Assembly (NCBI GenBank): GCA_963667725.2 | Contig: CAXXHO010000003.1 | Location: 1-64,000, forward strand | Length of the DNA stretch: 64,000 nucleotides | From: Treponemataceae bacterium | GTDB taxonomy: Bacteria > Spirochaetota > Spirochaetia > Treponematales > Rectinemataceae | Direction of reading: 5' to 3' | Shown here: positions 1-64,000 of the stretch, one piece after another | Layout of the letters: each line of letters begins with the position of its first letter | How positions within the stretch are numbered: the stretch's first letter is position 1 | Made by a program: the position numbers and the translations under genes | Notes under the pieces: model-generated | Told to the model about the DNA's origin: nothing | What the model saw: the letters and a program-made list of their open reading frames with translations, nothing else | The model's database searches: none

Positions 1-1148
1 TACCAGAGGGCTCCATCGGCGTCGGCGGCCGATGGAGCGCTGTCGGTGAGCGCCAGGAAGAGAATGGCGGCATTCTGCGAACGGTCAGCTGAAAGCCAAA
101 GCCTGGCGAGATAGTAGGCGGCTACCCAGAGCCTTTCCTCGGATTTTTTCGCAGCGAGCGCGGAAACGATAGCCTCGGGACTGTCCGGCGTCTGTACATC
201 AGGGAAAAACGACATGAAGAAAGCGATGCCTTCATCCTTGGCGCCGGCGTTAACGTAAGCCTTGCCTGCCTCTGAGATGAGGAAACGCGCCGTTCCCGGC
301 TCGTGCAGAAGCCTGCCCGCGCCCGTGGCGTGCGCGGCAGCCTGGATATATTCTTTTTCCCGGAAATCCGCGCGCATGAGGACGAGTTCTATCGTCTCGA
401 CATCCAGATCGGGCGCCGTCGCGGCGAGGCGAAGTATTTTCGCGCCCCAGGAATCGAGCGAAGCGGTTTTGAGATAGGCTAAGCTCGCCTTGCTCCAGGA
501 AAAATCGCCAAGCGCGGCGCGAGCCGAATATTCATAGAAAGCGAGTTCGCCGATTTTGGTTTTCGCGATCGAAGGAGAGACCGCGCGCAGCGTCTCTATC
601 GTTTCAATCGCGCATGCGGGATCTCCGGATTCCATGCAGGTGGTGATGAGGGTTTTGAAGATTTCCCAATCCGGCCCGAAATAATCCAGCCAGAAGGAGG
701 CGATATTCTTTATCGGGGCGGGCGCCGTGGCCTTTACCGCGCGCTGGAGCAGGGCTTTGCCCGCTTCCCTCGCCGCCACTTTCTCGCCGAAATGGAAGGC
801 GAGGGTATACATAGCCTCTATCGAGGCCTGCTGTTCCGGATCGGCCGCTCCGTCCTGCTCTAGCTTCTTGGCCTCGTAATACCAGGCCTCCGCCCCCATG
901 CCTTCCTGGGTCAGGGGCAAAACGTCGAAAATCGGGACCTGCGCTTCCTCGACGCCAGTCGACGAGATCGCGACGCTGTCCTGGACCGGAGCGACATCCT
1001 GTGCCGGAACGCCCTCCTGAACCGGAACGCCCTCCTGAACCGGAACGCCCTCCTGAACCGGAACGCCCTCCTGGGCCGACAGCCCAAGGACGCCCATCCC
1101 CGATGACAGAAAGACAAGGAGCATAGTCGTGGAGAAAAGCCGTTTCAT
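1..1148 (-). CDS. Secreted alpha-helical/TPR-like protein, possibly the N-terminal part of a soluble lytic transglycosylase (runs off the left edge)
   Basis: Not in the ORF track. My translation from ATG at 1148 gives MKRLFSTTMLLVFLSSGMGVLGLSA (signal peptide), then QEGVPV repeats and an open helical region including AYYLARL...ADADGALW. No catalytic domain is in the window. Confidence 0.55.
   Translation of the reverse strand, partial: MKRLFSTTMLLVFLSSGMGVLGLSAQEGVPVQEGVPVQEGVPVQEGVPAQDVAPVQDSVAISSTGVEEAQVPIFDVLPLTQEGMGAEAWYYEAKKLEQDGAADPEQQASIEAMYTLAFHFGEKVAAREAGKALLQRAVKATAPAPIKNIASFWLDYFGPDWEIFKTLITTCMESGDPACAIETIETLRAVSPSIAKTKIGELAFYEYSARAALGDFSWSKASLAYLKTASLDSWGAKILRLAATAPDLDVETIELVLMRADFREKEYIQAAAHATGAGRLLHEPGTARFLISEAGKAYVNAGAKDEGIAFFMSFFPDVQTPDSPEAIVSALAAKKSEERLWVAAYYLARLWLSADRSQNAAILFLALTDSAPSAADADGALW
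1004..1073. repeat. 18-bp tandem repeat (CCGGAACGCCCTCCTGAA) x ~3.9, in frame, encoding (QEGVPV)n
   Basis: Units start at 1004, 1022, 1040 and 1058; degenerate copies follow in the protein (QDVAPV, QDSVAI). Confidence 0.95.
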
Positions 1149-1186
1149 GACGGCTGCCTTTGCGTAAGCTGTCTGGATCATCATAT

Positions 1187-1933
1187 TCAGCGGCGCGCTA
1201 CCGCTACCAGGCTTTCGGCTTTTTCATCGTAGGGCCTTCCGTCCAAGCCGCCGAAAATCTCCACGGAAGCAAAGCCCGCTTCCTTAATGGCTTTTTTCAT
1301 CTCATACCCCGAATAGAGCCGGAGAACGAAGGATCGGTCTATGCAGGTAGTTCCCCGCCGCAATATCCATCGGTTCCTTTCGCCCTCCCAGTCGCCCACC
1401 ACCTCGTATTCGGTCTTTACGTTCCAGCCGGCGCGCTCGAATTCCTCTCCCTTCATGAAATCCCTGGCGGCTAATTCCTTGCCGATGGTCTCCACGATGA
1501 GACAGCCTCCGAGGGCGAGGTTTTTAGCGCAGTTGCCCAGCATGAGAAGATCGTCCTCACGTCTGGCGAAATAGCCGAAACTCGTGAACAGATTGATGCA
1601 GAGATCGTAACTGCCGGTCCTCAGGAAGTGCCTGACATCCTCCCTGACGAATTCCGGGGAGACGCCGACGGCTTCGGCGGTTTCTTTCGCCGCGTCGAGG
1701 TACGCCTTCGTCAGATCGACACCGGTAACTTCGAAACCACGGCTCGCGAATTCCACCGCGTGCCGGCCTACGCCGCAGCAGAGATCCAGAATTTTGGCGA
1801 CCTTGGCCGGGGAGGCAAGCTTTAGAATATTGTCGACGACGGTGGGCACCTCGGCCCAATGGGCTTCGTCGAACATGAGAGGAGCGTAGGTTATCCAGAA
1901 ATCTTCATCCTCGAACCATTCGGGTATGCTCAA
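1187..1933 (-). CDS. Class I SAM-dependent methyltransferase
   Basis: ILDLCCGVGRH motif I, VTGVD, NLFTSFGYF. Confidence 0.9.
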   Translation of the reverse strand: MSIPEWFEDEDFWITYAPLMFDEAHWAEVPTVVDNILKLASPAKVAKILDLCCGVGRHAVEFASRGFEVTGVDLTKAYLDAAKETAEAVGVSPEFVREDVRHFLRTGSYDLCINLFTSFGYFARREDDLLMLGNCAKNLALGGCLIVETIGKELAARDFMKGEEFERAGWNVKTEYEVVGDWEGERNRWILRRGTTCIDRSFVLRLYSGYEMKKAIKEAGFASVEIFGGLDGRPYDEKAESLVAVARR

Positions 1934-2295
1934 AGCGCTTTATGCTCCATGACGAGGGACATGGCATAGGTTAGGACTTCCATATCCAGCTCGCCCGCGT
2001 CGGCGGAAAGCATATCGCGCAGTCCCTTCCATTCATCATCGGAGAGAGGGGTTTCGTCATAATCCTGGAGAAAGATGCCTGCCATGGCGACGAGCCACTC
2101 CGATGCGTGGACGGCGTCGACCTGCCGCTTGCTCTCGAAGGTGGAGAATAGTTCCTCCCTGGAGGATTGGGGGAGAAAGCCGAAATAACGGTCGATGCAG
2201 GAGCCGTACGGCGCGGCGCGGGCGTTTGCCGGCAGCCTGTCCGCTTCCGCGAGAGAACGGAGAAGATCACTTCTTGTTTTTTCCGAGGGTTTCAT
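1930..2295 (-). CDS. Hypothetical protein
   Basis: 121-aa ORF overlapping the methyltransferase start by 4 nt; plausible composition. Confidence 0.7.
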   Translation of the reverse strand: MKPSEKTRSDLLRSLAEADRLPANARAAPYGSCIDRYFGFLPQSSREELFSTFESKRQVDAVHASEWLVAMAGIFLQDYDETPLSDDEWKGLRDMLSADAGELDMEVLTYAMSLVMEHKAL

Positions 2296-2366
2296 CCTTA
2301 CGAATATCGGCAGGAGAAGGGCGGCACTTGACCGCGATCAGCCCCGTAAAAGCATTGCCGCCAGAT

Positions 2367-3032
2367 TCAGGTTACGGCCAGCAGAATAACGAAATCATAG
2401 AGCGCGTGGCCAAGGGCCAAGGCATGGAGACTTTTGCCCCTCATCATGAAAAACGAGAAAAGCAAGGCGAGAATGGCGGCGCTTATCATGCCGAAGACGC
2501 CCTGGGAACCGTGGGAAGCGCCGAAAAGCAGGGCCGACGCGAGAACCGCGCTCGAGAGGGGAAAACCAGACTTTTCAAAGGCCTTCACCGCGAAAAACCT
2601 GAAGAAGAGTTCTTCGGAATAACCGATGCCGAGGCTTGAGAGGATCATGAGAAATACGGATAACAGCTGGCGAGAGCTGCCGCCAAAGGGATAAAGCAGG
2701 GGATTCCGGGCGCCGGAGAAAAGGGCTAGCAGAGCGAAGATGAGGGCCACCGCGATGGCCGCCGCGGCGATGAGAATTCCGTTCGCCATATCCTTCGCCT
2801 GGGGAAAGAGGCTGGAGCGGGTGAAACCTGTGGTCTCGAATCCAAACCATGCTCTCGTTAAAAAAACGACGAAAACGAAGCGCAGCACGCTTTTCGCGGC
2901 CGAAAAGGCATACCAGGATGCGGAAAAAAGCGCTATCTGGGGCTGAGGCAGAAAGAGGTCGATCCACGTAAGCCCATAAGCGGCGAGGAGGAGAAGAATG
3001 GGCTTCAGCCTGTCGATGCGTTGGTTTTCCAT
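2367..3032 (-). CDS. CPBP (CAAX/Abi) family intramembrane metalloprotease
   Basis: SEELFFR, FGASH and HALYD motifs; multiple TM segments; start moved to ATG 3032. Confidence 0.9.
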   Translation of the reverse strand: MENQRIDRLKPILLLLAAYGLTWIDLFLPQPQIALFSASWYAFSAAKSVLRFVFVVFLTRAWFGFETTGFTRSSLFPQAKDMANGILIAAAAIAVALIFALLALFSGARNPLLYPFGGSSRQLLSVFLMILSSLGIGYSEELFFRFFAVKAFEKSGFPLSSAVLASALLFGASHGSQGVFGMISAAILALLFSFFMMRGKSLHALALGHALYDFVILLAVT

Positions 3033-3135
3033 GGGGCTGCAGACAATTCTACACCAATCGCGAGGCGCTGTCATTTGAGTCGGACATCTATGCGGCCTTG
3101 AATCAGGATGAATCTTCGCGGGCGGTATAGGGGCG

Positions 3136-4713
3136 ATGGAAATGAGAGTATCTCATAAAGCCGACGAGAGGCAGGTCAACAAGCTCGCGCGCGGACTGGC
3201 GGCAGTCCTTTCGTACGCCCTGCTCCGGCAGGCCCCCGTGCTCTGGACGGCTCTAAGCGCCGCTCTCGTCTTCTATGGATCTCCGCCGCGGCCCCTCGCC
3301 GTTCTGCCGTTTGCCCTCGCGGTTGCCGGCGCCGCTCTCACCTTGAGCCAAAGCGGCTCCTCGCGGACCCGCCGCGTCGCAGGTATCGGCCTCGCCCTCT
3401 CCCTCGGGCTTGTCTGGGGAGCGGCCGCCACCCTTGCCGAGACAGCGCGCGCCCAGCCCGGCGAACTAACCCGCTTTCCCCTCGGCAGCCTTTCGGGCAT
3501 CGTCGCCTCAGACGGACGCCGCACCGCCAAGGGGAACAGCATCATGACCATCCAGCTGGAGGAGATAACCATCGCCTCGCCGGGCTGGCGCGCTCGGATC
3601 TCCTGGCCGCGCGGCCGCTCCCTCGTCCTCCTCGTCACCGACGGCGCCGGGGAATTCCCCGCCGGACGCCGAATCAAAGCGGGCAGAGCCTCGGCCATCG
3701 ACGCCGGCCAAGCCCTCTACTACGCCTCGGCGAAGGATATCGCGCAGGGCGGCTTTGTCTCGAACACCGCCCGCTTCAGAAGCAAAATAAGAAGTGCCTT
3801 CTCCTCGCGCATAGCCGCCGTGTCGGGAAGGGCCTTTCCCCTTGCCCAAGCCCTGCTTCTCGGCATCAAAGACGAAATAGACGACGAGGAATCGTCGCTC
3901 TTCCGCGAGGCAGGCTGCGCCCACATACTCTCGCTCTCTGGCCAGCATCTCTCCATCCTCTGCTCCCTCATGACCCTGCTCTTCGCCAAAATGCTGAAGC
4001 GCGCCGATATCGCCGATTTCGCGGCCCTGCTGTTTGCCGTCGTCTTCACCTGGCTTGCCGGCGCGGGACCATCGCTTCTGCGTTCCATGCTCATGACACT
4101 ATGCGGCCTCCTTCTGCGGAAGGCGGACAGGCCCCAGCGGGGCATGACGATACTCGCCCTCGTGTTCTGCCTCGCGCTCGGATGGAAACCCGCCGACGCG
4201 CGCAGCCTTTCTTTCACGCTATCGTACGCCGCGATGGCCGGCCTCATCCTCCTGTCCGCGCGATGGGAAAACCTGCTCTGGCGCATTCCCGCCTTCCTCG
4301 CGAAGCCGCTTTCCGCATCCTTGGCTGCGTTGTGCGCCACCGCCAGCATTTCCCTTTCCTCATTCGGTTTCTTCGCGTTGGGCGGCATCGTCGCGGCCAC
4401 CCTCTCGGGGCCGGTCGTTCTCCTCTTCATGTGGTCGCTGCTCGGAGGAACGCTCGTCGGCAGCCTTTTCCCCTTCCTCGGCGGCATCCTCTCCCGCTGG
4501 CACGAACTCATCCACGAAGTCATCCTCTTCATCATGGGAATCGGCGCCGCCCTCCCCTCGATCCGGCCGGAAGGCGAGGCCGCGAAGCTCCTTCTTTTCC
4601 TGACGATTGTCGCTTTGTCACTCTTCGTGTATGCTTATCCCTACGGCGAATACGCGATGAACCTGATGATCAAGACGCGGCGCCGGAGAGCTTTTTCCCC
4701 AGGAAAACCATGA
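3136..4713 (+). CDS. comEC: ComEC/Rec2 family competence membrane protein (no C-terminal metallo-beta-lactamase domain)
   Basis: FREAGCAHILSLSGQHL, PSLLRSMLM and SFTLSY match the Competence-domain motifs. Confidence 0.88.
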   Translation: MEMRVSHKADERQVNKLARGLAAVLSYALLRQAPVLWTALSAALVFYGSPPRPLAVLPFALAVAGAALTLSQSGSSRTRRVAGIGLALSLGLVWGAAATLAETARAQPGELTRFPLGSLSGIVASDGRRTAKGNSIMTIQLEEITIASPGWRARISWPRGRSLVLLVTDGAGEFPAGRRIKAGRASAIDAGQALYYASAKDIAQGGFVSNTARFRSKIRSAFSSRIAAVSGRAFPLAQALLLGIKDEIDDEESSLFREAGCAHILSLSGQHLSILCSLMTLLFAKMLKRADIADFAALLFAVVFTWLAGAGPSLLRSMLMTLCGLLLRKADRPQRGMTILALVFCLALGWKPADARSLSFTLSYAAMAGLILLSARWENLLWRIPAFLAKPLSASLAALCATASISLSSFGFFALGGIVAATLSGPVVLLFMWSLLGGTLVGSLFPFLGGILSRWHELIHEVILFIMGIGAALPSIRPEGEAAKLLLFLTIVALSLFVYAYPYGEYAMNLMIKTRRRRAFSPGKP

Positions 4714-5558
4714 CGATAGCCTACGATTCCCCGGCCGCCATAAAAACCTTTCTCGAAGCCGAAGGGCTGGCCATGTCCAAACGCTTCGGACAAAATTTCC
4801 TCGTCGACCCCAACGCGAGGGAAAAGCTCTATTCGGCGCTCGGGACAACGGAACCGGTCCATGTCTGGGAGATAGGCCCGGGCATCGGCGCGATGACGGC
4901 CCTCCTGCTCGAGCGAGGCCACCGTGTCACCGCCTTCGAGATCGACCATGGCTTCGCGCGCATCCTGCGCGGCCTGTTCGGCGACAACCCGCGTTTCAGC
5001 CTCGTCGAAGGCGACTTCCTCAAAACCTGGAAGGGCGCCCTAAGCGATAAGCCCGACATCATCTTCGGCAACCTGCCCTACAACGTCGCCCTGGCCATCA
5101 TCGCCGATCTTTTGGAGAACAAAGGCGTGCCCAGACGGATGATCTTCACGGTCCAGAAGGAAGCGGCGCGCCGGATAGCCTCAGGGCCAGGCACCAAGGA
5201 TTATTCAGCGTTTTCCGTCCTCTGCGCCTCTGTATGCAGGACGAAAATCCTCTACGACATCGGAGCCTCGGCCTTCTGGCCCAGACCCCGCGTCACGAGT
5301 TCCGTCGTAAGCCTCTCGCCGCGGCCCGATCCCATCGCCGCCGACGACCGATCGGGCTTCTCCCGCTTCGTGAGAAGCGCCTTTTCCTCGCGAAGGAAAA
5401 CTTTGAGGAACAACGTCCAGGCCATGGACAATGACTTCGCGGCCAACTTCGACGAAACCTTGGAGCGGCTGGGAATCCAGGCCGACATCCGCGCCGAAGC
5501 GCTTCAGCCCGAACAGCTGGCGGCGGTCTATTTTGCCCTCTCTTCCCCCAGGAACTGA
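4710..5558 (+). CDS. rsmA: 16S rRNA (adenine-N6)-dimethyltransferase
   Basis: KRFGQNFL, EIGPGIG, GNLPYNV, FSSRRKTLRN; ATG at 4710 overlaps the comEC stop (ATGA). Confidence 0.95.
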   Translation: MTIAYDSPAAIKTFLEAEGLAMSKRFGQNFLVDPNAREKLYSALGTTEPVHVWEIGPGIGAMTALLLERGHRVTAFEIDHGFARILRGLFGDNPRFSLVEGDFLKTWKGALSDKPDIIFGNLPYNVALAIIADLLENKGVPRRMIFTVQKEAARRIASGPGTKDYSAFSVLCASVCRTKILYDIGASAFWPRPRVTSSVVSLSPRPDPIAADDRSGFSRFVRSAFSSRRKTLRNNVQAMDNDFAANFDETLERLGIQADIRAEALQPEQLAAVYFALSSPRN

Positions 5559-5605
5559 GCATTCGATGCCTTGCCCCTTTATAGGCAAATCTTTATGATA
5601 TCGCC

Positions 5606-5971
5606 ATGCCCACCGTCCAGAAGAGCGTCGTAGCCGAAGACGAAATCGATACCGTCATCGGAAGAGATATACAATTCACCGGCGCCATCAACACCGACAA
5701 GTCCCTCCTGATCAAAGGCGAAGTATCGGGCAGCATCGTCTGCGGCGAGGATCTCTACCTCTCCCACGAAGCCATCGTCGATGCGGATATCCACGCGGGC
5801 AGACTGAGCGTGCGCGGCACGCTGAAAGGCAGAGCCGTCGCGGCGGAGAGCGTTCAAGTCCTTGCCGAAAGTTCGGTTGATGCTGCCCTTGCGGCGCCCG
5901 AAGTCATCATAGAAAACGAAGAGCGGTTCAAGGGAACCTTCACGATAACGGGGAATCGAGAAATTGACTGA
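5606..5971 (+). CDS. Polymer-forming cytoskeletal protein (bactofilin)
   Basis: DTVIGRDIQFTGAI...LLIKGEVSGSI beta-helix repeats. Confidence 0.88.
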   Translation: MPTVQKSVVAEDEIDTVIGRDIQFTGAINTDKSLLIKGEVSGSIVCGEDLYLSHEAIVDADIHAGRLSVRGTLKGRAVAAESVQVLAESSVDAALAAPEVIIENEERFKGTFTITGNREID

Positions 5972-6656
5972 CATCCGTCGCGCCTCCCGCGGACTTCTGG
6001 CTCTCGCCAGTCTCGCCCTTCTCCTCTCGGCCGGCGCCGCGTCTCGTGTTTTCGCCCAGGCGACCCAGAATTATTCCGTCTCGTCCGGCGAATCGATGCC
6101 CGGCTCCGAAATACTCAAGCTGACGACGGCCGGCAAACACGATGAGGCGCGAACCAGGGCCATGGCCAGGATCAAGGAAAGCAAGGACGACATAGACGCC
6201 TATGTCAGCCTCTCCTGGAGCCTCGTCGCCTTGCGCAAATATCAGGAAGCCGAACTTTACGCGCTGCGCGGCTACGAAATCCGCAAAGATCCCCGGCTCG
6301 CCCAGGCCATTGGCGAGGCTTCTTATTATCTCGGAAAAAACGACCTCGCCCTCGCGATGCTGAGGGAATACATCGCCAGCTATCCCGAAGGCCCGAGAGC
6401 CGGACTGTCCTTCTACCTCTGCGGCGAACTCTATATCCGCATGGCCCAATACATGCACGCCGACATCGCCTTCAGCACCGCCGTCCAGCACAATCCCAAC
6501 AATCCGGGATGGTGGGCCAGACTCGGCTGGGCGAGGGAAAACGCGCGTAAGGTCCTCCAGGCTCTCGATGCCTACGAAAAAGCGCTTTCCCTGAACCCGA
6601 ATCTCGTCGACGCGCTCGAGGGCAAGAAGCGCATACAGGAACGGATGCAGGGATGA
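5964..6656 (+). CDS. Tetratricopeptide repeat protein, secreted
   Basis: Signal peptide; TPR-like repeats (IGEASYYLG, ALDAYEKALSLNP). Confidence 0.85.
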   Translation: MTDIRRASRGLLALASLALLLSAGAASRVFAQATQNYSVSSGESMPGSEILKLTTAGKHDEARTRAMARIKESKDDIDAYVSLSWSLVALRKYQEAELYALRGYEIRKDPRLAQAIGEASYYLGKNDLALAMLREYIASYPEGPRAGLSFYLCGELYIRMAQYMHADIAFSTAVQHNPNNPGWWARLGWARENARKVLQALDAYEKALSLNPNLVDALEGKKRIQERMQG

Positions 6657-8107
6657 CAGTCTTGAGGGTCGCTTTCAGAACGCTTGGATGCAAACTCAAC
6701 CAGCTCGAGACGGAATCGGTGGCCGATGCTTTTTCGAACGGCGGAGCTCTGCTCTGTTCTTTTGAGGAAATAGCCGATCTCTATGTCGTCAACACCTGCA
6801 CGGTGACGAGCAAGGCCGAACAGAAGGCGAGGCGAGTGATGCGCCAGGCTCTGGTCCAGAATCCCCAGGCTGTCGTCCTCGTCACCGGCTGCTACGCGCA
6901 GATGGATCCCGAAGGCCTGGCTCTCGTCCAGCCCCGCACGATCGTCCTTCCTGGCGAAGAAAAATCGACGCTGCTTTCCCTCGCCGCATGGCTGCAGGAC
7001 AACTGGCAGGGCCACGGCGACCTCCAGGACGCCGTCATCGAGTGGAAAAGCGGCCGCGAGGCTCCGGGGAAAGCGCCGGCCGACAAAGCGTCCCCCGATC
7101 GCTTCGCCTATCATCCTAAAACCTTCGCTTTCCATTCGCGGCCTTCCCTTAAGATTGAAGACGGCTGCAACAACCGCTGCGCTTACTGCCGCGTCTGCCT
7201 GGCCCGCGGACCGGCCGTCTCGCTCGCCCCCGAACGCGTCCTTGAACGCCTTCGCGAACTCGAGGGCGCTGGCAAGGCCGAAGTGGTCCTCACCGGCATC
7301 AACCTCGCGCAGTATCGCGACGGCGCCATGAAATTTCCCGAACTTCTTTCCTATATGATAGAAGGCACCGAACGAATCCGCTTCCGCATATCGAGCTATG
7401 AGCCGGAACTGATCGACGAAACCTTCCTCCGCGCCTTCGCGAATCCTCGCGTGCAGCCTCATGTCCACCTCTCGGTCCAGTCCGGCTCCAGCGCCGTCCT
7501 GCGCAGGATGGCCCGCCCCTATACGGCCGAAAAAGTCGCCGAGGCAATCCGCGCCCTCAGGGCGACACGCGACGATCCCTTTCTCGCCGCCGACATAATC
7601 GCCGGTTTTCCCGGCGAGACCGACGCGGAGTTCGAGGAAACCTTCGCCTTCTGTCGCGACATGGATTTCGCCTGGATACATGCCTTTCCCTTCTCCGCCC
7701 GACCCGGCACGAAAGCCTTCGACATGAAGCCCAAGGTACCGGAACGCGTCGCCGGAGAAAGAGTGGCCAGGCTCACGGAGCTAGCCAAAGAGGGGAAAGC
7801 GCGCTATATTGATCGCTGGAAAGGAAATATCGTCGATGCTATTCTGGAAAGAAGTTGCAACCCCGATGCCATTGACGAGGTATCCTTGACAAGCGGGGAA
7901 ATCAATGGTGAACTGACCCCAGCCGCCGAAAGGGCGAGTGCTGGGCGGGCGGGGACTTCTTCGAACTACCTGAAGCTTTGGATCGAAGATGTTCCGCAGA
8001 CCTTGCTTCCGGGCAGCACTGTAAGGGCAAAGATTCTGGGACCCGAGGGCGCTTCCGGCATGGAAGCGCGGGCACTTTTTCAGGTTCTGCGGACGACGGG
8101 AAAATAG
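6653..8107 (+). CDS. mtaB: tRNA t6A37 methylthiotransferase MtaB
   Basis: TLGCKLNQLET, VNTCTVT, VTGCYAQ, radical SAM CNNRCAYC, HAFPFSARPGT. Confidence 0.92.
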   Translation: MTVLRVAFRTLGCKLNQLETESVADAFSNGGALLCSFEEIADLYVVNTCTVTSKAEQKARRVMRQALVQNPQAVVLVTGCYAQMDPEGLALVQPRTIVLPGEEKSTLLSLAAWLQDNWQGHGDLQDAVIEWKSGREAPGKAPADKASPDRFAYHPKTFAFHSRPSLKIEDGCNNRCAYCRVCLARGPAVSLAPERVLERLRELEGAGKAEVVLTGINLAQYRDGAMKFPELLSYMIEGTERIRFRISSYEPELIDETFLRAFANPRVQPHVHLSVQSGSSAVLRRMARPYTAEKVAEAIRALRATRDDPFLAADIIAGFPGETDAEFEETFAFCRDMDFAWIHAFPFSARPGTKAFDMKPKVPERVAGERVARLTELAKEGKARYIDRWKGNIVDAILERSCNPDAIDEVSLTSGEINGELTPAAERASAGRAGTSSNYLKLWIEDVPQTLLPGSTVRAKILGPEGASGMEARALFQVLRTTGK

Positions 8108-8170
8108 ATTTCCCACATTCCTGTCTTTTGCAGTATACTTCTGTATAAGAAATGTAGTCAGGAGGCCGAA

Positions 8171-9052
8171 ATGAAGCGAAATCACACGATGCTTTTTATT
8201 GGTGCCGCCTTGATCGCCCTTCTCATGGGATCTTGCGACACGCTATTCACGAATCAGTTTGAAACATTAGGGCTTGGCCAGGTAAGCCTCCAGATGATCG
8301 AGGACGCCGTCGCCGGCGGTACCGACGCGATCATCGCCGAATCGGGGCTCGAGGAAGGCGGCATTTCCCCCAGCTTCCTCGCCGCGGCCACAGCCACGCC
8401 CGAGACGGCAAATGAGGTTAAGGCTGTGCTGCAGGCGACCGTCAACGACCCTGCCGCCCTTCCCGAAGAAAAACAGGCCGCGCAAGTCCTTCTTATCGAG
8501 ATAGAGCTCGAGATGAACGGCGGCAACGACCTCATCGACAATATCGTCGTGGCCATCGGCGGCATCGATTTCAACAATTTCAACATGGGCGATCCCTCTG
8601 ATCTCGCCAACCTTCTTGCCTCCCTCTTCCCGCCCAAGGGCGCCAAGGTTCTTCCCGAAGGGTGGACGGTAGAACAAGTGGCTGCCGTCCTGGATGGCCT
8701 TGCCGAATCTCAGGACCGTTTTGCCGATCTTGCCCAGTACCTCGTGGACGGCGGCTACAGCGTGCCCGGAATCGACGCGGGCAGGATAGCCCAGGTGGGC
8801 ACCATCGCGAACATCTTGTCCCGGATAGATTACGTAGATACCACTTTTACTTTTACGTCAATCGGCGAGGCTCTCGCCAATCTCATCAACGATGTCACGG
8901 ATTCTCTCGATCCTGAGCATTTCCCCTATCAAACCTATATTCAGGTACCCCCCACGCTCATCGATGACATCAAAGCCGATACCGCGCTCCAGGATCTTTT
9001 CTCCGCCGCGGGTTTGGATCTCGTGGCGCTGCTGGATACCTTCGGGGCATGA
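8171..9052 (+). CDS. Acidic lipoprotein of unknown function
   Basis: GGAGG SD; lipobox LLMGS-C; helical and D/E-rich. Confidence 0.75.
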   Translation: MKRNHTMLFIGAALIALLMGSCDTLFTNQFETLGLGQVSLQMIEDAVAGGTDAIIAESGLEEGGISPSFLAAATATPETANEVKAVLQATVNDPAALPEEKQAAQVLLIEIELEMNGGNDLIDNIVVAIGGIDFNNFNMGDPSDLANLLASLFPPKGAKVLPEGWTVEQVAAVLDGLAESQDRFADLAQYLVDGGYSVPGIDAGRIAQVGTIANILSRIDYVDTTFTFTSIGEALANLINDVTDSLDPEHFPYQTYIQVPPTLIDDIKADTALQDLFSAAGLDLVALLDTFGA

Positions 9053-9087
9053 GCGTCCGAGCGCTCGCATAAATAAGGAGTAGAACG

Positions 9088-10239
9088 ATGAAAAAATCCA
9101 TTTGCTTGGTTTTAATACTCGCGCTCGGCGGCCTGGCTTTCGCGCAGACGGCCACATCGAGCGTATCCCCCAAAACCGCCAAGGTCATGGGCATGGGTGG
9201 CACCTTCCGCGTGTTCAGCACGGGCTATGACACCTTCTTCGGCAATCCGGCGGGCTTCGCCACGAAAAACGGTTCGCTCACCATAGCCGATCTGGCCACC
9301 TGGGCCTATTTCAAGCCGACCCAGGACAATATCGACAAGGCCATGGCCATCGCCGACGGCACGGCCACCGAATCCGAGACGGCTTCGTATATAGCCGACT
9401 GGGTCATCAACAACGGCCTCGGCGTCGGCGCCTCCCTCGGCCTCGGCTGGGCGGGCAAAGGCTTCGGCCTCGGCGCCACCCTCGTCACCGACGAAGTCGC
9501 CTCCGGCAACTCCCTGTTGGGATCGGTCATGACGAGCAGGACACAGGCCACGGCCGTCGCCGGCGTGGGATTCCCTATCAATCTCGGCCCCATAAGCATC
9601 AGGCTGGGAGCCGATGCCCGCGCCTATTATCTTCTCGATAATTCGCCGGCTTCGGGCTGGCCCTTCGCCAACATCGCCACGGAAGCCACCAGTGACGGCG
9701 GTGACCCCATGACCGCCATCCGCGATCTCGACGCCATTGGCGGCTACGGATTCGCATTCGACGCCGGAGCGACCATCGGTTTCGGACCGCTCATGATCGG
9801 CGCCATGGTCAGGGATTACGGCCTGGAATTCAACAGAGGCGTCACCAAGATCGGTACCATCATGGATACGATGACCCTTCCCACGGACGGAACCGATGCC
9901 TATATCCTCATGCCCGAGGTTTCCGTGGGCGCCGGACTCCAGTTCAACCTGGGAAAGGTACTCGCCCCCTCCTTCTATATCGAAACGGAAGACCCCCTCA
10001 CCTTTGTCGAAGAGGGCATGAACGGCATGTGGAACAAGATCCACGCCGGCGCCGAAGTCAAGCTTTTCAACTTCCTCGCTCTTCGCGCCGGCCTCAACAA
10101 GGGCTGGGTATCGCTAGGCGCGGGGCTTGACCTCATTATTTTCGAAGTGGACGCGGCTTTGTTCACCGAAGAATTGGGCGATATCCCCGGAGACTTCGGC
10201 AGGACAGGCATAGCGATTCAGGCCGCCTTTAGGTTCTGA
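9088..10239 (+). CDS. FadL/PorV/TraF-like outer-membrane beta-barrel (paralog 1)
   Basis: Signal peptide; AKVMGMGG...FFGNPAGF hatch motif; amphipathic beta strands; C-terminal Phe. Confidence 0.75.
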   Translation: MKKSICLVLILALGGLAFAQTATSSVSPKTAKVMGMGGTFRVFSTGYDTFFGNPAGFATKNGSLTIADLATWAYFKPTQDNIDKAMAIADGTATESETASYIADWVINNGLGVGASLGLGWAGKGFGLGATLVTDEVASGNSLLGSVMTSRTQATAVAGVGFPINLGPISIRLGADARAYYLLDNSPASGWPFANIATEATSDGGDPMTAIRDLDAIGGYGFAFDAGATIGFGPLMIGAMVRDYGLEFNRGVTKIGTIMDTMTLPTDGTDAYILMPEVSVGAGLQFNLGKVLAPSFYIETEDPLTFVEEGMNGMWNKIHAGAEVKLFNFLALRAGLNKGWVSLGAGLDLIIFEVDAALFTEELGDIPGDFGRTGIAIQAAFRF

Positions 10240-10300
10240 ACCTAAGGCGCGCGGCGGGCAGCCGACCTTTTGACTGCCCGCCTCTTCTTTCTTTATTTTG

Positions 10301-10327
10301 AAGTCCGCCCTTCTGGGCGGACTTTTT
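10301..10327 (+). terminator. Rho-independent terminator
   Basis: AAGTCCGCCC-TTCT-GGGCGGACTT followed by Ts. Confidence 0.8.
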
Positions 10328-10464
10328 ATCGGTCCGCTTTCTTCCGGACTGTGTTATCTATTATAGGCTATGTGCCGATATACATACTTTGCGCATTCAA
10401 TTGAGTCGTGAACTATAGTACAACATATATATGGCGCTGACGCCAAATTTTCGGGGAGGAAGTA

Positions 10465-11616
10465 GTGATGAAGAGGGCTTTTCTGGCGGCGGTATGCGCC
10501 ATGTTTCTTCTGGTAAACGCATCCGCGCAAACCAGCCTTTCCGGCCTCTCCCCAAAAGACGCGCGCTCCATGGGTATGGGTGGGTTATTCGGTGTTTTCG
10601 CCACGGGATACCAGGCGTTTTTCGGCAATCCCGCGGGATTCTCGGGGCCGGGCACACTTACCTTGGCCGATGTAGCCACCTGGGCATACCTGAAACCCAC
10701 CCCCCTCAACATCAGGGATCTGGTCAGGATAAGCCAGCGGCAGCAGACGCAGGCCGAAACCGAGGCGACGCTCGGGAACCTCATAGCGGAGAACGGTTTC
10801 GGGGGCGGGGCCAGCATAGGCATGGGCTGGTCCGGCAAAGGCTTCGGCCTCGGCTTCACCATGATTTCCGACACGCTGGCCACCGGCACTTCCTATACCG
10901 ATTCCCTGACGACGGTGCGCAACCAGGCCAACGCCATTTTCGGTATGTCCTATCCGCTCGAACTCGGTCCATTCAAATTCAATTTTGGCGCCGATATCCG
11001 ACTTTTCTACCGTCTCGATTCCACGGGCGACTGGCCGTTCTCCACGCTGATGTCGACACTCCTGTTCGGCCAAAACTACGATAGCTTCGCGGCGCTGTCG
11101 GTGAACGGCGGCTACGGCCTCGCGGTGGACACCGGGGCGACGCTCAGCATTGGGCCCTTTTCGGCGGGCGTGATGATCCGCGACTATGGGTATAAATTCT
11201 ATATGGAGAATTCCACAGTCGGCGACATCGTGGATACCTTCTCCGTGCCCATCGGCGGCAGCGACGCCTATGCCCTTCTCCCCGTCTACACCGCGGGGAT
11301 CGCCCTGAACATTAAAAACGGAAGCCCCCTGGCTTCTTCCTTCTATATTGAAGCGGACGATCCGATGAACTTCATCACCGAAGCGCAGGCTGATTTCGAA
11401 GGCTCCCTGGACCTTCTCCATGCCGGCGCTGAGCTGAAAATCCTCAACTTCATAGCCCTGCGCGCCGGATTCAACGAAGGCCTGCTGTCCTTTGGCGCCG
11501 GCGTCGATTTCGCCCTTATCGAACTCGACATAGCGGCATTTTCCGAAACGATATCAGGCGTTACCGGCGGATCGGGACGGAGCGGGGTCGCGCTTCAGGC
11601 TGCCGTCCGTTTCTGA
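10465..11616 (+). CDS. FadL/PorV/TraF-like outer-membrane beta-barrel (paralog 2)
   Basis: ARSMGMGG...FFGNPAGF; colinear with 9088-10239 and the same length (383 aa); C-terminal Phe. Confidence 0.75.
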   Translation: MMKRAFLAAVCAMFLLVNASAQTSLSGLSPKDARSMGMGGLFGVFATGYQAFFGNPAGFSGPGTLTLADVATWAYLKPTPLNIRDLVRISQRQQTQAETEATLGNLIAENGFGGGASIGMGWSGKGFGLGFTMISDTLATGTSYTDSLTTVRNQANAIFGMSYPLELGPFKFNFGADIRLFYRLDSTGDWPFSTLMSTLLFGQNYDSFAALSVNGGYGLAVDTGATLSIGPFSAGVMIRDYGYKFYMENSTVGDIVDTFSVPIGGSDAYALLPVYTAGIALNIKNGSPLASSFYIEADDPMNFITEAQADFEGSLDLLHAGAELKILNFIALRAGFNEGLLSFGAGVDFALIELDIAAFSETISGVTGGSGRSGVALQAAVRF

Positions 11617-11650
11617 TCATCCTTGAACTGAAATTCGCATAACGCCGACG

Positions 11651-11690
11651 ACGAGGGCGGCCCTTCCCAGGGCCGCCCTCGTTCATTTTT
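11651..11690 (+). terminator. Rho-independent terminator
   Basis: ACGAGGGCGGCCCT-TCCC-AGGGCCGCCCTCGT then TCATTTTT. Confidence 0.75.
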
Positions 11691-11723
11691 ACGCAAAATG
11701 TACTAAAATCATACTCATTTTCC

Positions 11724-11751
11724 TTGACAACCAAGTTCCTCTACCTAGACT
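11724..11751 (+). promoter_or_regulatory. Putative sigma70 promoter
   Basis: TTGACA-16 nt-TAGACT upstream of the gene at 11808. Confidence 0.55.
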
Positions 11752-11807
11752 TAACTATGAACGCGAATTGTTCCCAAATGTGGAGCGTTGAAAAGTGAGG
11801 AGGTAGT

Positions 11808-12677
11808 ATGAAAAAGCGGCTTCCATTGCTCGCCCTTGCGCTTCTTCTGTGCATAGGCAGCGCCGTCGCGCAGACGGAGGATACGGAATTCGCCCTATTC
11901 AAAAGGACAATAGCGCCTGTGATGCGTTGGGGCGAAAATGGAATAATGACAGTTCCCAAGGCAACTACGCTTGGCAAAGCCAATTTCTTCATTGGTGCCA
12001 TGGGGCAAGAGGCGGGAACGCTTGAGGGATTGAAGCTGTACTTGACTTCGGTAAGTCTGATGGCGGGCACATCGGATGATGTCGAATTCGGCTACACGCG
12101 GCGACAATTGATCTGGGAGGATCTGTACTTCTCCAACTTATCGATGGATACCTTCCATCTCAAGGCAAGATTCCTGAACATAGCCGACTACTTCATCCCC
12201 CAGGCTTCAATCGGCGTCAATGCGGTGTCACTCGTGGACAATCAGTTTTCTGACCGCAATGACATTCTCTTTAACCCCTACCTGGCAGTAACGTCCACAA
12301 TCCCCATCTTCACCCCTAAGATACTTTTCTCAGTAACTGCCGTAGCCGAAACCATCATGAACGAGAACCAACTGGGGCAGTACCAGTTCTCCGGCGGTGC
12401 GGACCTCAACCTTTTTAATTTCCTCTATGGTTTTGGCGAAATCCAAGGCTTTGATCCTAATTCCACTTCCAGTGAAGTTCTCAATGTAGGAGTAAAACTC
12501 CGGCTTGGTTTCCTTTCAGCAGGCATAGGCATGTTCAATATCAGCCTTACTCCCGGGGAAGGCGGTAACCTGATCGACCAGTATTCCTCGTCGATTCTGG
12601 ACCTTGCCAATGCCAACTATATGGCTACTGTGGCTATAGATATCAAGCTGGGCAAAAAAGCCCCGGCGAAGAAATAA
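11808..12677 (+). CDS. Predicted outer-membrane beta-barrel, YjbH-like
   Basis: Strong SD; signal peptide; WGENGIMTVPKATTLG resembles the YjbH N-terminal G-x-x-G-h-h-x-x-P-x-A motif; alternating beta strands. Confidence 0.55.
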   Translation: MKKRLPLLALALLLCIGSAVAQTEDTEFALFKRTIAPVMRWGENGIMTVPKATTLGKANFFIGAMGQEAGTLEGLKLYLTSVSLMAGTSDDVEFGYTRRQLIWEDLYFSNLSMDTFHLKARFLNIADYFIPQASIGVNAVSLVDNQFSDRNDILFNPYLAVTSTIPIFTPKILFSVTAVAETIMNENQLGQYQFSGGADLNLFNFLYGFGEIQGFDPNSTSSEVLNVGVKLRLGFLSAGIGMFNISLTPGEGGNLIDQYSSSILDLANANYMATVAIDIKLGKKAPAKK

Positions 12678-12687
12678 GGAGCGCGCC

Positions 12688-14190
12688 ATGAAAAAGCACA
12701 GAATATCCGCTATCCTTCTTGTGTTGTTCACGGTGATGGCTCTTGCTTCCTGCGACATGATCAACAACCTCATTGCCAGCAGGATGAGGAACATCGCCGT
12801 CATCCAGATATACAACTCAAATCATGAAAAGACCAACAAGCTTCAACCCAACGATACGCTCTACGTCGAAGTCCAAGGGCTAGCGCCTTTGGGTTACTAC
12901 AATATTGAAGCTCTAGATCCATCCAATAATGTCATCACCATGCTGACCGCTCAGGCGGACGAGAATGGCGTTATCGCGCCTACGCCACTATGGTACGATG
13001 TTGGATTCAAAAAGGTAACAGACAGTGATGGAAATATTAAAGCAGTCCTTCCGACTGATTCGGAACTTGGGCTCAATGCCTTCAATATCCATGTAGTGAG
13101 CCTGGATGACAGCGCCAAGGCGCTTACCATGACAGATTTCAAGCTGCCTTTCTTTGTCGTCTTTAAGACAGACATTAGCAGACCGCAACCCATCGTCATG
13201 GCGGGAAAAATGGCAACTGTTGATTCGGCATCTGAGTTTGTACTGGAAAATGCGTATGACTCTGGAGAAGAGCTCTGGATTAAGGTAGCCAATCTGGAAA
13301 CTTTGCTGGAATCGGACGATCCAGAAACCACCGATATGTCCGTCTACATAGTACCCTTTGACGCCGGACACTATGAAGACAGCTACCTTCTCACATCGAA
13401 TTTTGTTGCGAGACAGATCTTCACGGTTAAGCAGCTTCGGGACGGCGTGAAGTTCTCCGCAGCATCCGAAGCCTGGTCCGGCATCGGAGGCTGGGACCCG
13501 ATTCCCCTTGCCGCCCGTGGCAAATCCTTCAGCGTTTTCCTGGATGTTGACAACAATGGCATTTATGATATTTTGAAGGATGGCACCGACGACTTCTACC
13601 TGGACGGTTTGGATGGCAACGGAGTGCCTGGATTTATCGTCAAGCAGGTTGATCCCGACCCCACTGTCGATTATGTCCCAGCGAATATTGCTTCCGGCGG
13701 AGTTACTTGGGGACATTATTGGTTCGAAGACTGGCCCGACCATGACTACAGAGACGAGTTTTACGCCGATGGCTACGATACCAAGTATGGATATGACTGG
13801 CAGTTTGGAGGCTATGGCGTTAAAGCACTTTGGAATCCTTACGTCGATAAGGATATTGATCATGATCCCAACACTGCCAATACCCTTTATTATGGAAGGT
13901 ATGTGTATGTCTATATCGTGAAGACAGCTGAGTTGGATCTGACAGTCCCTACCGACCCGCTTATTCCTGCTACCGGTACTCAGAGGCTATATATGCCTGT
14001 ACAGTACGCCTGCAACAATGGAGCCAATCTCCAGACAATATGGCGCGCCCCGATGATAGTAGGTGATTACTGTGTTGTCGTCGATATTGATCTGGATGGC
14101 AAGGTTTCCAAGGGGGACCTAGTCGATAATGTGGATGAAGCTGGGGCAAACCGCTTGCTGGGTGGTTTCTCGGTGATCAATCGACCCTAA
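12688..14190 (+). CDS. Beta-rich lipoprotein with putative Ca2+-binding loops
   Basis: Lipobox MALAS-C; DVDNNGIYD and DIDLDGKVS resemble Dx[DN]xDG loops. Confidence 0.7.
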   Translation: MKKHRISAILLVLFTVMALASCDMINNLIASRMRNIAVIQIYNSNHEKTNKLQPNDTLYVEVQGLAPLGYYNIEALDPSNNVITMLTAQADENGVIAPTPLWYDVGFKKVTDSDGNIKAVLPTDSELGLNAFNIHVVSLDDSAKALTMTDFKLPFFVVFKTDISRPQPIVMAGKMATVDSASEFVLENAYDSGEELWIKVANLETLLESDDPETTDMSVYIVPFDAGHYEDSYLLTSNFVARQIFTVKQLRDGVKFSAASEAWSGIGGWDPIPLAARGKSFSVFLDVDNNGIYDILKDGTDDFYLDGLDGNGVPGFIVKQVDPDPTVDYVPANIASGGVTWGHYWFEDWPDHDYRDEFYADGYDTKYGYDWQFGGYGVKALWNPYVDKDIDHDPNTANTLYYGRYVYVYIVKTAELDLTVPTDPLIPATGTQRLYMPVQYACNNGANLQTIWRAPMIVGDYCVVVDIDLDGKVSKGDLVDNVDEAGANRLLGGFSVINRP

Positions 14191-14220
14191 TAAAGGCTAA
14201 GCATATACTGGTTTCCAATT

Positions 14221-14252
14221 AGGGCCGCCCGCGCAACGCGGGCGGCCCTTTC
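14221..14252 (+). terminator. Rho-independent terminator
   Basis: AGGGCCGCCCGCG-CAA-CGCGGGCGGCCCT-TT. Confidence 0.75.
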
Positions 14253-14277
14253 AATGACCTGCTGCAACTTTCCAGGG

Positions 14278-14306
14278 TTGACAGAGCAACGCCTTTTGGG
14301 TACTGT
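14278..14306 (+). promoter_or_regulatory. Putative sigma70 promoter of tRNA-Lys
   Basis: TTGACA-17 nt-TACTGT ending 10 nt before the tRNA. Confidence 0.7.
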
Positions 14307-14316
14307 GTTTCCTCGC

Positions 14317-14389
14317 GGGCCGCTAGCTCAGTTGGCAGAGCAACGCCCTTTTAAGGCGTGGGTCACGTGTTCGAATCACGTGCGGCTCA
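14317..14389 (+). tRNA. tRNA-Lys (anticodon TTT), CCA not encoded
   Basis: Cloverleaf: acceptor GGGCCGC/GCGGCTC, D-arm GCTC/GAGC, anticodon arm ACGCC-CTTTTAA-GGCGT, T-arm ACGTG-TTCGAAT-CACGT. Confidence 0.97.
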
Positions 14390-14420
14390 AAAAACTCCGG
14401 AGAAATCCGGAGTTTTTTTT
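14390..14420 (+). terminator. Rho-independent terminator after the tRNA
   Basis: AAAAACTCCGGA-GAAA-TCCGGAGTTTTTTTT. Confidence 0.9.
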
Positions 14421-14635
14421 GATCGATCGCAAATTATCACCCTTTACATTTCCGGAAAATCCAATAAAAATAATTGAAAATAACAGTAAAAATTTGACAT
14501 ATGCCCTAACTTGCACGAAGGTCATAGTAATGCGTAATTGTGAAGAGAAAAAAAGTGATGGCAAAATTCCACGCCACATGTTTCTTCGATCACCTCGCTG
14601 AAAATAATTGTCATGTCGCCAGAGGAGGCTGCTGT

Positions 14636-17600
14636 ATGAACCGTGCCCTCATGTTGGTCCATTCCAAGTTTTTTAGAAGATTTATGCTCTTTACGCTCGT
14701 CCTGTTTCTGGGCGCCGTATCGCCGGTATTCAGCCAGGTCCGAAGCGCCAGAGCCCGTGTCCTGGAACAGCCTGGCGACATAATGACGACGCGCAAGGCC
14801 AATTTTCAGCCTGGCGACATACTCAGCACCTCGTTGATCTCCATCAATATCAAAAACGGGGAGGGCGCGGCTTTCCTCCTTTTAAAGATGAAAATCCAGT
14901 TCGGCGGGGAATGGCGGGATGAATATGTCGAAGCGAGCTTCGTGAAAAAGCTTGCCACAAACGAATCCTTCACGTTCACCAACAAAGACTTGCTGAACTA
15001 TCTCGGCAACATCCGTTCGAACGACTTCAAATACAGCGAAACGCTCATTTCCAAGACGGGTATAAGCGATGTCAGCCAGATAGCGAATATCGGCAATATC
15101 CGCATTCCCGAAGGCACTGTCTCGATCACCCTTACCGTATCGGAAATCACTCTGTCGGACCCGAACGATATCAACTCCTCGTATACCGTTGTGAAAGAAT
15201 GGATAAAGGAGACCGATGCCAACGCCAAGGTCGAGTTCAACGTCGTTACGATCAGTAATCTCGAGCTTGTGAAGTCACCAACCTTCGACAGCCTTACGCT
15301 TAGCTTTAAAGTCCCGGAAATCCCCGTCTACAACGACGCCAAGGGAACATCGACCTCTTCGACGAAAGTCAAGATTACCGGGGCGAATGGGTACAGCTAT
15401 ACGATGGGAAAAGACCACTTGAAATCCACGGCCGGTTCGCTGAGCTTTAAAGGCTATCCCGGGGACCTAAAAGCAGATAGCGGAGAAGTAACCTATGATT
15501 TGAGCGGCGCGAGATTCCGCGCCGGCGAGACTTATTCGATGGAAATGAGCTTCATCGACTGGAACGGCGATACCATCGTCTCGCTCACGAAAATCATTAC
15601 TTTCCCTACTCCTTCGCTAACGCAGAGCGCGACGGTCAATAAGGACGATCCTTTCCGGCCATCGTTCTCATGGAGTTTCAGGACGAACGATTACTCGTCC
15701 TGGGTGAAGGAATATCGCGTTTTTGTAAATGACAGCTATGTGGGAACGACGAATGACACCTCGTATACCTTGACCGATCCCCTGACCCCCTCCTCGACCA
15801 ATTCCTGGTATATCATGCCCTACAACAAGGATGGGACAGCGTTCTTCTCCTCGACATCGGGCATCCTGCAAACCCTCACGGCCAAGAGCCACACGGAGCT
15901 GGCCGTGACCACGAGCGCGCCGGAGAACAGATCGGTGCTCTTCAAGGGCGAAACCTACGATTTCAAGGGAGCGGCGACGTTCTATGATGGAGCCACCGAA
16001 AAAACCTCGACTTGGAAAATCGGCAACGACAGCAAAAGCGGACTCGAGATCAGCTATGTTCCCCAGACGAGATATACGAACAATTCCCTTTCGGCGACGC
16101 TTTCAGTCACCGACAGTCTGGGACTGACTAAGGCTTCCCCTGCGCTCCAGCTCACCGTTCTCGATCCGGCCATAGCCATGCCGGGAGCCGCCGCGGTCAC
16201 GGTCGACAAGGGGTCATCGATGACCTTCAGCCTGGACGGATCCAAGACAAGGGACCTATCTACCTACGAATGGTTCGTCGGGGGATCCAGCGCGGGCACT
16301 GGGACTGGGCCGAAGAGCGTCACCTTCGATGAGAAAGGAAAGTATGAAGTCTATGTTCAGGGAACAACGGTCGCTGACCTGAAGGGAGATATTAAAACCC
16401 TCCAATCCTCCAAGATTATCGTAACGGTGGCAGGTACGGCTCCTGTGGTTTCCATTTCCCAGCCGGCTTCGGGCTCCGGCCTCATCCTGAGGAATACGGT
16501 AAGGGTAAAAGCTTCTATCGAGAGCGAAAATGTTCTAAAAAGCACTACCTGGACAGTCTCCGGTCCTGACGTTTCCCAGACCGGCGCGACTGGTGCCGAA
16601 CTTGCGTTCAAGCCTTTGAAGGTCGGGGAGTACACTTTGACCTGCGTGGCGGCTGATGAATTCCAGAAGAGCGGCCAGGCTCAGATACGCATTCTCGTGA
16701 GCGACCCTTCCATTACGATCGCCAAGCCCGCCCAGGGCGATGTCTATGCCCTTACCGCGACGCTCATTCCGAGCATAAGCGCGCCCAACGCCTCGCGTAT
16801 CGCATGGTATATAGACGATGTCGAGATTTCCGGCTCTTCATATGCGCTTGCAAAAGGCGGCACCGGGGAGTTTACGCTCAAAGCGACGGGATTCTGGAGA
16901 ACCGTGGATATAGACGGCAAAGATGCCGAATACAGCGAGAGCGCGTCGACTACCTTCAAGGTAAAGGACCTGACTCCGCCGAGAGTCACCATTTCTTTCC
17001 CTGAGAACGCGATGGTACTGAAGGCTGGGGAGAGCTACCGGTTCGATGGCACGGCGGAATCCGACTCCTCCATCGCCGGAACCTGGTGGGATGTCGATGG
17101 CACAAAACTGGCTTCCGATTCCTATACCATACCGGCGAACACGACCAAGAAATCGATGACGGTGACCTTCTCGGCCAAGAATGATGATGGAATAGTCAAC
17201 GCGAAATCCGTGACTCTGCGGATCGTAAACCCTTCCGTCTTTCTTTCGGCGCCTTCGATCGTACAGTACCCCGTGCGCGGGGCCGTACCTATCAGCGCCA
17301 CGGCCATCGACGCCACTCTTTTCTGGCTTATCGACGATGTCGAAGCCACGACATGGAGTAAGACTTTCGATCAGGCTGGCGTTCATACCGTTCAAGCCGG
17401 ATGGAGGGTGACGGCGGTAGACGGTTCGAGGAGCACAAAGGAATATTCTGGTCTCTCGGATAAGATCAGCTTTACCATCTACGATACCCAAATCCCCGTG
17501 ATAAACAGTTTCTCCCCAGCGAGCCTGACCCTAAAAGAAGTTTTGGGAACCAACATCGCTTTTAGCCTTTCCGCATCCAGCGAGAATCCCCTTAAAGCCA

Positions 17601-20600
17601 CACAGTGGCGCATAACGAGTGGGCAGGGTGTTGTACTCGAGTGGAGCGGGGCTTCCGTTCTCTACAGCTTCGGCGATCCGGGGCAGTACGCCGTGCTCGC
17701 GTCGGCATCCGACACATTCGGCTACTCCGCTTCGGCGGAATGGACGGTGAAGATCATCAAACCGAGCATTTCCGCAGGATTCGCGACGAGCGAAAGGACT
17801 TTTGGCTTGAACACCGTTCCGACGCCCTCGGTGACTTCTCAGGATATCGCTTCCTATGCCTTTGTCCTCGATGGACAGACGCTGCCTAAGGATTTCAACT
17901 GGAGCACCGTGAGCGTGGGCGTGCACCAGCTAAAAGCCATCGGCTACTATTCGGTTTCCAGCCAGACAGGTTTGCAGGAAATCCAGAGTAATCCCGTCAC
18001 TTTCGAAGTGGTCGATACAAGGCCGCCGACGTTTACGGTCGAAGGATTGGCCGACGGTGACAGGATTATCGCCGGGCAACGATACACTTACAGGATTGTC
18101 AGTTCCCAGAGCCCGCTTTTCATTGAATGGCTAATGAATGGGTCTATTGTAGAGAATCCCGACGCGGCGACAAACCCGAAGGCCTATAGCTTCACGGCTG
18201 CCGCGGACAGCGCCGACCTGAATTTGACAGCCCGCGTGCGCGGCAGCTCTAAAGGCGTGGCAGCGGAGAAAAGCGTCAAACTTAGAGTCATAACGCCTTC
18301 GATCAGGATTGTCCTGCCCGCCTCGATGGCGCGCAACGGTCTGTATCCGGCCCAGACGGCCCTGCCTTTGCAGGCCGAGATTTCACAGGTGGATCGTGTG
18401 GCTTGGACTGTGGACAACCAGGCCAGCGCTGGTCAGACGGTGAGCCTTACCCCAGGCAATCACACGCTCGCGGTGAAGGGATTCGCCACAGGTGTCAGAT
18501 TGTCCGGCGGATCATATGGCGAGTATGAAGTGACGCCCAGGGAATTCCCCAATGGCGTCACGATCACGGTAGCCGAACCCCTGACGCTCGCGACGCTCTC
18601 CGCCACTCCCGCGTCGATCTATTCGGGCGAGACGGTGAATGTAGCGGTAACCACGGCGGGCAACGGTACCCTGCTCGACTCCTTTGTCTTCAGCGTGGAC
18701 GGCAGCGTGCTCGCTCAGGGAAAGTCGGCTTCGATAAGCATCCCCAATCTCTCCGTTGGAACGCACAAGATAAGCGCGAAAGTAACCGATCTTTTCGGGA
18801 CAAGTTCCGAGAAAGACGTTGCCGTCACGGTCTACCAACCTCTCACTTTGACGATCACGCAACCGGCGAACGGCTTTAGATTGGCTCCCGACTCCAACCT
18901 CTTTGTCGCGATGACAGCTTCGGGGCAGTATTCCAAGCTCTTCTGGACTATCGACGCGGCGCAAGTGCCTAATTCGGGATTTGCTTCAGGTTCTTTGGGG
19001 AAGCTCAAGCCAGGGATCCATACCATAGGCGTCAGCGCCACCGATTCGCTCAACAAGGTCGTCAGCGCCTCGGTAAGCGTTGAAGTCCAGAGCGATTTCC
19101 TGCTTAACATTCTGTACCCGTCTGGCAGCCTCGAGGCAATTCTGGGAACGACGGTCGTCTGCGCCGCTGGCATCGAAAAAGTGGCCGGCGCCGATATCCC
19201 CCTAGCCGACGCGGCGGGATATATAACCTGGTACGTGAACGGCAGCCCGAAAGGGAAAGGCTTGTCATATTCCTTCGTCGCCGATGCTTTGGGGAATCAA
19301 GTCATCCAAGCCAAATATGAAAAGGGCGCCATGATACGAGCGACAGCCGAGCGAACGGTCATCGTAAGGGATATAGCCGAGCCTGCGATCTTGAAACCGG
19401 CTAATGGAGCCAGCCTGGTCTATGCCTTGGGCGATACGATAGAGCTCCAGGCGACCGGCGAACCCGGCGCTTCCTTTGTATGGAGCATCGATGGCGCGGC
19501 CGTGGCCTATGGCAGCCAAGGGGCTTTCGCTCCAAACGGACTGGCCGGACAGAAGCAGCTGAGTCTGACCGCGAACGCGTTCGGGAGGACCAAGGAGACC
19601 TTGGCCACGGTGAACCTGGGGGTGGACGCTCCGCCTATTTTAACCTTGACGGCGCCTCCTCTGCTGTTCACTGGTCAGCGCCTTTCATGGACAGCCAGCG
19701 CTTTCGACGTGGAGGATCAGGAATCGCCCGCGATCGAGATATACCTGGACGGGGTGCTCCAGGACAGCGCGAATCCGAAAATGCTGACCGTTGAGGATGT
19801 GGGGCAGCATGTGCTCTCCGCCAGAAGCAAGGATAAGCGAAACTTGATTGCTACGCGACAAGTCAGCATAAAGGTAGAACCCGGCGAGTTGCCATTGGAG
19901 ATTCAGTCTCCGCTTCCCGGCAAGGTTTATTATAGCGGCTTCGATATCCCCTTGATCGCTTCGGTCGATACGGGCGCGGCGGAATCGGCGGCTCAAGGTA
20001 CTTTTGCCTGGACCATACAATATCTGGACGATACGACAGGTCAGGAAGGAACCGCTTCGGGACAATCCACTTCGATACGGCCTTCATCCCTTGGCGAGGT
20101 TGCCGTCACGCTTCGTTATATAGATGCGGCGGGAAGGGAACGCGGGAAAAAACAGATCAGCTTGCGCGTGGATCCCGAGCCGCTGCAGCTCAGCATAGAA
20201 TGGCCCCACGGAGCGATGGTAAACGCGGGTACGGCCCTGAAACCCAAGTTGATAGGACTGCCCGCGGGCGCCGACCCGGGAACGGCGGTCTGGAGCTTGA
20301 ACGGTCTGCCGGTGAACGACATCAATGCTCTCGTCGCGTCGTCGATCGCTGGACAGTACACCCTCGCCGCCGAGTATTTCGCCAACGGATCTCGTGATCG
20401 GGCGGAACTGCTCTTCTTGGTAAACGGGGCGCCTACAGTCAGAATCGAGACGCCGGCATCGGGCCAGCGCTTCACTTTTGGCAGCGCTGTCGTTCTTTCG
20501 GCTAAAATCGAAGATGACCAACCCTTCAATGGATCCATCACATGGAAAAGCGGCGACCGGATTATGGGAACCGAAAATCCCGCGGTGGCGCTGAGTCTTG

Positions 20601-22372
20601 AGCCCGGCCAATACAATATCGCCATAGATGTAGCCGATCGTTTTGGTGCGGCCGCTAGCGCCCAAGGTTCTTTCTTGGTGTACCGGCCGGCTTCCGTCCT
20701 TTCGGCCGCCGTCAACGGCGGGCAGCCTGTTTATCTGCTATCCGAACAGGGAAGTCCCCTTGCCGCGAAACTAAGCCTCGAGGGAGGCATCGCGCCAGCG
20801 GTCTCATGGACCTTGGCGCAGGGAGATCTCAGCAGAGTAAAAACAGGCAACGAAGCGAGTTTCGGCTATGATGACCTGCGGCAATTCTTGGAAGGCCAGG
20901 CTGTCGTAACCGCGATTGTTGTGGACAAAGGCCTGACTGATGAGGGTACGGGGGAAGTGTACAGGAAAGATTTCCCCGTCGAATTTGTCCTGAATGCCGC
21001 GGCTACTTTGATCAGCCCGATACAGGGCGACATGTTCAGGGTCGGCGAGCCAGTTCCGCTTATGGTGGGTGTGGCAGGCTTCAATCAGCCAAGCTTCTCC
21101 CTGAGCTTGGATGGGCAATCCATCGAGACGAAGTGGACGAAAACGGAAGGGGTCGCCACCTACCAGGCCAGCATCCCCGCCGACACCCTCTCGTCCGATG
21201 GGGTCTTTGAACTAGCCATCCAGGCCAGCGAAAACGGAATGATGAGCTCGATTGCCTATACGCTCAATGTATACAAGCCGAGGGTCGGCATCTTCGTCGA
21301 CAGCCCGCCAGAAAAGGTGGATTTGACGGGGCAGCCGGGCACCGTGCGCGCGGTAGTCGCGGGGCTGCAGGGAGTGGATTCGATCCTCTGGCGCAGCGAT
21401 CTTTCGGCCAATCCCATAGGCACTGGCGAGACTCTGGACCTTGCCGCCGCGGGTCTGAAGCCTGGCGATCGCTCTATCACGGTGGAAGCCCGCGCGGGGA
21501 GCCAGACTTTGTCGACGGCCACATTCCTCCTCAAGGTGTATGGCGCCATGGAGCTGCAAGTGCTTCCGGCCGAGGCACCGCTCATCTTCCAGCGCGGGAC
21601 GGCCATGACCATGGACGCGGCGGCCAAAGACAGGGACGGTTCGGCATTGACCGGCGATTCCATTACCTGGACCTCCCATATCGATGGGTTGCTCGGCAGG
21701 GGAAATAGTTTGAATCTCGGTTCCTTGGCCAACCTCACCGGTGGCGACCATATCATCACCATCGAGGCGATCGGCGTCAGCGGTACGAAAATAGCCATCT
21801 TGAAGCAAATCCAGGTAAAAGTGCCGCAAGCGAAGGGTCAGGAAGGCTCGGGCGGTTCCGGAGACCAGGGCGGAGGAAGCGGAGAGGGCGGAGGATCGGG
21901 AGATCTTGACGATGGCGAGGAGATGCAAGGCGGACAGAAAAGAACGAATGCCCCAACCTATGCCCAGCAAGCCTTAGGCGCAGCGATTGAGGTGACCATA
22001 GCGCTGCAGCAATCCATACTGTCGTTTGACCAGGCGAATAGGATGGTGGCGGAAATGACGCAGAGAAATTCCGCCGTCTATGGAAACGGCGGTCCCTTCG
22101 CTCCGAAAATTACCTCTTCAATGGTATTGCTGAGAGGGATCAGCTCAGCCCGCGATAGGTTGATTCGGTTAAGGGGCAACGCGGATGTTGCGGCGAGGCA
22201 AGCCGTGCAGGCCGAGCTTCGCAGTGACCAAGCGGGGGCCAAGGCAGCGATGGAGAGGGCGATAGCTATTGCCGGGGAGGCGGAGAGTACAGTTCTCATG
22301 CAGAATGGAGACTTTGCCATGTTAAAGATCATCTATGACGAAGTCATGGCGGCGTTGGCGAATAATCCTTGA
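14636..22372 (+). CDS. Giant secreted Ig-like/PKD-repeat protein (~2,578 aa)
   Basis: GGAGG SD at 14624-14628; signal peptide ending SPVFS-Q; roughly two dozen ~90-aa repeats (P-x-h-x-I-x-x-P, W-x-h-D-G, G-x-H/Y-x-h-x-h-x-A-x-D); Gly-rich linker then a helical C-terminal domain. Confidence 0.88.
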   Translation: MNRALMLVHSKFFRRFMLFTLVLFLGAVSPVFSQVRSARARVLEQPGDIMTTRKANFQPGDILSTSLISINIKNGEGAAFLLLKMKIQFGGEWRDEYVEASFVKKLATNESFTFTNKDLLNYLGNIRSNDFKYSETLISKTGISDVSQIANIGNIRIPEGTVSITLTVSEITLSDPNDINSSYTVVKEWIKETDANAKVEFNVVTISNLELVKSPTFDSLTLSFKVPEIPVYNDAKGTSTSSTKVKITGANGYSYTMGKDHLKSTAGSLSFKGYPGDLKADSGEVTYDLSGARFRAGETYSMEMSFIDWNGDTIVSLTKIITFPTPSLTQSATVNKDDPFRPSFSWSFRTNDYSSWVKEYRVFVNDSYVGTTNDTSYTLTDPLTPSSTNSWYIMPYNKDGTAFFSSTSGILQTLTAKSHTELAVTTSAPENRSVLFKGETYDFKGAATFYDGATEKTSTWKIGNDSKSGLEISYVPQTRYTNNSLSATLSVTDSLGLTKASPALQLTVLDPAIAMPGAAAVTVDKGSSMTFSLDGSKTRDLSTYEWFVGGSSAGTGTGPKSVTFDEKGKYEVYVQGTTVADLKGDIKTLQSSKIIVTVAGTAPVVSISQPASGSGLILRNTVRVKASIESENVLKSTTWTVSGPDVSQTGATGAELAFKPLKVGEYTLTCVAADEFQKSGQAQIRILVSDPSITIAKPAQGDVYALTATLIPSISAPNASRIAWYIDDVEISGSSYALAKGGTGEFTLKATGFWRTVDIDGKDAEYSESASTTFKVKDLTPPRVTISFPENAMVLKAGESYRFDGTAESDSSIAGTWWDVDGTKLASDSYTIPANTTKKSMTVTFSAKNDDGIVNAKSVTLRIVNPSVFLSAPSIVQYPVRGAVPISATAIDATLFWLIDDVEATTWSKTFDQAGVHTVQAGWRVTAVDGSRSTKEYSGLSDKISFTIYDTQIPVINSFSPASLTLKEVLGTNIAFSLSASSENPLKATQWRITSGQGVVLEWSGASVLYSFGDPGQYAVLASASDTFGYSASAEWTVKIIKPSISAGFATSERTFGLNTVPTPSVTSQDIASYAFVLDGQTLPKDFNWSTVSVGVHQLKAIGYYSVSSQTGLQEIQSNPVTFEVVDTRPPTFTVEGLADGDRIIAGQRYTYRIVSSQSPLFIEWLMNGSIVENPDAATNPKAYSFTAAADSADLNLTARVRGSSKGVAAEKSVKLRVITPSIRIVLPASMARNGLYPAQTALPLQAEISQVDRVAWTVDNQASAGQTVSLTPGNHTLAVKGFATGVRLSGGSYGEYEVTPREFPNGVTITVAEPLTLATLSATPASIYSGETVNVAVTTAGNGTLLDSFVFSVDGSVLAQGKSASISIPNLSVGTHKISAKVTDLFGTSSEKDVAVTVYQPLTLTITQPANGFRLAPDSNLFVAMTASGQYSKLFWTIDAAQVPNSGFASGSLGKLKPGIHTIGVSATDSLNKVVSASVSVEVQSDFLLNILYPSGSLEAILGTTVVCAAGIEKVAGADIPLADAAGYITWYVNGSPKGKGLSYSFVADALGNQVIQAKYEKGAMIRATAERTVIVRDIAEPAILKPANGASLVYALGDTIELQATGEPGASFVWSIDGAAVAYGSQGAFAPNGLAGQKQLSLTANAFGRTKETLATVNLGVDAPPILTLTAPPLLFTGQRLSWTASAFDVEDQESPAIEIYLDGVLQDSANPKMLTVEDVGQHVLSARSKDKRNLIATRQVSIKVEPGELPLEIQSPLPGKVYYSGFDIPLIASVDTGAAESAAQGTFAWTIQYLDDTTGQEGTASGQSTSIRPSSLGEVAVTLRYIDAAGRERGKKQISLRVDPEPLQLSIEWPHGAMVNAGTALKPKLIGLPAGADPGTAVWSLNGLPVNDINALVASSIAGQYTLAAEYFANGSRDRAELLFLVNGAPTVRIETPASGQRFTFGSAVVLSAKIEDDQPFNGSITWKSGDRIMGTENPAVALSLEPGQYNIAIDVADRFGAAASAQGSFLVYRPASVLSAAVNGGQPVYLLSEQGSPLAAKLSLEGGIAPAVSWTLAQGDLSRVKTGNEASFGYDDLRQFLEGQAVVTAIVVDKGLTDEGTGEVYRKDFPVEFVLNAAATLISPIQGDMFRVGEPVPLMVGVAGFNQPSFSLSLDGQSIETKWTKTEGVATYQASIPADTLSSDGVFELAIQASENGMMSSIAYTLNVYKPRVGIFVDSPPEKVDLTGQPGTVRAVVAGLQGVDSILWRSDLSANPIGTGETLDLAAAGLKPGDRSITVEARAGSQTLSTATFLLKVYGAMELQVLPAEAPLIFQRGTAMTMDAAAKDRDGSALTGDSITWTSHIDGLLGRGNSLNLGSLANLTGGDHIITIEAIGVSGTKIAILKQIQVKVPQAKGQEGSGGSGDQGGGSGEGGGSGDLDDGEEMQGGQKRTNAPTYAQQALGAAIEVTIALQQSILSFDQANRMVAEMTQRNSAVYGNGGPFAPKITSSMVLLRGISSARDRLIRLRGNADVAARQAVQAELRSDQAGAKAAMERAIAIAGEAESTVLMQNGDFAMLKIIYDEVMAALANNP

Positions 22373-22400
22373 AAGGCCGGAATCCGGAAAAGGGAAAACC

Positions 22401-24965
22401 ATGAAAAAGCTAACCTTTATCGCGCTCTTTCTCTGCGTTTCGACCTTGGCGATCTTCGGATACGATGTCACCATTCCGAACGAAGTCCCCTCATACAAAG
22501 ACCTGGTCGTCACCCTTAATGTGGAATCGGGACTTAAAATCGCCGAGGCGAGATTCTACCTCCTTCCCGAACGCAGCGATGTGCCACAGTACGCCAAATT
22601 CACCGAGAAGAATGGCAAGTGGACAACGGTGATTCCCTTCGAATACCTGCGCGGCGAAGAGCTTATCTACTACGTGCAAGTAAAAACGGCGGGAGGGTCG
22701 GTCAGCAGGTTTCCCGCCATGGGAACCCGTAAAGCCAGACTCGTGCCCGATACGATTCCCCCTAAGTTTACGCTTAAATCCCCCGAAACGAAAATTCTTA
22801 TCAGGGGAAAGGAGCAGATGGTTGTCTTCCAGATAATCGAGGACAGCGAGATAAAGACAAGCGAGGTTCGATACAAGGGTAAAGCTCTCGACAAGGTTAT
22901 GGTATATCAGGACTATCTCACGTTCTTCATAACACCGGTCAACGATAAGGCCGCGGAGGCCTCGGTGGACCTCTCTGTCTCCGATATCTACGGGAACGCG
23001 GCCAAGGAGACGGTCACCTTCGCGCTCGAAAAGGGCGTCGAGCCCTTCTTCTCCGCCGAGGCGGATTATATCGCCACACTGGAGGCGGAATACAGTCTGA
23101 CCATGGGAGAAACCGCCAACACGACGGATCTCGCCACGTTCTTCGGCGATATGCGGCATGATGTCAACCTGACCTATGAAATTGGAGGCGGAACCAAACT
23201 CAGGGCCGGACCGCTAAAGCTGGAGTTGGCGGGGACGCTGGCCGATGATATTTCTATTTTCGACATCCCGGCTGCCTATCCGAATGCGCTCATCGCCGAT
23301 TACCAGAACATCATGAACCTCTGGAATCCTTGGGCTTTCGACAACGAGTTCGACTACGGCGGCGAAGTGGCAAGGAAGTTCTACAACGACAACAAGATGC
23401 TGGCGAGATTGTCGCTCTTCGATCCTTACCTCTCCTACGCGTTCGGCGATCAGAAGCTGAGTTTCCAGAAGGAAACGATAAAGGATTTCGAGTTCCGCGG
23501 CTCATCGATTTCCCTCAACACACCCTTCCTGGACCTTACCGTCGCGAAAGGGCTCTCCGACCTGGGACTCTACCAGACCGCCTGGCCTCAGAACTTCTTC
23601 GGACTGCAGGCGGGCATCAGCGTGTTTGACTACTGGTGGCTGCAGACGAACGTCTCCTTTATCAGCTCCCTGCAGGGACGATACGACGATATAGCGGCGT
23701 CCGGCGTCTCGCCGATCGGGATACTCTACGACCTGGCCGACGTGAAACCCGAGGAAAGTCTGGTATTCGGTTTGGATATGGGCACGAAGAACAAGCTCTT
23801 CAACCTCTCGGGAGGGCTCGGCCTCACGCTCTATACCGATGACGCCGGCAGTATCCTGGATAAGGATAAGCTCGCTTCGGACATCAACGATGGATTTGGC
23901 TTCGATATCAGCCCCTATTTGAGCTATGTGGACATGGTGACCAACATTTTCCCCGTTTTCGATTACTTCCCCCTCACCACTGGCCTCACCGCGGCGGCGG
24001 TGAACCGAAGCCTTTGGGGCATTACCTACGGCGGCGACCTCGAGATACCTACCCTGGGATTGGAGGGCTGGTATCATAAAACGGACAGCTCGTACAAGAG
24101 CCTTGCCGCCGCCGTGGATACCGACGTGCTGGACTGGGGCGCCGCGTGGAAAAAGACGGTGTGGGATTACGATGTATTCCTGAGCTATGCCTGGCAGCAG
24201 GATAATGTCCCCGATATTCTCTTCAACGATATATTACCTCTCCTTGGCATGGCCTCGACCGCGGATCCTTCGGAATATGACATTTCAAATATAAGCAACA
24301 CGGTCGATATCGCCATCGGCACGCCGGCTAAAGGCGCTTTCGGGAGCCTCCTCTTTCTCTACACCTTCGAGTGGGTAGATACGAACGCGACAAAACTCGC
24401 GGCCCTCATAACGGATGACGCGGCAGCGGCAGCGGCCATCGTCAATTCCAGTTATAATGACTCATCGTTGACGCATACGGGCGGCTTGAAATGGAAGAGC
24501 GGCAGGATCAAGTCCGGCAATTTCATATTTACGTTGGGCGCTTCCACCGAGGACTCCTATGTCACCTATCTTAGGGTGGACGGCGTGGAGGGCAACACGA
24601 GCGTCTGGGAGCTGGAATTTGCGTTGGACGGCGGTTTCCAATACGACCGTTACAAACTGAATCTCGGCTTTGAGCATGGATGGAGCACCGAGGCTTCCTC
24701 CGAGAGCACCTACGGCTATGACGCCAAATTCACGCTTCTGAAGAGTTTCTTCGATACGCTGACACTGGCTGGATCATTTGACCAGACCTATGAGGACGGT
24801 CTTGCGCAGGATTACGCCATCGGGGGAATCTTCACGCTTGGCAAACGGTTCGGCGTGTTGAGCATGGGCGCGTCGGTGGAAGTGGATTACACCGATTCGC
24901 TCGTCGATAATGCCGATGACGCGCTGACTGCCGCCGTAACGGTTACGGGAGGCATATCGCTCTAG
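22401..24965 (+). CDS. Large predicted outer-membrane beta-barrel protein with N-terminal Ig-like domains
   Basis: Signal peptide; ~200-aa basic beta-sandwich region (PDTIPPKF), then an acidic, aromatic-rich region of alternating strands ending AAVTVTGGISL. Confidence 0.7.
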   Translation: MKKLTFIALFLCVSTLAIFGYDVTIPNEVPSYKDLVVTLNVESGLKIAEARFYLLPERSDVPQYAKFTEKNGKWTTVIPFEYLRGEELIYYVQVKTAGGSVSRFPAMGTRKARLVPDTIPPKFTLKSPETKILIRGKEQMVVFQIIEDSEIKTSEVRYKGKALDKVMVYQDYLTFFITPVNDKAAEASVDLSVSDIYGNAAKETVTFALEKGVEPFFSAEADYIATLEAEYSLTMGETANTTDLATFFGDMRHDVNLTYEIGGGTKLRAGPLKLELAGTLADDISIFDIPAAYPNALIADYQNIMNLWNPWAFDNEFDYGGEVARKFYNDNKMLARLSLFDPYLSYAFGDQKLSFQKETIKDFEFRGSSISLNTPFLDLTVAKGLSDLGLYQTAWPQNFFGLQAGISVFDYWWLQTNVSFISSLQGRYDDIAASGVSPIGILYDLADVKPEESLVFGLDMGTKNKLFNLSGGLGLTLYTDDAGSILDKDKLASDINDGFGFDISPYLSYVDMVTNIFPVFDYFPLTTGLTAAAVNRSLWGITYGGDLEIPTLGLEGWYHKTDSSYKSLAAAVDTDVLDWGAAWKKTVWDYDVFLSYAWQQDNVPDILFNDILPLLGMASTADPSEYDISNISNTVDIAIGTPAKGAFGSLLFLYTFEWVDTNATKLAALITDDAAAAAAIVNSSYNDSSLTHTGGLKWKSGRIKSGNFIFTLGASTEDSYVTYLRVDGVEGNTSVWELEFALDGGFQYDRYKLNLGFEHGWSTEASSESTYGYDAKFTLLKSFFDTLTLAGSFDQTYEDGLAQDYAIGGIFTLGKRFGVLSMGASVEVDYTDSLVDNADDALTAAVTVTGGISL

Positions 24966-25003
24966 CGAATGATCGCTAGCGATTATTCGCTGGCGATCAT
25001 TCG
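24966..25003. terminator. Hairpin between convergent genes (probable bidirectional terminator)
   Basis: CGAATGATCGCTAGCGA-TTAT-TCGCTGGCGATCATTCG, 17-bp stem with one wobble. Confidence 0.65.
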
Positions 25004-25656
25004 TGGAAGAAGTCTTCCGCGAGCGTCTTCTCGATCAGGTTTTTCGCCCGTACGCTTTCCGGTACGGGCGCGGCCTGGCTGTTCACGGTTGCGAGAATGA
25101 GATCGAATTTCTTTTTCAGTAATTTCTTTTCCATCGCCCATACCTGGATCACGCGATAGAGCTCCTTGTCCGGCTTCGCGTCCGCCGCGTAGGTCTGGAT
25201 TTTTACCCACCAATCGGCTTTTTTCGTGAAATCCTCGTAGATCGCCTCTTCCACGCCGCTTAGGAAGCGCTCGCTATAGGCGGAGAAACTCAAAAAATCC
25301 TGGGCGGGTACTTTCGCGTTCTTGAGCGCATCCCCAACCCGGACGGAAAGAAAGTAGCCCATTTCGGTCTGAGGACGCACTTTTCCCGCGAGCTCATTGG
25401 CGCGTTCCAGATTCTGCGCCTCGGACACCGTCGTGACGACTATCATGCCGGCGAAGTCGGGCATCTTTTCCAGGCTTAAGGTGTCGCCCAGCATCGCGGC
25501 TGGTACCCAAAGCGGCATAGTGATTTTTCCCGACATTCCCTTGTCTTCGATGATGACATCGCTCTTCTTTGGTGCCGCCGAGGTGGCGCAGGATGAGATC
25601 AGCGCGAGCGCGCCTACGGATAGCGCAAATACTGTAATGGCGATTTTTCTTTTCAT
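24997..25656 (-). CDS. Lipoprotein of unknown function
   Basis: AGGAGG SD; lipobox LISS-C. Confidence 0.75.
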   Translation of the reverse strand: MKRKIAITVFALSVGALALISSCATSAAPKKSDVIIEDKGMSGKITMPLWVPAAMLGDTLSLEKMPDFAGMIVVTTVSEAQNLERANELAGKVRPQTEMGYFLSVRVGDALKNAKVPAQDFLSFSAYSERFLSGVEEAIYEDFTKKADWWVKIQTYAADAKPDKELYRVIQVWAMEKKLLKKKFDLILATVNSQAAPVPESVRAKNLIEKTLAEDFFHE

Positions 25657-25869
25657 CCTGCCCTCCTGGATGGTTTGTCGTATCGTTTATCCGGTCCGAA
25701 AGCTGTCATCGGCGAGGTTGTATCGGCGCTGTCGCCGCGTGTTCATTGAAATCAAGTATAGTAGCATTATCGCGAAATCAAAAGGGCATATTGGCGAATA
25801 CTTCCGCCGAACAGCGCGGTTCAAGGCTAGTGGCATGCAAAGTAATTATGTGCATGCTTTTTTATGCGC

Positions 25870-26394
25870 TCAGAGCTTCCACTTGACGCCTATCATGCCT
25901 GTATACCCAACATCGAGGCCGAAAAAGTATGGGATGCTGATGTCAGCGTGGATAGCGAGATTGGGATTGATGAAGTAGGAAATGCCGCTCGCCGCCAAGG
26001 GCCCAGCGCCGAAATACGCTCCGACGCAACCGCCAAGGCCAAGACCCCAGTACCAGTCGAAATTGCGCAGGAAACGGGGAAGTGACATAAAGGTGTTCAG
26101 GCCGAAGTGCATGGTCGCCATCGCGCCGAGGTCGAGCATAAGGCCGGGGTAGCCGAAGCTTGCCTTGGCTGCCGCGCCGAAAGTCAGGGGCACGGTCTTG
26201 GCGATATCCCACCTGGCGAAAATGTACTCGGCGCCGCCTCCTATCCCGAAACCATAATAGCCGAAAAGCGCTCCCGCGTTGACGATGAGTTCCCCCTTAT
26301 TCGCGTGGGGAAGGGCTGCCGCTTCCGGGGCTTCGGCAAAAGCGAAGACGCACATGAGACAGAGAATTGCCGCGAACGCCGCATATTTCTTCAT
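25870..26394 (-). CDS. Small predicted outer-membrane beta-barrel protein
   Basis: AAGGAG SD before MKKYAAF; signal peptide; about 8 Gly/aromatic-rich strands; ends GVKWKL. Confidence 0.7.
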   Translation of the reverse strand: MKKYAAFAAILCLMCVFAFAEAPEAAALPHANKGELIVNAGALFGYYGFGIGGGAEYIFARWDIAKTVPLTFGAAAKASFGYPGLMLDLGAMATMHFGLNTFMSLPRFLRNFDWYWGLGLGGCVGAYFGAGPLAASGISYFINPNLAIHADISIPYFFGLDVGYTGMIGVKWKL

Positions 26395-26543
26395 GTCGCT
26401 CTCCTTTATAGCAGGCATGTCCCGTCATCAGACGCGACATGCGCTTCAAGGCTTGAGCTTATCACTCATCGGTTAGCCTTTCCATTCGGTTTTTACCATG
26501 TTAAATTTCCGGAATCTATTGAAGCGCCGAATAGGAGGCTGCC

Positions 26544-27044
26544 ATGCCTGGCAGTATGGAATTGAGCGGGAAGCCGGTATCGGAATCCCTTGTGGAAATG
26601 GACGACGTGGTGCAGCCCTCGGATGTGAATCTCTACGGCACGATTTTTGGCGGTCATCTCATGTCCTTGGTGGACAAGGCCGCCGGAATCGCCGCGTTCA
26701 AGCATTCGGGCGAGAGCGTGGTCACCGTATCGGTGGATCAGCTCATATTCAAGAATCCGGCGCCTGTGGGCACTGTCTTGATGATCAGGGCATCGGTGAA
26801 TCGCGTCTTCAATACCTCGATGGAGGTCGGCGTCCGGGTTACGGGCTGGCGGCCGGGTTCCCGGGAAGAAGTGCTGATCTGCCCCGCCTATCTGACTTTC
26901 GTGGCTGTCGGTCCCGATAAAAGACCCATTCAGGTCCGGCCTATCCTTCCCGAGACGCCCGAACAGCTACGCCGTTACCAGCAGGCGGGCATCCGCCGCG
27001 AAGCCCGTCTCTCACTCGCGCGGAGACTTAAGGACCATCGCTAG
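26544..27044 (+). CDS. Acyl-CoA thioesterase (hotdog fold, YciA-like)
   Basis: DVNLYGTIFGGHLMSLVD, VTVSVD, TSMEVGV, TFVAV. Confidence 0.92.
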   Translation: MPGSMELSGKPVSESLVEMDDVVQPSDVNLYGTIFGGHLMSLVDKAAGIAAFKHSGESVVTVSVDQLIFKNPAPVGTVLMIRASVNRVFNTSMEVGVRVTGWRPGSREEVLICPAYLTFVAVGPDKRPIQVRPILPETPEQLRRYQQAGIRREARLSLARRLKDHR

Positions 27045-28257
27045 CCCGGGGCGGTCGAGATGTCTCATTCACCCTGAGCGCGAGGGAGGCGAAGATGGTC
27101 AGCCCCCCGAGGATGAGGAGGGCGGCGTTGAGTGAGAGATCGGCGATCATGCCCACCAGAGGGTAGAGCAGGGCTATAAGGACCCGTTCCAGCATCGAAA
27201 TGCCCGAAAGCACTGTGGCGCGGTTGGAATCCTCGATATGGTCGTTCATGAGGGCTGAAAGCATCGGCGCCCTGAAAAGCCTCAGGTTCGTCACGCCGAA
27301 CATGACGATGAGATCGACGACGATATTCGGGAACAGCCCGGCGCCGATATAGAGCAGGCCAGGCATCAGGGAGGAGAGGAAGAGCGCTCGGGCTATGCCC
27401 ATCTTTTTCTGGATGAAGGGCGTCGTCTGCAGGAGCAGCATGGCGCTGAGGTTGAAGGCCGAGCCGACGAAGCCGAACCAGGCCACGGGCAAGGCGTTCC
27501 GCGTGAGCATGGACTGGTAAAACCAGAACATGAAAAACGTGAGGGCTGAGATGGCCGCGTAATTGAGGCCGAAACCGCGCAGCTCCTTCGTTCTGAATAT
27601 CTGGAGGAAGCCGTCGATTCCATGCCTCAGGAAGTTCTCGCCGCCGCGTTTTTCCATGGTTTCCCTGACGCCGAGGACGATGAGGCCGGATATCCCCAGC
27701 GCCGCGGCCGTGAATACGAACACCAGACCCAGGGCTTCCTTATAGGGAACGATGCCGCTGCCCGCGAACAGGGAGCCCAGGGGAAAGCTTATGAATAGCC
27801 CCGCCGTGCCGGCCGACTCATAGCGGGCGAACACGTTGGCGGTATTTTCGGCGTTCCTGTCGCGCTTTATTACCTCGTAGAGCAGGGCTTTGTCCGCGCC
27901 GCTGACGAGCGTCATGCCCAGGGCGCAGATAAGCTCCGCCACGAGAAGAATCCCGAATGAATGGAATATGCCGAACATGAGGAAGCCTGCCGCGAGAAAA
28001 AGCGATCCCAGGCAGAGGGAGATTTTCCTGCCCCATCGGTCGGCGACGACGCCCGCGGGCACCTCGAGGATCATCATGGCGGCGGAAAACACCATCTCGA
28101 GCGTGAACATCCGGGCATAGCCCATTTCGAGGCGGTGGATATAAAAGGGAACGGCCACCGCCCCGAAAAACTGCAGGTTCTTGAAAAAACTGAAAGCATA
28201 GAGCGCGATTATGCCTTTATTATCCCGCTTCATCCCCAAGCTCTCCATGGCGATCAC
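27028..28257 (-). CDS. MFS transporter
   Basis: EVPAGVVADRWGRK motif A; ~12 TM segments; RATVLS. Confidence 0.9.
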   Translation of the reverse strand: MIAMESLGMKRDNKGIIALYAFSFFKNLQFFGAVAVPFYIHRLEMGYARMFTLEMVFSAAMMILEVPAGVVADRWGRKISLCLGSLFLAAGFLMFGIFHSFGILLVAELICALGMTLVSGADKALLYEVIKRDRNAENTANVFARYESAGTAGLFISFPLGSLFAGSGIVPYKEALGLVFVFTAAALGISGLIVLGVRETMEKRGGENFLRHGIDGFLQIFRTKELRGFGLNYAAISALTFFMFWFYQSMLTRNALPVAWFGFVGSAFNLSAMLLLQTTPFIQKKMGIARALFLSSLMPGLLYIGAGLFPNIVVDLIVMFGVTNLRLFRAPMLSALMNDHIEDSNRATVLSGISMLERVLIALLYPLVGMIADLSLNAALLILGGLTIFASLALRVNETSRPPRASDGP

Positions 28258-29238
28258 TTAGCGATGGACGATGAGGTTGCTGGAATAGGGAATGGCGAGA
28301 TTCGCGATCTTTTTCTTACGGCGCTCGCTGAGCAGCAGAGCCCCGACCACGGAAGCTAAGAGGCTTCCGCTGAATATGCCCATGAATGCCAATGGCAGGT
28401 TCTGGAAGGGCAGATCGACGTTCATGCCGAAGAAACTCGAGATGAGGGTCGGTATCATGAGCACGATAGAAACAATGGTGAGTCGGCGCATCACCCTGTT
28501 GAGATTGTTCGAGATGACGCTCGCGAAGGCATCCATCGTGCCCGTAAGAATCGAGGAATAGATATTGGCCATCTCGATGGCCTGCTTGTTGTCGGTGAGG
28601 ACGTCCTCCAGAAGCTCCTGCTCATCTTCCTTGAAATGGATGAAGGGAGATTTCTGCAGCTTTTCGAGGAGAAGTTCGTTGGTCTTGAGGCTCGTCGTGA
28701 AGTAGACGAGGGATTTCTGGACGGAGAGGAGCTGGACGAGTTCGTTGTTCTTGACTGACTCCTGCAGTTCTCTCTCGATGATGGCCGTCTTCTTGTTGAG
28801 CTCTTTCAGGGCGCGCAGATAGCTCAACGCCGCTCTCCCCATGAGGTTGAGCACGAAGGCGCTTTTGTTTTTCACGCTGAAGTCGCGGATTCTGTGCCCC
28901 GTCAGATCGTCGAGCACGTCGCTGGAACGCTGGCATATGGTGACGATTTTGTCGCCGAAAAGGATGATGCCCACAGGCACGGCGGAATATGTCACTTCCG
29001 AATTCTGGTCGAAGACGGGCAGGCGGACGATGATGGCGGTATATTCGTCTTCCTTTTCGATGCGCGCCTGTTCGTCCTGGTCCATGATGTCGGCGATGAG
29101 TTCAGCCTGGATGCCGAAATCTTTTTCCAGCTTGGCGAGGTCTTCCCTTGTGACATTGCGGGCGTCGACCCAGCAGTCCTTCACGATTTCGCTGCTCTGG
29201 GAAAGCTTCTTGTCGTCTTGAGTCCTGATCGTGATCAT
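28258..29238 (-). CDS. corA: CorA family Mg2+ transporter
   Basis: SNNLNRVMRRLT...PTLISSFFGMN (GMN signature). Confidence 0.95.
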   Translation of the reverse strand: MITIRTQDDKKLSQSSEIVKDCWVDARNVTREDLAKLEKDFGIQAELIADIMDQDEQARIEKEDEYTAIIVRLPVFDQNSEVTYSAVPVGIILFGDKIVTICQRSSDVLDDLTGHRIRDFSVKNKSAFVLNLMGRAALSYLRALKELNKKTAIIERELQESVKNNELVQLLSVQKSLVYFTTSLKTNELLLEKLQKSPFIHFKEDEQELLEDVLTDNKQAIEMANIYSSILTGTMDAFASVISNNLNRVMRRLTIVSIVLMIPTLISSFFGMNVDLPFQNLPLAFMGIFSGSLLASVVGALLLSERRKKKIANLAIPYSSNLIVHR

Positions 29239-29241
29239 TTT

Positions 29242-29276
29242 GGTTTCTCCTTGGGCGGTAAAAACCTGGAGAAACC
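29242..29276 (-). promoter_or_regulatory. Anti-SD/SD hairpin covering the corA ribosome-binding site
   Basis: On the mRNA, GGTTTCTCC (29276-29268) is perfectly complementary to GGAGAAACC (29250-29242), 3 nt before the corA ATG. Confidence 0.7.
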
Positions 29277-29287
29277 GGTGGGAAGGC

Positions 29288-29389
29288 TTAGAGCCGGAAC
29301 CGGTCGCCCGCAGGAAGTGCCGCGAGAGTCATTTTAGTGCTGCAACTATGATAGGGGGTGCTACTACCCCCACCGTCCGGATCGGACAT
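29288..29389 (-). CDS. Putative corA leader peptide (33 aa, MSDPDGGGSSTPYHSCSTKMTLAALPAGDRFRL)
   Basis: AAGGAGG SD 7 nt upstream of ATG; N-terminal D-P-D; lies in the corA 5' region. Confidence 0.65.
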   Translation of the reverse strand: MSDPDGGGSSTPYHSCSTKMTLAALPAGDRFRL

Positions 29390-29471
29390 GGCGCTTCCTC
29401 CTTGGCTCGTTATATGGTCCCCGGAAGGGGATCGGTTCTAGGCACAGTAATAGCAGAAAACCGTCCATCTA

Positions 29472-30248
29472 TCAAGGACAGATCGTCAACTTCCCCTCCA
29501 GAAAATAAAATACGGTACCGAGGTCCTGGAATTTGAGGCTGGCCGCCCTATCGAGGTGAGTGATCATGTCGTTGACGATCACCAGTTTCCCGCCGTTCTC
29601 GATGGTATGCTGGGGCAGGGCAGCCGCGGGGTACACGAGGAGGCTGGATCCCAGCATGATAAGGAGGTCAGCGGCTTCGGCTTCGTCGCGCGCCGCCTTC
29701 AGCGCGTCGGCCGGAAGGTTTTCGCCGAAGAAGGTGATATCGGGCTTGACCGCGGCGCCGCATCTTTCGCAGAGGGGGATGGAGCCGGCGCGGACTATCC
29801 GTGCCGCCTTCTCGAAGGACATCGACCATCCGCAGGCAGGGCAATGGTGGAGGGATGGCGAACCGTGCACTTCGATGACGCGCCGGCTGCCCGCTTTCTG
29901 ATGGAGAAGGTCGATGTTCTGCGTGATGATGGCGGCCAGCAGTCCCCTTCGTTCCAGTTCCGCGAGCGTTCTGTGGACGACCGAAGGCTTTTTCTCGTCC
30001 AGGTTGTATATGAAATCGCGGGTTGCTTCGTAATAAAAGAAGGGATCGCGGCGAAAAATTTCGATGTCGAAGATTTTTTCCGCGTCGACCGTCTTGTAGA
30101 GGCCGTTTTTCCCGCGAAAATCGCTGATGCCGGAGAGGGTACTGACGCCCGCGCCGGTGAAGGCCACGCAGTGGCGGGCAGCCTGGATCATTTCGAAGAA
30201 TGCCTCCAGGTTTTCGGTCGAGTCGGAATCGATGGAAGATGCGTTCAT
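29472..30248 (-). CDS. cobB: NAD-dependent protein deacylase (Sir2 family)
   Basis: TGAGVSTLSGISDFRG, ITQNIDLLH, EVHGS, two CxxC, GSSLLVYPAA. Confidence 0.93.
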   Translation of the reverse strand: MNASSIDSDSTENLEAFFEMIQAARHCVAFTGAGVSTLSGISDFRGKNGLYKTVDAEKIFDIEIFRRDPFFYYEATRDFIYNLDEKKPSVVHRTLAELERRGLLAAIITQNIDLLHQKAGSRRVIEVHGSPSLHHCPACGWSMSFEKAARIVRAGSIPLCERCGAAVKPDITFFGENLPADALKAARDEAEAADLLIMLGSSLLVYPAAALPQHTIENGGKLVIVNDMITHLDRAASLKFQDLGTVFYFLEGKLTICP

Positions 30249-30403
30249 GGGCTGATTATAGTGAAATGGTCAGGGCGAAAAAAGCGGACGCGGGAATGGC
30301 GTATGCGTATGGCGAAAAAAATATCGGATTCCTTTCCTTCCTTCTTTGTTTTCCCCTCTGCCGGTGTTATATTCCAGGAAAACGTCCCTGCGGAGGCGAG
30401 CCT

Positions 30404-31375
30404 TTGATCACAGTCCAAAACGTCACCAAATCCTATTCGAACGTGCTGGCGGTGGATGGCCTCTCTTTCGAAGCCAGACCGGGCGAAATTTTCGGGCTCA
30501 TCGGTCCCAACGGGGCGGGCAAGTCGACGACGATACGCATGATCATGAATATCATCGCCCCCGACTCGGGGCTTATCAGTTTCGACGGCAAGGCGCTCAC
30601 GGAGGCTGATAAGTCGCGGATAGGCTATCTGCCCGAAGAGCGAGGCCTGTATAGGAAGGCGAAGCTCGGCGAAGTGCTCGAATACCTGGCCGCCATCAAG
30701 GGCGCCGAAAAGGCCGCGGCCCGCGCCTCCATCGAAGGCTGGCTCGAGCGTTTCGGCCTGACCGAGTGGAAAAACCGGAAGATTTCGGAGCTGTCGAAGG
30801 GCATGGCGCAGAAGGCCCAGTTCATCGGCGCTCTCGCGCACAATCCTTCCGTCATTTTTTTCGACGAACCTTTTTCCGGCCTCGATCCTTTGGCGCAGGA
30901 CGAGTTTTTAGCCGTCATGGTCGAGTTGAAGAAAAAGGGCTCGACGGTGCTTTTCTCCACCCACATCATGGAACACGCCGAGAAGATATGCGAGCGGATC
31001 CTCCTCATGGACAAGGGGCGGGAAGTTTTCTACGGATCGATGGCCGAGATCAAGGCCAAGTACGGCCGCAACGCGGTACAGCTGGAATTCGACGGCGATG
31101 GATCTTTCGTGAAGGATCTCGACTTCGTGGCTTCGGTCAACGCCTATCCGCGATGGATCGAAGTGGAGATGAAGGAAGGGGTCGATCCGGATCGTCTCTA
31201 CACGGCGCTGGCCGGTCGTCTGCGCATGCGCCGTTTCCAGACGATTTCCCCCTCCCTGCACAAGATATTCGTAAGGCTGGTGGGAGGAGGGGAGGCGCTT
31301 GGCACGGAAGCGGAGGGCGCTGAAGGCGCTGCGGGCGTGGGACAGGCGGCGGGCGCGGAGGTGGACCATGACTAG
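30404..31375 (+). CDS. ABC-2 exporter ATP-binding protein (NatA/YhaQ-like)
   Basis: GPNGAGKST, LSKGM, DEPFSGLD, STH; TTG start after GGAGG. Confidence 0.9.
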   Translation: MITVQNVTKSYSNVLAVDGLSFEARPGEIFGLIGPNGAGKSTTIRMIMNIIAPDSGLISFDGKALTEADKSRIGYLPEERGLYRKAKLGEVLEYLAAIKGAEKAAARASIEGWLERFGLTEWKNRKISELSKGMAQKAQFIGALAHNPSVIFFDEPFSGLDPLAQDEFLAVMVELKKKGSTVLFSTHIMEHAEKICERILLMDKGREVFYGSMAEIKAKYGRNAVQLEFDGDGSFVKDLDFVASVNAYPRWIEVEMKEGVDPDRLYTALAGRLRMRRFQTISPSLHKIFVRLVGGGEALGTEAEGAEGAAGVGQAAGAEVDHD

Positions 31376-32615
31376 GCTGTTCAATGTCATAAAGCACGAA
31401 TTCAGGCTCACGGCGGCGAACAAAGCCTATGTCATCCTCACGATTCTCGGACCCTTTCTCATCTTCGCCATCACCGTCCTGCCTTCCCTGCTGACCCAGG
31501 ATCCCGGGAAAATGGCCGGCGGCAAGCCCCTGGCCCTGATCGGCGCTTCCGCTCCCGTGCGGAAGGCCGTGGACGCGGCTTTTTCAGGCATGGGCATAGA
31601 GGTGGCGAGCGTCGCCGAAGACGCATCGTCTCTGGCCGCGACCAAGGAAGCTGTCCTCGCGGGCGACTATGTGGCCTTGCTCTCCATCGAGGCCGGCTGG
31701 CCCGGCTCAGGCAGCGCGGTATGGTACTCCAAGAGCGGCTCCGAGATAGCCCTCTACGGCAGCGCCTCCGCCGTCCTGGAAGCCGCCGCGCGCGAAATCC
31801 GCATCGTCGAGAGCGGCATCGCTCCCGACCTCGTGGCGAAAGTCCTTGCGGTACCCGGCTTCGAGGTGGTCAAGCTCGACGCAGGCGGAAAAGAAGAGAA
31901 GCGCGGCAACGAATCCTTTTTCGAAGTCCTCATGACAGCCCTCACCTTCGTCATGCTGATCTACATGACCGTCCTCCTCTACGGCCAGATGATAGGGCGC
32001 TCCGTCGTCACCGAGAAGACATCCAAAACCGTCGAGATCATGCTCTCGAGCGTCACGAGCCGCGACCTCATGTTCGGGAAGATCCTGGGCCTCGGCCTGG
32101 CGGGGCTCCTGCAGTACGGAATCTGGGTTGCGATGGCCATGCTGCTTACGAAGCTCATAGGCCCGGTCTTCAACCTTTCGATGCCCGCTGGCGTTTCCAC
32201 TGGGAACATGCTCTGGCTCGTCATATTCTTCGTGTTCGCCTTTTTCCTCTACGCCTCGGCCTACGCGGCCCTGGGCGCCGCGAGCGAGGACGAACAGCAC
32301 CTCGGCCAGGTGGCCTGGCCTCTCCTCATGTTCCTCATGTTTCCCCTCGTGATGATCAGCAGCCTCGTTACCAATCCCGATTCGACGGTTTCGGTCTTCC
32401 TCTCGCTCTTTCCCATGACGAGCCCCATCGTGATGCTCGTCCGCATCCTAGTGTCGGAACCGCCCGCGTGGCAGATCGCGCTCTGCCTCGCCCTGCTCGC
32501 GGCTAGCGTGGCCGGCATGGCCTTTCTGGCCGCCAAGATTTTCCGGATCGGCATCCTCATGACGGGCAAAAAGCCCAAGCTCAAGGAAGTCCTGCGCTGG
32601 ATAACGGTCAAGTAA
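31368..32615 (+). CDS. ABC-2 exporter permease (NatB/YhaP-like)
   Basis: EKTSKTVEIMLSSV...MFGKILG; 6 TM segments. Confidence 0.9.
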   Translation: MTRLFNVIKHEFRLTAANKAYVILTILGPFLIFAITVLPSLLTQDPGKMAGGKPLALIGASAPVRKAVDAAFSGMGIEVASVAEDASSLAATKEAVLAGDYVALLSIEAGWPGSGSAVWYSKSGSEIALYGSASAVLEAAAREIRIVESGIAPDLVAKVLAVPGFEVVKLDAGGKEEKRGNESFFEVLMTALTFVMLIYMTVLLYGQMIGRSVVTEKTSKTVEIMLSSVTSRDLMFGKILGLGLAGLLQYGIWVAMAMLLTKLIGPVFNLSMPAGVSTGNMLWLVIFFVFAFFLYASAYAALGAASEDEQHLGQVAWPLLMFLMFPLVMISSLVTNPDSTVSVFLSLFPMTSPIVMLVRILVSEPPAWQIALCLALLAASVAGMAFLAAKIFRIGILMTGKKPKLKEVLRWITVK

Positions 32616-32634
32616 AATTTACGGCGAATTTATA

Positions 32635-32703
32635 GGGAACGTTCCCAATTAGCTATTGCGCGATTTTTAAAGTCGTGTTAGGGTGTTTTTAGGGAACGTT
32701 CCC
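32635..32703 (+). promoter_or_regulatory. Two LacI-type operators (GGGAACGTTCCC) flanking a promoter
   Basis: Identical perfect palindromes at 32635-32646 and 32692-32703; TTGCGC-17-TAGGGT (32656-32684) between them. Confidence 0.85.
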
Positions 32704-32706
32704 ATT

Positions 32707-33735
32707 ATGAATAAACCCAAGATAAGCATTCACGAGGTTGCCCGTCTCGCCGGCGTCTCGAAAAGCACAGTGTCGCGCGTCGTCTCCGACCGGGGCGGTT
32801 CGGTGAGCCCGAAGGCCCTCGAAGCCGTCAACAAGGCCATCGAACAGCTCGGCTACACCAAGAACCTGATGGCGGCCTGCCTGCGAACCCAGAAAACCTA
32901 CATGGTGCTCGTGATGGTTCCCGACATAGCCAACCATTTCTGGTCGGAAATCGCCCGAGCCATCCAGGACAGGCTGGAGCCCGAGGGCTATTCGGTCGTC
33001 ATTGGTTCCACCGACTGGAGCGAGACGCGGGAGGCGCGCTACTACGAGCTCGCGCGCTCATCGCGTTTCGACGGGCTCATCCTCAACAGCGTCACCGACA
33101 ATATCAGCCTCATCAAGGACATAGGCGTTCCGAGCGTCATGATCGGCGAACGCAGCGCCACCCAGGACATCGACACGGTGGGCACCGACACGATGTCAGC
33201 CGCCCGCCTGGCTCTCGATTATCTCTACGGCACCGGACACCGCCGCATAGCCCTGGCCACGAGCGACCACGGCGGCGAGCGCTATCTCTCGCTGCGAAGC
33301 AGGGCATACAAGGATTTTCTGCGCGATAAAGGGCTCCCCTACGATCCCGACCTCGTCTTTTCGGTAAATCTCGACGAGGAAGGCGGCAGGACCCTGGCTA
33401 GGCATTGCCTGGCCCTGCCCGATTGGCGCCGCCGCGTCGATTCGCTTTTCTGCGGCAACGACATCGTGGCCATAGCCGCGATGGGCGAATTCAGGAAATT
33501 CGGGATCATTCCCGGCATAGACATTTCGATCGTCGGCATGGACGACGTGCCGGCGGCCGCGCAGACCTATCCCCCGCTCACGACGGTGAGGAAGCCCAGG
33601 GGACGGATCGGGGCGGCGGCCGCCGAGCTTTTACTCGCGAAAATGAAAGACCCCGGCAGACCCGCCGAAAAGCACCTGTTCCCCGGCGAACTCATCGTCA
33701 GGGACAGCGTCGTACAAAGGAAGGAAGAAGCATGA
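32707..33735 (+). CDS. LacI family transcriptional regulator
   Basis: SIHEVARLAGVSKSTVSRV HTH; NDIVA; PPLTTV; LIVRDS. Confidence 0.95.
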   Translation: MNKPKISIHEVARLAGVSKSTVSRVVSDRGGSVSPKALEAVNKAIEQLGYTKNLMAACLRTQKTYMVLVMVPDIANHFWSEIARAIQDRLEPEGYSVVIGSTDWSETREARYYELARSSRFDGLILNSVTDNISLIKDIGVPSVMIGERSATQDIDTVGTDTMSAARLALDYLYGTGHRRIALATSDHGGERYLSLRSRAYKDFLRDKGLPYDPDLVFSVNLDEEGGRTLARHCLALPDWRRRVDSLFCGNDIVAIAAMGEFRKFGIIPGIDISIVGMDDVPAAAQTYPPLTTVRKPRGRIGAAAAELLLAKMKDPGRPAEKHLFPGELIVRDSVVQRKEEA

Positions 33736-34727
33736 AAACCAGAGCTGAAGTTGTCGCCGACCGCGCCGGCTATGAATCCAGGGCCGCGGGCGCCCTGATA
33801 GGGCTTGCCGTGGGCGACGCCGTGGGCGATCTCGGCAGGAGCCAGGAACACAGGAACCGTTACGGCCTTATCGTGCGCCTTCTCGACGACGGCAAGAGCA
33901 CTGACGACACGGAATTCGGCGTGCTGACCGCGCGCGCCCTCCTGGATTGCCGCGGCGCGCTGACGCCCGCGAAGACGGCGGAAGCCTGGCGGAAGTACAT
34001 TATCGGCCGCGGCGGCGCGAAGAAGCGCGCGGGCCGGCCCCTCTATGGCGCCATCGAGAACCTCGGCCGCGGCATGGAGCCTCCCTTCACCGGCAAATAC
34101 AACGTGATGAACATAGACGACGGCGCCGCGATGCGCGCCACGCCCCACGGAATTCTGAGAGCGGGCGATCCCGACGGGGCCGCCGAACTCGCGGCCGCCG
34201 ACGCCTGCGTGAGCCATGACGCCGACGGCATATGGGCGGCCCAGGCTCTCGCCGCGAGCGTCGCCGTGGCCATCGCCGGCGGGTTCGTGGACGAGATCGT
34301 CGCCGCCGGCCGGGCCAGGTTTCCCGCAGGCAGTTGGATCGGCCACGCCATGGATACCGCCATGGATATCTGCGACCGCTTCCCCGATATCGAGGAAGCC
34401 TACGAGGAACTCCACACGAAGCTTTGGACGCCCGAACACGCCACGTCGCCCGAGGCCATCCCCCAGGTATATGCCATCTTCAGACTCACCGCCGGCGATC
34501 CCCGCCGCGGCCTTCTCTGGAGCGCCAATTTCGGCAGGGACGCGGATACGATCAGCGGCCTCGTCTGCTCCCTCGCGGGCGCCATGCACGGCCTCGCCGC
34601 CTTCCCCGACGCCTGGACGGCGCGCCTTCGCAAACCCTCCGGCACCTGCCTCGATTTCGCCGCGGAGGAAGACATCGTCACGCTCGCGAAAGAACTTGTG
34701 GCGCTCTCCTGCGGGATGAAGGCCTGA
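33732..34727 (+). CDS. ADP-ribosylglycohydrolase family protein
   Basis: GLAVGDAVG, STDDTE, DGAAMR, NFGRDADTI. Confidence 0.93.
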   Translation: MKTRAEVVADRAGYESRAAGALIGLAVGDAVGDLGRSQEHRNRYGLIVRLLDDGKSTDDTEFGVLTARALLDCRGALTPAKTAEAWRKYIIGRGGAKKRAGRPLYGAIENLGRGMEPPFTGKYNVMNIDDGAAMRATPHGILRAGDPDGAAELAAADACVSHDADGIWAAQALAASVAVAIAGGFVDEIVAAGRARFPAGSWIGHAMDTAMDICDRFPDIEEAYEELHTKLWTPEHATSPEAIPQVYAIFRLTAGDPRRGLLWSANFGRDADTISGLVCSLAGAMHGLAAFPDAWTARLRKPSGTCLDFAAEEDIVTLAKELVALSCGMKA

Positions 34728-34729
34728 AA

Positions 34730-35665
34730 ATGAGCGGAATCAATGCCCCAGCGCGGACGCTGACGGCGCGCCGGCCAGGGACTGGCCTGCGGAAGCAGGA
34801 ATGGTCGCTTCTCCTCCTCCTCGCACCCGCCCTTGTCTATTTTCTCGTCTATCACATCGTCCCGCTCTTTGGGATGGTTATGGCTTTCCAGGATTTCCGA
34901 ATCATCGGGAAAAGCCCTTTCGTCGGGCTCAAGCATTTTAAGGCGCTCTTCAGCTCGCCTTCCTTCATGCAGGTCCTGGCCAACACCCTGATCATCAGCT
35001 TCATGAAGATCGTGCTTTTCTTCCCCCTGCCCATCGCCTTCGCCCTCATGCTGAACGAAGTGCGCGCCTCCTTCATGAGGAAATTCATCCAGTCGACCAC
35101 CTACCTGCCTCACTTCCTTTCCTGGGTGGTCATCGCCGGCGTGTGGATCGCCTTCCTCTCGCCCAGCACGGGAGGCATGAACCAGCTGCGCAGCATTTTC
35201 GGCCTCCCGGCCATCGATTACATGACGGATAAGGGTTCCATCCGCTGGGTGCTCTTTGCCTCCGAGACATGGCGCAGCCTCGGATGGGACTCGATCATCT
35301 ACATGGCCGCCCTGGCGAGCATCAGTCCCAGCCTCTACGAATCGGCCGACCTGGACGGTGCGGGGCCGCTGCAGAAAATGCGTTTCATCACCCTGCCCGA
35401 GCTCACCTCGACCATGGTGACGGTCTTCATCCTGAACATGGGATTCTTCCTCAACGCGGGTTTCGACCAGGTCTTCAACATGATGAACGACTCGGTGATC
35501 AGCGTGGTGGATATTCTCGACACCTACGTCTACAGGATAGGCCTCCTGAACATGCAGTACTCGATCTCCACGGCGGCCAGCCTCTTCAAAGGCGTCATCG
35601 GCCTCGTCCTCATCCTCGCGGCCCATAAGGGCTCCCTCAAGGTGACGGGGAAGGGGATGTGGTGA
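34730..35665 (+). CDS. Carbohydrate ABC transporter permease (LplB-like)
   Basis: YLPHFLSWVV; LYESADLDGA EAA-type loop. Confidence 0.92.
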   Translation: MSGINAPARTLTARRPGTGLRKQEWSLLLLLAPALVYFLVYHIVPLFGMVMAFQDFRIIGKSPFVGLKHFKALFSSPSFMQVLANTLIISFMKIVLFFPLPIAFALMLNEVRASFMRKFIQSTTYLPHFLSWVVIAGVWIAFLSPSTGGMNQLRSIFGLPAIDYMTDKGSIRWVLFASETWRSLGWDSIIYMAALASISPSLYESADLDGAGPLQKMRFITLPELTSTMVTVFILNMGFFLNAGFDQVFNMMNDSVISVVDILDTYVYRIGLLNMQYSISTAASLFKGVIGLVLILAAHKGSLKVTGKGMW

Positions 35666-36561
35666 TGCGCAAAGTAAGAACGACCACAGTCGAGATAATC
35701 TGGCGCAGCGCCATCGCGATCTTTCTTCTCGGTATCAGCGTGGTGGTTATCGTCCCCCTGCTCAACCTCCTCGCCCTCTCCCTCTCCGACCCGGCGAGGG
35801 TGTCGGAGGTGCGCGGCCTCACCATCGTGCCCAAGGGGCTTTCCCTCATCAATTACCGCGTTCTGGCGGCTAATCCGCTCTTCGTCAGAAGCATCATGAA
35901 CTCAGTCTACATCACCTTCGTGGGCACGGCCCTGAACCTCCTCGTCACCGCGATGGCCGCCTTCGCCATGACACGGCCCAGGCTGCCCTTCAAGCGCTTC
36001 TTTCAGGTTCTCATCGTTGTGGTGATGATCTTCGAACCCGGGCTCATCCCCGAATACCTCGTCGTCAAGAAGATAGGCCTCATGGGAAGCCTCTGGGCCG
36101 TCATCCTCTACAAGACCGTGAACGTTTATTACCTCATCATCATGATGCGCTACTTCGAGGAAATCCCCTCCTCCTTCATCGAGGCCGCCCAGGTGGACGG
36201 GGCCAGCTACATGAAAATCCTGGCGAAAATCGTTCTCCCCCTGTCCAAGCCAGCCCTCGCGACGCTCGGACTTTTCTACGGCGTGTTCCACTGGAACGAA
36301 TACTTCAGGGCGAGCATCTATCTCACCGACCCCAACAAGTATCCGCTCCAGCTGATCCTGAGACAGTTCGTCGTTCTCGACGACACCGCCTCGCTCATCG
36401 GATCGGGCGCGCTCTTCAGCTACGATGAAGCCGCCCGCCTCAGCTACGACGCGCTGCAGGCGAGCACCATCATCGTGGCCATGCTGCCGGTTCTCGTTAT
36501 CTACCCTCTGATCCTCAAGTATTACGCGAGAGGAGTGATGGAAGGTGGAGTCAAGGAATAG
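35665..36561 (+). CDS. Carbohydrate ABC transporter permease (LplC-like)
   Basis: IEAAQVDGA; VLPLSKPALAT; HWNEYF. Confidence 0.92.
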   Translation: MRKVRTTTVEIIWRSAIAIFLLGISVVVIVPLLNLLALSLSDPARVSEVRGLTIVPKGLSLINYRVLAANPLFVRSIMNSVYITFVGTALNLLVTAMAAFAMTRPRLPFKRFFQVLIVVVMIFEPGLIPEYLVVKKIGLMGSLWAVILYKTVNVYYLIIMMRYFEEIPSSFIEAAQVDGASYMKILAKIVLPLSKPALATLGLFYGVFHWNEYFRASIYLTDPNKYPLQLILRQFVVLDDTASLIGSGALFSYDEAARLSYDALQASTIIVAMLPVLVIYPLILKYYARGVMEGGVKE

Positions 36562-36582
36562 GACAAGGAATAGGAGGTTATC

Positions 36583-38010
36583 GTGAAAAAGCACAGTATC
36601 GTGTCTTTGCTGATGGCGGTTCTTCTCGTCTGCGGAGTCGCCTTCGTGGGCGCGGCCACACCCAAGGTGAGGCTCGTGCTCAAGGATCTGGATACCGATC
36701 CCAATTCGGCCCAGTTCATCCAGCTTATCGAAAAGGGCATGGCCGCGGTCGGGACGCCCGTCGATATCGAGATCGTCAAGGTGCCGGCGGGCAACTACGC
36801 CGAGAAAATCAGCCTGATGATCATGTCGGGCGACATCCCCGATCTCATCTACTTCCAGGGCGGCGACGACAAGATCGCCATGCAGGACCTGCTCGTGGAC
36901 CTTCGCCCCTACGTCAACACATCGAAGAGCCTGAAAACTGTCCTGGACCAGCACAGCAAGCTGCGCCTCGAGAGCTATCCCTACCTCGTGTGGGTCGCTC
37001 CTCCCCGCGTCCGCGCTCCCGTTATCAGGCAGGACTGGTACGATTCGCTGCCCTCCGCCAAAGCGGTGGCCGCCAAGCCGACCGTCGACAACTACTACGC
37101 CCTCTTCAAAGATCTCGTCCAGAAAAAAGGAGCGAAGTTCGGCATCTCCGTGACCGGCGCCACCAACGGCGTCGAGGAACTCGACTCGATATTCGACGCG
37201 GCTTTCGGCATCACCTCGACTTGGATGAAGGGCGCCGACGGCCAGTGGACCTACGCGCGCGTCACGCCGAACGAGAAGACCAAGCTCGAATTCTACGCTA
37301 AACTCTACAAGGAAGGCCTTCTCGATCCCGAATACCTGACTAAGAAATGGGATTCCAAGGAGCAGGTGTTCTATGAGGGCAAGGCTGGCATGGTGGCGGG
37401 CGTGGCGCCCGGCAGCCTCGATGTCTACGCGAACAAGATGCTGAAGACCCAGGGCACGAGCATCGTTCCTCTTCCTCCCCCCGCCGGGATCGCCCAGGGC
37501 CTCGGCCCCTTCGTGGACGTCACCAAGGAAGCGCGCGGTTTCGCGATTCCCACGACCTCCAAGGTCAAGGATGCCGCCTTCGCCGTGATCGACTTCATGT
37601 GGAGCCCGGCCGGTCTCAAGATTGCCAAGCTCGGCATGCCCGGCCTCCACGTCGTTGAGGAAGCCAACCGCTATGTCCTCACCGACAAGTATTCCGAATG
37701 GTACAACGGCTGGTTCGGCGATTCCTTCAACGGCTTCAACCCCGACAAGCCTCTCTCGAGGCCGATCATGACCGACGCCGCCGTGGCATCGGCCAAACTG
37801 GCGACGAAGTACATGATGGCGGACAAGACCTTCCTCATTCCCGAGCAGTACGTCACCAACTGGGACGCCATGACAAACCTGTACAAGGAATATATCGCCG
37901 ACATCGTCACCGGCAAGAAACCCCTCTCCGCCTTCGATGAATACGTGCAGAAGTGGTACAAGGCTGGCGGCACCGAGCTGTCCAAGTACGCGGCCACCAA
38001 GCTGAAATAA
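36583..38010 (+). CDS. Carbohydrate ABC transporter substrate-binding protein
   Basis: Signal peptide; [25 protein letters not shown]. Confidence 0.9.
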
Positions 38011-38025
38011 GCGACGGGTTCTCTG

Positions 38026-38049
38026 GAGGCGCCGCTGACGCGGCGCCTC
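38026..38049 (+). other. Intra-operon hairpin after the binding-protein gene
   Basis: GAGGCGCCGC-TGAC-GCGGCGCCTC; weak U-tail, so probably mRNA-stabilising. Confidence 0.55.
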
Positions 38050-38075
38050 ATTATCTTCACTTTTGGAGTAAACCA

Positions 38076-40253
38076 ATGTCTTCCATACCTAGCGATTATC
38101 TCGAACGTGTCTACGCGGGCTTTCTGGGCAAGAATGTGGGAATCAGGCTCGGCGCGCCCGTGGAGCCCGCCATCTGGACCTACGAACGTATCCGCGAGGT
38201 GTATGGAGACGTAAAATCGTATCTGAAGCCCTATAGGAATTTCGCCGCCGACGACGACGCCAACGGCCCCGTGTATTTCGTGCGTCCCCTGCTCGAGGCG
38301 GCGGAGAAGGCCGCGCCGAAGGCGATGCCGGGAGCGACTCCTGAGGCTGTTCCTGGGGTGGTGCCGGCAACGACGCCCGCCGATGTCGGCAGGGCCTGGC
38401 TGGACTACGCGCGGGAAGGCGTCGGAATGTTCTGGTGGGGCGGCTACGGCCGAAGCACCGAGCATACGGCCTACCTGAACCTCAAGAACGGGATCCAGGC
38501 GCCCGAATCCGGCTCCATCGAGCGGAACGGGCAGGTGCCGGCCGAGCAAATCGGCGGGCAGATTTTTATCGACACCTGGGGCCTTGTCTGGCCGGGAAAT
38601 CCCGAAAAGGCGGCGGATTACGCGGCCGCCGCCGCTTCCGTGTCCCACGACGGAGAGGGACTGCTCGGCGCGCGCTTCATCGCGGGCTGCATAGCCGCCG
38701 CCTTCGTCGAGAAGAATATCCGTTCGGTGGTCGAGATCGGCCTCGGGCTGCTTCCCGCCGATTCGAAATACGCCGAGGTGGTGAGAGCCGTCATGGATTT
38801 CCACGACGCCCATCCCGAGGACTGGCGCCCCTGCCAGGAATACCTCATCGCGTCCTGGGGCTACGACAAATGGCCAGGGCTATGCCACATCATCCCGAAC
38901 GCGGGTGTCTGCGCCCTCGCTCTCCTCTATGGAGCCGGCGATTTCGCCCGCACGGTGGAAATCGCCACGATGTGCGGATGGGATACCGACTGCAACGCCG
39001 GCAATGTGGGCACCATCGCGGGCGTGCTGTACGGGCTGGACTCGATTCCGGCGCATTACCGGGCGCCCATCAATGACGGCATCGTCCTGTCGGGTCTGCC
39101 GGGCGCGCTGAACATTCTCGACCTTCCGACTTTTTCCAGGCGACTTTGCGCCGTCGGGTACAAGCTGGCGGGAGAGCCTGTTCCCGCGCCGATCACGGCA
39201 GCCCTCGAGCGGGGCGACGGGGAGAAGGCGCTGGACTTCGATTTCCTTCTGCCGGGCTCGACGCACGGCATGAGGGTTTCCGATCCCGTGGGCTTCGCTG
39301 CCGTGCATAGGGAAGGCATGGGGCTGGAGGGCGGCGGGGCGCTGGAGTTCCGCTTCGAGCGCCTGACGAGGGAGATGAACGGGAAACTGTTCTTCAAACC
39401 ATTCTACCGACGGGCTGATTTCGACGATGAGCGATACAGCCCGGTATTTTCGCCGATCGCGAGAGCAGGACAGATCGTGAAGATCCGTTTCCGCCACGAA
39501 CGCTGGGAAGGGCAGAGCGTCGGCGTGGAAGGTTATGTGCGCGATACCTTCTCCAAGGCGGAAATCATCGCTTCCCCGATGATATTTCCCGAAGAGAAAA
39601 AGCCTTATTGGATCGAGTTCGCGATTCCGGAGACGGGCGGCGCCTCGGTGGACGAGATCGGCCTCAAGCTCACGAGTTTTTCCGGCAAGGGGAAACGCGA
39701 TTCGGGCAGGCTCCTCGTCGACAGGTTCTCGGTGAGCGGCAAGGCTCGTTATGCGATTGATATAGGAAAACAGGCCGTCGAGTTCGGATGCGTGACGCCT
39801 TTTTCCCACGAAGGCGGCTGCTGGTCCATCGACGACGGCAATCTCCATCTCATGACGCCGGTGCCCGCCGCTTCCTATACGGGCGGATACAAGGTTGGCG
39901 ATCAGAGAATCAGCGCTCAGGTTAGGCCTTTGGCCGGCGACAGTCACCTGCTCATCGCGAGAGCGGGCGGTGCCATGCGCGGCTATATGGGCGGGTTCGA
40001 CAGTAAGAACGGCATCTCCATTTTCAGGAAGGATTTCGGCGTAACGTTGCTCGCTCATGCCGATTTCGAATGGAGGCACGGAGTATCGTACGTTCTCTGT
40101 CTCGAGGTTATTGGAGATCGCATAACTTTGCTCGTGGACGGCCGCGCCGTCCTGGAAGTACGCGACGGTACCTTCTCGAGCGGAATGGTGGGCTGCGGCT
40201 CCCTCAGGGCGGCCAGGACTATGTACGGAGCCTTCGAAATTGAGGAGCTGTGA
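38076..40253 (+). CDS. Large ADP-ribosylglycohydrolase family protein with C-terminal beta-sandwich domains
   Basis: [35 protein letters not shown]; ~330-aa beta-rich C-terminus. Confidence 0.88.
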
Positions 40254-41479
40254 TGAGCAAGGATCTGTTCCGCGCCGGCTCGCGGGCGAAATCGGATTGT
40301 TCGGTCACGTATGAAAGGAACGGAGCGCCCCTTACGGCTACCGTCAGCTCGAGCGTGGGTTCCTTGTTCGGCAAAGCCATCGCCGCGGCGGCGCTGCGCG
40401 TCGCCGCCGAATTCGGTGTCATGACGGGCTCCTTTACCATCGACGACGACGGCGCCCTCGACGACACCGTGGCGGCGCGCGCCGAGGCCTCTTTAAGGCT
40501 GGCCGGCTTCTCCCGAATCCCGGAAGCGGTCCCCGCCCAAGCTCCGCTCGCCGACGCCCCGGCCGCGGCTCGGCCAGCCAACGCGCGCGCCGCTTCCCCT
40601 CGGGGCAGACCTCGCCGCGCTCGCCTGTACCTGCCCGGCGACCAGCCCCATCTGGCGGTCAACGCCGGCCTATTCGGCGCCGATTGCCTCGTCTTCGACC
40701 TCGAAGACGCTGTCGTCGCCGAGTGCAAGTTCGAGACCCGCATCCTCGTGCGCCGCGTCCTCGAAGAGAGCCTCATGCTCGGGGACTGCGAGATCGCCGT
40801 CCGCGTCAATCCGCTTTCGGGGCCGTGGGGAAAGGGCGACCTCGCCGAGATCGTAAAGGCCAGGCCACACGCTATCGTTTTCCCGAAATGCGAATCAGCC
40901 GCCGACGTGGAAGAAGCCGACAGGGAAATCTCAATTCTGGAAGAAGCCGCGGGCGTTCCCGCGGGCTCGATATATCTCATGCCCCTCATCGAAACCGCCG
41001 CGGGCGCGCTCAACGCGAAAGAGATAGCCAAGGCTTCGCCGCGCAACGTCGCCCTCCTTTTCGGGCGCGAGGATTTTTCGCGCGACATCGGAGCGGTCCC
41101 CGTCGCGGCGTTGCCCGGCGCCGAGAGCCTCCTGGCCAGGCAGATGATCGTGCTCGCGGCCAGAGCCGCCAGAATCGATCCGTTGGATTCAACCTACGCC
41201 GATGTCGGCGACGAGGAGGGCTTGAAAGCCTCCTGCGAGGAAGCGAGGGCCCTCGGTTTCGCCGGCAAGGGCGTCCTCCATCCCGCCCAGATACCCATCG
41301 TCATGAAAGCCTTCCACCCCACGGAGGAAGAAGCCACGCGCGCCGAAAAAATCGTCGCGGCCTTCGACGCGGCCGCGGCCGAAGGCCGGGGCGCCATATC
41401 GGTGGACGGGGCCATGGTCGACGCGCCGGTCGCGGAAAAAGCCCGCGGCATTCTTCGCGATTACAGGGGAGCGCTCTGA
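40250..41479 (+). CDS. citE: Citrate lyase gamma (ACP-like, CitD)-beta (CitE) fusion
   Basis: N-terminal AGSRAKSD...SSVGSLFG...DDDGALD...ARAE matches CitD; then [44 protein letters not shown] (CitE). Confidence 0.85.
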
Positions 41480-41480
41480 T

Positions 41481-43079
41481 ATGGAATGGAACACCACCTC
41501 GCTCGGACGTGTCGTCCCGGCCGAAATCGACGGTAAAAAGCTGACCCCCTTCGCCGGCGCCTTCGCCGATCCACGCGCCGCGGCCGTCAGTTCTGAGCGG
41601 TCCGACCAGCGCGCCGCGGCCGCAGCCGCCCCCTCCATGCGGCAAACCCTTCGCCCCATTCCCTCGCGCGGCCGGCCGGTTAAGCTCGTCTCCGGCTGGA
41701 ACGACCTTTTCGACCGCCTGGAGCTTCGCGACGGAGCCACCATTTCCTTTCATCACCATCTTCGCGACGGCGACCGAATCGTGCTGGAAGTGGTTTCCCG
41801 GCTCGCGGCCCGGGGGCTTCGCGGCCTCAGGATCGCGCCCACGGCCCTCTTTCCCGTCCACGAAGGCCTTCTGCCCTTCATCCGCTCGGGCGTTGTCGCC
41901 AGGGTCGAAGGATCGATGTATGGCGCGATAGGGGCCGCCTGCTCCAAGGGCGAAATCCCGGAACTCTGCGTCCTGCGCTCCCACGGAGGCCGGCAGAGGG
42001 CTGTCCAGGAAGGCGAACTCGTCATCGACGCGGCCTTCATCGCCGCGCCCTGCGCCGATCCCTTCGGCAACGCCAACGGTCTCTCCGGAAAATCCGCCTG
42101 CGGCCCCTTGGGCTATGCCTTGCCCGATTCGCAGAACGCCCGAAAGGTGGCCGTCATCACCGACGGCCTCGTGCCCTATCCCTGCCATCACTGGTCGATC
42201 AAGGGCGCCAACGTCGATTATGTGCTCGAAGTGGAGAGCATCGGCGACAGCGCGAAGATCGTCTCCGGCAGCACGAAGCTGACGAGAAGCCCGACCCAGC
42301 TGCTGATAGCTGACATGACCGCCCGTTTCATAGAAGCCGCAGGCATCATGAAGGAAGGCTTTTCCTTCCAGGCGGGAGCGGGGGGCATTTCCCTCGCGGC
42401 GACCGTCTTCCTCGCCGAACGGATGCGCAAGGCAGGAGTGAAAGCTTCCTTCGCCCACGGCGGCGCCACGAAAGTCCTCGTCGACCTTCTCGAGGAAGGC
42501 CTTCTCGGCTCCATCGTTGATCTCCAGAGTTTCGACCTGGACGCCGCGCTCTCATGCGCCCGGGATCCGCGCCACATCGAATCCGATCCCTTTTCCTCCT
42601 ACGGACCGCGGTCGGCGGGCTGCGTCGCGAACATGCTCGACGTGGCAATCCTAGGCGCCACCGAAGTGGACCTCGACTTCAACGTCAACGTGAACACCCA
42701 TTCGGACGGCCTGCTTCTCCACGGCATCGGCGGCCACACCGACGCAGCCTCGGGCGCTGGCTGCACGATCATCACCGCGCCTTCTTTCAGAAAGCGCATC
42801 CCCATCGTGCGGGAAAGGGTGACGACGCTGACCTGCCCGGGCGAAGTGGTCGACGTGATCGTCACCGAGCGCGGCATCGCCATCAATCCCGCCCGCCCTG
42901 ACCTGATCGAGCGCTCATGTCGTGCTGGATTGCCCCTGGTGGACCTGCCTCGGCTCATGGAGGATGTCCGCAAAATCACCGGCATTCCCGAAGCGCCTCG
43001 CTTCAAGGACAGGCCGGTCGCCCTCATCGAATGGCGCGACGGGACGGTCATCGATGTCGTGAGAGAGTTGGATCTCTAA
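41481..43079 (+). CDS. citF: Citrate lyase alpha subunit / citrate CoA-transferase
   Basis: ISFHHHLRDGD, RSHGGR, CGPLGYA, QAGAGG, GGHTDA, IEWRDGTVIDVV. Confidence 0.93.
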   Translation: MEWNTTSLGRVVPAEIDGKKLTPFAGAFADPRAAAVSSERSDQRAAAAAAPSMRQTLRPIPSRGRPVKLVSGWNDLFDRLELRDGATISFHHHLRDGDRIVLEVVSRLAARGLRGLRIAPTALFPVHEGLLPFIRSGVVARVEGSMYGAIGAACSKGEIPELCVLRSHGGRQRAVQEGELVIDAAFIAAPCADPFGNANGLSGKSACGPLGYALPDSQNARKVAVITDGLVPYPCHHWSIKGANVDYVLEVESIGDSAKIVSGSTKLTRSPTQLLIADMTARFIEAAGIMKEGFSFQAGAGGISLAATVFLAERMRKAGVKASFAHGGATKVLVDLLEEGLLGSIVDLQSFDLDAALSCARDPRHIESDPFSSYGPRSAGCVANMLDVAILGATEVDLDFNVNVNTHSDGLLLHGIGGHTDAASGAGCTIITAPSFRKRIPIVRERVTTLTCPGEVVDVIVTERGIAINPARPDLIERSCRAGLPLVDLPRLMEDVRKITGIPEAPRFKDRPVALIEWRDGTVIDVVRELDL

Positions 43080-43129
43080 ATAGTCCTATTTATACCGATA
43101 CCCCCTATACATAAAACCCGAAATTCTGT

Positions 43130-43148
43130 ATGTTAACAGTGTTAACAT
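43130..43148. promoter_or_regulatory. TetR-type operator palindrome
   Basis: ATGTTAACA-G-TGTTAACAT, 23 nt before the TetR ATG. Confidence 0.85.
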
Positions 43149-43171
43149 GCCTGACTGAAAAAGGGGATTTC

Positions 43172-43816
43172 ATGCTTGAGGCGGAAAAAGGCACGAGCCG
43201 GCGAATTCGCGAGGCCGCCAAGAAGATCATCTCCGAAGAAGGCATGGAAGCCCTCTCGATGAGGAAGCTCGGCAAAGCCGTGGGCTTGAGCCAGGCGGCT
43301 GTGTATCGCCACTACAGGGACAAGGAAGCGCTCATACTGGCAGTCGTGGGCGAAGGTTATTCAGGCATCGTCGCGACCCTGGAATCGATCGCGGCTTCCG
43401 CTTCCTCCACCGAGGACTTTTTCCGGAAGTCGCTGAGAGGCTACGTGGAGTGGGCGTTATCCGACCCTGCCATGTTCAAGGCTCTGGCCCTGCGCGACGC
43501 TGGGCCGGCGGCTCGCCAGGTCAATTCTCTTTCGCCGGGCGTCTCGGCAAAACGAGAGACCTTCCAGATCCTCGTGGCGAAACTTGTGGAAGGGATGGCC
43601 GATGGCTCAGTGGCGAAGGTCGATCCGGAACTTTTGGCGCAGGTTCTTTGGATGTGGGTATTCGGCATCGCCGCCCGCCTTGTCCTGGAGCCGGAAATTC
43701 CGCCCCAGCACAGGGAAAAACTGATCGTAAACGCGGGGATAATGATATCCCGCAGCCTCAGGCCCGAAAGGGCTGAGGAAGATAGCCGCGACGCGGCCAA
43801 GGAGAAAGGACAATGA
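43172..43816 (+). CDS. TetR/AcrR family regulator
   Basis: EGMEALSMRKLGKAVGLSQAAVYRHYRDKEAL. Confidence 0.93.
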   Translation: MLEAEKGTSRRIREAAKKIISEEGMEALSMRKLGKAVGLSQAAVYRHYRDKEALILAVVGEGYSGIVATLESIAASASSTEDFFRKSLRGYVEWALSDPAMFKALALRDAGPAARQVNSLSPGVSAKRETFQILVAKLVEGMADGSVAKVDPELLAQVLWMWVFGIAARLVLEPEIPPQHREKLIVNAGIMISRSLRPERAEEDSRDAAKEKGQ

Positions 43817-44295
43817 AACTATTGGTCCTGTATGACACGAAACATGGAACGACAGCCGAGGTGGCCAGGGCCATAGCCTCGGCGTCGGGCGGAACCGCCG
43901 TCCCGCTGGCGGACTGTCCGGCATCGCTCGCCGGCTACGACAAGGTCGTGCTGGGCGCCCCCGTCTATTTCGGCCAATGGTCGAAAGCGCTCGGCGCCCT
44001 CGCCCTCGAGCGCCAAAACGAGCTTTCCGGCCCGAAGCTCTATGCCTTCGCGCTGGGCATGATGCCGAACGACCATGCCGGGGTAGTGAAGGCGACTCTG
44101 CCGGCCACTCTCGCCGATAAAATCGGGGGCATCCAGTGTTTCGGCGGACGCATCGATCCGGCGAAGCTGGGTTTCGCCGAACGCTTTATAACGAAAATGG
44201 TGTCGAAGGCTTCGGCCAAGCAGGGGCAGGCAACGGTCGAACTCGATCTCGCCGCCGCGGCGGAATTCGGAAGGAGGCTTCGCGATGAAGCCTAA
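43813..44295 (+). CDS. Flavodoxin-domain protein (HemG-like)
   Basis: YDTKHGTTAEVA, GAPVYFG, FGGRID. Confidence 0.85.
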   Translation: MKLLVLYDTKHGTTAEVARAIASASGGTAVPLADCPASLAGYDKVVLGAPVYFGQWSKALGALALERQNELSGPKLYAFALGMMPNDHAGVVKATLPATLADKIGGIQCFGGRIDPAKLGFAERFITKMVSKASAKQGQATVELDLAAAAEFGRRLRDEA

Positions 44296-44662
44296 GGCGA
44301 GTCCCTTCCTCATCGCCCTCATGCTGGTGTCTCTTGGGTTGGCTTCTTCCTGCGCCATGGATCCCGTGCCCGTGGCGGTGATGCCTGATATCTCGGCCAA
44401 GACCGACGGTGTCTACACAGGCGGCTACGATGGCGGCCTCGTCAAGGCCACCGTCGCGGTCACGCTGAGAGCCGGGCGGATCGACGCCATAAAAATCGTG
44501 AGTCACGACTGCAGTCCCGTCGGGAAAAAGGGCGAAGCGGTGGTCGACCGCGTCGTCGAGAGGCAGACCCTCGCGGTGGATGTCGTGTCGGGAGCCACCG
44601 GTTCCAGCATGGTGCTTCTCAAAGCTATCGAAATCGCCATTTCAGGAGAACCCGGTACTTGA
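44285..44662 (+). CDS. FMN-binding domain lipoprotein
   Basis: Lipobox LASS-C; DGVYTG; DVVSGATGSS flavinylation motif. Confidence 0.88.
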   Translation: MKPKASPFLIALMLVSLGLASSCAMDPVPVAVMPDISAKTDGVYTGGYDGGLVKATVAVTLRAGRIDAIKIVSHDCSPVGKKGEAVVDRVVERQTLAVDVVSGATGSSMVLLKAIEIAISGEPGT

Positions 44663-44707
44663 CAAATTTCACAGACTTTATTAGTGTATTAGCTATCTAA
44701 TACACTA
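44659..44707 (+). promoter_or_regulatory. Promoter overlapped by a YtrA/GntR-type operator
   Basis: TTGACA (44659)-17-TAGTGT; palindrome TAGTGTATTAG-CTAT-CTAATACACTA at 44682-44707. Confidence 0.85.
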
Positions 44708-44714
44708 GGAGTGT

Positions 44715-45674
44715 GTGATGGTAAAGATTCAGTCCATGACCTTCGGGTATGGTAAGAGACCGCTCTTCGAGGGTCTCGATCTGAGGCTCGAACCGGGTAC
44801 GGTATTCGGCCTCTTGGGCCTTAACGGGGCCGGCAAGACGAGTTTGTTGAAGCTTCTCGCCGGCGCCCTCAGCCCTCAGTCGGGCTCGATAAGCGTCTTC
44901 GACGCCGAGCCCCGGCGGAGGGAAGCGGCTTTTCTGGCGGACACGGTCTTCGTGCCCGAGGACCCCTGGCTGCCGGCCATAAAGCCCTCGGCCTGGCTGG
45001 AACGCTACGCTGTGTTCCGCCCTGCCTTCAACAGGAAGGCCTTCCTCGAACTGGCCCACGAATTCGCGCTGGACGAGGACAAGCTTCTCACCCGATATTC
45101 CTACGGCCAGCGAAAGAAATTCGCTCTCGCCGCCGCCCTGTCGAGCGGTTCACGGCTCATCCTTCTCGACGAGCCGACCAACGGTCTCGACATCCCTTCC
45201 AAATCCCAATTCAGGCGCGCCCTCGCGTCCTCAGCCGAGGCGGACAGGATCATCGTCGTATCCACCCATCAGGTCCGCGACCTCGAGCGCCTGATCGATC
45301 CCGCTGTCATAGTCCATGGAGGGAAGATACTCTTCAGCCTCGGCTCGGAAATGATGGCCGCGAGACTAGGCTCCGGCCATGTGCGGGAGCTGGGTCCCGA
45401 TGTCGTCTACGCCGAAAAGGACAGGGTGGGGTACTCCGTCCTCCTCAAGCGTTCCTCCGACAATACCGGCTCCGGCGAAATCCAGACCGCCGATCTCGAA
45501 CTCGTTTTCAACGCGGCGATCGCCGCGCCGCGGCGCCTCGAAGCCGCTCTCCGCGGCGAATCGCTGCGCCCTCTCGATCCCGCGGACGCGGCCCAGGCGG
45601 CTGACGCGGCACGAACGGCGGATCGGACCTCTTCCGGCGCGGCGAAAGACTATGCCGAGGAGGCCTCGAAATGA
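44715..45674 (+). CDS. ABC transporter ATP-binding protein (YtrB-like)
   Basis: GLNGAGKTS, YSYGQ, LDEPTNGLD, STH. Confidence 0.92.
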   Translation: MMVKIQSMTFGYGKRPLFEGLDLRLEPGTVFGLLGLNGAGKTSLLKLLAGALSPQSGSISVFDAEPRRREAAFLADTVFVPEDPWLPAIKPSAWLERYAVFRPAFNRKAFLELAHEFALDEDKLLTRYSYGQRKKFALAAALSSGSRLILLDEPTNGLDIPSKSQFRRALASSAEADRIIVVSTHQVRDLERLIDPAVIVHGGKILFSLGSEMMAARLGSGHVRELGPDVVYAEKDRVGYSVLLKRSSDNTGSGEIQTADLELVFNAAIAAPRRLEAALRGESLRPLDPADAAQAADAARTADRTSSGAAKDYAEEASK

Positions 45675-46468
45675 CCAACGCGACGTTGAATAAAACATTC
45701 AGCTTTGAGAGGCTGGCCCTCCTCGTGAGGAATCGCGCCTTTGAGGATTTCCCGTCCATCGCCATCGTCGCCGGAATTCTGGCGGGGATCAATCTCCTGT
45801 CCATTCTCATTGTCGGAAAGGCTGTCATGAACGATCCCGACGGCCAGTCCTGGATCTTCACGATAAGCCTCGCGGGACTCATCCTGGCTGGCTCCGCGTT
45901 CAAGGGCATGCACGACGGGCGTTCGGGCACCGACTGGCTTCTTCTTCCCGCCACAAGCCTCGAAAAGTACGCCGCCGCCCTGGTTTCCTATCTGATCCTC
46001 CTCCCCGTCGCCGCGGCGATCGGAGCCACCGGACTTTCGGCTATTCTCTCCCTCATCGAGCTGATAGCCGGAGGGCAGGGGGGGAGAATCCTGAACCCCA
46101 TCCAGGCTTTTGGCTTCAAGGGATGGATCGATTTCGCGACGGGAGCCCTTGTCCTCGCCGCAGGATCGGCCACGTTCAGGAAGAGGGCGCTGATCAAGAC
46201 CCTCGGCATCGTCATCGTCACCGTCCTCGTCGCCTCCGGACTTCTCTTCGTCGCCTTCATCGGCGTCAGGGGAATCCAAGGTCTTCCCGTTCCCTTCGTC
46301 AGGATGTCCGACGGCGGCTGGAATATCAACGGCGACATGTCGATGAAGGCCTCGCCGGCCCTCGATGTGCTGCTGGGCATCGTCCGTTATGCCTTCGTCC
46401 CGCTTTTTGCCCTGCTCTACGGCTACTTCCGCGTCGCGGAAAAGGAAGCGCGCGATGAGGTTCAATGA
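45671..46468 (+). CDS. ABC-2 type permease
   Basis: 6 TM segments; LLLPATSLEK motif. Confidence 0.8.
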   Translation: MTNATLNKTFSFERLALLVRNRAFEDFPSIAIVAGILAGINLLSILIVGKAVMNDPDGQSWIFTISLAGLILAGSAFKGMHDGRSGTDWLLLPATSLEKYAAALVSYLILLPVAAAIGATGLSAILSLIELIAGGQGGRILNPIQAFGFKGWIDFATGALVLAAGSATFRKRALIKTLGIVIVTVLVASGLLFVAFIGVRGIQGLPVPFVRMSDGGWNINGDMSMKASPALDVLLGIVRYAFVPLFALLYGYFRVAEKEARDEVQ

Positions 46469-46880
46469 CGAGAAACCGATTTTCGCCCAGATCGCCGAGC
46501 TTTTCGCCGACGACATCGTGGCGGGCAGAATACCGGCGGGGGAGAGGCTGCCTTCGGCGAGGGACATAGCCTCATCGCTTGAAGTGAACCCCAACACCGC
46601 CGCCCGCGCCCTGCAGTCTCTGGCCGAATCGGGCATAGCCCGTGTCGAGCGGGGCACCGGCTATTACGTGTCCGAAACGGGCGCGAGCAAAGCCAGGGAA
46701 ATCAAGCGCGCCCGCTTCCTCGACGAGGAGCTGCCGCGATTTTTCAGATCGATGGCTGACCTCGAGATTGCGTTCGAGGAAATAGAATCGCGGTGGACCG
46801 GCCTCGCGGCCGCCGCCGCCGCAGCGACCCCCGCAGCCTCAGCGGCCCCAGCGGCCGATGACAAGGATGGAATAGCATGA
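46455..46880 (+). CDS. GntR family regulator, YtrA subfamily
   Basis: PIFAQI, RLPSARDIA, VNPNT, RGTGYYV; short C-terminal domain. Confidence 0.93.
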   Translation: MRFNDEKPIFAQIAELFADDIVAGRIPAGERLPSARDIASSLEVNPNTAARALQSLAESGIARVERGTGYYVSETGASKAREIKRARFLDEELPRFFRSMADLEIAFEEIESRWTGLAAAAAAATPAASAAPAADDKDGIA

Positions 46881-46972
46881 AAACAAGCAACCGGCTTTTA
46901 TTGATTTTCGGTATCGCGGCGCTCGTCCTCATCGTCGCGGCGGCGATCATCGCCGGCACGACGATAGCCTGA
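46877..46972 (+). CDS. 31-aa single-TM small protein or truncated gene remnant (MKTSNRLLLIFGIAALVLIVAAAIIAGTTIA)
   Basis: ATGA overlap with the GntR stop; hydrophobic helix; terminator directly after. Confidence 0.65.
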   Translation: MKTSNRLLLIFGIAALVLIVAAAIIAGTTIA

Positions 46973-46990
46973 TCCGCCAATGGGTTACAT

Positions 46991-47025
46991 ACCCCGCGGC
47001 TTGCCGCGGGGTTGTTGATTTTTCC
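46991..47025 (+). terminator. Rho-independent terminator
   Basis: ACCCCGCGGC-TT-GCCGCGGGGT then TGTTGATTTTT. Confidence 0.7.
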
Positions 47026-47134
47026 GCGGCGCTCTTGTCCTCTCCGATCATTTCCTGTACTTTTTAATTGAGGTTCCGGGAAAAGCGCGATAAAACCCTT
47101 TTTCCGGAACCTACAATATTTTTGGAGACGCCCC

Positions 47135-48211
47135 GTGGACGTCCACGTTCTTCCCAAGCCGGTAAACGCCCTCATGGCCACCCGGCTCGTTCAGCAAACG
47201 ACATTCTGGAGCCGGGTCAAGAGAAGCCTCGGCTGGAAAGTCCTCGCCTTCGATATAAAAGCCGATGGTTCGCCCTCCGGCGATGTCCTCCTCCTCCTGC
47301 GCGACGTGGGCGGAGGCATGAGCATCGCCTATTCCCCCTTCGGTCCCGAAAAACTCCCGGACGATGACAATCGTGGTCTCTACCTCTCCGCCCTGTCCTC
47401 CGAACTCTGCCGGTACCTGGGACCGGGCTGCCTCTTCGTGCGTTGGGATCTGCCCTGGACTTCTCCCTATGCCGAGGAGGAGGATCGCTACGACAGCGCC
47501 GGCTACTGGCTCGGTCCGCCCGAAACGCGCCTGGCGGAACTCAGGATGAACTGGGGCGTGCCCGACGTGGGCCTGCGCAAATCGCCCAGCGATATTCTCC
47601 CTCCCGACACCATTCTCGTGGATCTGCGGGGCGGCGATTCGGCTCTCCTGGCACGGATGAAGCCCAAGACTCGCTACAATATACGCCTCTCGGCGAAAAA
47701 GGGCGTGTCGGTGCGGGAAGGAAGCTTGACCGACTTGGGGCTCTGGCAGAGACTCTATTCCGCGACCGCCCGACGAAATGGCATCGTTCCCCACGAGCAA
47801 CGCTTCTTCCAGGCTCTTTCGCAGGGCGAGAATTCCGATGCCAAGGTAAGGCTCCTCATAGCGGAGAGGGATGAAAAACCCTTGGCTGCGATGTTCCTCT
47901 CCATGTCAGCCGACAGGGCCACCTACCTGTACGGCGCTTCGTCGGGGGAGGAGAGGAACCTGATGGCGCCCTACGCGCTGCAATGGGCCGCCATGGGTCT
48001 GGCCAGGCGGGAAGGATGCGCGAGCTACGATCTGTTCGGCGTTGCTCCCCGCCCCGATCCCGATCACCCGATGTACGGGCTCTTCGTTTTCAAGAGCGGA
48101 TTCGGCGGCTCGATGCTTCACCGCCAGGGCTCGTGGGATTACCCCTACGATGAAAAAGCCTATGAAATGTACCTGGCCCGGGAATCGATGAGCTCGGGAT
48201 TCCATCTCTAG
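47135..48211 (+). CDS. FemAB/FemX family lipid II aminoacyl (glycyl) transferase
   Basis: QTTFWSRVK, MKPKTRYNIR, YLYGAS, LQWAAM, YDLFG, FKSGFGG. Confidence 0.9.
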   Translation: MDVHVLPKPVNALMATRLVQQTTFWSRVKRSLGWKVLAFDIKADGSPSGDVLLLLRDVGGGMSIAYSPFGPEKLPDDDNRGLYLSALSSELCRYLGPGCLFVRWDLPWTSPYAEEEDRYDSAGYWLGPPETRLAELRMNWGVPDVGLRKSPSDILPPDTILVDLRGGDSALLARMKPKTRYNIRLSAKKGVSVREGSLTDLGLWQRLYSATARRNGIVPHEQRFFQALSQGENSDAKVRLLIAERDEKPLAAMFLSMSADRATYLYGASSGEERNLMAPYALQWAAMGLARREGCASYDLFGVAPRPDPDHPMYGLFVFKSGFGGSMLHRQGSWDYPYDEKAYEMYLARESMSSGFHL

Positions 48212-48222
48212 AGGAGAGACCT

Positions 48223-49668
48223 TTGCTGCTGACCGGAGCCATTATCCTTATCTTTCTCGCCCTCAGCGCCGCCTTCTTCCGGCGCTTCAACGTTCCCATG
48301 ATAATCCTGGCCCTGGCGGTCGGCATATTTTTCGGTAGCGACGTTACGGGCATCATCTATTTCGACGATGCCTTCCTCACCCGGAGGCTGGCAGACATAG
48401 CCCTGGTCTTCGTCCTTTTCGCGGGCGGCTACAGCATCAAACGCTCCGATCTCAAACCAATCTTGCTTCCGACCATGACGCTGGCGACCCTCGGCGTCCT
48501 CCTCACCATGATCGTAAGTACCGTCATATTCCATTTTCTGAGCGGCTGGACCTTCTCCCGATCCCTGCTCGTCTCGGCCGTCATATCGTCGACCGACGCC
48601 GCGGCCGTCTTCTCCATTCTGCGAAACAGGTCCCTGCGGAAACGTCCTTCGGCGATCACGGAGATAGAGTCGGCGGCGAACGATCCCATGGCCATCATCT
48701 CGACGACCTTCATCGTCAGGGTAGTCGCCGGCTCCGACATTGAAGTGGGGCGCACGATCCTTCTCTTTCTGTGGCAGTTGGCGGGAGGCGTGGGGATAGG
48801 CCTAGCCATAGGCTGGGCGGGAGTCTGGCTCTTCAGGAAAATCAAGGAAGTCGAAAGCGGATACTATTACATCCTCCTCATCGGCCTCATCCTCGCGAGC
48901 TACGGAGCCGCCGATCTCGTCGGGGCGAGCGGCATGCTCTCGGCCTTTTTCGCGGGCTATCTCTTGGGCAACAGCAAGCTGCCGCTCAAGCAGGCCATTT
49001 CATCCTTCACCGCGACGCTTTCCTTCGTCGCCAACGCCGGTCTCTTCATCCTCCTCGGCCTCCTTATGTTCCCCAGGAGCCTGGGGCTGGTCTGGAACCA
49101 GGGACTTCTCATCTTCATCATCCTTTCCTTCATAGCGCGACCAGTCGCCGTCTTCCTGTGTACGATGTTCATGAAAATTCCCTTCAAGGAAAAAATCTTC
49201 CTGAGTTGGAGCGGCATCCGCGGCTCAGTCCCCATCGTCCTCGCGACCTACCCGGCCGCGGCAGGCCTGGACCCGGATCGCCAGATCTTGAACATCATCT
49301 TTCTGGCCGTAACCCTGTCGATTCTCATCCAGGGCACGACGATCGGCAAGCTCGCCGAACTTCTCGGGCTCAGCGCGAAGGAACAGCCGAAGGCCAAGCA
49401 GAAAATGGAGCTCGTGACGGTCCACGATACGAAATACGAACTGGTGGAGCTCTTCATCGACGGCGACCTTTATAGGGGCGAAGCCTCGCTCTCGAAACTG
49501 GAGCTGCCCTCCGATGTCGCCATCACGATGATCGCGCGCAAGGAAAGGATCATCGCTCCCCGCGGAAACACGGTCATAAGGCCGGGCGATATCCTCACGA
49601 TCCTGGTCGAGGAAGAGAAGGTGAGAGAGGTTGCCGACAGCATTCTTTCGCGTTTCCAGAAGCATTGA
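48223..49668 (+). CDS. K+/H+ antiporter (NhaP2/CvrA-like) with TrkA-C domain
   Basis: SSTDAAAVF, ESAANDPMA, GIRGSVPIVLA, PRGNTVIRPGD. Confidence 0.92.
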   Translation: MLLTGAIILIFLALSAAFFRRFNVPMIILALAVGIFFGSDVTGIIYFDDAFLTRRLADIALVFVLFAGGYSIKRSDLKPILLPTMTLATLGVLLTMIVSTVIFHFLSGWTFSRSLLVSAVISSTDAAAVFSILRNRSLRKRPSAITEIESAANDPMAIISTTFIVRVVAGSDIEVGRTILLFLWQLAGGVGIGLAIGWAGVWLFRKIKEVESGYYYILLIGLILASYGAADLVGASGMLSAFFAGYLLGNSKLPLKQAISSFTATLSFVANAGLFILLGLLMFPRSLGLVWNQGLLIFIILSFIARPVAVFLCTMFMKIPFKEKIFLSWSGIRGSVPIVLATYPAAAGLDPDRQILNIIFLAVTLSILIQGTTIGKLAELLGLSAKEQPKAKQKMELVTVHDTKYELVELFIDGDLYRGEASLSKLELPSDVAITMIARKERIIAPRGNTVIRPGDILTILVEEEKVREVADSILSRFQKH

Positions 49669-49767
49669 AGCCTCGTGGAGCACATTACAGCTAAACCTAT
49701 ATAAAGAGACGCCCTCTATATCTCCGTAATAGTAGTTTTTAATATGAGTTTATCTATAGAATATTAT

Positions 49768-49785
49768 TGGTAGGATGACTTGACA
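49768..49785 (+). promoter_or_regulatory. 18-bp motif TGGTAGGATGACTTGACA, copy 1 (candidate FadR operator plus -35)
   Basis: Identical to 53546-53563; in an AT-rich region upstream of the amidohydrolases. Confidence 0.7.
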
Positions 49786-49975
49786 ACCTATCAAAAGGAT
49801 TTAATAATACCTTATCCCACAGTATTACAGGAGGGTTTGCTATGGTGTAGTAAACAATTTTCAAGGTAATCGTACATGTCTTTTACGACAGTTCGTTCAA
49901 GCTTAACCATAGGCTTGAAGGATTTAAGTGTAAGTAATTGCTAATGATTATCGCTGGAAAAAAGGAAGGCAGGGC

Positions 49976-51625
49976 ATGAAAAATAGATTTCTTTCAAACT
50001 CAAGGTATTGGCTAGTTATTTCTTTTGTTTTTGCTCTTAATCTCATCGTCACAAATAGCGTATTCGCTCAAAAAGCATGGGGATGCAGTCCCGAAATGAG
50101 CGACATAATGTTGATCAATGGGAACATCCGAACGATGGATTCACAGAACTCTGTCGTTTCGACCTTGTGGATCAAAGACGGGAAAATCGCAGGCACGAGC
50201 GCTATCCCGCAGAAGCCGGGTGTGGCCACCAAAGTCATCGACCTTATGGGGCATACGGTAATTCCAGGCTTGATTGATGACCATATGCATTTCGTTCGGA
50301 CAGGTTTACTGCCTGGCCACGATACCCGGGAGCTCGAGACTGCGTTCACCATTGCTGATGCCCAAACAATCATCAAAAAAGAAGCCGCGGCCCTGTCGAA
50401 GGGAACCTTCATCTCTGCTGTCGGTGGCGTTCACCCGACCCAGTTCGCCGAAAAGCGTTGGCCTAATCTGACAGAACTGGACGAAGCCGCGCCTGATAAT
50501 CCCGTCTATCTATCCCAGTCAAACACAGGCCCCGGACAGGTGAATACTCGGGCGAAAGAATACTTCGCGAGTCTAGGAGTCAATGTTGCGGCGGACGGTG
50601 TGATCAGCACGGCCGAAACCGTAAACATCTGGTATAAACTTCTCGCGCAGCAAAACGCCGCCGACACGAAGGTTCAGCTTCAAAACAACATGGCTTTCGC
50701 CGCGAGCAAAGGGATGACCACAATCGTGGATCTCGGCGGCGCTATTCCCGACGGTGGCTGGCTCGATCCGGCAACGGGTTATGATCCTTTACTCGAGTTG
50801 ATGAGGGCGGGGGAGGTACCCATCCGGCTACGCCTCAATTTGCGGAACCTCGATACCACAGCGGATCTATCTGAACTGAAGGGCACGCTCGATCACGTAT
50901 GGAAAGAATTCGGAAACGACCAGGTGAAGGTCGTCGGCGTGGGTGAATGGCTGATCGCCATGAGCCTCCAGCCTAAAAGTCCTCTTCCCGAATTCTACGA
51001 AGACGCGGTTCGGATGGTCGCTCAGCGAGGGTGGATCTATGACCAACATATGATCAACCTTAGCCAACAGAAAGCTCATCTGGATATATGGGAGAAAGTG
51101 AACAAGGATATCCCGCTCGCCAACCTTCATTGGATGCTCGCGCACGCCTATGGTATCGATCAAGAGACAATCCTGAGGGCAAAAGCGCTGGGCGTCGGTA
51201 TCGGCGCGCATAGTACCGCTTACTACGGCGGAAAACCAGCAGTAAATGGTAATCCTCCCTTCCGTAAGATTATCGATAGCGGTATCCAGGTCGGAGGAGG
51301 TTCTGACGGAGCCCGAATCGGTGTCATGAATCCCTGGTTAAGTATCTACTACATGGTCACTGGCAAGAATTGCGGTGGCGACCTTATCAACCCCGGCCAA
51401 ACCATCTCCAGAGAGGAAGCCATCCGTCTGTGGACGGCGAACCAGGGTTGGTTCACAAAGGAAGAGGACAAGCTGGGTTCGCTCGAGGTAGGCAAGTTCG
51501 CCGACATCGCTGTTCTGAGTGAGGATTTCTTTGATCAGAACAAGGTGTCGGACCAGGATATCAGAAACCTCAAGTCCGTTCTCACGATTGTCGGAGGCAA
51601 GATAGTCCATAACGAGTGTTTCTGA
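49976..51625 (+). CDS. Secreted amidohydrolase (YtcJ/Amidohydro_3-like), paralog 1
   Basis: Signal peptide; PGLIDDHMH; GSDG; GSLEVGKFADIAVLS; LTIVGGKIV. Confidence 0.9.
   Translation: MKNRFLSNSRYWLVISFVFALNLIVTNSVFAQKAWGCSPEMSDIMLINGNIRTMDSQNSVVSTLWIKDGKIAGTSAIPQKPGVATKVIDLMGHTVIPGLIDDHMHFVRTGLLPGHDTRELETAFTIADAQTIIKKEAAALSKGTFISAVGGVHPTQFAEKRWPNLTELDEAAPDNPVYLSQSNTGPGQVNTRAKEYFASLGVNVAADGVISTAETVNIWYKLLAQQNAADTKVQLQNNMAFAASKGMTTIVDLGGAIPDGGWLDPATGYDPLLELMRAGEVPIRLRLNLRNLDTTADLSELKGTLDHVWKEFGNDQVKVVGVGEWLIAMSLQPKSPLPEFYEDAVRMVAQRGWIYDQHMINLSQQKAHLDIWEKVNKDIPLANLHWMLAHAYGIDQETILRAKALGVGIGAHSTAYYGGKPAVNGNPPFRKIIDSGIQVGGGSDGARIGVMNPWLSIYYMVTGKNCGGDLINPGQTISREEAIRLWTANQGWFTKEEDKLGSLEVGKFADIAVLSEDFFDQNKVSDQDIRNLKSVLTIVGGKIVHNECF
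51362..51603 (+). repeat. 242-bp exact direct repeat, copy 1
   Basis: Read base by base as identical to 53197-53438. Confidence 0.9.
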
Positions 51626-51810
51626 TTCAATAAAATCGCTTATCGCTTCCTGCCGGCATTATGTCGGCAAGACACTGCACCTGCCATATAAACGGCTAAG
51701 TGGGTGAAAAAGAACGTTGGGGAATGAAGCATTCGTGTGTATTTGATACGGATCTATGGATCGCTTGATGCGATACCTGGGAAAATTGCATTTCGAAAAG
51801 GAGAGCTGTT

Positions 51811-53460
51811 ATGAAACGCAGATTTCATTCAGGCATACGAGTTAAATTAATTTTTTGTTGTTTCCTTTTTGCTGGTATCTGTGCAGTAAATAGCGCATTT
51901 GCGCAAAAAACCTGGGGTTGCAGCCCTGAGATGAGCGATATAATGCTGATCAACGGAAAGATCTGGACGATGGATTCCCAGAATTCAATTGTATCGACTC
52001 TCTGGATCAAAGACGGGAAGATAGCCGGCACAAGCGCGAGCCCGCAGAAACCGGGCATCGCCACCAAGGTTATCGATTTGATGGGGCACACCGCAATTCC
52101 TGGGCTGATAGATGATCATATGCACTTTGTCCGGACGGGCCTCCTTCCTGGGCACGACACGAGAAAACTCGAGACTGCCTTCTCGATAGCCGACGTCCAG
52201 CGTATAATCAAGGCAGAAGCCGTCAGCCTGCCCAAGGGGACCTTTATAACGGCTATCGGCGGCATCCATCCCACCCAGTTCGCCGAAAAACGTCTGCCTA
52301 ACCTGAAGGAGTTGGATGAGGCTGCCTTCGACAACCCCGTCTACCTATCCCTATCCAATACCGGCCCCGGACAGGTGAACAGCAAGGCCAAGGAGTACTT
52401 CGCCAGCCAGGGGATCAACGTCGCGGAGAACGGAGTGATCAGCGCGGCCGAAACGGTCAGCATCTGGTACAAGCTCCTCGCTCAACATACCGCTGCGGAC
52501 ACGAAGCTCCAGCTCGAAAACAACATGGATTTCGCAGCCAGTAAAGGGCTCACCACGATCATGGACCTCGGCGGCGCTATCCCCGACGGCGGCTGGCTAG
52601 ACCCAGCCTCAGGCTACGATCCTCTCCTCGATCTGATGAGGGAGGATAAGATGCCCATACGGCTCCGCCTTAGCCTCAGGAACCTCGACACAACCGCGGA
52701 CCTCTCCGAGCTGAAGGGTACTCTCGACCATGTATGGAAGGAGTTCGGAAACGATCAGCTGAAGGTAATCGGTGCAGGTGAATGGCTTGTGGGGATAACA
52801 CTGCACTCGCAGATACCCCTTCCTTCATTTTATGAGGACGCGGTCCGGATGGTGGCGCAGCGCGGATGGGTCTACGACCAGCACATGATCAACAAAGCTC
52901 AGGCGGACGCTCATCTGGATATCTGGGAGAAGGTAAACAAGGATATCCCCATTGCCGATCTGCACTGGAAAATCGCCCATGGTAACGGCATGGATCCAGA
53001 GCTTATCGCGAGGGCAAAGGCGTTGGGCGTCGGCGTCGGCGCGCACAGCTGGACATATCTCGGCGGGAAGCCGACGGGAACGGGCAATCCTCCCTTCCGC
53101 ACGTTGATCGATAGCGGTATCCAGGTTGGAGGCGGTTCGGATGGGGCACGAATTGGTGTTATGAACCCATGGCTCAACATCTACTACATGGTAACCGGCA
53201 AGAATTGCGGTGGCGACCTTATCAACCCCGGCCAAACCATCTCCAGAGAGGAAGCCATCCGTCTGTGGACGGCGAACCAGGGTTGGTTCACAAAGGAAGA
53301 GGACAAGCTGGGTTCGCTCGAGGTAGGCAAGTTCGCCGACATCGCTGTTCTGAGTGAGGATTTCTTTGATCAGAACAAGGTGTCGGACCAGGATATCAGA
53401 AACCTCAAGTCCGTTCTCACGATTGTCGGAGGCAAGATCATCCACAACGAGAGCTTCTAA
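51811..53460 (+). CDS. Secreted amidohydrolase, paralog 2
   Basis: Same motifs and length (549 aa) as paralog 1. Confidence 0.9.
   Translation: MKRRFHSGIRVKLIFCCFLFAGICAVNSAFAQKTWGCSPEMSDIMLINGKIWTMDSQNSIVSTLWIKDGKIAGTSASPQKPGIATKVIDLMGHTAIPGLIDDHMHFVRTGLLPGHDTRKLETAFSIADVQRIIKAEAVSLPKGTFITAIGGIHPTQFAEKRLPNLKELDEAAFDNPVYLSLSNTGPGQVNSKAKEYFASQGINVAENGVISAAETVSIWYKLLAQHTAADTKLQLENNMDFAASKGLTTIMDLGGAIPDGGWLDPASGYDPLLDLMREDKMPIRLRLSLRNLDTTADLSELKGTLDHVWKEFGNDQLKVIGAGEWLVGITLHSQIPLPSFYEDAVRMVAQRGWVYDQHMINKAQADAHLDIWEKVNKDIPIADLHWKIAHGNGMDPELIARAKALGVGVGAHSWTYLGGKPTGTGNPPFRTLIDSGIQVGGGSDGARIGVMNPWLNIYYMVTGKNCGGDLINPGQTISREEAIRLWTANQGWFTKEEDKLGSLEVGKFADIAVLSEDFFDQNKVSDQDIRNLKSVLTIVGGKIIHNESF
53197..53438 (+). 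repeat. 242-bp exact direct repeat, copy 2
   Basis: Identical to 51362-51603; offset 1835 bp. Confidence 0.9.
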
Positions 53461-53545
53461 TTCCTGGAAACGCAAGTCGCGTCTCACCGGACTCTTTAAC
53501 AGCGAGGCGCGGCTCGCCTAATGAGCCGTTCGATTGAAACATCAG

Positions 53546-53587
53546 TGGTAGGATGACTTGACATTGATGGAAGATGGTTTGTAAAAT
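53546..53587 (+). promoter_or_regulatory. 18-bp motif copy 2 plus promoter
   Basis: TGGTAGGATGACTTGACA at 53546-53563; TTGACA-18-TAAAAT. Confidence 0.7.
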
Positions 53588-53613
53588 ATGATATATTCTT
53601 GAGGAGGTATTGC

Positions 53614-54537
53614 GTGAAAAAGCTTGTAGTAATCGCTATAATCGTTGCGTTCATTGCTTCGCCGACGTTCGGCCAGAAAAAGACCGAACTTCTCATGGGC
53701 ACGGCCAGCATGGGCGGCGCTTTCTACCCGGTAGGGCAGGGCATCGCCAACCTGGTTTCCAAATATTCGGGCAGTTACGCCATGGTTCCCGTCGTAACCG
53801 GCGGCGCGGTTGAAAATCCCCGGCTTATCGCCTCGGGCGATGTCGATATCGCCATCACCAACGCGAATATCGCCTATTTCGCCTATGCGGGCACCGATCC
53901 TTTCACCAAGAAACTCGACATCGCTTGCGTGGCGAGCCTCTATCCGAGCGTCCTGCATATGGCGGTCCCCGCGAAGTCGTCCATCAACGATTTCGGCGAC
54001 CTCAAGGGCAAGCGCGTCGCGGTTGGCCCAGCCGGCGGCGGCACTCTCGATATCCTGAAAGTCCTCCTCGAGGAATACGGCATGACCATGAAGGACATCA
54101 CGCCGAGCTACCTCGCCTATGGCGACGGCTTCAGCGAAATGTCCGACGGCAACGTGGACGCGGCCTTCGCCCTCTCCGGCTATCCCGCCTCCGCCGTCAT
54201 GCAGACCGTGGCGACCAGCGAGATCAAGTTCATCGAGATCCAGCCAGCCAAATTCGCTTCCATCATGAAGAAATACCCCTATTACACCGATATCACGGTT
54301 AGCAAGGAAACCTACAAGACCAAGAAAGACACGGTGATGGTGGGCGTGCAGAACGTGCTCATCGTGAAGAAGAATTTCTCCGAGGACGCCGTCTACAAGA
54401 TCACCAAGGCGCTGTTCGACAATCTGCCCGAATTCGCCGCGGCCAACGCCAACGCCAAGCAGATTGACATCAAGAAGGCCGCCCAGGTGCCGGTGCCTCT
54501 CCATGCCGGCGCCGAAAAGTACTTCGCCGGAAAATAG
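53614..54537 (+). CDS. TAXI family TRAP transporter solute-binding protein
   Basis: GTASMGGAFYPVG, TGGAVEN, PLHAGAEKYF; GAGGAGG SD. Confidence 0.93.
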   Translation: MKKLVVIAIIVAFIASPTFGQKKTELLMGTASMGGAFYPVGQGIANLVSKYSGSYAMVPVVTGGAVENPRLIASGDVDIAITNANIAYFAYAGTDPFTKKLDIACVASLYPSVLHMAVPAKSSINDFGDLKGKRVAVGPAGGGTLDILKVLLEEYGMTMKDITPSYLAYGDGFSEMSDGNVDAAFALSGYPASAVMQTVATSEIKFIEIQPAKFASIMKKYPYYTDITVSKETYKTKKDTVMVGVQNVLIVKKNFSEDAVYKITKALFDNLPEFAAANANAKQIDIKKAAQVPVPLHAGAEKYFAGK

Positions 54538-54680
54538 CCGAACCGACTCAATCCTTCGGATGAGCGACCGGCGAGACTATGCTTAGTTTTGCCGATCGCC
54601 TTTCGAGCTGGTCCTCCCGCGGAACGGCAGGCCTAGTGCCCGTTCCGCACTCTTTCAAAAATCGCTTTCAGGAGTCTTTC

Positions 54681-56576
54681 ATGCAAGAAGCTTCAGGATT
54701 CAAGAAGACCTTGAGTACTGTGGTGGCGGCGCTCTGCGTCGTCATCGGAGCATTCCACGTGCTCAACGTGTCCGGGCTTATCGTCCTTTCGACAATGATA
54801 GTGAGAATCGTCCATATCGCCTTTATGATGACGATCGCCTTCCTCAGTTTTCCCATCGGGAAAAAGAGTTCGGGCAGCAAGCTCGACCACGCCTCCAGGC
54901 TGGTGATGGCCGCGCTGACCATAGCGGGAAGCCTCTACATGCTCCTGCGCTGGGAAGATATCGCCAACACGGGGGGCATGACCTCCTCGGCTGACGCGAT
55001 AATCGGCCTCATCATGATCCTCGTCGTGCTGGAAGCCACCCGCCGCAGCGTAGGCATGGCGCTGGCGATCATCTGCACGGTCTTTCTCGTCTATCCCTTT
55101 GTCGGCCCATTCCTCCCTGGGATGCTGCATACGAGAGCGATCAGCCTCCAGAGAATTTTCACCTTCCTGTTCACCACGAGCGAAGGCATCTACGGCATTC
55201 CCATCGGCGTCTCGGCCACCTACATCGTGCTGTTCTGCGTATACGGCTCGTTTCTCAGCGAGTTCGGAGCGGGCGATTTCTTCTATGCCGTCGCCAAGAA
55301 AGTAACGAAGAACCTTCTCGCCGCCTCAGCCAAGACAGCGGTTATTTTCTCCACGCTGATCGGCATGATCTCCGGCTCGGCAGCCGGAAACGTGGCCGTG
55401 GCCGGCGTCTTCACGATTCCTTGGATGAAGAAGGAAGGCTATAAGGACTACGAAGCGGGAGCCATAGAAGCCCTCGTGTCCACCGGCGGACAGATAATGC
55501 CTCCTGTCATGGGCGCCGCCGCCTTCATCATGGCCGAAATCCTCGGCCTCCCCTATACGAATATCATGAAGGCGGCCATCATACCCGCTCTTCTTTTCTT
55601 CGCTTCCACCTTCATCATCGTCCATCTTCTCGCGAAGAAATACGGGCTTCAGGCTAAAAAGGAAGAAGAGCTGGCCGCCGACGCGAAAAAAGAGAAAGTA
55701 AGTCTTCTTGAGGGCGGCATTCACTTCCTCATTCCCTTCACCACCCTCCTTGTCATGATGTTCATGAACTTCTCGCCCTTCAAGGCCGCGTTCTGGTCCA
55801 TCCTCGCCCTTCTCGCGGTGAACATCGTCTGGAACCGAAAGATCGACAGGAAATTCGTGGATAAAATCATTCGATCGCTGAAGGACGGCGCCAAGGCCAC
55901 CGTGCCTCTCGCCATCGCATGCGCGGCCGCCGGCATCATCTCTGGCGTGCTCTCTGTCACAGGTCTCGGCTCCAAGCTCTCCACCATGATCGTGACGCTG
56001 TCCATGGGCGTGCCCTTCCTCGCCCTGTTGTTCACGGCGATCGTGGCGATCATCCTGGGCATGGGCCTTCCTACCACTGCCGCCTACCTCATCCTGGCCA
56101 CGGTCGTCACGCCCGCGCTTACCCAGATGGGCATTTCTCCGCTCACGGCTCATATGTTCGTTTTCTTCTATGGCTGCCTTTCCACGATCACGCCGCCGGT
56201 GGCGCTTGCCTCCTATGTGGCGGCGGGCATCGCTGGCGCCGATATCAATAAAGTGGGCTGGACCGCCTTCCGCTATGGCCTCACTACCTTTATTCTTCCC
56301 TTCATGTTCGTGTACGGACCAGCTCTGTTGATGGAAGGTTCGGCCATGGAGATAATCTGGACGGTCATCATCAGCCTCTTTGGCGTCTACGTCATCGCCT
56401 CGGGGCTCGTGGGATACCTCAAGGGACCCATCTCTGTCTGGATGCGCGTCTTGCTCTTCGTTGGAGGCGCCTGTATGGTGGCCGAAGGCTTGGTCACCGA
56501 TGTGATCGGCGCCGCGATTTTCGCCGCCTGTCTGCTGTTCGTAAACCTGCAGACAAAGAAACGAAAGATAGCATAA
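54681..56576 (+). CDS. TRAP transporter fused (4TM/12TM) permease
   Basis: STGGQIMPPVMGAAAF, GMGLPTTAAY, ITPPVALAS. Confidence 0.93.
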   Translation: MQEASGFKKTLSTVVAALCVVIGAFHVLNVSGLIVLSTMIVRIVHIAFMMTIAFLSFPIGKKSSGSKLDHASRLVMAALTIAGSLYMLLRWEDIANTGGMTSSADAIIGLIMILVVLEATRRSVGMALAIICTVFLVYPFVGPFLPGMLHTRAISLQRIFTFLFTTSEGIYGIPIGVSATYIVLFCVYGSFLSEFGAGDFFYAVAKKVTKNLLAASAKTAVIFSTLIGMISGSAAGNVAVAGVFTIPWMKKEGYKDYEAGAIEALVSTGGQIMPPVMGAAAFIMAEILGLPYTNIMKAAIIPALLFFASTFIIVHLLAKKYGLQAKKEEELAADAKKEKVSLLEGGIHFLIPFTTLLVMMFMNFSPFKAAFWSILALLAVNIVWNRKIDRKFVDKIIRSLKDGAKATVPLAIACAAAGIISGVLSVTGLGSKLSTMIVTLSMGVPFLALLFTAIVAIILGMGLPTTAAYLILATVVTPALTQMGISPLTAHMFVFFYGCLSTITPPVALASYVAAGIAGADINKVGWTAFRYGLTTFILPFMFVYGPALLMEGSAMEIIWTVIISLFGVYVIASGLVGYLKGPISVWMRVLLFVGGACMVAEGLVTDVIGAAIFAACLLFVNLQTKKRKIA

Positions 56577-56614
56577 GCTATTCAAGAAGTTCGGCGGTGA
56601 AGCAAGGAGGGGCT

Positions 56615-57337
56615 GTGCGTATTGAGCCAATTGTTAGAGTATCGGTTGTAGAGCAAGCTCTTGATAAGATATATGATCTCATCATAGCCCAGGACCTGAA
56701 GACAAACGATCGCTTGCCGCCTGAACGCGAGCTTGCAGAGATGCTCGGAATCTCTAGAAATTCTCTGCGCGAGGCCATCAGAGTCCTGGACGTGTTGGGC
56801 ATCATCAGGGTGGACCAGGGCAGCGGCATGGTGATCGATGCCACCAAGGTTTCTAACGCCGTGACTATGCATCTGTCCTTCGCCCTCATGCTCAACAGGG
56901 ATAAATTCAGGGAACTCTTCGAAGCCCGCCTCATTTTCGAAACCGAATGCGCAGGACTCGCCGCCGAACGGGCCACTGATGAAGAGATAGCCGAACTAAA
57001 GGAAGCTTACAGCAAGCTCGTGGCGAACAGGGCGGATAGGGCGAAAGGCATCGAATACGAGCTTTCGCTGCACGCGATAACAGCCAGGGCTGCCCACAAC
57101 ACGGTGCTGGAGAAGATCCTTTCTTCATTGCGCCAAGTCCTCAGGGAAAGCCGCGAACAAACCGTGCCTTCGAGCGGCGTAACGCCGACGACCGTGGAAC
57201 TGCAGGAGAAAATCGTCGACGCGATAAGTAAACATGATAAGGTATTGGCACGAGCGCTGATGTACGAGCATATCGCGGCGGTGGCGGAGCGCGTCAAGAC
57301 AGGCGTTGAAAATGCGGCTACAAAAAAGGGCGGCTGA
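56615..57337 (+). CDS. FadR/GntR family regulator
   Basis: RLPPERELAEMLGISRNSLREA; FCD domain; GTG after AAGGAGG. Confidence 0.93.
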   Translation: MRIEPIVRVSVVEQALDKIYDLIIAQDLKTNDRLPPERELAEMLGISRNSLREAIRVLDVLGIIRVDQGSGMVIDATKVSNAVTMHLSFALMLNRDKFRELFEARLIFETECAGLAAERATDEEIAELKEAYSKLVANRADRAKGIEYELSLHAITARAAHNTVLEKILSSLRQVLRESREQTVPSSGVTPTTVELQEKIVDAISKHDKVLARALMYEHIAAVAERVKTGVENAATKKGG

Positions 57338-57385
57338 ATATATCAATTTACTGGTTTTTAGTATGGCAATATTAGGAGAAATCTC

Positions 57386-58600
57386 ATGAGCGAGCGATAT
57401 AAAAGCGAAGGAAAATATTGGGTGAGTCCCTACAACTTCAAGCCTGAAGTGATGGCCAAGCGCGAACAGCCGGCCAAGGTGCTCATCCACGACGCGACGT
57501 TGCGCGACGGCGAGCAGACGCCGGGCGTCGTCTTCCGCAAGGAAGACAAGGTCCGCATAGCCAAGGCCCTCGATCTCGTGGGCGTCGACAGGATAGAAGC
57601 GGGCATGCCCGCCGTTTCGGAAGAAGATTTCGAGGCTATCGGCGAAATCGTCTCCCTAGGGCTCAAGGCGAAAATATTCACCTTCGCCAGAGCCATGAAG
57701 GAAGACGTGGACAAGGCCGTGGCCTGCGGCGCCGACGGCGTCGTCATCGAGGTGCCGATCGGGTATCCCAAGCTCGTGCACCAGTTCCATTGGACCTGGG
57801 AAGACGTCGTGCGCAAGTCGGCGCCCGTCATCAACTACGCCAAGTCTAAGGGGCTCTACGCGACATTCTTTCCTTACGACACGACGAGGGCTCGGGAAGA
57901 AGACCTGGATGCCATGCTCGACGCCATCATGAGGGAATCGCCTCCCGATTCCATCGGCCTCGTGGACACGATGGGCTGCGCGACGCCCGAAGCCATCGCC
58001 TACCTGACGCGTAAATTCAGGGACATCACCCATCTGCCCGTGGAAATCCATACCCACAACGATTTCGGCATGGCTGTGGCCACCGAGCTGGCCGCCGTGG
58101 GGGCCGGCGCCGCCGTCGTCCATTCCTGCGTGAACGGCCTGGGCGAGAGGACGGGAAACGCCGCCCTCGAAGAACTGATTCTCAGCCTGGACCTTCTCTA
58201 TGGCGCCAACACCGGCTGCGACATCGGTGCCATCAAGGATCTTTCGGAACTCGTGGAAGAACTGAGCGGCATCAGGATCGCGCAGAACAAGCCTGTCGTG
58301 GGCTCGGAGAACTTCACGCGCGAATCGGGCATCGGCGTAAATCTTGTCGTCGAACAGCCCCTCGCCATGTTCGCCACCCATCCGGCCCTCACCGGCAGGA
58401 AGGGCAAGATCGTTCTCGGGAAGAAGAGCGGCAAACCCTCTATTCAGTACAAGCTTAAGGAACTCGAGCTCGGCGATCTGGACGACGCGCAGACCGCTGC
58501 CGTACTCGCCGAAGTAAAGCATCAGGGCAACGAAAAACGCGGCCTTGTCGACGATGAAACGTTCAAGGCGATAGTCGCGGCCGTCCGCGGCGCAAAGTGA
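57386..58600 (+). CDS. DRE-TIM metallolyase (homocitrate/isopropylmalate/citramalate synthase-like, no regulatory domain)
   Basis: DATLRDGEQTPG, HTHNDFGMA, NGLGERTGNA, LGKKSG. Confidence 0.85.
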   Translation: MSERYKSEGKYWVSPYNFKPEVMAKREQPAKVLIHDATLRDGEQTPGVVFRKEDKVRIAKALDLVGVDRIEAGMPAVSEEDFEAIGEIVSLGLKAKIFTFARAMKEDVDKAVACGADGVVIEVPIGYPKLVHQFHWTWEDVVRKSAPVINYAKSKGLYATFFPYDTTRAREEDLDAMLDAIMRESPPDSIGLVDTMGCATPEAIAYLTRKFRDITHLPVEIHTHNDFGMAVATELAAVGAGAAVVHSCVNGLGERTGNAALEELILSLDLLYGANTGCDIGAIKDLSELVEELSGIRIAQNKPVVGSENFTRESGIGVNLVVEQPLAMFATHPALTGRKGKIVLGKKSGKPSIQYKLKELELGDLDDAQTAAVLAEVKHQGNEKRGLVDDETFKAIVAAVRGAK

Positions 58601-58607
58601 GGTTCGC

Positions 58608-59300
58608 ATGAGAATAATCGATCTGAGCCAGGAAATTTACGCGGGAATGCCGGTCTTCAACGGCCATCCGCAAGTCACCATGAAACCCGCCGTCACCCAC
58701 GAGCAGAGGGACGGCATCGAGAATCCCACGACGGTTTCTCCCGTCGTCCACGAAATCACCCTGGGCGAGCATTCGAGCACCCACGTGGACGCCATCAACC
58801 ATTTCGCGCGCATTCACGTCGGGAAATCCATAGACAAAATGCCTCTGGAGACCTTCTACACGGAAGGCATCTGCCTCGACTTCTCGAAAAAGAAGCCCCT
58901 GGAGCTCATCGACGTGGACGAAATCAAAGCCGAGCTCGTCCGCGAGGGAAAGGAAATCCGCAAGGGAGACACCGTCCTCATCTATACCGACCATTACCGC
59001 CGTTACTACGAAACCGACCAGTGGAACAATGGTCCCGGGGTGACGCCTGCCGTGGCGCGCTGGCTCGGGGAATTGGGCGTTGCCGCCTTCGGCGTCGAAA
59101 CCAGATCGCCAGGCGTGCTGGGGAAGGGCAACAAGGAAATCCACACCATCTGCGGCGAGATGAACTATCCGCACTACGAGAATGTGATCAACATGCAGGA
59201 GCTGCTTCCCTACAAGCGCTTCAGGTTCATCGCCTTCCCGCTCAAGATTCGCGGCGGCACCGGTTCCCCGGTGCGCGCCGTGGCCATCGTGGAAGAGTAA
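58608..59300 (+). CDS. Cyclase family metal-dependent hydrolase (kynurenine formamidase-like)
   Basis: HSSTHVDAINH; PLKIRGGTGSPVRAVA. Confidence 0.9.
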   Translation: MRIIDLSQEIYAGMPVFNGHPQVTMKPAVTHEQRDGIENPTTVSPVVHEITLGEHSSTHVDAINHFARIHVGKSIDKMPLETFYTEGICLDFSKKKPLELIDVDEIKAELVREGKEIRKGDTVLIYTDHYRRYYETDQWNNGPGVTPAVARWLGELGVAAFGVETRSPGVLGKGNKEIHTICGEMNYPHYENVINMQELLPYKRFRFIAFPLKIRGGTGSPVRAVAIVEE

Positions 59301-59303
59301 GCC

Positions 59304-61703
59304 ATGGAACAGGCGCGGGAAAAAAGAAAACGCTTCGCTGCTCAGGTTTGCGGGGGGCTGGCGGGTCCAACTATGGGGGGCGCCGAGCCCGCGCCGCGGT
59401 TTGCGGCGGTAGAGCCGGCGTCAAGACCGGCGGCCCGGGAGACTGACGAGCCGCCGGCCTCGGCTCGGTTTCTCTTTGAGGCGACGCGCCGCGCCGCCGA
59501 GGCTGAAGGGCTGGAAATCATTCCAACCTGCTGTTTTTCCTGCAATACCGCCTGCGAAGTCCTGGCCTTCCGGGAAAAGGCGACGGGCCGGATCGTTAAA
59601 ATAGAAGGCGATCCCTCCTCTCCCGTCACCCATGGGGTCGCCTGCGCCAAAGGCCTGGCCGCTGCTGATCTTCTTTATAACCCCGGCCGAATAAAGCGAC
59701 CCCTCAAGCGCATAGAGCCGCGCGGCGCAAAGCCGGCGGCTTGCCCTGCATCTCCGGCTTCTCCTACTTCCCAAGATTTTTCGGGCGAAGCGGTTCCTCC
59801 CGGCTGGAAGGAAATCTCCTGGGACGAAGCGCTGGAAGAAATCACCTCCAGGCTGCTCAAGTACAGGGAGACAGACGGCGCGAAAAGCATAGCCTTCCTC
59901 GAAGGCACGAGGCGAGGGTGGAGCAGGGTGTATTCGCGCCTCGCCAATGCCTTCGGAGCGCCGAATCACGGGGCGGCGGGCTGGGCTCAATGCCTCTGGC
60001 CCCGCCTCGTGGACTGCAAGGTTACGTTCGGCGGCGCCCAGTACCCCGAGTCCTGCGACTTCGCGAACACGAACTGCGTCATAGTCTGGGGATCCAACCC
60101 CGCGGCTACCTGGCCTCTCCAGGGCGCGGCCATCATGGATGCCGCGGAACGCGGCGCCAAACTCATCGTCATCGATCCCAGGCTTTCGGAAACCGCCGCC
60201 AAGGCCGATACCTGGCTGCGGCTGAAACCGGGCAGCGATACCGACCTGGCCTTGGGATTCCTCCATGTGATCATAGCCGAAAACCTCTACGACCGCGATT
60301 TCGTCGAAAACTGGACCGTCGGTTTTGAGGAACTGCGTTCCCATGTGGCATGGAGGACGCCGGAAATCACCGAGAAGCTCACCGAAGTCTCGGCGGCGGC
60401 GATCCGCGAAGCCGCGATCGCTTTTGCCTCGACAAAACACGCGTGTATCTCCCGCTGCGTCTCGGTTGACCAGACCGCTGACTCGGTACAGACCTGCCGG
60501 GCCCTCTCGATCCTCATCGCCGTGACGGGCAACCTGGATGTTCCAGGCGGCAATATCCTCGTCTCCGGAAGGGGCGAACGCTCCCAGAACAGCCATGAAT
60601 TCATCCTTGCGGACAAGATTCCCCTGGAAATCCAGCGCGAGCGATGCGGCTACGAACGTTTTCCCCTCCTCTGCGGGGAACTGAGCTCAGTTCCGAGCGC
60701 GCACATGCCCAGCCTCTGGCGGACCGTGCTCACGGGCGAACCATATCCCATCAAAGCGGCGCTCATATTCGGCAGCAACGCCGCCGTTTCCTACACCAAT
60801 ACGAATGTGGTGACCCAAGCGATGGAGAAACTGGAATTCCTGGCCGTCTGCGACCTCTTCATGACGCCTACGGCCCAGATGGCCGACATCGTCCTCCCGG
60901 CCTCGTCCTGGCTCGAACGCGACAACGTCATCTCTTCCTTCCAGACATCCCTAGACTACAGCGTCATTCAACGGAAATGTTCCGAACCGATCGGCGAATC
61001 GCGATCCGACGTCGATATCGTCTGCGAACTCGCGAGGCGGATGGGCCTGGGCGACCTATTCTGGAAAGATTCGGAAGCGCTTTACGACTACCTGCTGGCG
61101 CCCACCGGATTGGGCCTGAGGCAAGCCATCGAAAAACGGCGCCTCTATGCTCCGCTCAAATACGGCAACTATCTCAAATCGGGCTTCAAGACACCTTCGG
61201 GCAAGGTGGAATTATTCTCGTCGGTGCTGGCCTCCAAGAACTGCGCCCCCTTGCCTCTAGGATCGCCTCGACCCAAGGAAGCAGGAAAACCCGAGGTAGA
61301 GGGGCAATCCAAAGAAGCAGGCAAACTCGGCGATGCGGAATACCCCCTGGACTTCAGTACGGGCGCGAGAAGCATCTTTTTCCGCCATACCGAGAACAGA
61401 AGAAATCCATGGCTCCTTTCCCAGAACCCCCATCCAACCGTCTATATCAACACCGAAATGGCGGCTTCCCTCGGAATCGCCGAGGGAGACCTTGTCGAAG
61501 TGCAGACGCCGGCGGGCAGCGCGCGCCTCCATGCCAAGCTCGAGCGCGACCTGGCCCTGAATTTCGTGGAAGCCGTGCCCGGCTGGGATGGGGAGGGGAA
61601 CATCAACCGCGCCCTGGGATGGGAACGTTTCGCCGAGGGAATCGGAACCGTGCCCATGCGAGGCCTAAAATGCCGGATAAAGAAGGTGAGCGATGCCATC
61701 TAA
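59304..61703 (+). CDS. DMSO reductase family Mo/W-bisPGD enzyme, acetylene hydratase-like, cytoplasmic
   Basis: CFSCNTAC...CAKG 4Fe-4S motif; ISWDEAL; AQCLWPR (Cys ligand); ADIVLPASSWLE; TPSGKVEL. Confidence 0.88.
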   Translation: MEQAREKRKRFAAQVCGGLAGPTMGGAEPAPRFAAVEPASRPAARETDEPPASARFLFEATRRAAEAEGLEIIPTCCFSCNTACEVLAFREKATGRIVKIEGDPSSPVTHGVACAKGLAAADLLYNPGRIKRPLKRIEPRGAKPAACPASPASPTSQDFSGEAVPPGWKEISWDEALEEITSRLLKYRETDGAKSIAFLEGTRRGWSRVYSRLANAFGAPNHGAAGWAQCLWPRLVDCKVTFGGAQYPESCDFANTNCVIVWGSNPAATWPLQGAAIMDAAERGAKLIVIDPRLSETAAKADTWLRLKPGSDTDLALGFLHVIIAENLYDRDFVENWTVGFEELRSHVAWRTPEITEKLTEVSAAAIREAAIAFASTKHACISRCVSVDQTADSVQTCRALSILIAVTGNLDVPGGNILVSGRGERSQNSHEFILADKIPLEIQRERCGYERFPLLCGELSSVPSAHMPSLWRTVLTGEPYPIKAALIFGSNAAVSYTNTNVVTQAMEKLEFLAVCDLFMTPTAQMADIVLPASSWLERDNVISSFQTSLDYSVIQRKCSEPIGESRSDVDIVCELARRMGLGDLFWKDSEALYDYLLAPTGLGLRQAIEKRRLYAPLKYGNYLKSGFKTPSGKVELFSSVLASKNCAPLPLGSPRPKEAGKPEVEGQSKEAGKLGDAEYPLDFSTGARSIFFRHTENRRNPWLLSQNPHPTVYINTEMAASLGIAEGDLVEVQTPAGSARLHAKLERDLALNFVEAVPGWDGEGNINRALGWERFAEGIGTVPMRGLKCRIKKVSDAI

Positions 61704-62265
61704 TACAACATTCGCCATAGATTTGGATCGCTGCTGGGGATGCGGCACCTGCGAGGTCGCCTGCGCCCTTGAGAAAAAAAGCGGCCCCGGCACTGGCCGC
61801 GTAAAAATCGAGGAAATCTGGGGAAAGAATGGCGAAGCCATCCCCGGATCGCTCCAGGGGCGCGGCTTCGTCCCCGTTCTCTGCCAGCAATGCGAGGACC
61901 CCGCCTGCGCGGCCGCCTGCCCTGCGGGCGCTTTGTCCAGAGACGCCGCCGGGCTTCTGGCCTTCGACGCCGAACTCTGCCTTTCCTGCGGATTATGCGA
62001 ATCAGCCTGCCCCTATGGCGCGATCCAGCTCGCCGCCGATTCAGGACAGCCGTTGAGGTGCGATCAGTGCGCTTCGCGCCAGAGCGCGGGGCTTCTGCCC
62101 GCCTGCGTCCAGCACTGCCCGGGCAAGGCTCTCGCCATCGTGGCGGAGGGCAAGGAAGCCGACCGCGGCGCAGAAACCGGCCGCGGTCCCAAACGCGCTT
62201 GGTCGATCGGCAGGGTTGACTATTTATCGCGCGGTATAGGGCTTAGCGATCGTTCTCCCGATTGA
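61693..62265 (+). CDS. 4Fe-4S dicluster electron-transfer subunit (DmsB-like)
   Basis: CWGCGTCEVAC, CQQCEDPACAAACP, CLSCGLCESACP, CDQC...CVQHCP. Confidence 0.92.
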   Translation: MPSNTTFAIDLDRCWGCGTCEVACALEKKSGPGTGRVKIEEIWGKNGEAIPGSLQGRGFVPVLCQQCEDPACAAACPAGALSRDAAGLLAFDAELCLSCGLCESACPYGAIQLAADSGQPLRCDQCASRQSAGLLPACVQHCPGKALAIVAEGKEADRGAETGRGPKRAWSIGRVDYLSRGIGLSDRSPD

Positions 62266-63358
62266 ACCGCCTGAACTCTCGATTGATGCTCCGCCAACGC
62301 GCCCGCTCGGCCGCCGCCAGCAGGGGATCCTGCCGCCGTTCCAGGGCCTCGATTTCGCGGCGCAGCTTTCTCCAGGCGGCGACGCGATCGTCAGCGATAG
62401 CGCCCGATTCGATAGCCTCGCGCACCGCGCATCCTGGCTCGTTCTCGTGAGTACAGTCCCTGAATTTACATGAGGCAGCCAGAGCCTCGATTTCGGGGAA
62501 GGTCGCGTCCACATCCTCTTCCGAAGTCCAGAGCTGAATCTCCCTCAATCCTGGCGTATCGATGAGAAGGGCGCCCGAAGGCAGGCGGAAAAGCGTCCGA
62601 ACGCTCGTCGTGTGCCGTCCCTTGTGGTCGTCGGCGCGAATGTCCTGGACGCGCTGGAGGTCTCGCCCCGCTAAACGGTTGAGCAGAGTGCTCTTCCCCG
62701 CGCCCGAGGAACCGACGAGGACGGCGGTGACTCCAGGCAGGAGAAATTCATCGAATTTTTCCAAGCCTTGACCGGTGAGAGCGCTCACCGCGAAGACGGG
62801 GAGGGCAGGCGCCAGGCTTCTCGTCCTGTGGATAAGCTCATCGATATTCTCGGCCAGATCAACCTTCGTTATGACAACGACCGGACGCGCGCCCGAATCG
62901 ATAGCGAGGGCTATATAACGTTCGATCCGCCGCGCGTTCCAGTCCTGGCCCGCGGCGGCGACGATTATGGCCGTGTCGATGTTCGCGACGAGAACCTGCT
63001 CCTCGACCTTGTCGTAGGCTGTATCGCCCTTAGCCTTGCGCGAAAACCTGCTCACGCGCGGCAGGACGGCATGGATCACAGCCGGCGAATCTTTGTATTG
63101 CCCCTGGCGTATGAGGACCCAGTCGCCCGTCACGGGCATTTCGGCGGAAAGGCCGACTCCATGCATGAACTTTCCCGAGACGACAGCGTCGAGTTCCTCG
63201 ACTGCATCCCCAACGCCCTCTGTGGCTTCGGCCACTACGCGCCATGAATCCCTGCCGGTTTCCGCGACGCGCGCCGGCGACAGGTTCAGATCAGCATAGA
63301 CGTGGGCGGCGCCCTCGAAAGTGGCGTTCCATCCGTATGATTCTAGTGAATTGTGCAT
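62243..63358 (-). CDS. rsgA: Ribosome small subunit-dependent GTPase A
   Basis: VTGDWV, TKVD, GSSGAGKSTLLN, GRHTT, DTPGLRE, CKFRDCTHENEPGC; start moved to ATG 63358. Confidence 0.93.
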   Translation of the reverse strand: MHNSLESYGWNATFEGAAHVYADLNLSPARVAETGRDSWRVVAEATEGVGDAVEELDAVVSGKFMHGVGLSAEMPVTGDWVLIRQGQYKDSPAVIHAVLPRVSRFSRKAKGDTAYDKVEEQVLVANIDTAIIVAAAGQDWNARRIERYIALAIDSGARPVVVITKVDLAENIDELIHRTRSLAPALPVFAVSALTGQGLEKFDEFLLPGVTAVLVGSSGAGKSTLLNRLAGRDLQRVQDIRADDHKGRHTTSVRTLFRLPSGALLIDTPGLREIQLWTSEEDVDATFPEIEALAASCKFRDCTHENEPGCAVREAIESGAIADDRVAAWRKLRREIEALERRQDPLLAAAERARWRSINREFRRFNRENDR

Positions 63359-63452
63359 TGCTTTGTTTCTCCGGTTAAATTTTGCTAACATCCCGACATA
63401 CCGTTCGCGGGAGGAAGCCCGGAGAATGACTCGAAGATTCCAAAAGGGAAAG

Positions 63453-63509
63453 CTAGGCGAGTATCCTCCGAGGTTCCTTTTCGCGAACAATCACCCTGTA
63501 GTTTTTCAT
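63453..63509 (-). CDS. Putative rsgA leader peptide (18 aa, MKNYRVIVREKEPRRILA)
   Basis: GAGGAGG SD 5 nt upstream; the ORF forms one arm of a long hairpin. Confidence 0.6.
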   Translation of the reverse strand: MKNYRVIVREKEPRRILA

Positions 63510-63626
63510 ATGGACCTCCTCGTGGATATTTTTGAGGGAGCCTTAAGGCTCTTCTTGATCATAATAAAAGTTTGCGATTAAAAAATCAATAGTAGTTTTA
63601 CATCATCTCAGCGTGTTGTTCTGCAG

Positions 63627-64000
63627 TCATGTGGCAGATCGAAAATACGCTTGCGCGAGCGACCTTAGCCGTCTTGCGATCGATGGAGGCAGGGCTTCCT
63701 TCATCCGCCAAGTCCAGTAGCCATCCTGCCTACCCGGATAATTCATGCGCGCCTCGCTTCCCAACCCGAGCAGATCCTGGACAGGCGCGATGGCGATACA
63801 GGCGGGGCTGGCCCAGGCTGCTTTTATCATGTTCCAGGCAAAGGCAGCGCGGCGCCCGCCTACAAACCCCAGCCCCCGCCTGGCCGCGGCAGGCGCCGCT
63901 TCCCCGATCCACCCCATGCACGTGTTGTTGTCGTGAGTGCCCGTATACACCACCGCGTTCCTCTCATAGTTGTACGGGTAATCGGCGTTGTCCCCTTCGG
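63627..64000 (-). CDS. malQ: 4-alpha-glucanotransferase, 3' part
   Basis: VYTGTHDNNT, QDLLGLGSEARMNYPG, WTWR. Confidence 0.92.
   Translation of the reverse strand, partial: EGDNADYPYNYERNAVVYTGTHDNNTCMGWIGEAAPAAARRGLGFVGGRRAAFAWNMIKAAWASPACIAIAPVQDLLGLGSEARMNYPGRQDGYWTWRMKEALPPSIARRLRSLAQAYFRSAT

Follow-up and report, generated by a model that had tools for sequence, protein, structure and literature searches.

Peptide-based sensing of Mg2+ is so far known from enterobacteria, and several of the described systems resemble the leader discussed below. In Salmonella, the upstream open reading frame (uORF) mgtQ lies between mgtC and mgtB and acts on the mgtB ribosome-binding site (RBS) through a helix logic (PMC8092293). 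The uORF corL controls corA through Rho, and loss of the corL start codon raises corA; CorL contains few acidic or Pro residues (PMC11552253). In the case of MgtL, ribosomes drop off at the sequence EPDP (PMC11282234). Among RNA elements, the corA RNA motif in the literature occurs only in Gammaproteobacteria (PMC6429828), the mgtE RNA motif is limited to Thioalkalivibrio (PMC11109978), and in Mycobacterium an M-box controls a uORF associated with a different gene (PMC12810186). Control of corA by a uORF (corL; PMC11552253) and control of a Mg2+-transporter RBS by an acidic uORF (mgtQ; PMC8092293) are already known and are not new. Neither the main text and one supplement of PMC8632094 nor the accessible parts of PMC4072509, PMC12421838, PMC13285730 and PMC12810186 describe the leader reported here, and the full-text literature searched, which mostly excludes subscription papers and the original corL paper, contained no account of such a Spirochaetota or Bacillota leader or of the AGU codon.

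The window analysed here is a 64,000-nucleotide stretch of DNA from a Treponemataceae bacterium (contig CAXXHO010000003.1, positions 1 to 64,000), in which a transporter gene is preceded by a uORF (Table 1). An earlier note on this DNA had described the uORF with its SD-led start and a 9-bp stem between an anti-SD and the corA Shine-Dalgarno sequence (SD), all of which are present. The transporter is assigned to the CorA family by its PF01544 match (187.8 bits) and GMN motif, with Mg2+ as the putative substrate; its score against TIGR00383 is 115.6 bits, below the equivalog cutoff of 200.75, and its closest relatives are from Treponemataceae, Treponema and Spirochaetaceae. The uORF peptide matches no Pfam or NCBIfam family. 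An Rfam search of the leader returned no family at gathering and only four chance matches at E<=10; the M-box (RF00380), which the earlier note had proposed to exclude by a scan, was not found, and no intrinsic terminator was found. The uORF stop codon is separated from the CorA-family gene by 49 nt. Relatives carry TTGxxx-17-TAxxxT at the position equivalent to that of the window's putative promoter, which is absent from the output of a consensus promoter scan, and the 5' hairpin shows both-sided changes at 3 of 6 pairs in the 12-sequence consensus fold. A contig from a sequencing run, its library guessed to be RNA, spans 28200-29426 and can show neither transcription nor its start. The gene for a sirtuin-family deacylase (29472-30248) ends within the putative promoter, and an MFS transporter gene (27028-28257) begins right after the corA stop codon and may therefore be co-regulated with corA. 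Genes for EttA-family, bL31 and Rho proteins are present in the genome, the bL31 gene immediately downstream of rho (G000:C3:847806-849376). In the tRNA set called by ARAGORN, tRNA-Arg(GCG) is present and tRNA-Arg(ACG) is not, and there are multiple Ala(CGC) and Ser(CGA) calls.

Table 1. Features of the corA leader and gene in the window, in the order of transcription.
Feature	Position	Strand	Remarks
Putative sigma-70-type promoter, TTGATA-17 nt-TATTAC	29447..29475	-	Assigned by eye
5' hairpin, CCCC-N4-GGGG	29418..29431	-	Just past the putative transcription start; 12-sequence consensus fold
uORF SD, AAGGAGG	29403-29397	-	Read in the sequence
Region 1, uORF SD and spacer	29390..29403	-	Predicted pairing with region 2; 90.7% of cells paired
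Leader uORF, 33 aa, unannotated	29288..29389	-	ATG at 29389, TAA at 29288; starts MSDPD
Conserved core, codons 1-10	29360..29389	-	M-S-D-x-D-G-G-G-S(AGU)-S
Small hairpin within the uORF	29354..29371	-	Predicted fold, AGUAGC in the loop
Core AGU codon	29365-29363	-	Overlapped by a -1-frame TAG
Region 2, uORF codons 23-30, switch strand	29299..29323	-	Predicted partner is region 1 or region 3
Region 3, anti-SD (29276-29268) and flanks	29255..29279	-	Predicted; flanks lengthen the 2:3 helix
Region 4, corA SD	29242..29250	-	9-bp 3:4 stem (29276-29268 with 29250-29242); 96.3% of cells paired, 12 sequences
CorA-family transporter, 326 aa	28258..29238	-	PF01544 domain and GMN motif

The uORF is shared by related bacteria, as the earlier note had expected. 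From 61 related genomes, 30 corA loci were collected, 29 of them with upstream DNA, and 27 of these 29 have, at the same place, a uORF that is led by an SD and starts in the same way; the remaining two (L016, L017) have a uORF that lacks an acidic residue in the first eight positions and retains AGU. The identical detector finds such a uORF before 54 of 1431 genes of the window's genome, a control that is favourable since the detector was devised after inspecting the first corA set. Further corA loci have the leader in 40 of 73 cases (80 loci from further genomes, of which 73 were scorable and non-duplicate; 41 were detected and one was dropped as an evident false match), and mgtE loci in the order have it in 12 of 30, rows L102, L167 and L173 having been removed as evident false matches before these corA and mgtE counts. 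In a set of 78 loci from metagenomes and two further family loci, the detector marked 30; four rows (L228, L236, L273, L280) were dropped. The genomes are related to each other, so that all these counts overstate independence. Most uORFs are 22-55 aa long, with a median gap to the gene of 56 nt. Across 104 leaders, start codons interchange (96 ATG, 7 GTG, 1 TTG) and Asp is encoded synonymously (119 GAC, 68 GAT), which fits a translated ORF. In a genome of the same genus (L029, G002:C12:125433-126415), corA is broken into four pieces by frameshift, which may be an assembly error, and the leader is intact.

A DNA pattern applied to 401 spirochaete genomes gave 23 matches, among which the window-like ones precede corA, two mgtE genes and one mgtA gene, the rest being unrelated. 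The single leader-bearing mgtA encodes a protein that scores over the MgtA family cutoff, and none of 27 other spirochaete mgtA loci carries the uORF; in the window's genome, it is absent before mgtE, a second corA and two P-type ATPase genes. One genome (G047) contains the leader twice, before mgtA (L129) and before mgtE (L142). The least biased test of the Mg2+ link is a motif-first search of 401 Bacillota genomes. Among its first 30 loci, 20 are short ORFs with an in-frame AGU, the seed genome included, and 16 of the 20 precede transporter genes (9 CorA, 4 MgtE, 3 MgtE_N); another precedes an ORF that resembles MgtE_N and has no Pfam match, and for three no gene was found. A second set of 20 loci was picked by eye, and 15 of the 17 that qualified precede genes of the CorA, MgtE or MgtE_N families. 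The raw pattern count (72 of 401 genomes) was discarded as evidence because a reversed control pattern also matched many genomes. Among 20 corA loci selected for an M-box test, 7 have an M-box immediately upstream (five with a detected uORF), as do 7 of the 20 Bacillota motif loci. At L088, L100, L107, L113, L118, L320, L323, L329-L331 and L333, an M-box is directly followed by an Asp-x-Gly/Asp-Pro-Ser(AGU) uORF; such tandem loci precede corA, mgtE or MgtE_N genes and have the appearance of a two-tier leader. The CorA, MgtE and MgtA hosts and the M-box tandems support a link between the leader and Mg2+ transport and, judged from sequence, the uORFs are a leader family that stands before three unrelated types of Mg2+ transporter in two bacterial phyla.

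The earlier note had read the peptide as M-x-D/E-P-D/E with Asp-Pro as its conserved unit. The uORF is conserved, but the Pro is not: of the 29 leaders that share the window's type, just 5 have one in residues 2-8. The core is Asp-x-Gly/Pro..Ser, and its near-invariant element is Ser encoded as AGU. Among the 104 leaders, the core codon is AGU in 94, AGC in 6, UCU in 2 and the Asn codon AAU in 2, whereas among the 1767 Ser codons of the genes that follow the first 79 leaders 167 are AGU, and in the window's genome the share of AGU is 5.5%. The base after the core AGU is A in 68 of 104 leaders, whichever amino acid (Ser, Ile, Arg, Thr or Lys) the next codon specifies, and the base before the core codon is U in 63 of 104. 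Over the family as a whole, AGU coincides with a rise in the predicted mean unpaired probability. This codon and base preference, in a mostly unpaired stretch, would also suit an RNA element whose AGUA loop is a site for a protein, a nuclease or a metal, with the peptide sequence secondary; we regard this as most improbable, however, given that every AGU lies in the reading frame set by an SD-led start, that the flanking stems vary between clades and that Rfam has no match. Decoding of AGU by tRNA-Ser(GCU) is a wobble interaction, and AGU is read in this manner in the window's genome because it has one tRNA-Ser(GCU). We infer that slow wobble decoding of AGU at low Mg2+ is the sensor.

A second property of the core is a stop codon in the -1 frame within one codon of the Ser, which occurs in 78% of the 104 leaders. 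Codon shuffles that left the core codon unchanged gave 49% (maximum 61%); no excess is seen further downstream, and the stop is near the core in 22 of 31 loci of the Bacillota set and also in CorL. A destabilized ribosome might shift to the -1 frame at the core; release at the conserved out-of-frame stop would then shorten the uORF at low Mg2+. We consider such slippage quite unlikely: AGU is kept without an adjacent stop (for instance in L013, L056, L061 and L065), no shared slippery sequence is apparent by eye, and the preferred Pro codon of the Bacillota motif, CCU (22 of 31), is also used where it creates no stop, which points to a wider preference for codons ending in U. A mechanism based on TrmD and CC[C/U] Pro codons is another candidate sensor. 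The Bacillota motif has CCU or CCC in 29 of 31 cases, but this mechanism was rejected as a misfit with the spirochaete leaders, which have CCG or no Pro. A +1-frame stop near codon 20 recurs in close relatives with no family-wide excess, was not retained as a signal and may reflect a helix. Leaders of the Sphaerochaeta type (L059, L072, L076, L082) have PLPR after the core, as in MgtL, and the mgtA leader L129 has PLPRR further on. Some mgtE leaders (L155, L164, L169) begin with GTG and have the acidic core at codons 7-16 behind a basic N-terminus. The candidate uORF in the Bacillaceae corA leaders L103 and L106 is of another kind, with Tyr-Ser after EPEPE.

The four regions listed in Table 1 are predicted to pair in alternative ways. 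In the consensus fold of 12 close leaders, codons 24-27 pair with the uORF's own SD and the anti-SD:SD stem is closed. When a ribosome is placed at codon 7 and only the RNA downstream of it is folded, codons 23-30 form a long helix with the anti-SD and its flanks. The earlier note had named the competing stem (GACCGGT/ACCGGTT with inner GGCT/AGCC), which is present as part of a longer helix than described, and had missed the pairing with the uORF SD. It had further pointed to CGGTGGG (29375-29369) and CCCACCG (29282-29276); their complementarity is present and holds in 68 of 84 cells, and it was rejected as the main switch because just one anti-SD base is taken. The predicted cost of opening the window's corA SD is 3.8 kcal/mol when the 5' end is held and 6.9 for naked RNA; it is 10.3 with a ribosome at the stop codon and 9.7 with a shuffled uORF. 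Of 104 leaders, 92 were folded and 12 skipped: the native uORF lowers the opening cost relative to shuffles in 77 (3 opposite), and in 60 the early-ribosome state is cheaper to open than the stop state (10 opposite). For window-type leaders the corresponding numbers are 26 and 27 of 28, leaders of the MPD type are less consistent in switching (7 of 18), and new Bacillota loci follow the comparison in 10 of 13 cases. The 3' part of the uORF sequesters its own SD more than shuffles do in 100 of 131 leaders (13 opposite; rows L312 and L353 dropped), the window's own 1:2 margin over its shuffle being below 1 kcal/mol (8.3 vs 7.4). The predicted ON state is a less closed state that may depend on co-transcriptional folding, because stem covariation, which the earlier note had proposed to look for in relatives, is not above shuffles for either state in the 12-sequence alignment (136/500 and 60/500), because a first ribosome-mask folding, in which RNA was allowed to pair across the ribosome with a 24-nt target, gave no trend (27 vs 26 of 79), and because the corA SD stays paired at equilibrium in all three states when the full transcript of the window is folded.

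We consider it probable that the 33-codon uORF and the four pairing regions form a translational attenuator by which the CorA-family gene is turned on at low Mg2+. At low Mg2+, ribosomes would pause on the first nine codons or break off translation there again and again, owing to a short acidic nascent chain with Gly or Pro followed by the wobble-read AGU codon. A ribosome lingering there would hold region 1, block 1:2 pairing and let 2:3 form, so that the corA SD is exposed, whereas pairing of the uORF SD with codons 23-30 (1:2) would leave 3:4 closed and the gene off. At high Mg2+, ribosomes would reach the stop codon, unwind 2:3 and allow 3:4 to close. Under this model, removal of the uORF start codon is expected to lower corA output, as for mgtQ and unlike for corL.

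The ribosome-mask folding fits the earlier note in that full translation would be OFF and early arrest ON, but not in its view that abortion as such opens the SD. The naked window RNA seems nearer to the OFF state, so that ribosome occupancy rather than drop-off would be needed, because opening costs 6.9 kcal/mol in naked RNA compared with 3.8 with the 5' end held. A drop-off mechanism of the MgtL type, in which low Mg2+ lets acidic residues destabilize the ribosome and the leader left naked is ON, agrees with the finding that 87 of 104 leaders have at least two acidic residues within positions 2-9, with the drop-off described for MgtL and with several close relatives (L002, L003, L007) in which naked RNA is as open as the early state. 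In 52 of 92 leaders, the window's among them, naked RNA is, however, more closed than RNA in the early state, and in 8 it is more open; Pro is not conserved, L016 and L017 do without early acidic residues and the AGU codon would be left unexplained, and we judge drop-off to be unlikely. In the attenuator that we favour, the output is initiation at corA. Alternatively, it could be Rho-dependent transcription termination, with SD occlusion merely feeding termination; the rho gene, the action of corL through Rho (PMC11552253) and the lack of a detected intrinsic terminator would agree with this. It is nevertheless very unlikely in our view, as the median gap between uORF and gene is just 56 nt and the conserved part of this gap is the anti-SD:SD stem.

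The earlier note had taken MgtL as the nearest relative, but the closest peptide is CorL. As in CorL/YsgD, the uORF stands before corA and has a D-x-P/G-S(AGU) core: E. coli K-12 corL/ysgD (L295:219-275) encodes D-T-P-S(AGU)-R(AGA) with a -1-frame TAG, and four other enterobacterial corL genes, close kin of it, have an identical D-T-P-S start with AGU followed by A, while no such uORF was seen at two other gammaproteobacterial corA loci. Beyond residue 6 no similarity was seen between CorL and the leaders described here, and the folds predicted for the window differ from the three-way junction of the corL leader, the output of which is Rho termination. The spirochaete and Bacillota leaders are possibly kin to CorL. 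We tentatively put forward, as a reading that we hold to be possible rather than probable, that all three belong to one old, cross-phylum family of Mg2+-sensing leader peptides that sense by decoding. A short Asp-x-Gly/Pro chain and a wobble-read AGU, with an out-of-frame stop beside it, would arrest the ribosome at low Mg2+; the output of the module would have changed, to RBS occlusion or to Rho termination, and so would its place, since it would have passed between genes of the CorA, MgtE, MgtE_N and MgtA types and come to lie behind M-boxes as a second tier.

MgtL likewise has early acidic residues in the leader peptide of a Mg2+ importer, with full translation being OFF, as is predicted here. 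It differs in its Pro-rich EPDP without Ser or AGU (NC_000913.3), compared with D-P-D and a non-conserved Pro in the window, and in its position upstream of mgtA and in transcription control through Rho, whereas the window's host is CorA and one mgtA is found elsewhere. By its sequence, the window leader is not a member of the MgtL group. The M-box (RF00380) controls the same transporter families and lies directly upstream of the uORF in several Bacillota loci, but it senses by RNA folding and is absent from the window leader. With more than 130 leaders in two more phyla, a consensus is obtained that points to one synonymous codon, AGU, whose replacement in E. coli K-12 corL would be a direct test of the mechanism. 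The leaders also suggest a way in which spirochaetes that lack an M-box in this leader adjust Mg2+ uptake; in some M-box leaders, a translational second tier may have gone unnoticed.

The layout is closest to that of mgtQ (PMC8092293): both have an acidic short ORF, 1:2 and 3:4 helices that compete with 2:3, a 3:4 helix that hides the RBS of a Mg2+ transporter and, by prediction here, a 2:3 helix favoured by ribosome occupancy. The mgtQ ORF has 8 aa, is intergenic and overlaps region 1, whereas the window's uORF has 33 aa and lies in the 5' leader of corA, with region 1 being the uORF SD and region 2 the 3' third of the uORF; because of the latter, completing uORF translation would unwind the ON helix. 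Unlike mgtQ, the hosts are CorA, MgtE and MgtA genes in other phyla. This mgtQ-like arrangement of alternative helices at a transporter RBS was obtained by prediction with shuffle controls, and the leader, which appears real and conserved, would by these predicted helices work like mgtQ.

Follow-up and report, generated by a model that had tools for sequence, protein, structure and literature searches.

Riboside catabolism as a probable role for a spirochaete operon of ADP-ribosylglycohydrolase, sugar-importer and citrate-lyase-type genes

Enzymes with the ADP-ribosylglycohydrolase (ARH) fold are known for reversing the ADP-ribosylation of proteins, nucleic acids and small molecules. What, then, do two such enzymes do in one operon with a LacI-family repressor, a carbohydrate importer and relatives of citrate lyase? 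This question is raised by a locus of a Treponemataceae bacterium, which we analyzed within a window of 64,000 nucleotides (positions 1 to 64,000 of contig CAXXHO010000003.1, forward strand). From the gene content and a comparison of related loci, we consider it probable that the locus encodes, under LacI repression, the catabolism of an imported riboside whose acid part is a hydroxy-polycarboxylic acid. We found no paper in the literature showing that ARH-fold enzymes cleave ribosides of hydroxy acids, and no pathway that clips the ribose from such a compound and splits the acid is known to have been described.

Operon layout, operator-like sites and importer

The genes, identified by Pfam matches, occupy positions 32707-43079 of the + strand; they are given here with the other features of the locus.

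32635..32646, no strand: O1, operator-like palindrome GGGAACGTTCCC, a perfect 12-nt palindrome
32692..32703, no strand: O2, operator-like palindrome GGGAACGTTCCC, ending 3 nt before the lacI ATG
32707..33735, + strand: LacI-family repressor, 342 aa from ATG 32707 (Pfam LacI, Peripla_BP_1 and Peripla_BP_3; PF00356/PF13377)
33732..34727, + strand: ARH1, ADP-ribosylglycohydrolase-fold enzyme, 331 aa (PF03747, 152 bits)
34730..35665, + strand: ABC importer permease 1 (PF00528, BPD_transp_1)
35659..36561, + strand: ABC importer permease 2 (PF00528, BPD_transp_1)
36583..38010, + strand: solute-binding lipoprotein, 475 aa, with an N-terminal hydrophobic stretch and Cys
38026..38049, + strand: GC-rich hairpin after the binding-protein gene, 10-bp stem, without a good T tail
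38076..40253, + strand: ARH2, 725 aa, an ARH catalytic domain (aa 15-327) plus two beta-sandwich domains (PF03747, 175 bits)
40250..41479, + strand: CitD-like domain fused to a CitE-like lyase (PF06857 aa 8-83, PF03328 aa 123-345)
41481..43079, + strand: CitF-type CoA-transferase, alpha subunit, 532 aa (PF04223, 492 bits)

The eight co-oriented genes form a single translationally coupled block. Read from the sequence, lacI and ARH1 overlap by 4 nt and the two permease genes by 7 nt; gaps of 2 nt separate ARH1 from permease 1, 21 nt permease 2 from the binding-protein gene, 65 nt the latter from ARH2, and 1 nt CitDE from CitF. ARH2 overlaps CitDE by 4 nt if the fusion starts at GTG 40250 and by 1 nt if it starts at ATG 40253. 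An earlier note, made from the letters of this DNA, had described the same eight genes, their common orientation, the ARH2/citDE overlap and a citF beginning 1 nt further on, and all were found as claimed; the position at which it began the locus, 32635, is the first base of O1 and not a gene start. The hairpin at 38026..38049 may act as an intra-operon RNA stabilizer or attenuator. A promoter scan, which is uninformative on internal promoters, found no sigma-70-like promoter on the + strand, the region upstream of lacI included.

The repressor gene probably starts at ATG 32707 rather than at GTG 32683. Its product combines a helix-turn-helix with a periplasmic-binding-protein fold and has CG-centred predicted operators near its gene, as in LacI/GalR regulators with a local operator; its best NCBIfam model is RbsR-like, at 182 bits under a cut-off of 382. 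Perfect copies of GGGAACGTTCCC occur only twice in the 4.2 Mb genome, both upstream of lacI. The pair is kept at a spacing of 55-57 bp upstream of lacI in all six spirochaete loci that reach this region, with one mismatch in the second copy at one of them (L059).

Two BPD_transp_1 permeases and a family-1 solute-binding protein identify the transporter as a CUT1-type carbohydrate ABC importer. The window's binding protein itself has no Pfam match, and its relatives at other loci match SBP_bac_1; its closest solved relatives, AlgQ1 (E 7.5e-16) and AlgQ2, both bind acidic oligosaccharides. There is no ATPase gene between 32683 and 43079. The ATPase of CUT1-type importers is often encoded elsewhere.

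The ARH-fold enzymes and the lyase

Both ARH1 and ARH2 exceed the PF03747 gathering cut-off of 26.2 bits. ARH1, in which no signal peptide was seen by inspection, carries TDDTE and GRDADT motifs that align with DraG (2woe). It falls far under the cut-offs of the DraG equivalog model TIGR02662 (50.6 bits against 337) and of the Tri1 model (36 bits against 490), and ARH2 has no NCBIfam match, which rules out either protein as a DraG or Tri1 orthologue.

CBM66 modules bind terminal fructofuranose, and a CBM66-like sugar-binding domain is a new feature that the AlphaFold model of ARH2 (pLDDT 88.4, pTM 0.91) places at the C terminus. In Foldseek comparisons of that model, residues 1-330 match ARH3, DraG and MJ1187 at TMt 0.65-0.77, which assigns the predicted catalytic domain to the all-alpha ARH fold, and the last domain matches CBM66 4b1m at TMt 0.83 and rmsd 1.9 Å, with a weak sequence match (E 0.002-0.003). 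D59-D60-D61 and D303-T304-D305 are invariant in 32 homologues, and Cys replaces the last Thr of the motif. Both ARHs have the Asp-rich metal-binding motifs of their PF03747 relatives ARH3, DraG and MJ1187, and the model of ARH2 also has their fold, but ARH2 has about 400 extra residues that form the two beta-sandwiches, one of them CBM66-like. The context also differs, being nutrient import here and protein de-ADP-ribosylation for DraG-type enzymes. Although the C-terminal domain superposes on the CBM66 of the Bacillus subtilis levanase SacC (PDB 4AZZ/4B1M; rmsd about 2 Å over 150 columns), it differs from that of SacC in belonging to a cytoplasmic protein whose catalytic domain has the ARH fold.

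The lyase combines a CitF-type alpha subunit, a CitE-type HpcH/HpaI lyase and a CitD-like domain, as do citrate lyase (CitCDEFXG in Escherichia coli and Klebsiella) and its homologue in Clostridium tetanomorphum, a citramalate lyase of the CitDEF type. The expected chemistry is that of citrate lyase: after acyl exchange, a retro-Claisen cleavage would yield an acetyl thioester and a 2-oxo acid. Clostridial citramalate lyase genes carry a citrate lyase annotation, according to PMC4682846. The fusion is 409 aa long from GTG 40250 or 408 aa from ATG 40253, the length of database protein P0001. Its CitE part scores 239 bits against the citE model TIGR01588 (cut-off 443) and belongs to superfamily PF03328 only, and its CitD part scores 31-39 bits against citD models with cut-offs of 63.5-65. 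Because both parts lie under the NCBIfam equivalog cut-offs, their substrate is not fixed by family assignment. CitF, at 524 bits, is above the TIGR01584 equivalog cut-off of 501. Of the marks of a citrate lyase complex, the locus has a CitF subunit at equivalog level, and the fusion has neither an equivalog-level CitE match nor the serine context of CitD.

Canonical CitDs, in this genome and elsewhere, have that serine within ES(S/G)D; the fused domain has KSDC, so that by alignment a Lys, followed by Ser-Asp-Cys, stands at the position of the prosthetic-group serine, a feature that is new. Of 120 database fusions, 93 have KSDC, and most retain the neighbouring Ser. Further departures from canonical citrate lyase are the fusion of CitD to CitE, the lack of citC, citX and citG in the operon, and the placement of the lyase genes within a riboside-import cluster and not beside a citrate carrier. 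Elsewhere in this genome, on contig 5, lie canonical citrate genes with TctABC, aconitase, CitC, CitD and CitXG. Of the 17 relatives that carry the fusion, 11 have CitG, CitX, a strong CitC match and a free CitD, and six (genome completeness 87-99%) have none of the four; the absence of CitC, CitX and CitG from genomes with the fusion is likewise new. The fused domain is probably independent of the classical prosthetic group made by CitC/CitX/CitG, and free acetyl-CoA may be the recycling carrier in its place. A citrate-lyase-type enzyme may have dispensed with its prosthetic group in genomes that have the fusion and CitF without CitC/X/G.

Conserved linkage and exchange of the acid module

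At least 559 genomic stretches encode relatives of ARH2, and we surveyed 80 such loci, from Spirochaetota, Bacillota and one Chloroflexota genome. Their usual content is importer, ARHs, ribokinase, lyase and regulator, and the window has the elements that define the cluster, namely a long ARH2, a permease-permease-binding protein set, a second ARH and a CitE-type module. The importer is kept near ARH2 (permeases at 71 of 80 loci, binding protein at 70), as is a second ARH (73 of 80). PfkB kinases are encoded at 41 of the 80, and five of six PfkB proteins tested exceed the NCBI ribokinase equivalog cut-off; one locus (L067) has rbsD/rbsA beside its ARHs. No ribokinase gene was found in the spirochaete loci, the window's operon included; in this genome the top-scoring ribokinase-like gene, on another contig, reaches 224 bits under a cut-off of 299.65.

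The acid modules are mutually exclusive: AtuA plus DUF4387 proteins are encoded at 56 of the 80 loci, a CitE module at 15, both at none, and neither at nine, of which five are on contigs shorter than 8 kb. The two proteins, AtuA and DUF4387, match chains A and B of PDB 9erq, the citramalate lyase subunits cmlA and cmlB (E 6.5e-133 and 5e-25). By a rough estimate from the alignment, the ARH-linked CmlA homologue is about half identical to the solved enzyme, and it could prefer another acid. CmlAB (PDB 9ERQ/9EVF; Raoultella planticola) fills the slot held in the window by CitDE-CitF and is presumably its functional equivalent, although the two share neither sequence similarity nor a fold family and CmlAB cleaves citramalate directly, without CoA. 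The CitE modules take four forms that differ in the partner for CoA activation: fused CitDE is paired with CitF, CitEF with CitC/CitXG, and CitE alone either with a family III CoA-transferase or with an ADP-forming CoA ligase. On the ARH2 tree these modules are found in about five places, at each of which the exchange with CmlAB appears to have arisen separately. AtuA was not found in the window's own genome (completeness 97%).

The linkage also holds when approached from the lyase. In 17 related genomes with fused CitDE, CitF is directly downstream in every one, and ARH2 precedes the fusion in all 16 that could be assessed; no ARH2 was found beside unfused CitE paralogues (0 of 10 loci). The gene order of the operon is repeated at every spirochaete locus whose flanks reach far enough and, together with the 16 of 16 relatives, this places the arrangement far beyond chance. 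The neighbourhood survey that the earlier note had recommended thus links the ARH2/importer core to ribokinase genes and, mutually exclusively, to CmlAB or CitE modules. That note would have been contradicted by a citDE-citF with its own promoter, outside LacI control and unlinked to ARH genes; the comparison points the other way, because there is no intergenic promoter space before CitDE-CitF, the ARH2 linkage is 16 of 16, and the operator-like sites lie only upstream of lacI.

A proposed pathway and its alternatives

In the pathway that we favour, the binding protein and two permeases, with an ATPase encoded elsewhere, would carry the intact riboside into the cytoplasm. There ARH2, as a metal-dependent ARH-fold glycosidase with a furanoside-type CBM66-like module, and the shorter ARH1 would together hydrolyse alpha-ribofuranosyl bonds. 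The D-ribose freed would enter pentose metabolism via ribokinase, and the second product would be a 2-alkylmalate-type acid, such as (S)-citramalate, homocitrate or citrate. CitF would move a CoA-type thioester onto this acid, and the CitE part would cleave the thioester to an acetyl thioester and a 2-oxo acid (pyruvate, 2-oxoglutarate or oxaloacetate). We assign the aglycone to this class because CmlAB and CitE modules replace each other at ARH2 loci. The suggestion in the earlier note that the ARHs are small-molecule glycosidases of an imported citrate-like riboside gains support from the comparison, except that a citramalate- or homocitrate-type aglycone is, on these sequences, more likely than citrate itself. 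As that note also said, the substrate cannot be read from the sequence.

Ribocitrin-like ribosides would fit as candidate substrates. A fuller version is tentative and, taken as a whole, rather doubtful: the operon would degrade ribocitrin-like natural products, oligo-alpha-ribofuranosides whose aglycone is (S)-homocitrate, (S)-citramalate or another (S)-2-alkylmalate, with ARH2 as an exo-alpha-ribofuranosidase guided by its CBM66-like module, ARH1 cutting the last ribosyl-acid bond, and CitD'E-CitF acting as a citramalate/homocitrate lyase without a prosthetic group made by CitX/CitG. If true, this version would give the ARH fold its first catabolic role and its first small-molecule O-riboside substrates, and the citrate-lyase family a new mechanistic variant. 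More generally, the ARHs appear here as glycosidases of a widespread nutrient pathway, whose substrate, once found, would put a name to a common environmental metabolite, assign a first function to three ARH subfamilies and provide a natural context for the recently solved CmlAB lyase.

The importer and ARHs might instead serve a neutral ribose oligosaccharide or an ADP-ribose-derived nutrient, and the lyase a separate, co-available free acid, the two being co-regulated but their substrates not covalently linked. In Paenibacillus, two fully flanked loci (L031 and L040) have the ARH/importer/ribokinase core without any acid module, so that the acid step there would be dispensable or encoded elsewhere. 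GntR-FCD regulators usually sense free carboxylic acids, and one adjoins cmlAB in many clusters. The ribose utilisation (Rus) loci of Bacteroidetes, for which release of ribose from diverse sources has been proposed, are ribose-sensing and ribokinase-containing, and some have ADP-ribosylglycohydrolases and LacI regulators, as in the cluster; they are SusC/D-based, unlike the window, and the portions of the source that describe them mention no acid lyase (bioRxiv 10.1101/574913). Against such an uncoupled arrangement, which we regard as unlikely, no acid transporter was found in the Pfam-annotated loci (seven in full and parts of nine more, of 80), whereas the canonical citrate genes of this genome do sit with TctABC. 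Five independent replacements of CmlAB by a CitE module in the same slot, and the 1-4 nt overlap of ARH2 and CitDE, likewise argue for one pathway.

Compared with the riboside of a hydroxy acid that we favour, other roles for the ARHs find less to commend them. A nucleoside-like N- or C-riboside, with the lyase's acid derived from the released base-like part, would suit the locus at which a NupC-type nucleoside transporter replaces the ABC system (L082), and ARH-fold enzymes also cleave N-glycosidic ADP-ribosyl-arginine bonds (PDB entry titles). We think this quite improbable, since the usual clusters hold only importer, ARHs, ribokinase, lyase and regulator, and no enzyme leading from a base to a 2-alkylmalate was found in the same set of Pfam-annotated loci. 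The prosthetic group of citrate lyase, 2'-(5''-phosphoribosyl)-3'-dephospho-CoA, contains an alpha ribose-ribose bond, which the earlier note had offered as an alternative link; by acting on this bond, or on ADP-ribosylated proteins, the ARHs would maintain or regulate the lyase. Three loci (L026, L044 and L053) do have complete CitEF-CitC-CitXG sets beside their ARHs, but the conserved partners of ARH2 are the importer and ribokinase, most clusters (56 of 80) use CmlAB with its direct cleavage of citramalate, and six of the 17 fusion-bearing relatives have no CitX, CitG, CitC or free CitD, all of which leaves this role very improbable. That the adjacency of CitDE-CitF to the ARH and importer genes is functionally meaningless has next to no likelihood: the linkage is conserved and recurrent, and its occurrence in 16 of 16 relatives, with the mutual exclusivity of CitE modules and CmlAB, refutes this as far as comparison can.

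Operon layout and putative LacI control

The earlier note described the genes from lacI to citF as co-oriented and mostly overlapping or abutting, and this description proved right: all eight lie on the + strand, with junctions between -7 and +65 nt (in order, -4, +2, -7, +21, +65, -4 or -1, and +1 nt). An ABC-2 exporter pair forms the upstream border. Downstream, an AT-rich gap of 50 nt 3' of citF is followed by a TetR-flavodoxin-FMN_bind unit (window 43080-44662), which is separate from the operon. An inverted repeat, ATGTTAACA-G-TGTTAACAT, overlaps the TetR start and is likely the operator of the TetR gene itself.

Features of the operon region (window coordinates)
32635-32646, O1, operator-like palindrome, perfect GGGAACGTTCCC
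32692-32703, O2, operator-like palindrome, perfect GGGAACGTTCCC, its end 3 nt 5' of the lacI ATG
32707-33735, + strand, lacI, start codon reassigned to ATG 32707
33732-34727, + strand, ARH1, ADP-ribosylglycohydrolase-fold (ARH) enzyme, 331 aa
34730-35665, + strand, permease 1
35659-36561, + strand, permease 2
36583-38010, + strand, binding lipoprotein, 475 aa
38026-38049, 10-bp GC hairpin 3' of the binding-protein gene, without a proper T tail
38076-40253, + strand, ARH2, 725 aa
40250 or 40253 (two possible starts)-41479, + strand, CitD-CitE fusion
41481-43079, + strand, CitF
43130-43816, TetR gene, then a flavodoxin-like gene and an FMN_bind gene

We read the operon as autoregulated by a dedicated LacI repressor acting at the putative operators O1 and O2. 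These are the only perfect copies of GGGAACGTTCCC in the 4.2 Mb assembly, and the count of the 14-mer observed in the window was reached in none of 100 shuffles. Paired sites 55–57 bp apart recur 5' of lacI in all six related spirochaete loci that reach that region; at locus L059, one site of the lacI-upstream pair carries a mismatch. One-mismatch copies elsewhere in the genome number nine, versus nine for a reversed-pattern control, so that no wider regulon can be claimed.

The overlap of ARH2 with citDE leaves citDE without an intergenic promoter. A sigma-70 scan returned zero sites on the whole + strand, the region 5' of lacI included, and a citDE promoter may still lie within ARH2. Stabiliser hairpins are common 3' of binding-protein genes, and we infer that the hairpin at 38026-38049 is an intra-operon stabiliser. 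Among the listed data sets that contain the stretch, none is recorded as RNA. Contigs from one run labelled metatranscriptomic (a guessed label) cover parts of lacI/ARH1, ARH2, citDE and citF and span the binding-protein gene through the hairpin into ARH2; no listed piece of this run bridges the ARH2/citDE junction, and contigs cannot show transcripts or their levels.

The ARH2 neighbourhood and its exchangeable acid module

A scan of one genome per species for relatives of ARH2 gave at least 559 stretches, of which the best 80 loci were kept. Loci at 65–75% identity belong to Rectinemataceae and other Spirochaetota, and those at 48–54% to Paenibacillus, Cohnella, many Clostridia, Lachnospiraceae and one Anaerolineaceae. 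Neighbours were counted by tblastn, the queries being the window's proteins together with proteins from seven of these loci that had been typed by Pfam.

Genes near ARH2 (best 80 of at least 559 loci)
Permeases: 71/80
Binding protein: 70/80
Second ARH (ARH1 type or a 385-aa 'ARH3' type): 73/80
ARH1 type and 'ARH3' type both: 4/80
PfkB kinase: 41/80

Several of these neighbours bear on the sugar. Five of six PfkB proteins tested exceed the ribokinase equivalog cut-off (the one at L066 scores 212 bits vs 299.65), and rbsD and rbsA adjoin the ARHs at L067. The ABC importer is replaced by a NupC-type nucleoside transporter beside the ARH pair of a Metabacillus (L082) and by an MFS carrier beside that of a Clostridium (L063), a hint at a substrate of about nucleoside size, at least in one of its forms. 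Given the linked ribokinases, rbsD/rbsA and the NupC-type transporter, the sugar released by these clusters is very probably D-ribose.

The neighbourhood survey that the earlier note had proposed also identified two kinds of acid module among these best 80 of at least 559 loci: an AtuA-like protein with DUF4387 (56/80) and a CitE-type module (15/80), never both (0/80). Neither is present in nine loci, but five of these nine lie on contigs shorter than 8 kb. The AtuA-like and DUF4387 proteins match chains A and B of PDB 9erq (E = 6.5e-133 and 5e-25), named by the depositors 'Citramalate lyase, subunit A (cmlA)' and 'subunit B (cmlB)'; we refer to the pair as CmlAB. Excerpts of a 2015 paper (PMC4682846) state that in enterobacteria a DUF1446 gene adjoins the methylaspartase genes, with 'the fate of (S)-citramalate' unclear, and that in clostridia genes for a CitDEF-type citramalate lyase occupy the place of the enterobacterial DUF1446 gene. 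In the 15 loci, the CmlAB slot is filled by one of four CitE-based modules.

CitE-based modules in the CmlAB slot
Fused CitD-CitE and CitF: 10 spirochaete loci, with the window as an eleventh instance outside the 80
CitE, CitF, CitC and CitX/CitG: L026/L044 and L053
CitE and an ADP-forming acyl-CoA synthetase: L052
CitE and a family III CoA-transferase: L081

In a FastTree phylogeny of ARH2, rooted at the midpoint, the loci with CitE modules are scattered among CmlAB-bearing rows, in about five separate positions. The spirochaete clade (100% support) is nested in Bacillota rows, adjoining three CmlAB-bearing Bacillota MAGs (96%), and L052 is sister to a Paenibacillus-like row with CmlAB; the pairing of L081 with L082 is a long-branch join and unsure. 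The tree suggests that the ARH core moved between phyla and that the lyase was replaced afterwards, in a direction that the midpoint root does not give. The presence in one slot of several different routes for cleaving a 2-hydroxy-2-alkylsuccinate is strong genomic evidence that an acid of this type is a product of the pathway.

Some loci differ in gene content. At the Paenibacillus loci L031 and L040, importer, ARH3 type, ARH2 and ribokinase are placed under a regulator of the AraC type, and the 10 kb on each side contain no acid-lyase module. In three Lachnospiraceae loci (L048, L057 and L062), permease 2 and the binding-protein gene are separated by about 2.5 kb of additional sequence. In L048 this sequence encodes a protein with an FGE-sulfatase-like domain and another of 613 aa without a Pfam match; the two may be accessory enzymes of the pathway.

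The fused CitD-CitE and the prosthetic group

A reverse survey of 100 relatives found full-length fused CitD-CitE in 17 genomes, all of the same family. CitF directly follows the fusion in 17 of 17, and ARH2 precedes it in all 16 assessable genomes (L145, which starts at a contig end, was left out). ARH2 is absent from all 10 loci that carry an unfused CitE paralogue, and a CitDE search over 400 evenly drawn Spirochaetota genomes returned only unfused CitE paralogues, at no more than 42% identity. The window's own genome has a canonical citrate-fermentation locus on contig 5 (1213000-1226000). GntR-FCD, TctC, TctB, TctA, CitE and CitF share one strand there, and the opposite strand encodes aconitase, CitC, CitD, a CitX-CitG fusion and isocitrate dehydrogenase; AtuA is absent from this genome (completeness 97%). 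The window's CitDE-CitF, 40–47% identical to its canonical counterparts, is thus a dedicated paralogue.

In this genome and in L026, L044 and L053, canonical CitDs read AG(S/T)(L/V)ESSD, the first Ser of ESSD being the prosthetic-group attachment site in the E. coli and Klebsiella proteins. The aligned stretch of the fusions reads xxKSDC, placing Lys at the serine position, usually followed by Ser and then Asp-Cys. KSDC occurs in 93 of 120 database fusions; others have, in smaller numbers, RSDC, SSDC, KSDL, KADL or QSDC. Of the 17 fusion-bearing relatives, the same 11 contain CitG, CitX, a free-standing CitD and a strong match to CitC, and the same six (G414, G429, G448, G451, G452 and G456), whose completeness is 87–99%, lack all four. 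One missing contig per assembly could, in principle, produce this pattern. All six keep ARH2-CitDE-CitF. The holo-ACP machinery therefore tracks the canonical set and not the fusion, and we infer that the fused system, as the CaiB and CoA-ligase variants must, dispenses with the classical prosthetic group, probably recycling free acetyl-CoA as its carrier. The KSDC motif is identical in genomes with and without CitX/G; that its conserved Cys might itself be the acyl carrier is only a thought.

ARH enzymes, binding protein and candidate substrate

By inspection, neither ARH1 nor ARH2 has a signal peptide, so the compound would be imported intact. The TDDTE and GRDADT motifs of ARH1 align with DraG, and its score falls far short of the equivalog cut-offs for DraG and Tri1. 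A model of ARH2 built from 32 homologues (pLDDT 88.4, pTM 0.91) predicts an ARH fold in residues 1–330 (ARH3, DraG and MJ1187; TMt 0.65–0.77) followed by two beta-sandwiches, the last of which superposes on the CBM66 of B. subtilis levanase (TMt 0.79–0.83, rmsd about 2 Å) and has a weak sequence match to CBM66. D59-D60-D61 and D303-T304-D305 are invariant in the 32 homologues. The predicted architecture, in which a cytoplasmic protein joins a catalytic ARH domain to a carbohydrate-binding module, is consistent with an enzyme for an oligosaccharide-like riboside. The closest solved relatives of the binding protein are AlgQ1/AlgQ2, which bind acidic alginate oligosaccharides.

Together, the data ask for a compound with at least one alpha-ribosyl bond (given two, and in some loci three, types of ARH), a size suited to a nucleoside carrier or to a binding protein of the oligosaccharide type, and an acid cleavable by citramalate-type lyases. 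Excerpts of two papers (PMC12381216, PMC13136089) describe ribocitrin as 'a tririboside of (S)-homocitric acid' and report its tentative detection in Streptomyces isolated from freshwater. Ribocitrin fits well as a candidate substrate. By our own reasoning from CIP priorities, (S)-homocitrate corresponds sterically to (S)-citramalate; cleavage of the homocitrate would yield acetate and 2-oxoglutarate. The clusters occur in soil, gut, groundwater and digesters. This breadth points either to ribosides of this kind being more common than is recognised or to a different true substrate.

Literature searches found no paper describing an ARH/importer/acid-lyase cluster and nothing informative on a link between ARH and citrate lyase. 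Pairings of ARH with ribofuranosidase, citramalate with ribosylglycohydrolase, AtuA with DUF4387, and citramalate lyase with AtuA returned nothing, and citramalate compounds with ribofuranosides returned, judging by titles and the openings of abstracts, only metabolomics lists.

The genome has further ARH sequences. On contig 3 (542333-544600), a 337-aa ARH is followed by an MFS transporter, and on contig 4 (107388-108221), the ARH profile is matched in three pieces in different open frames, which may represent a broken gene.
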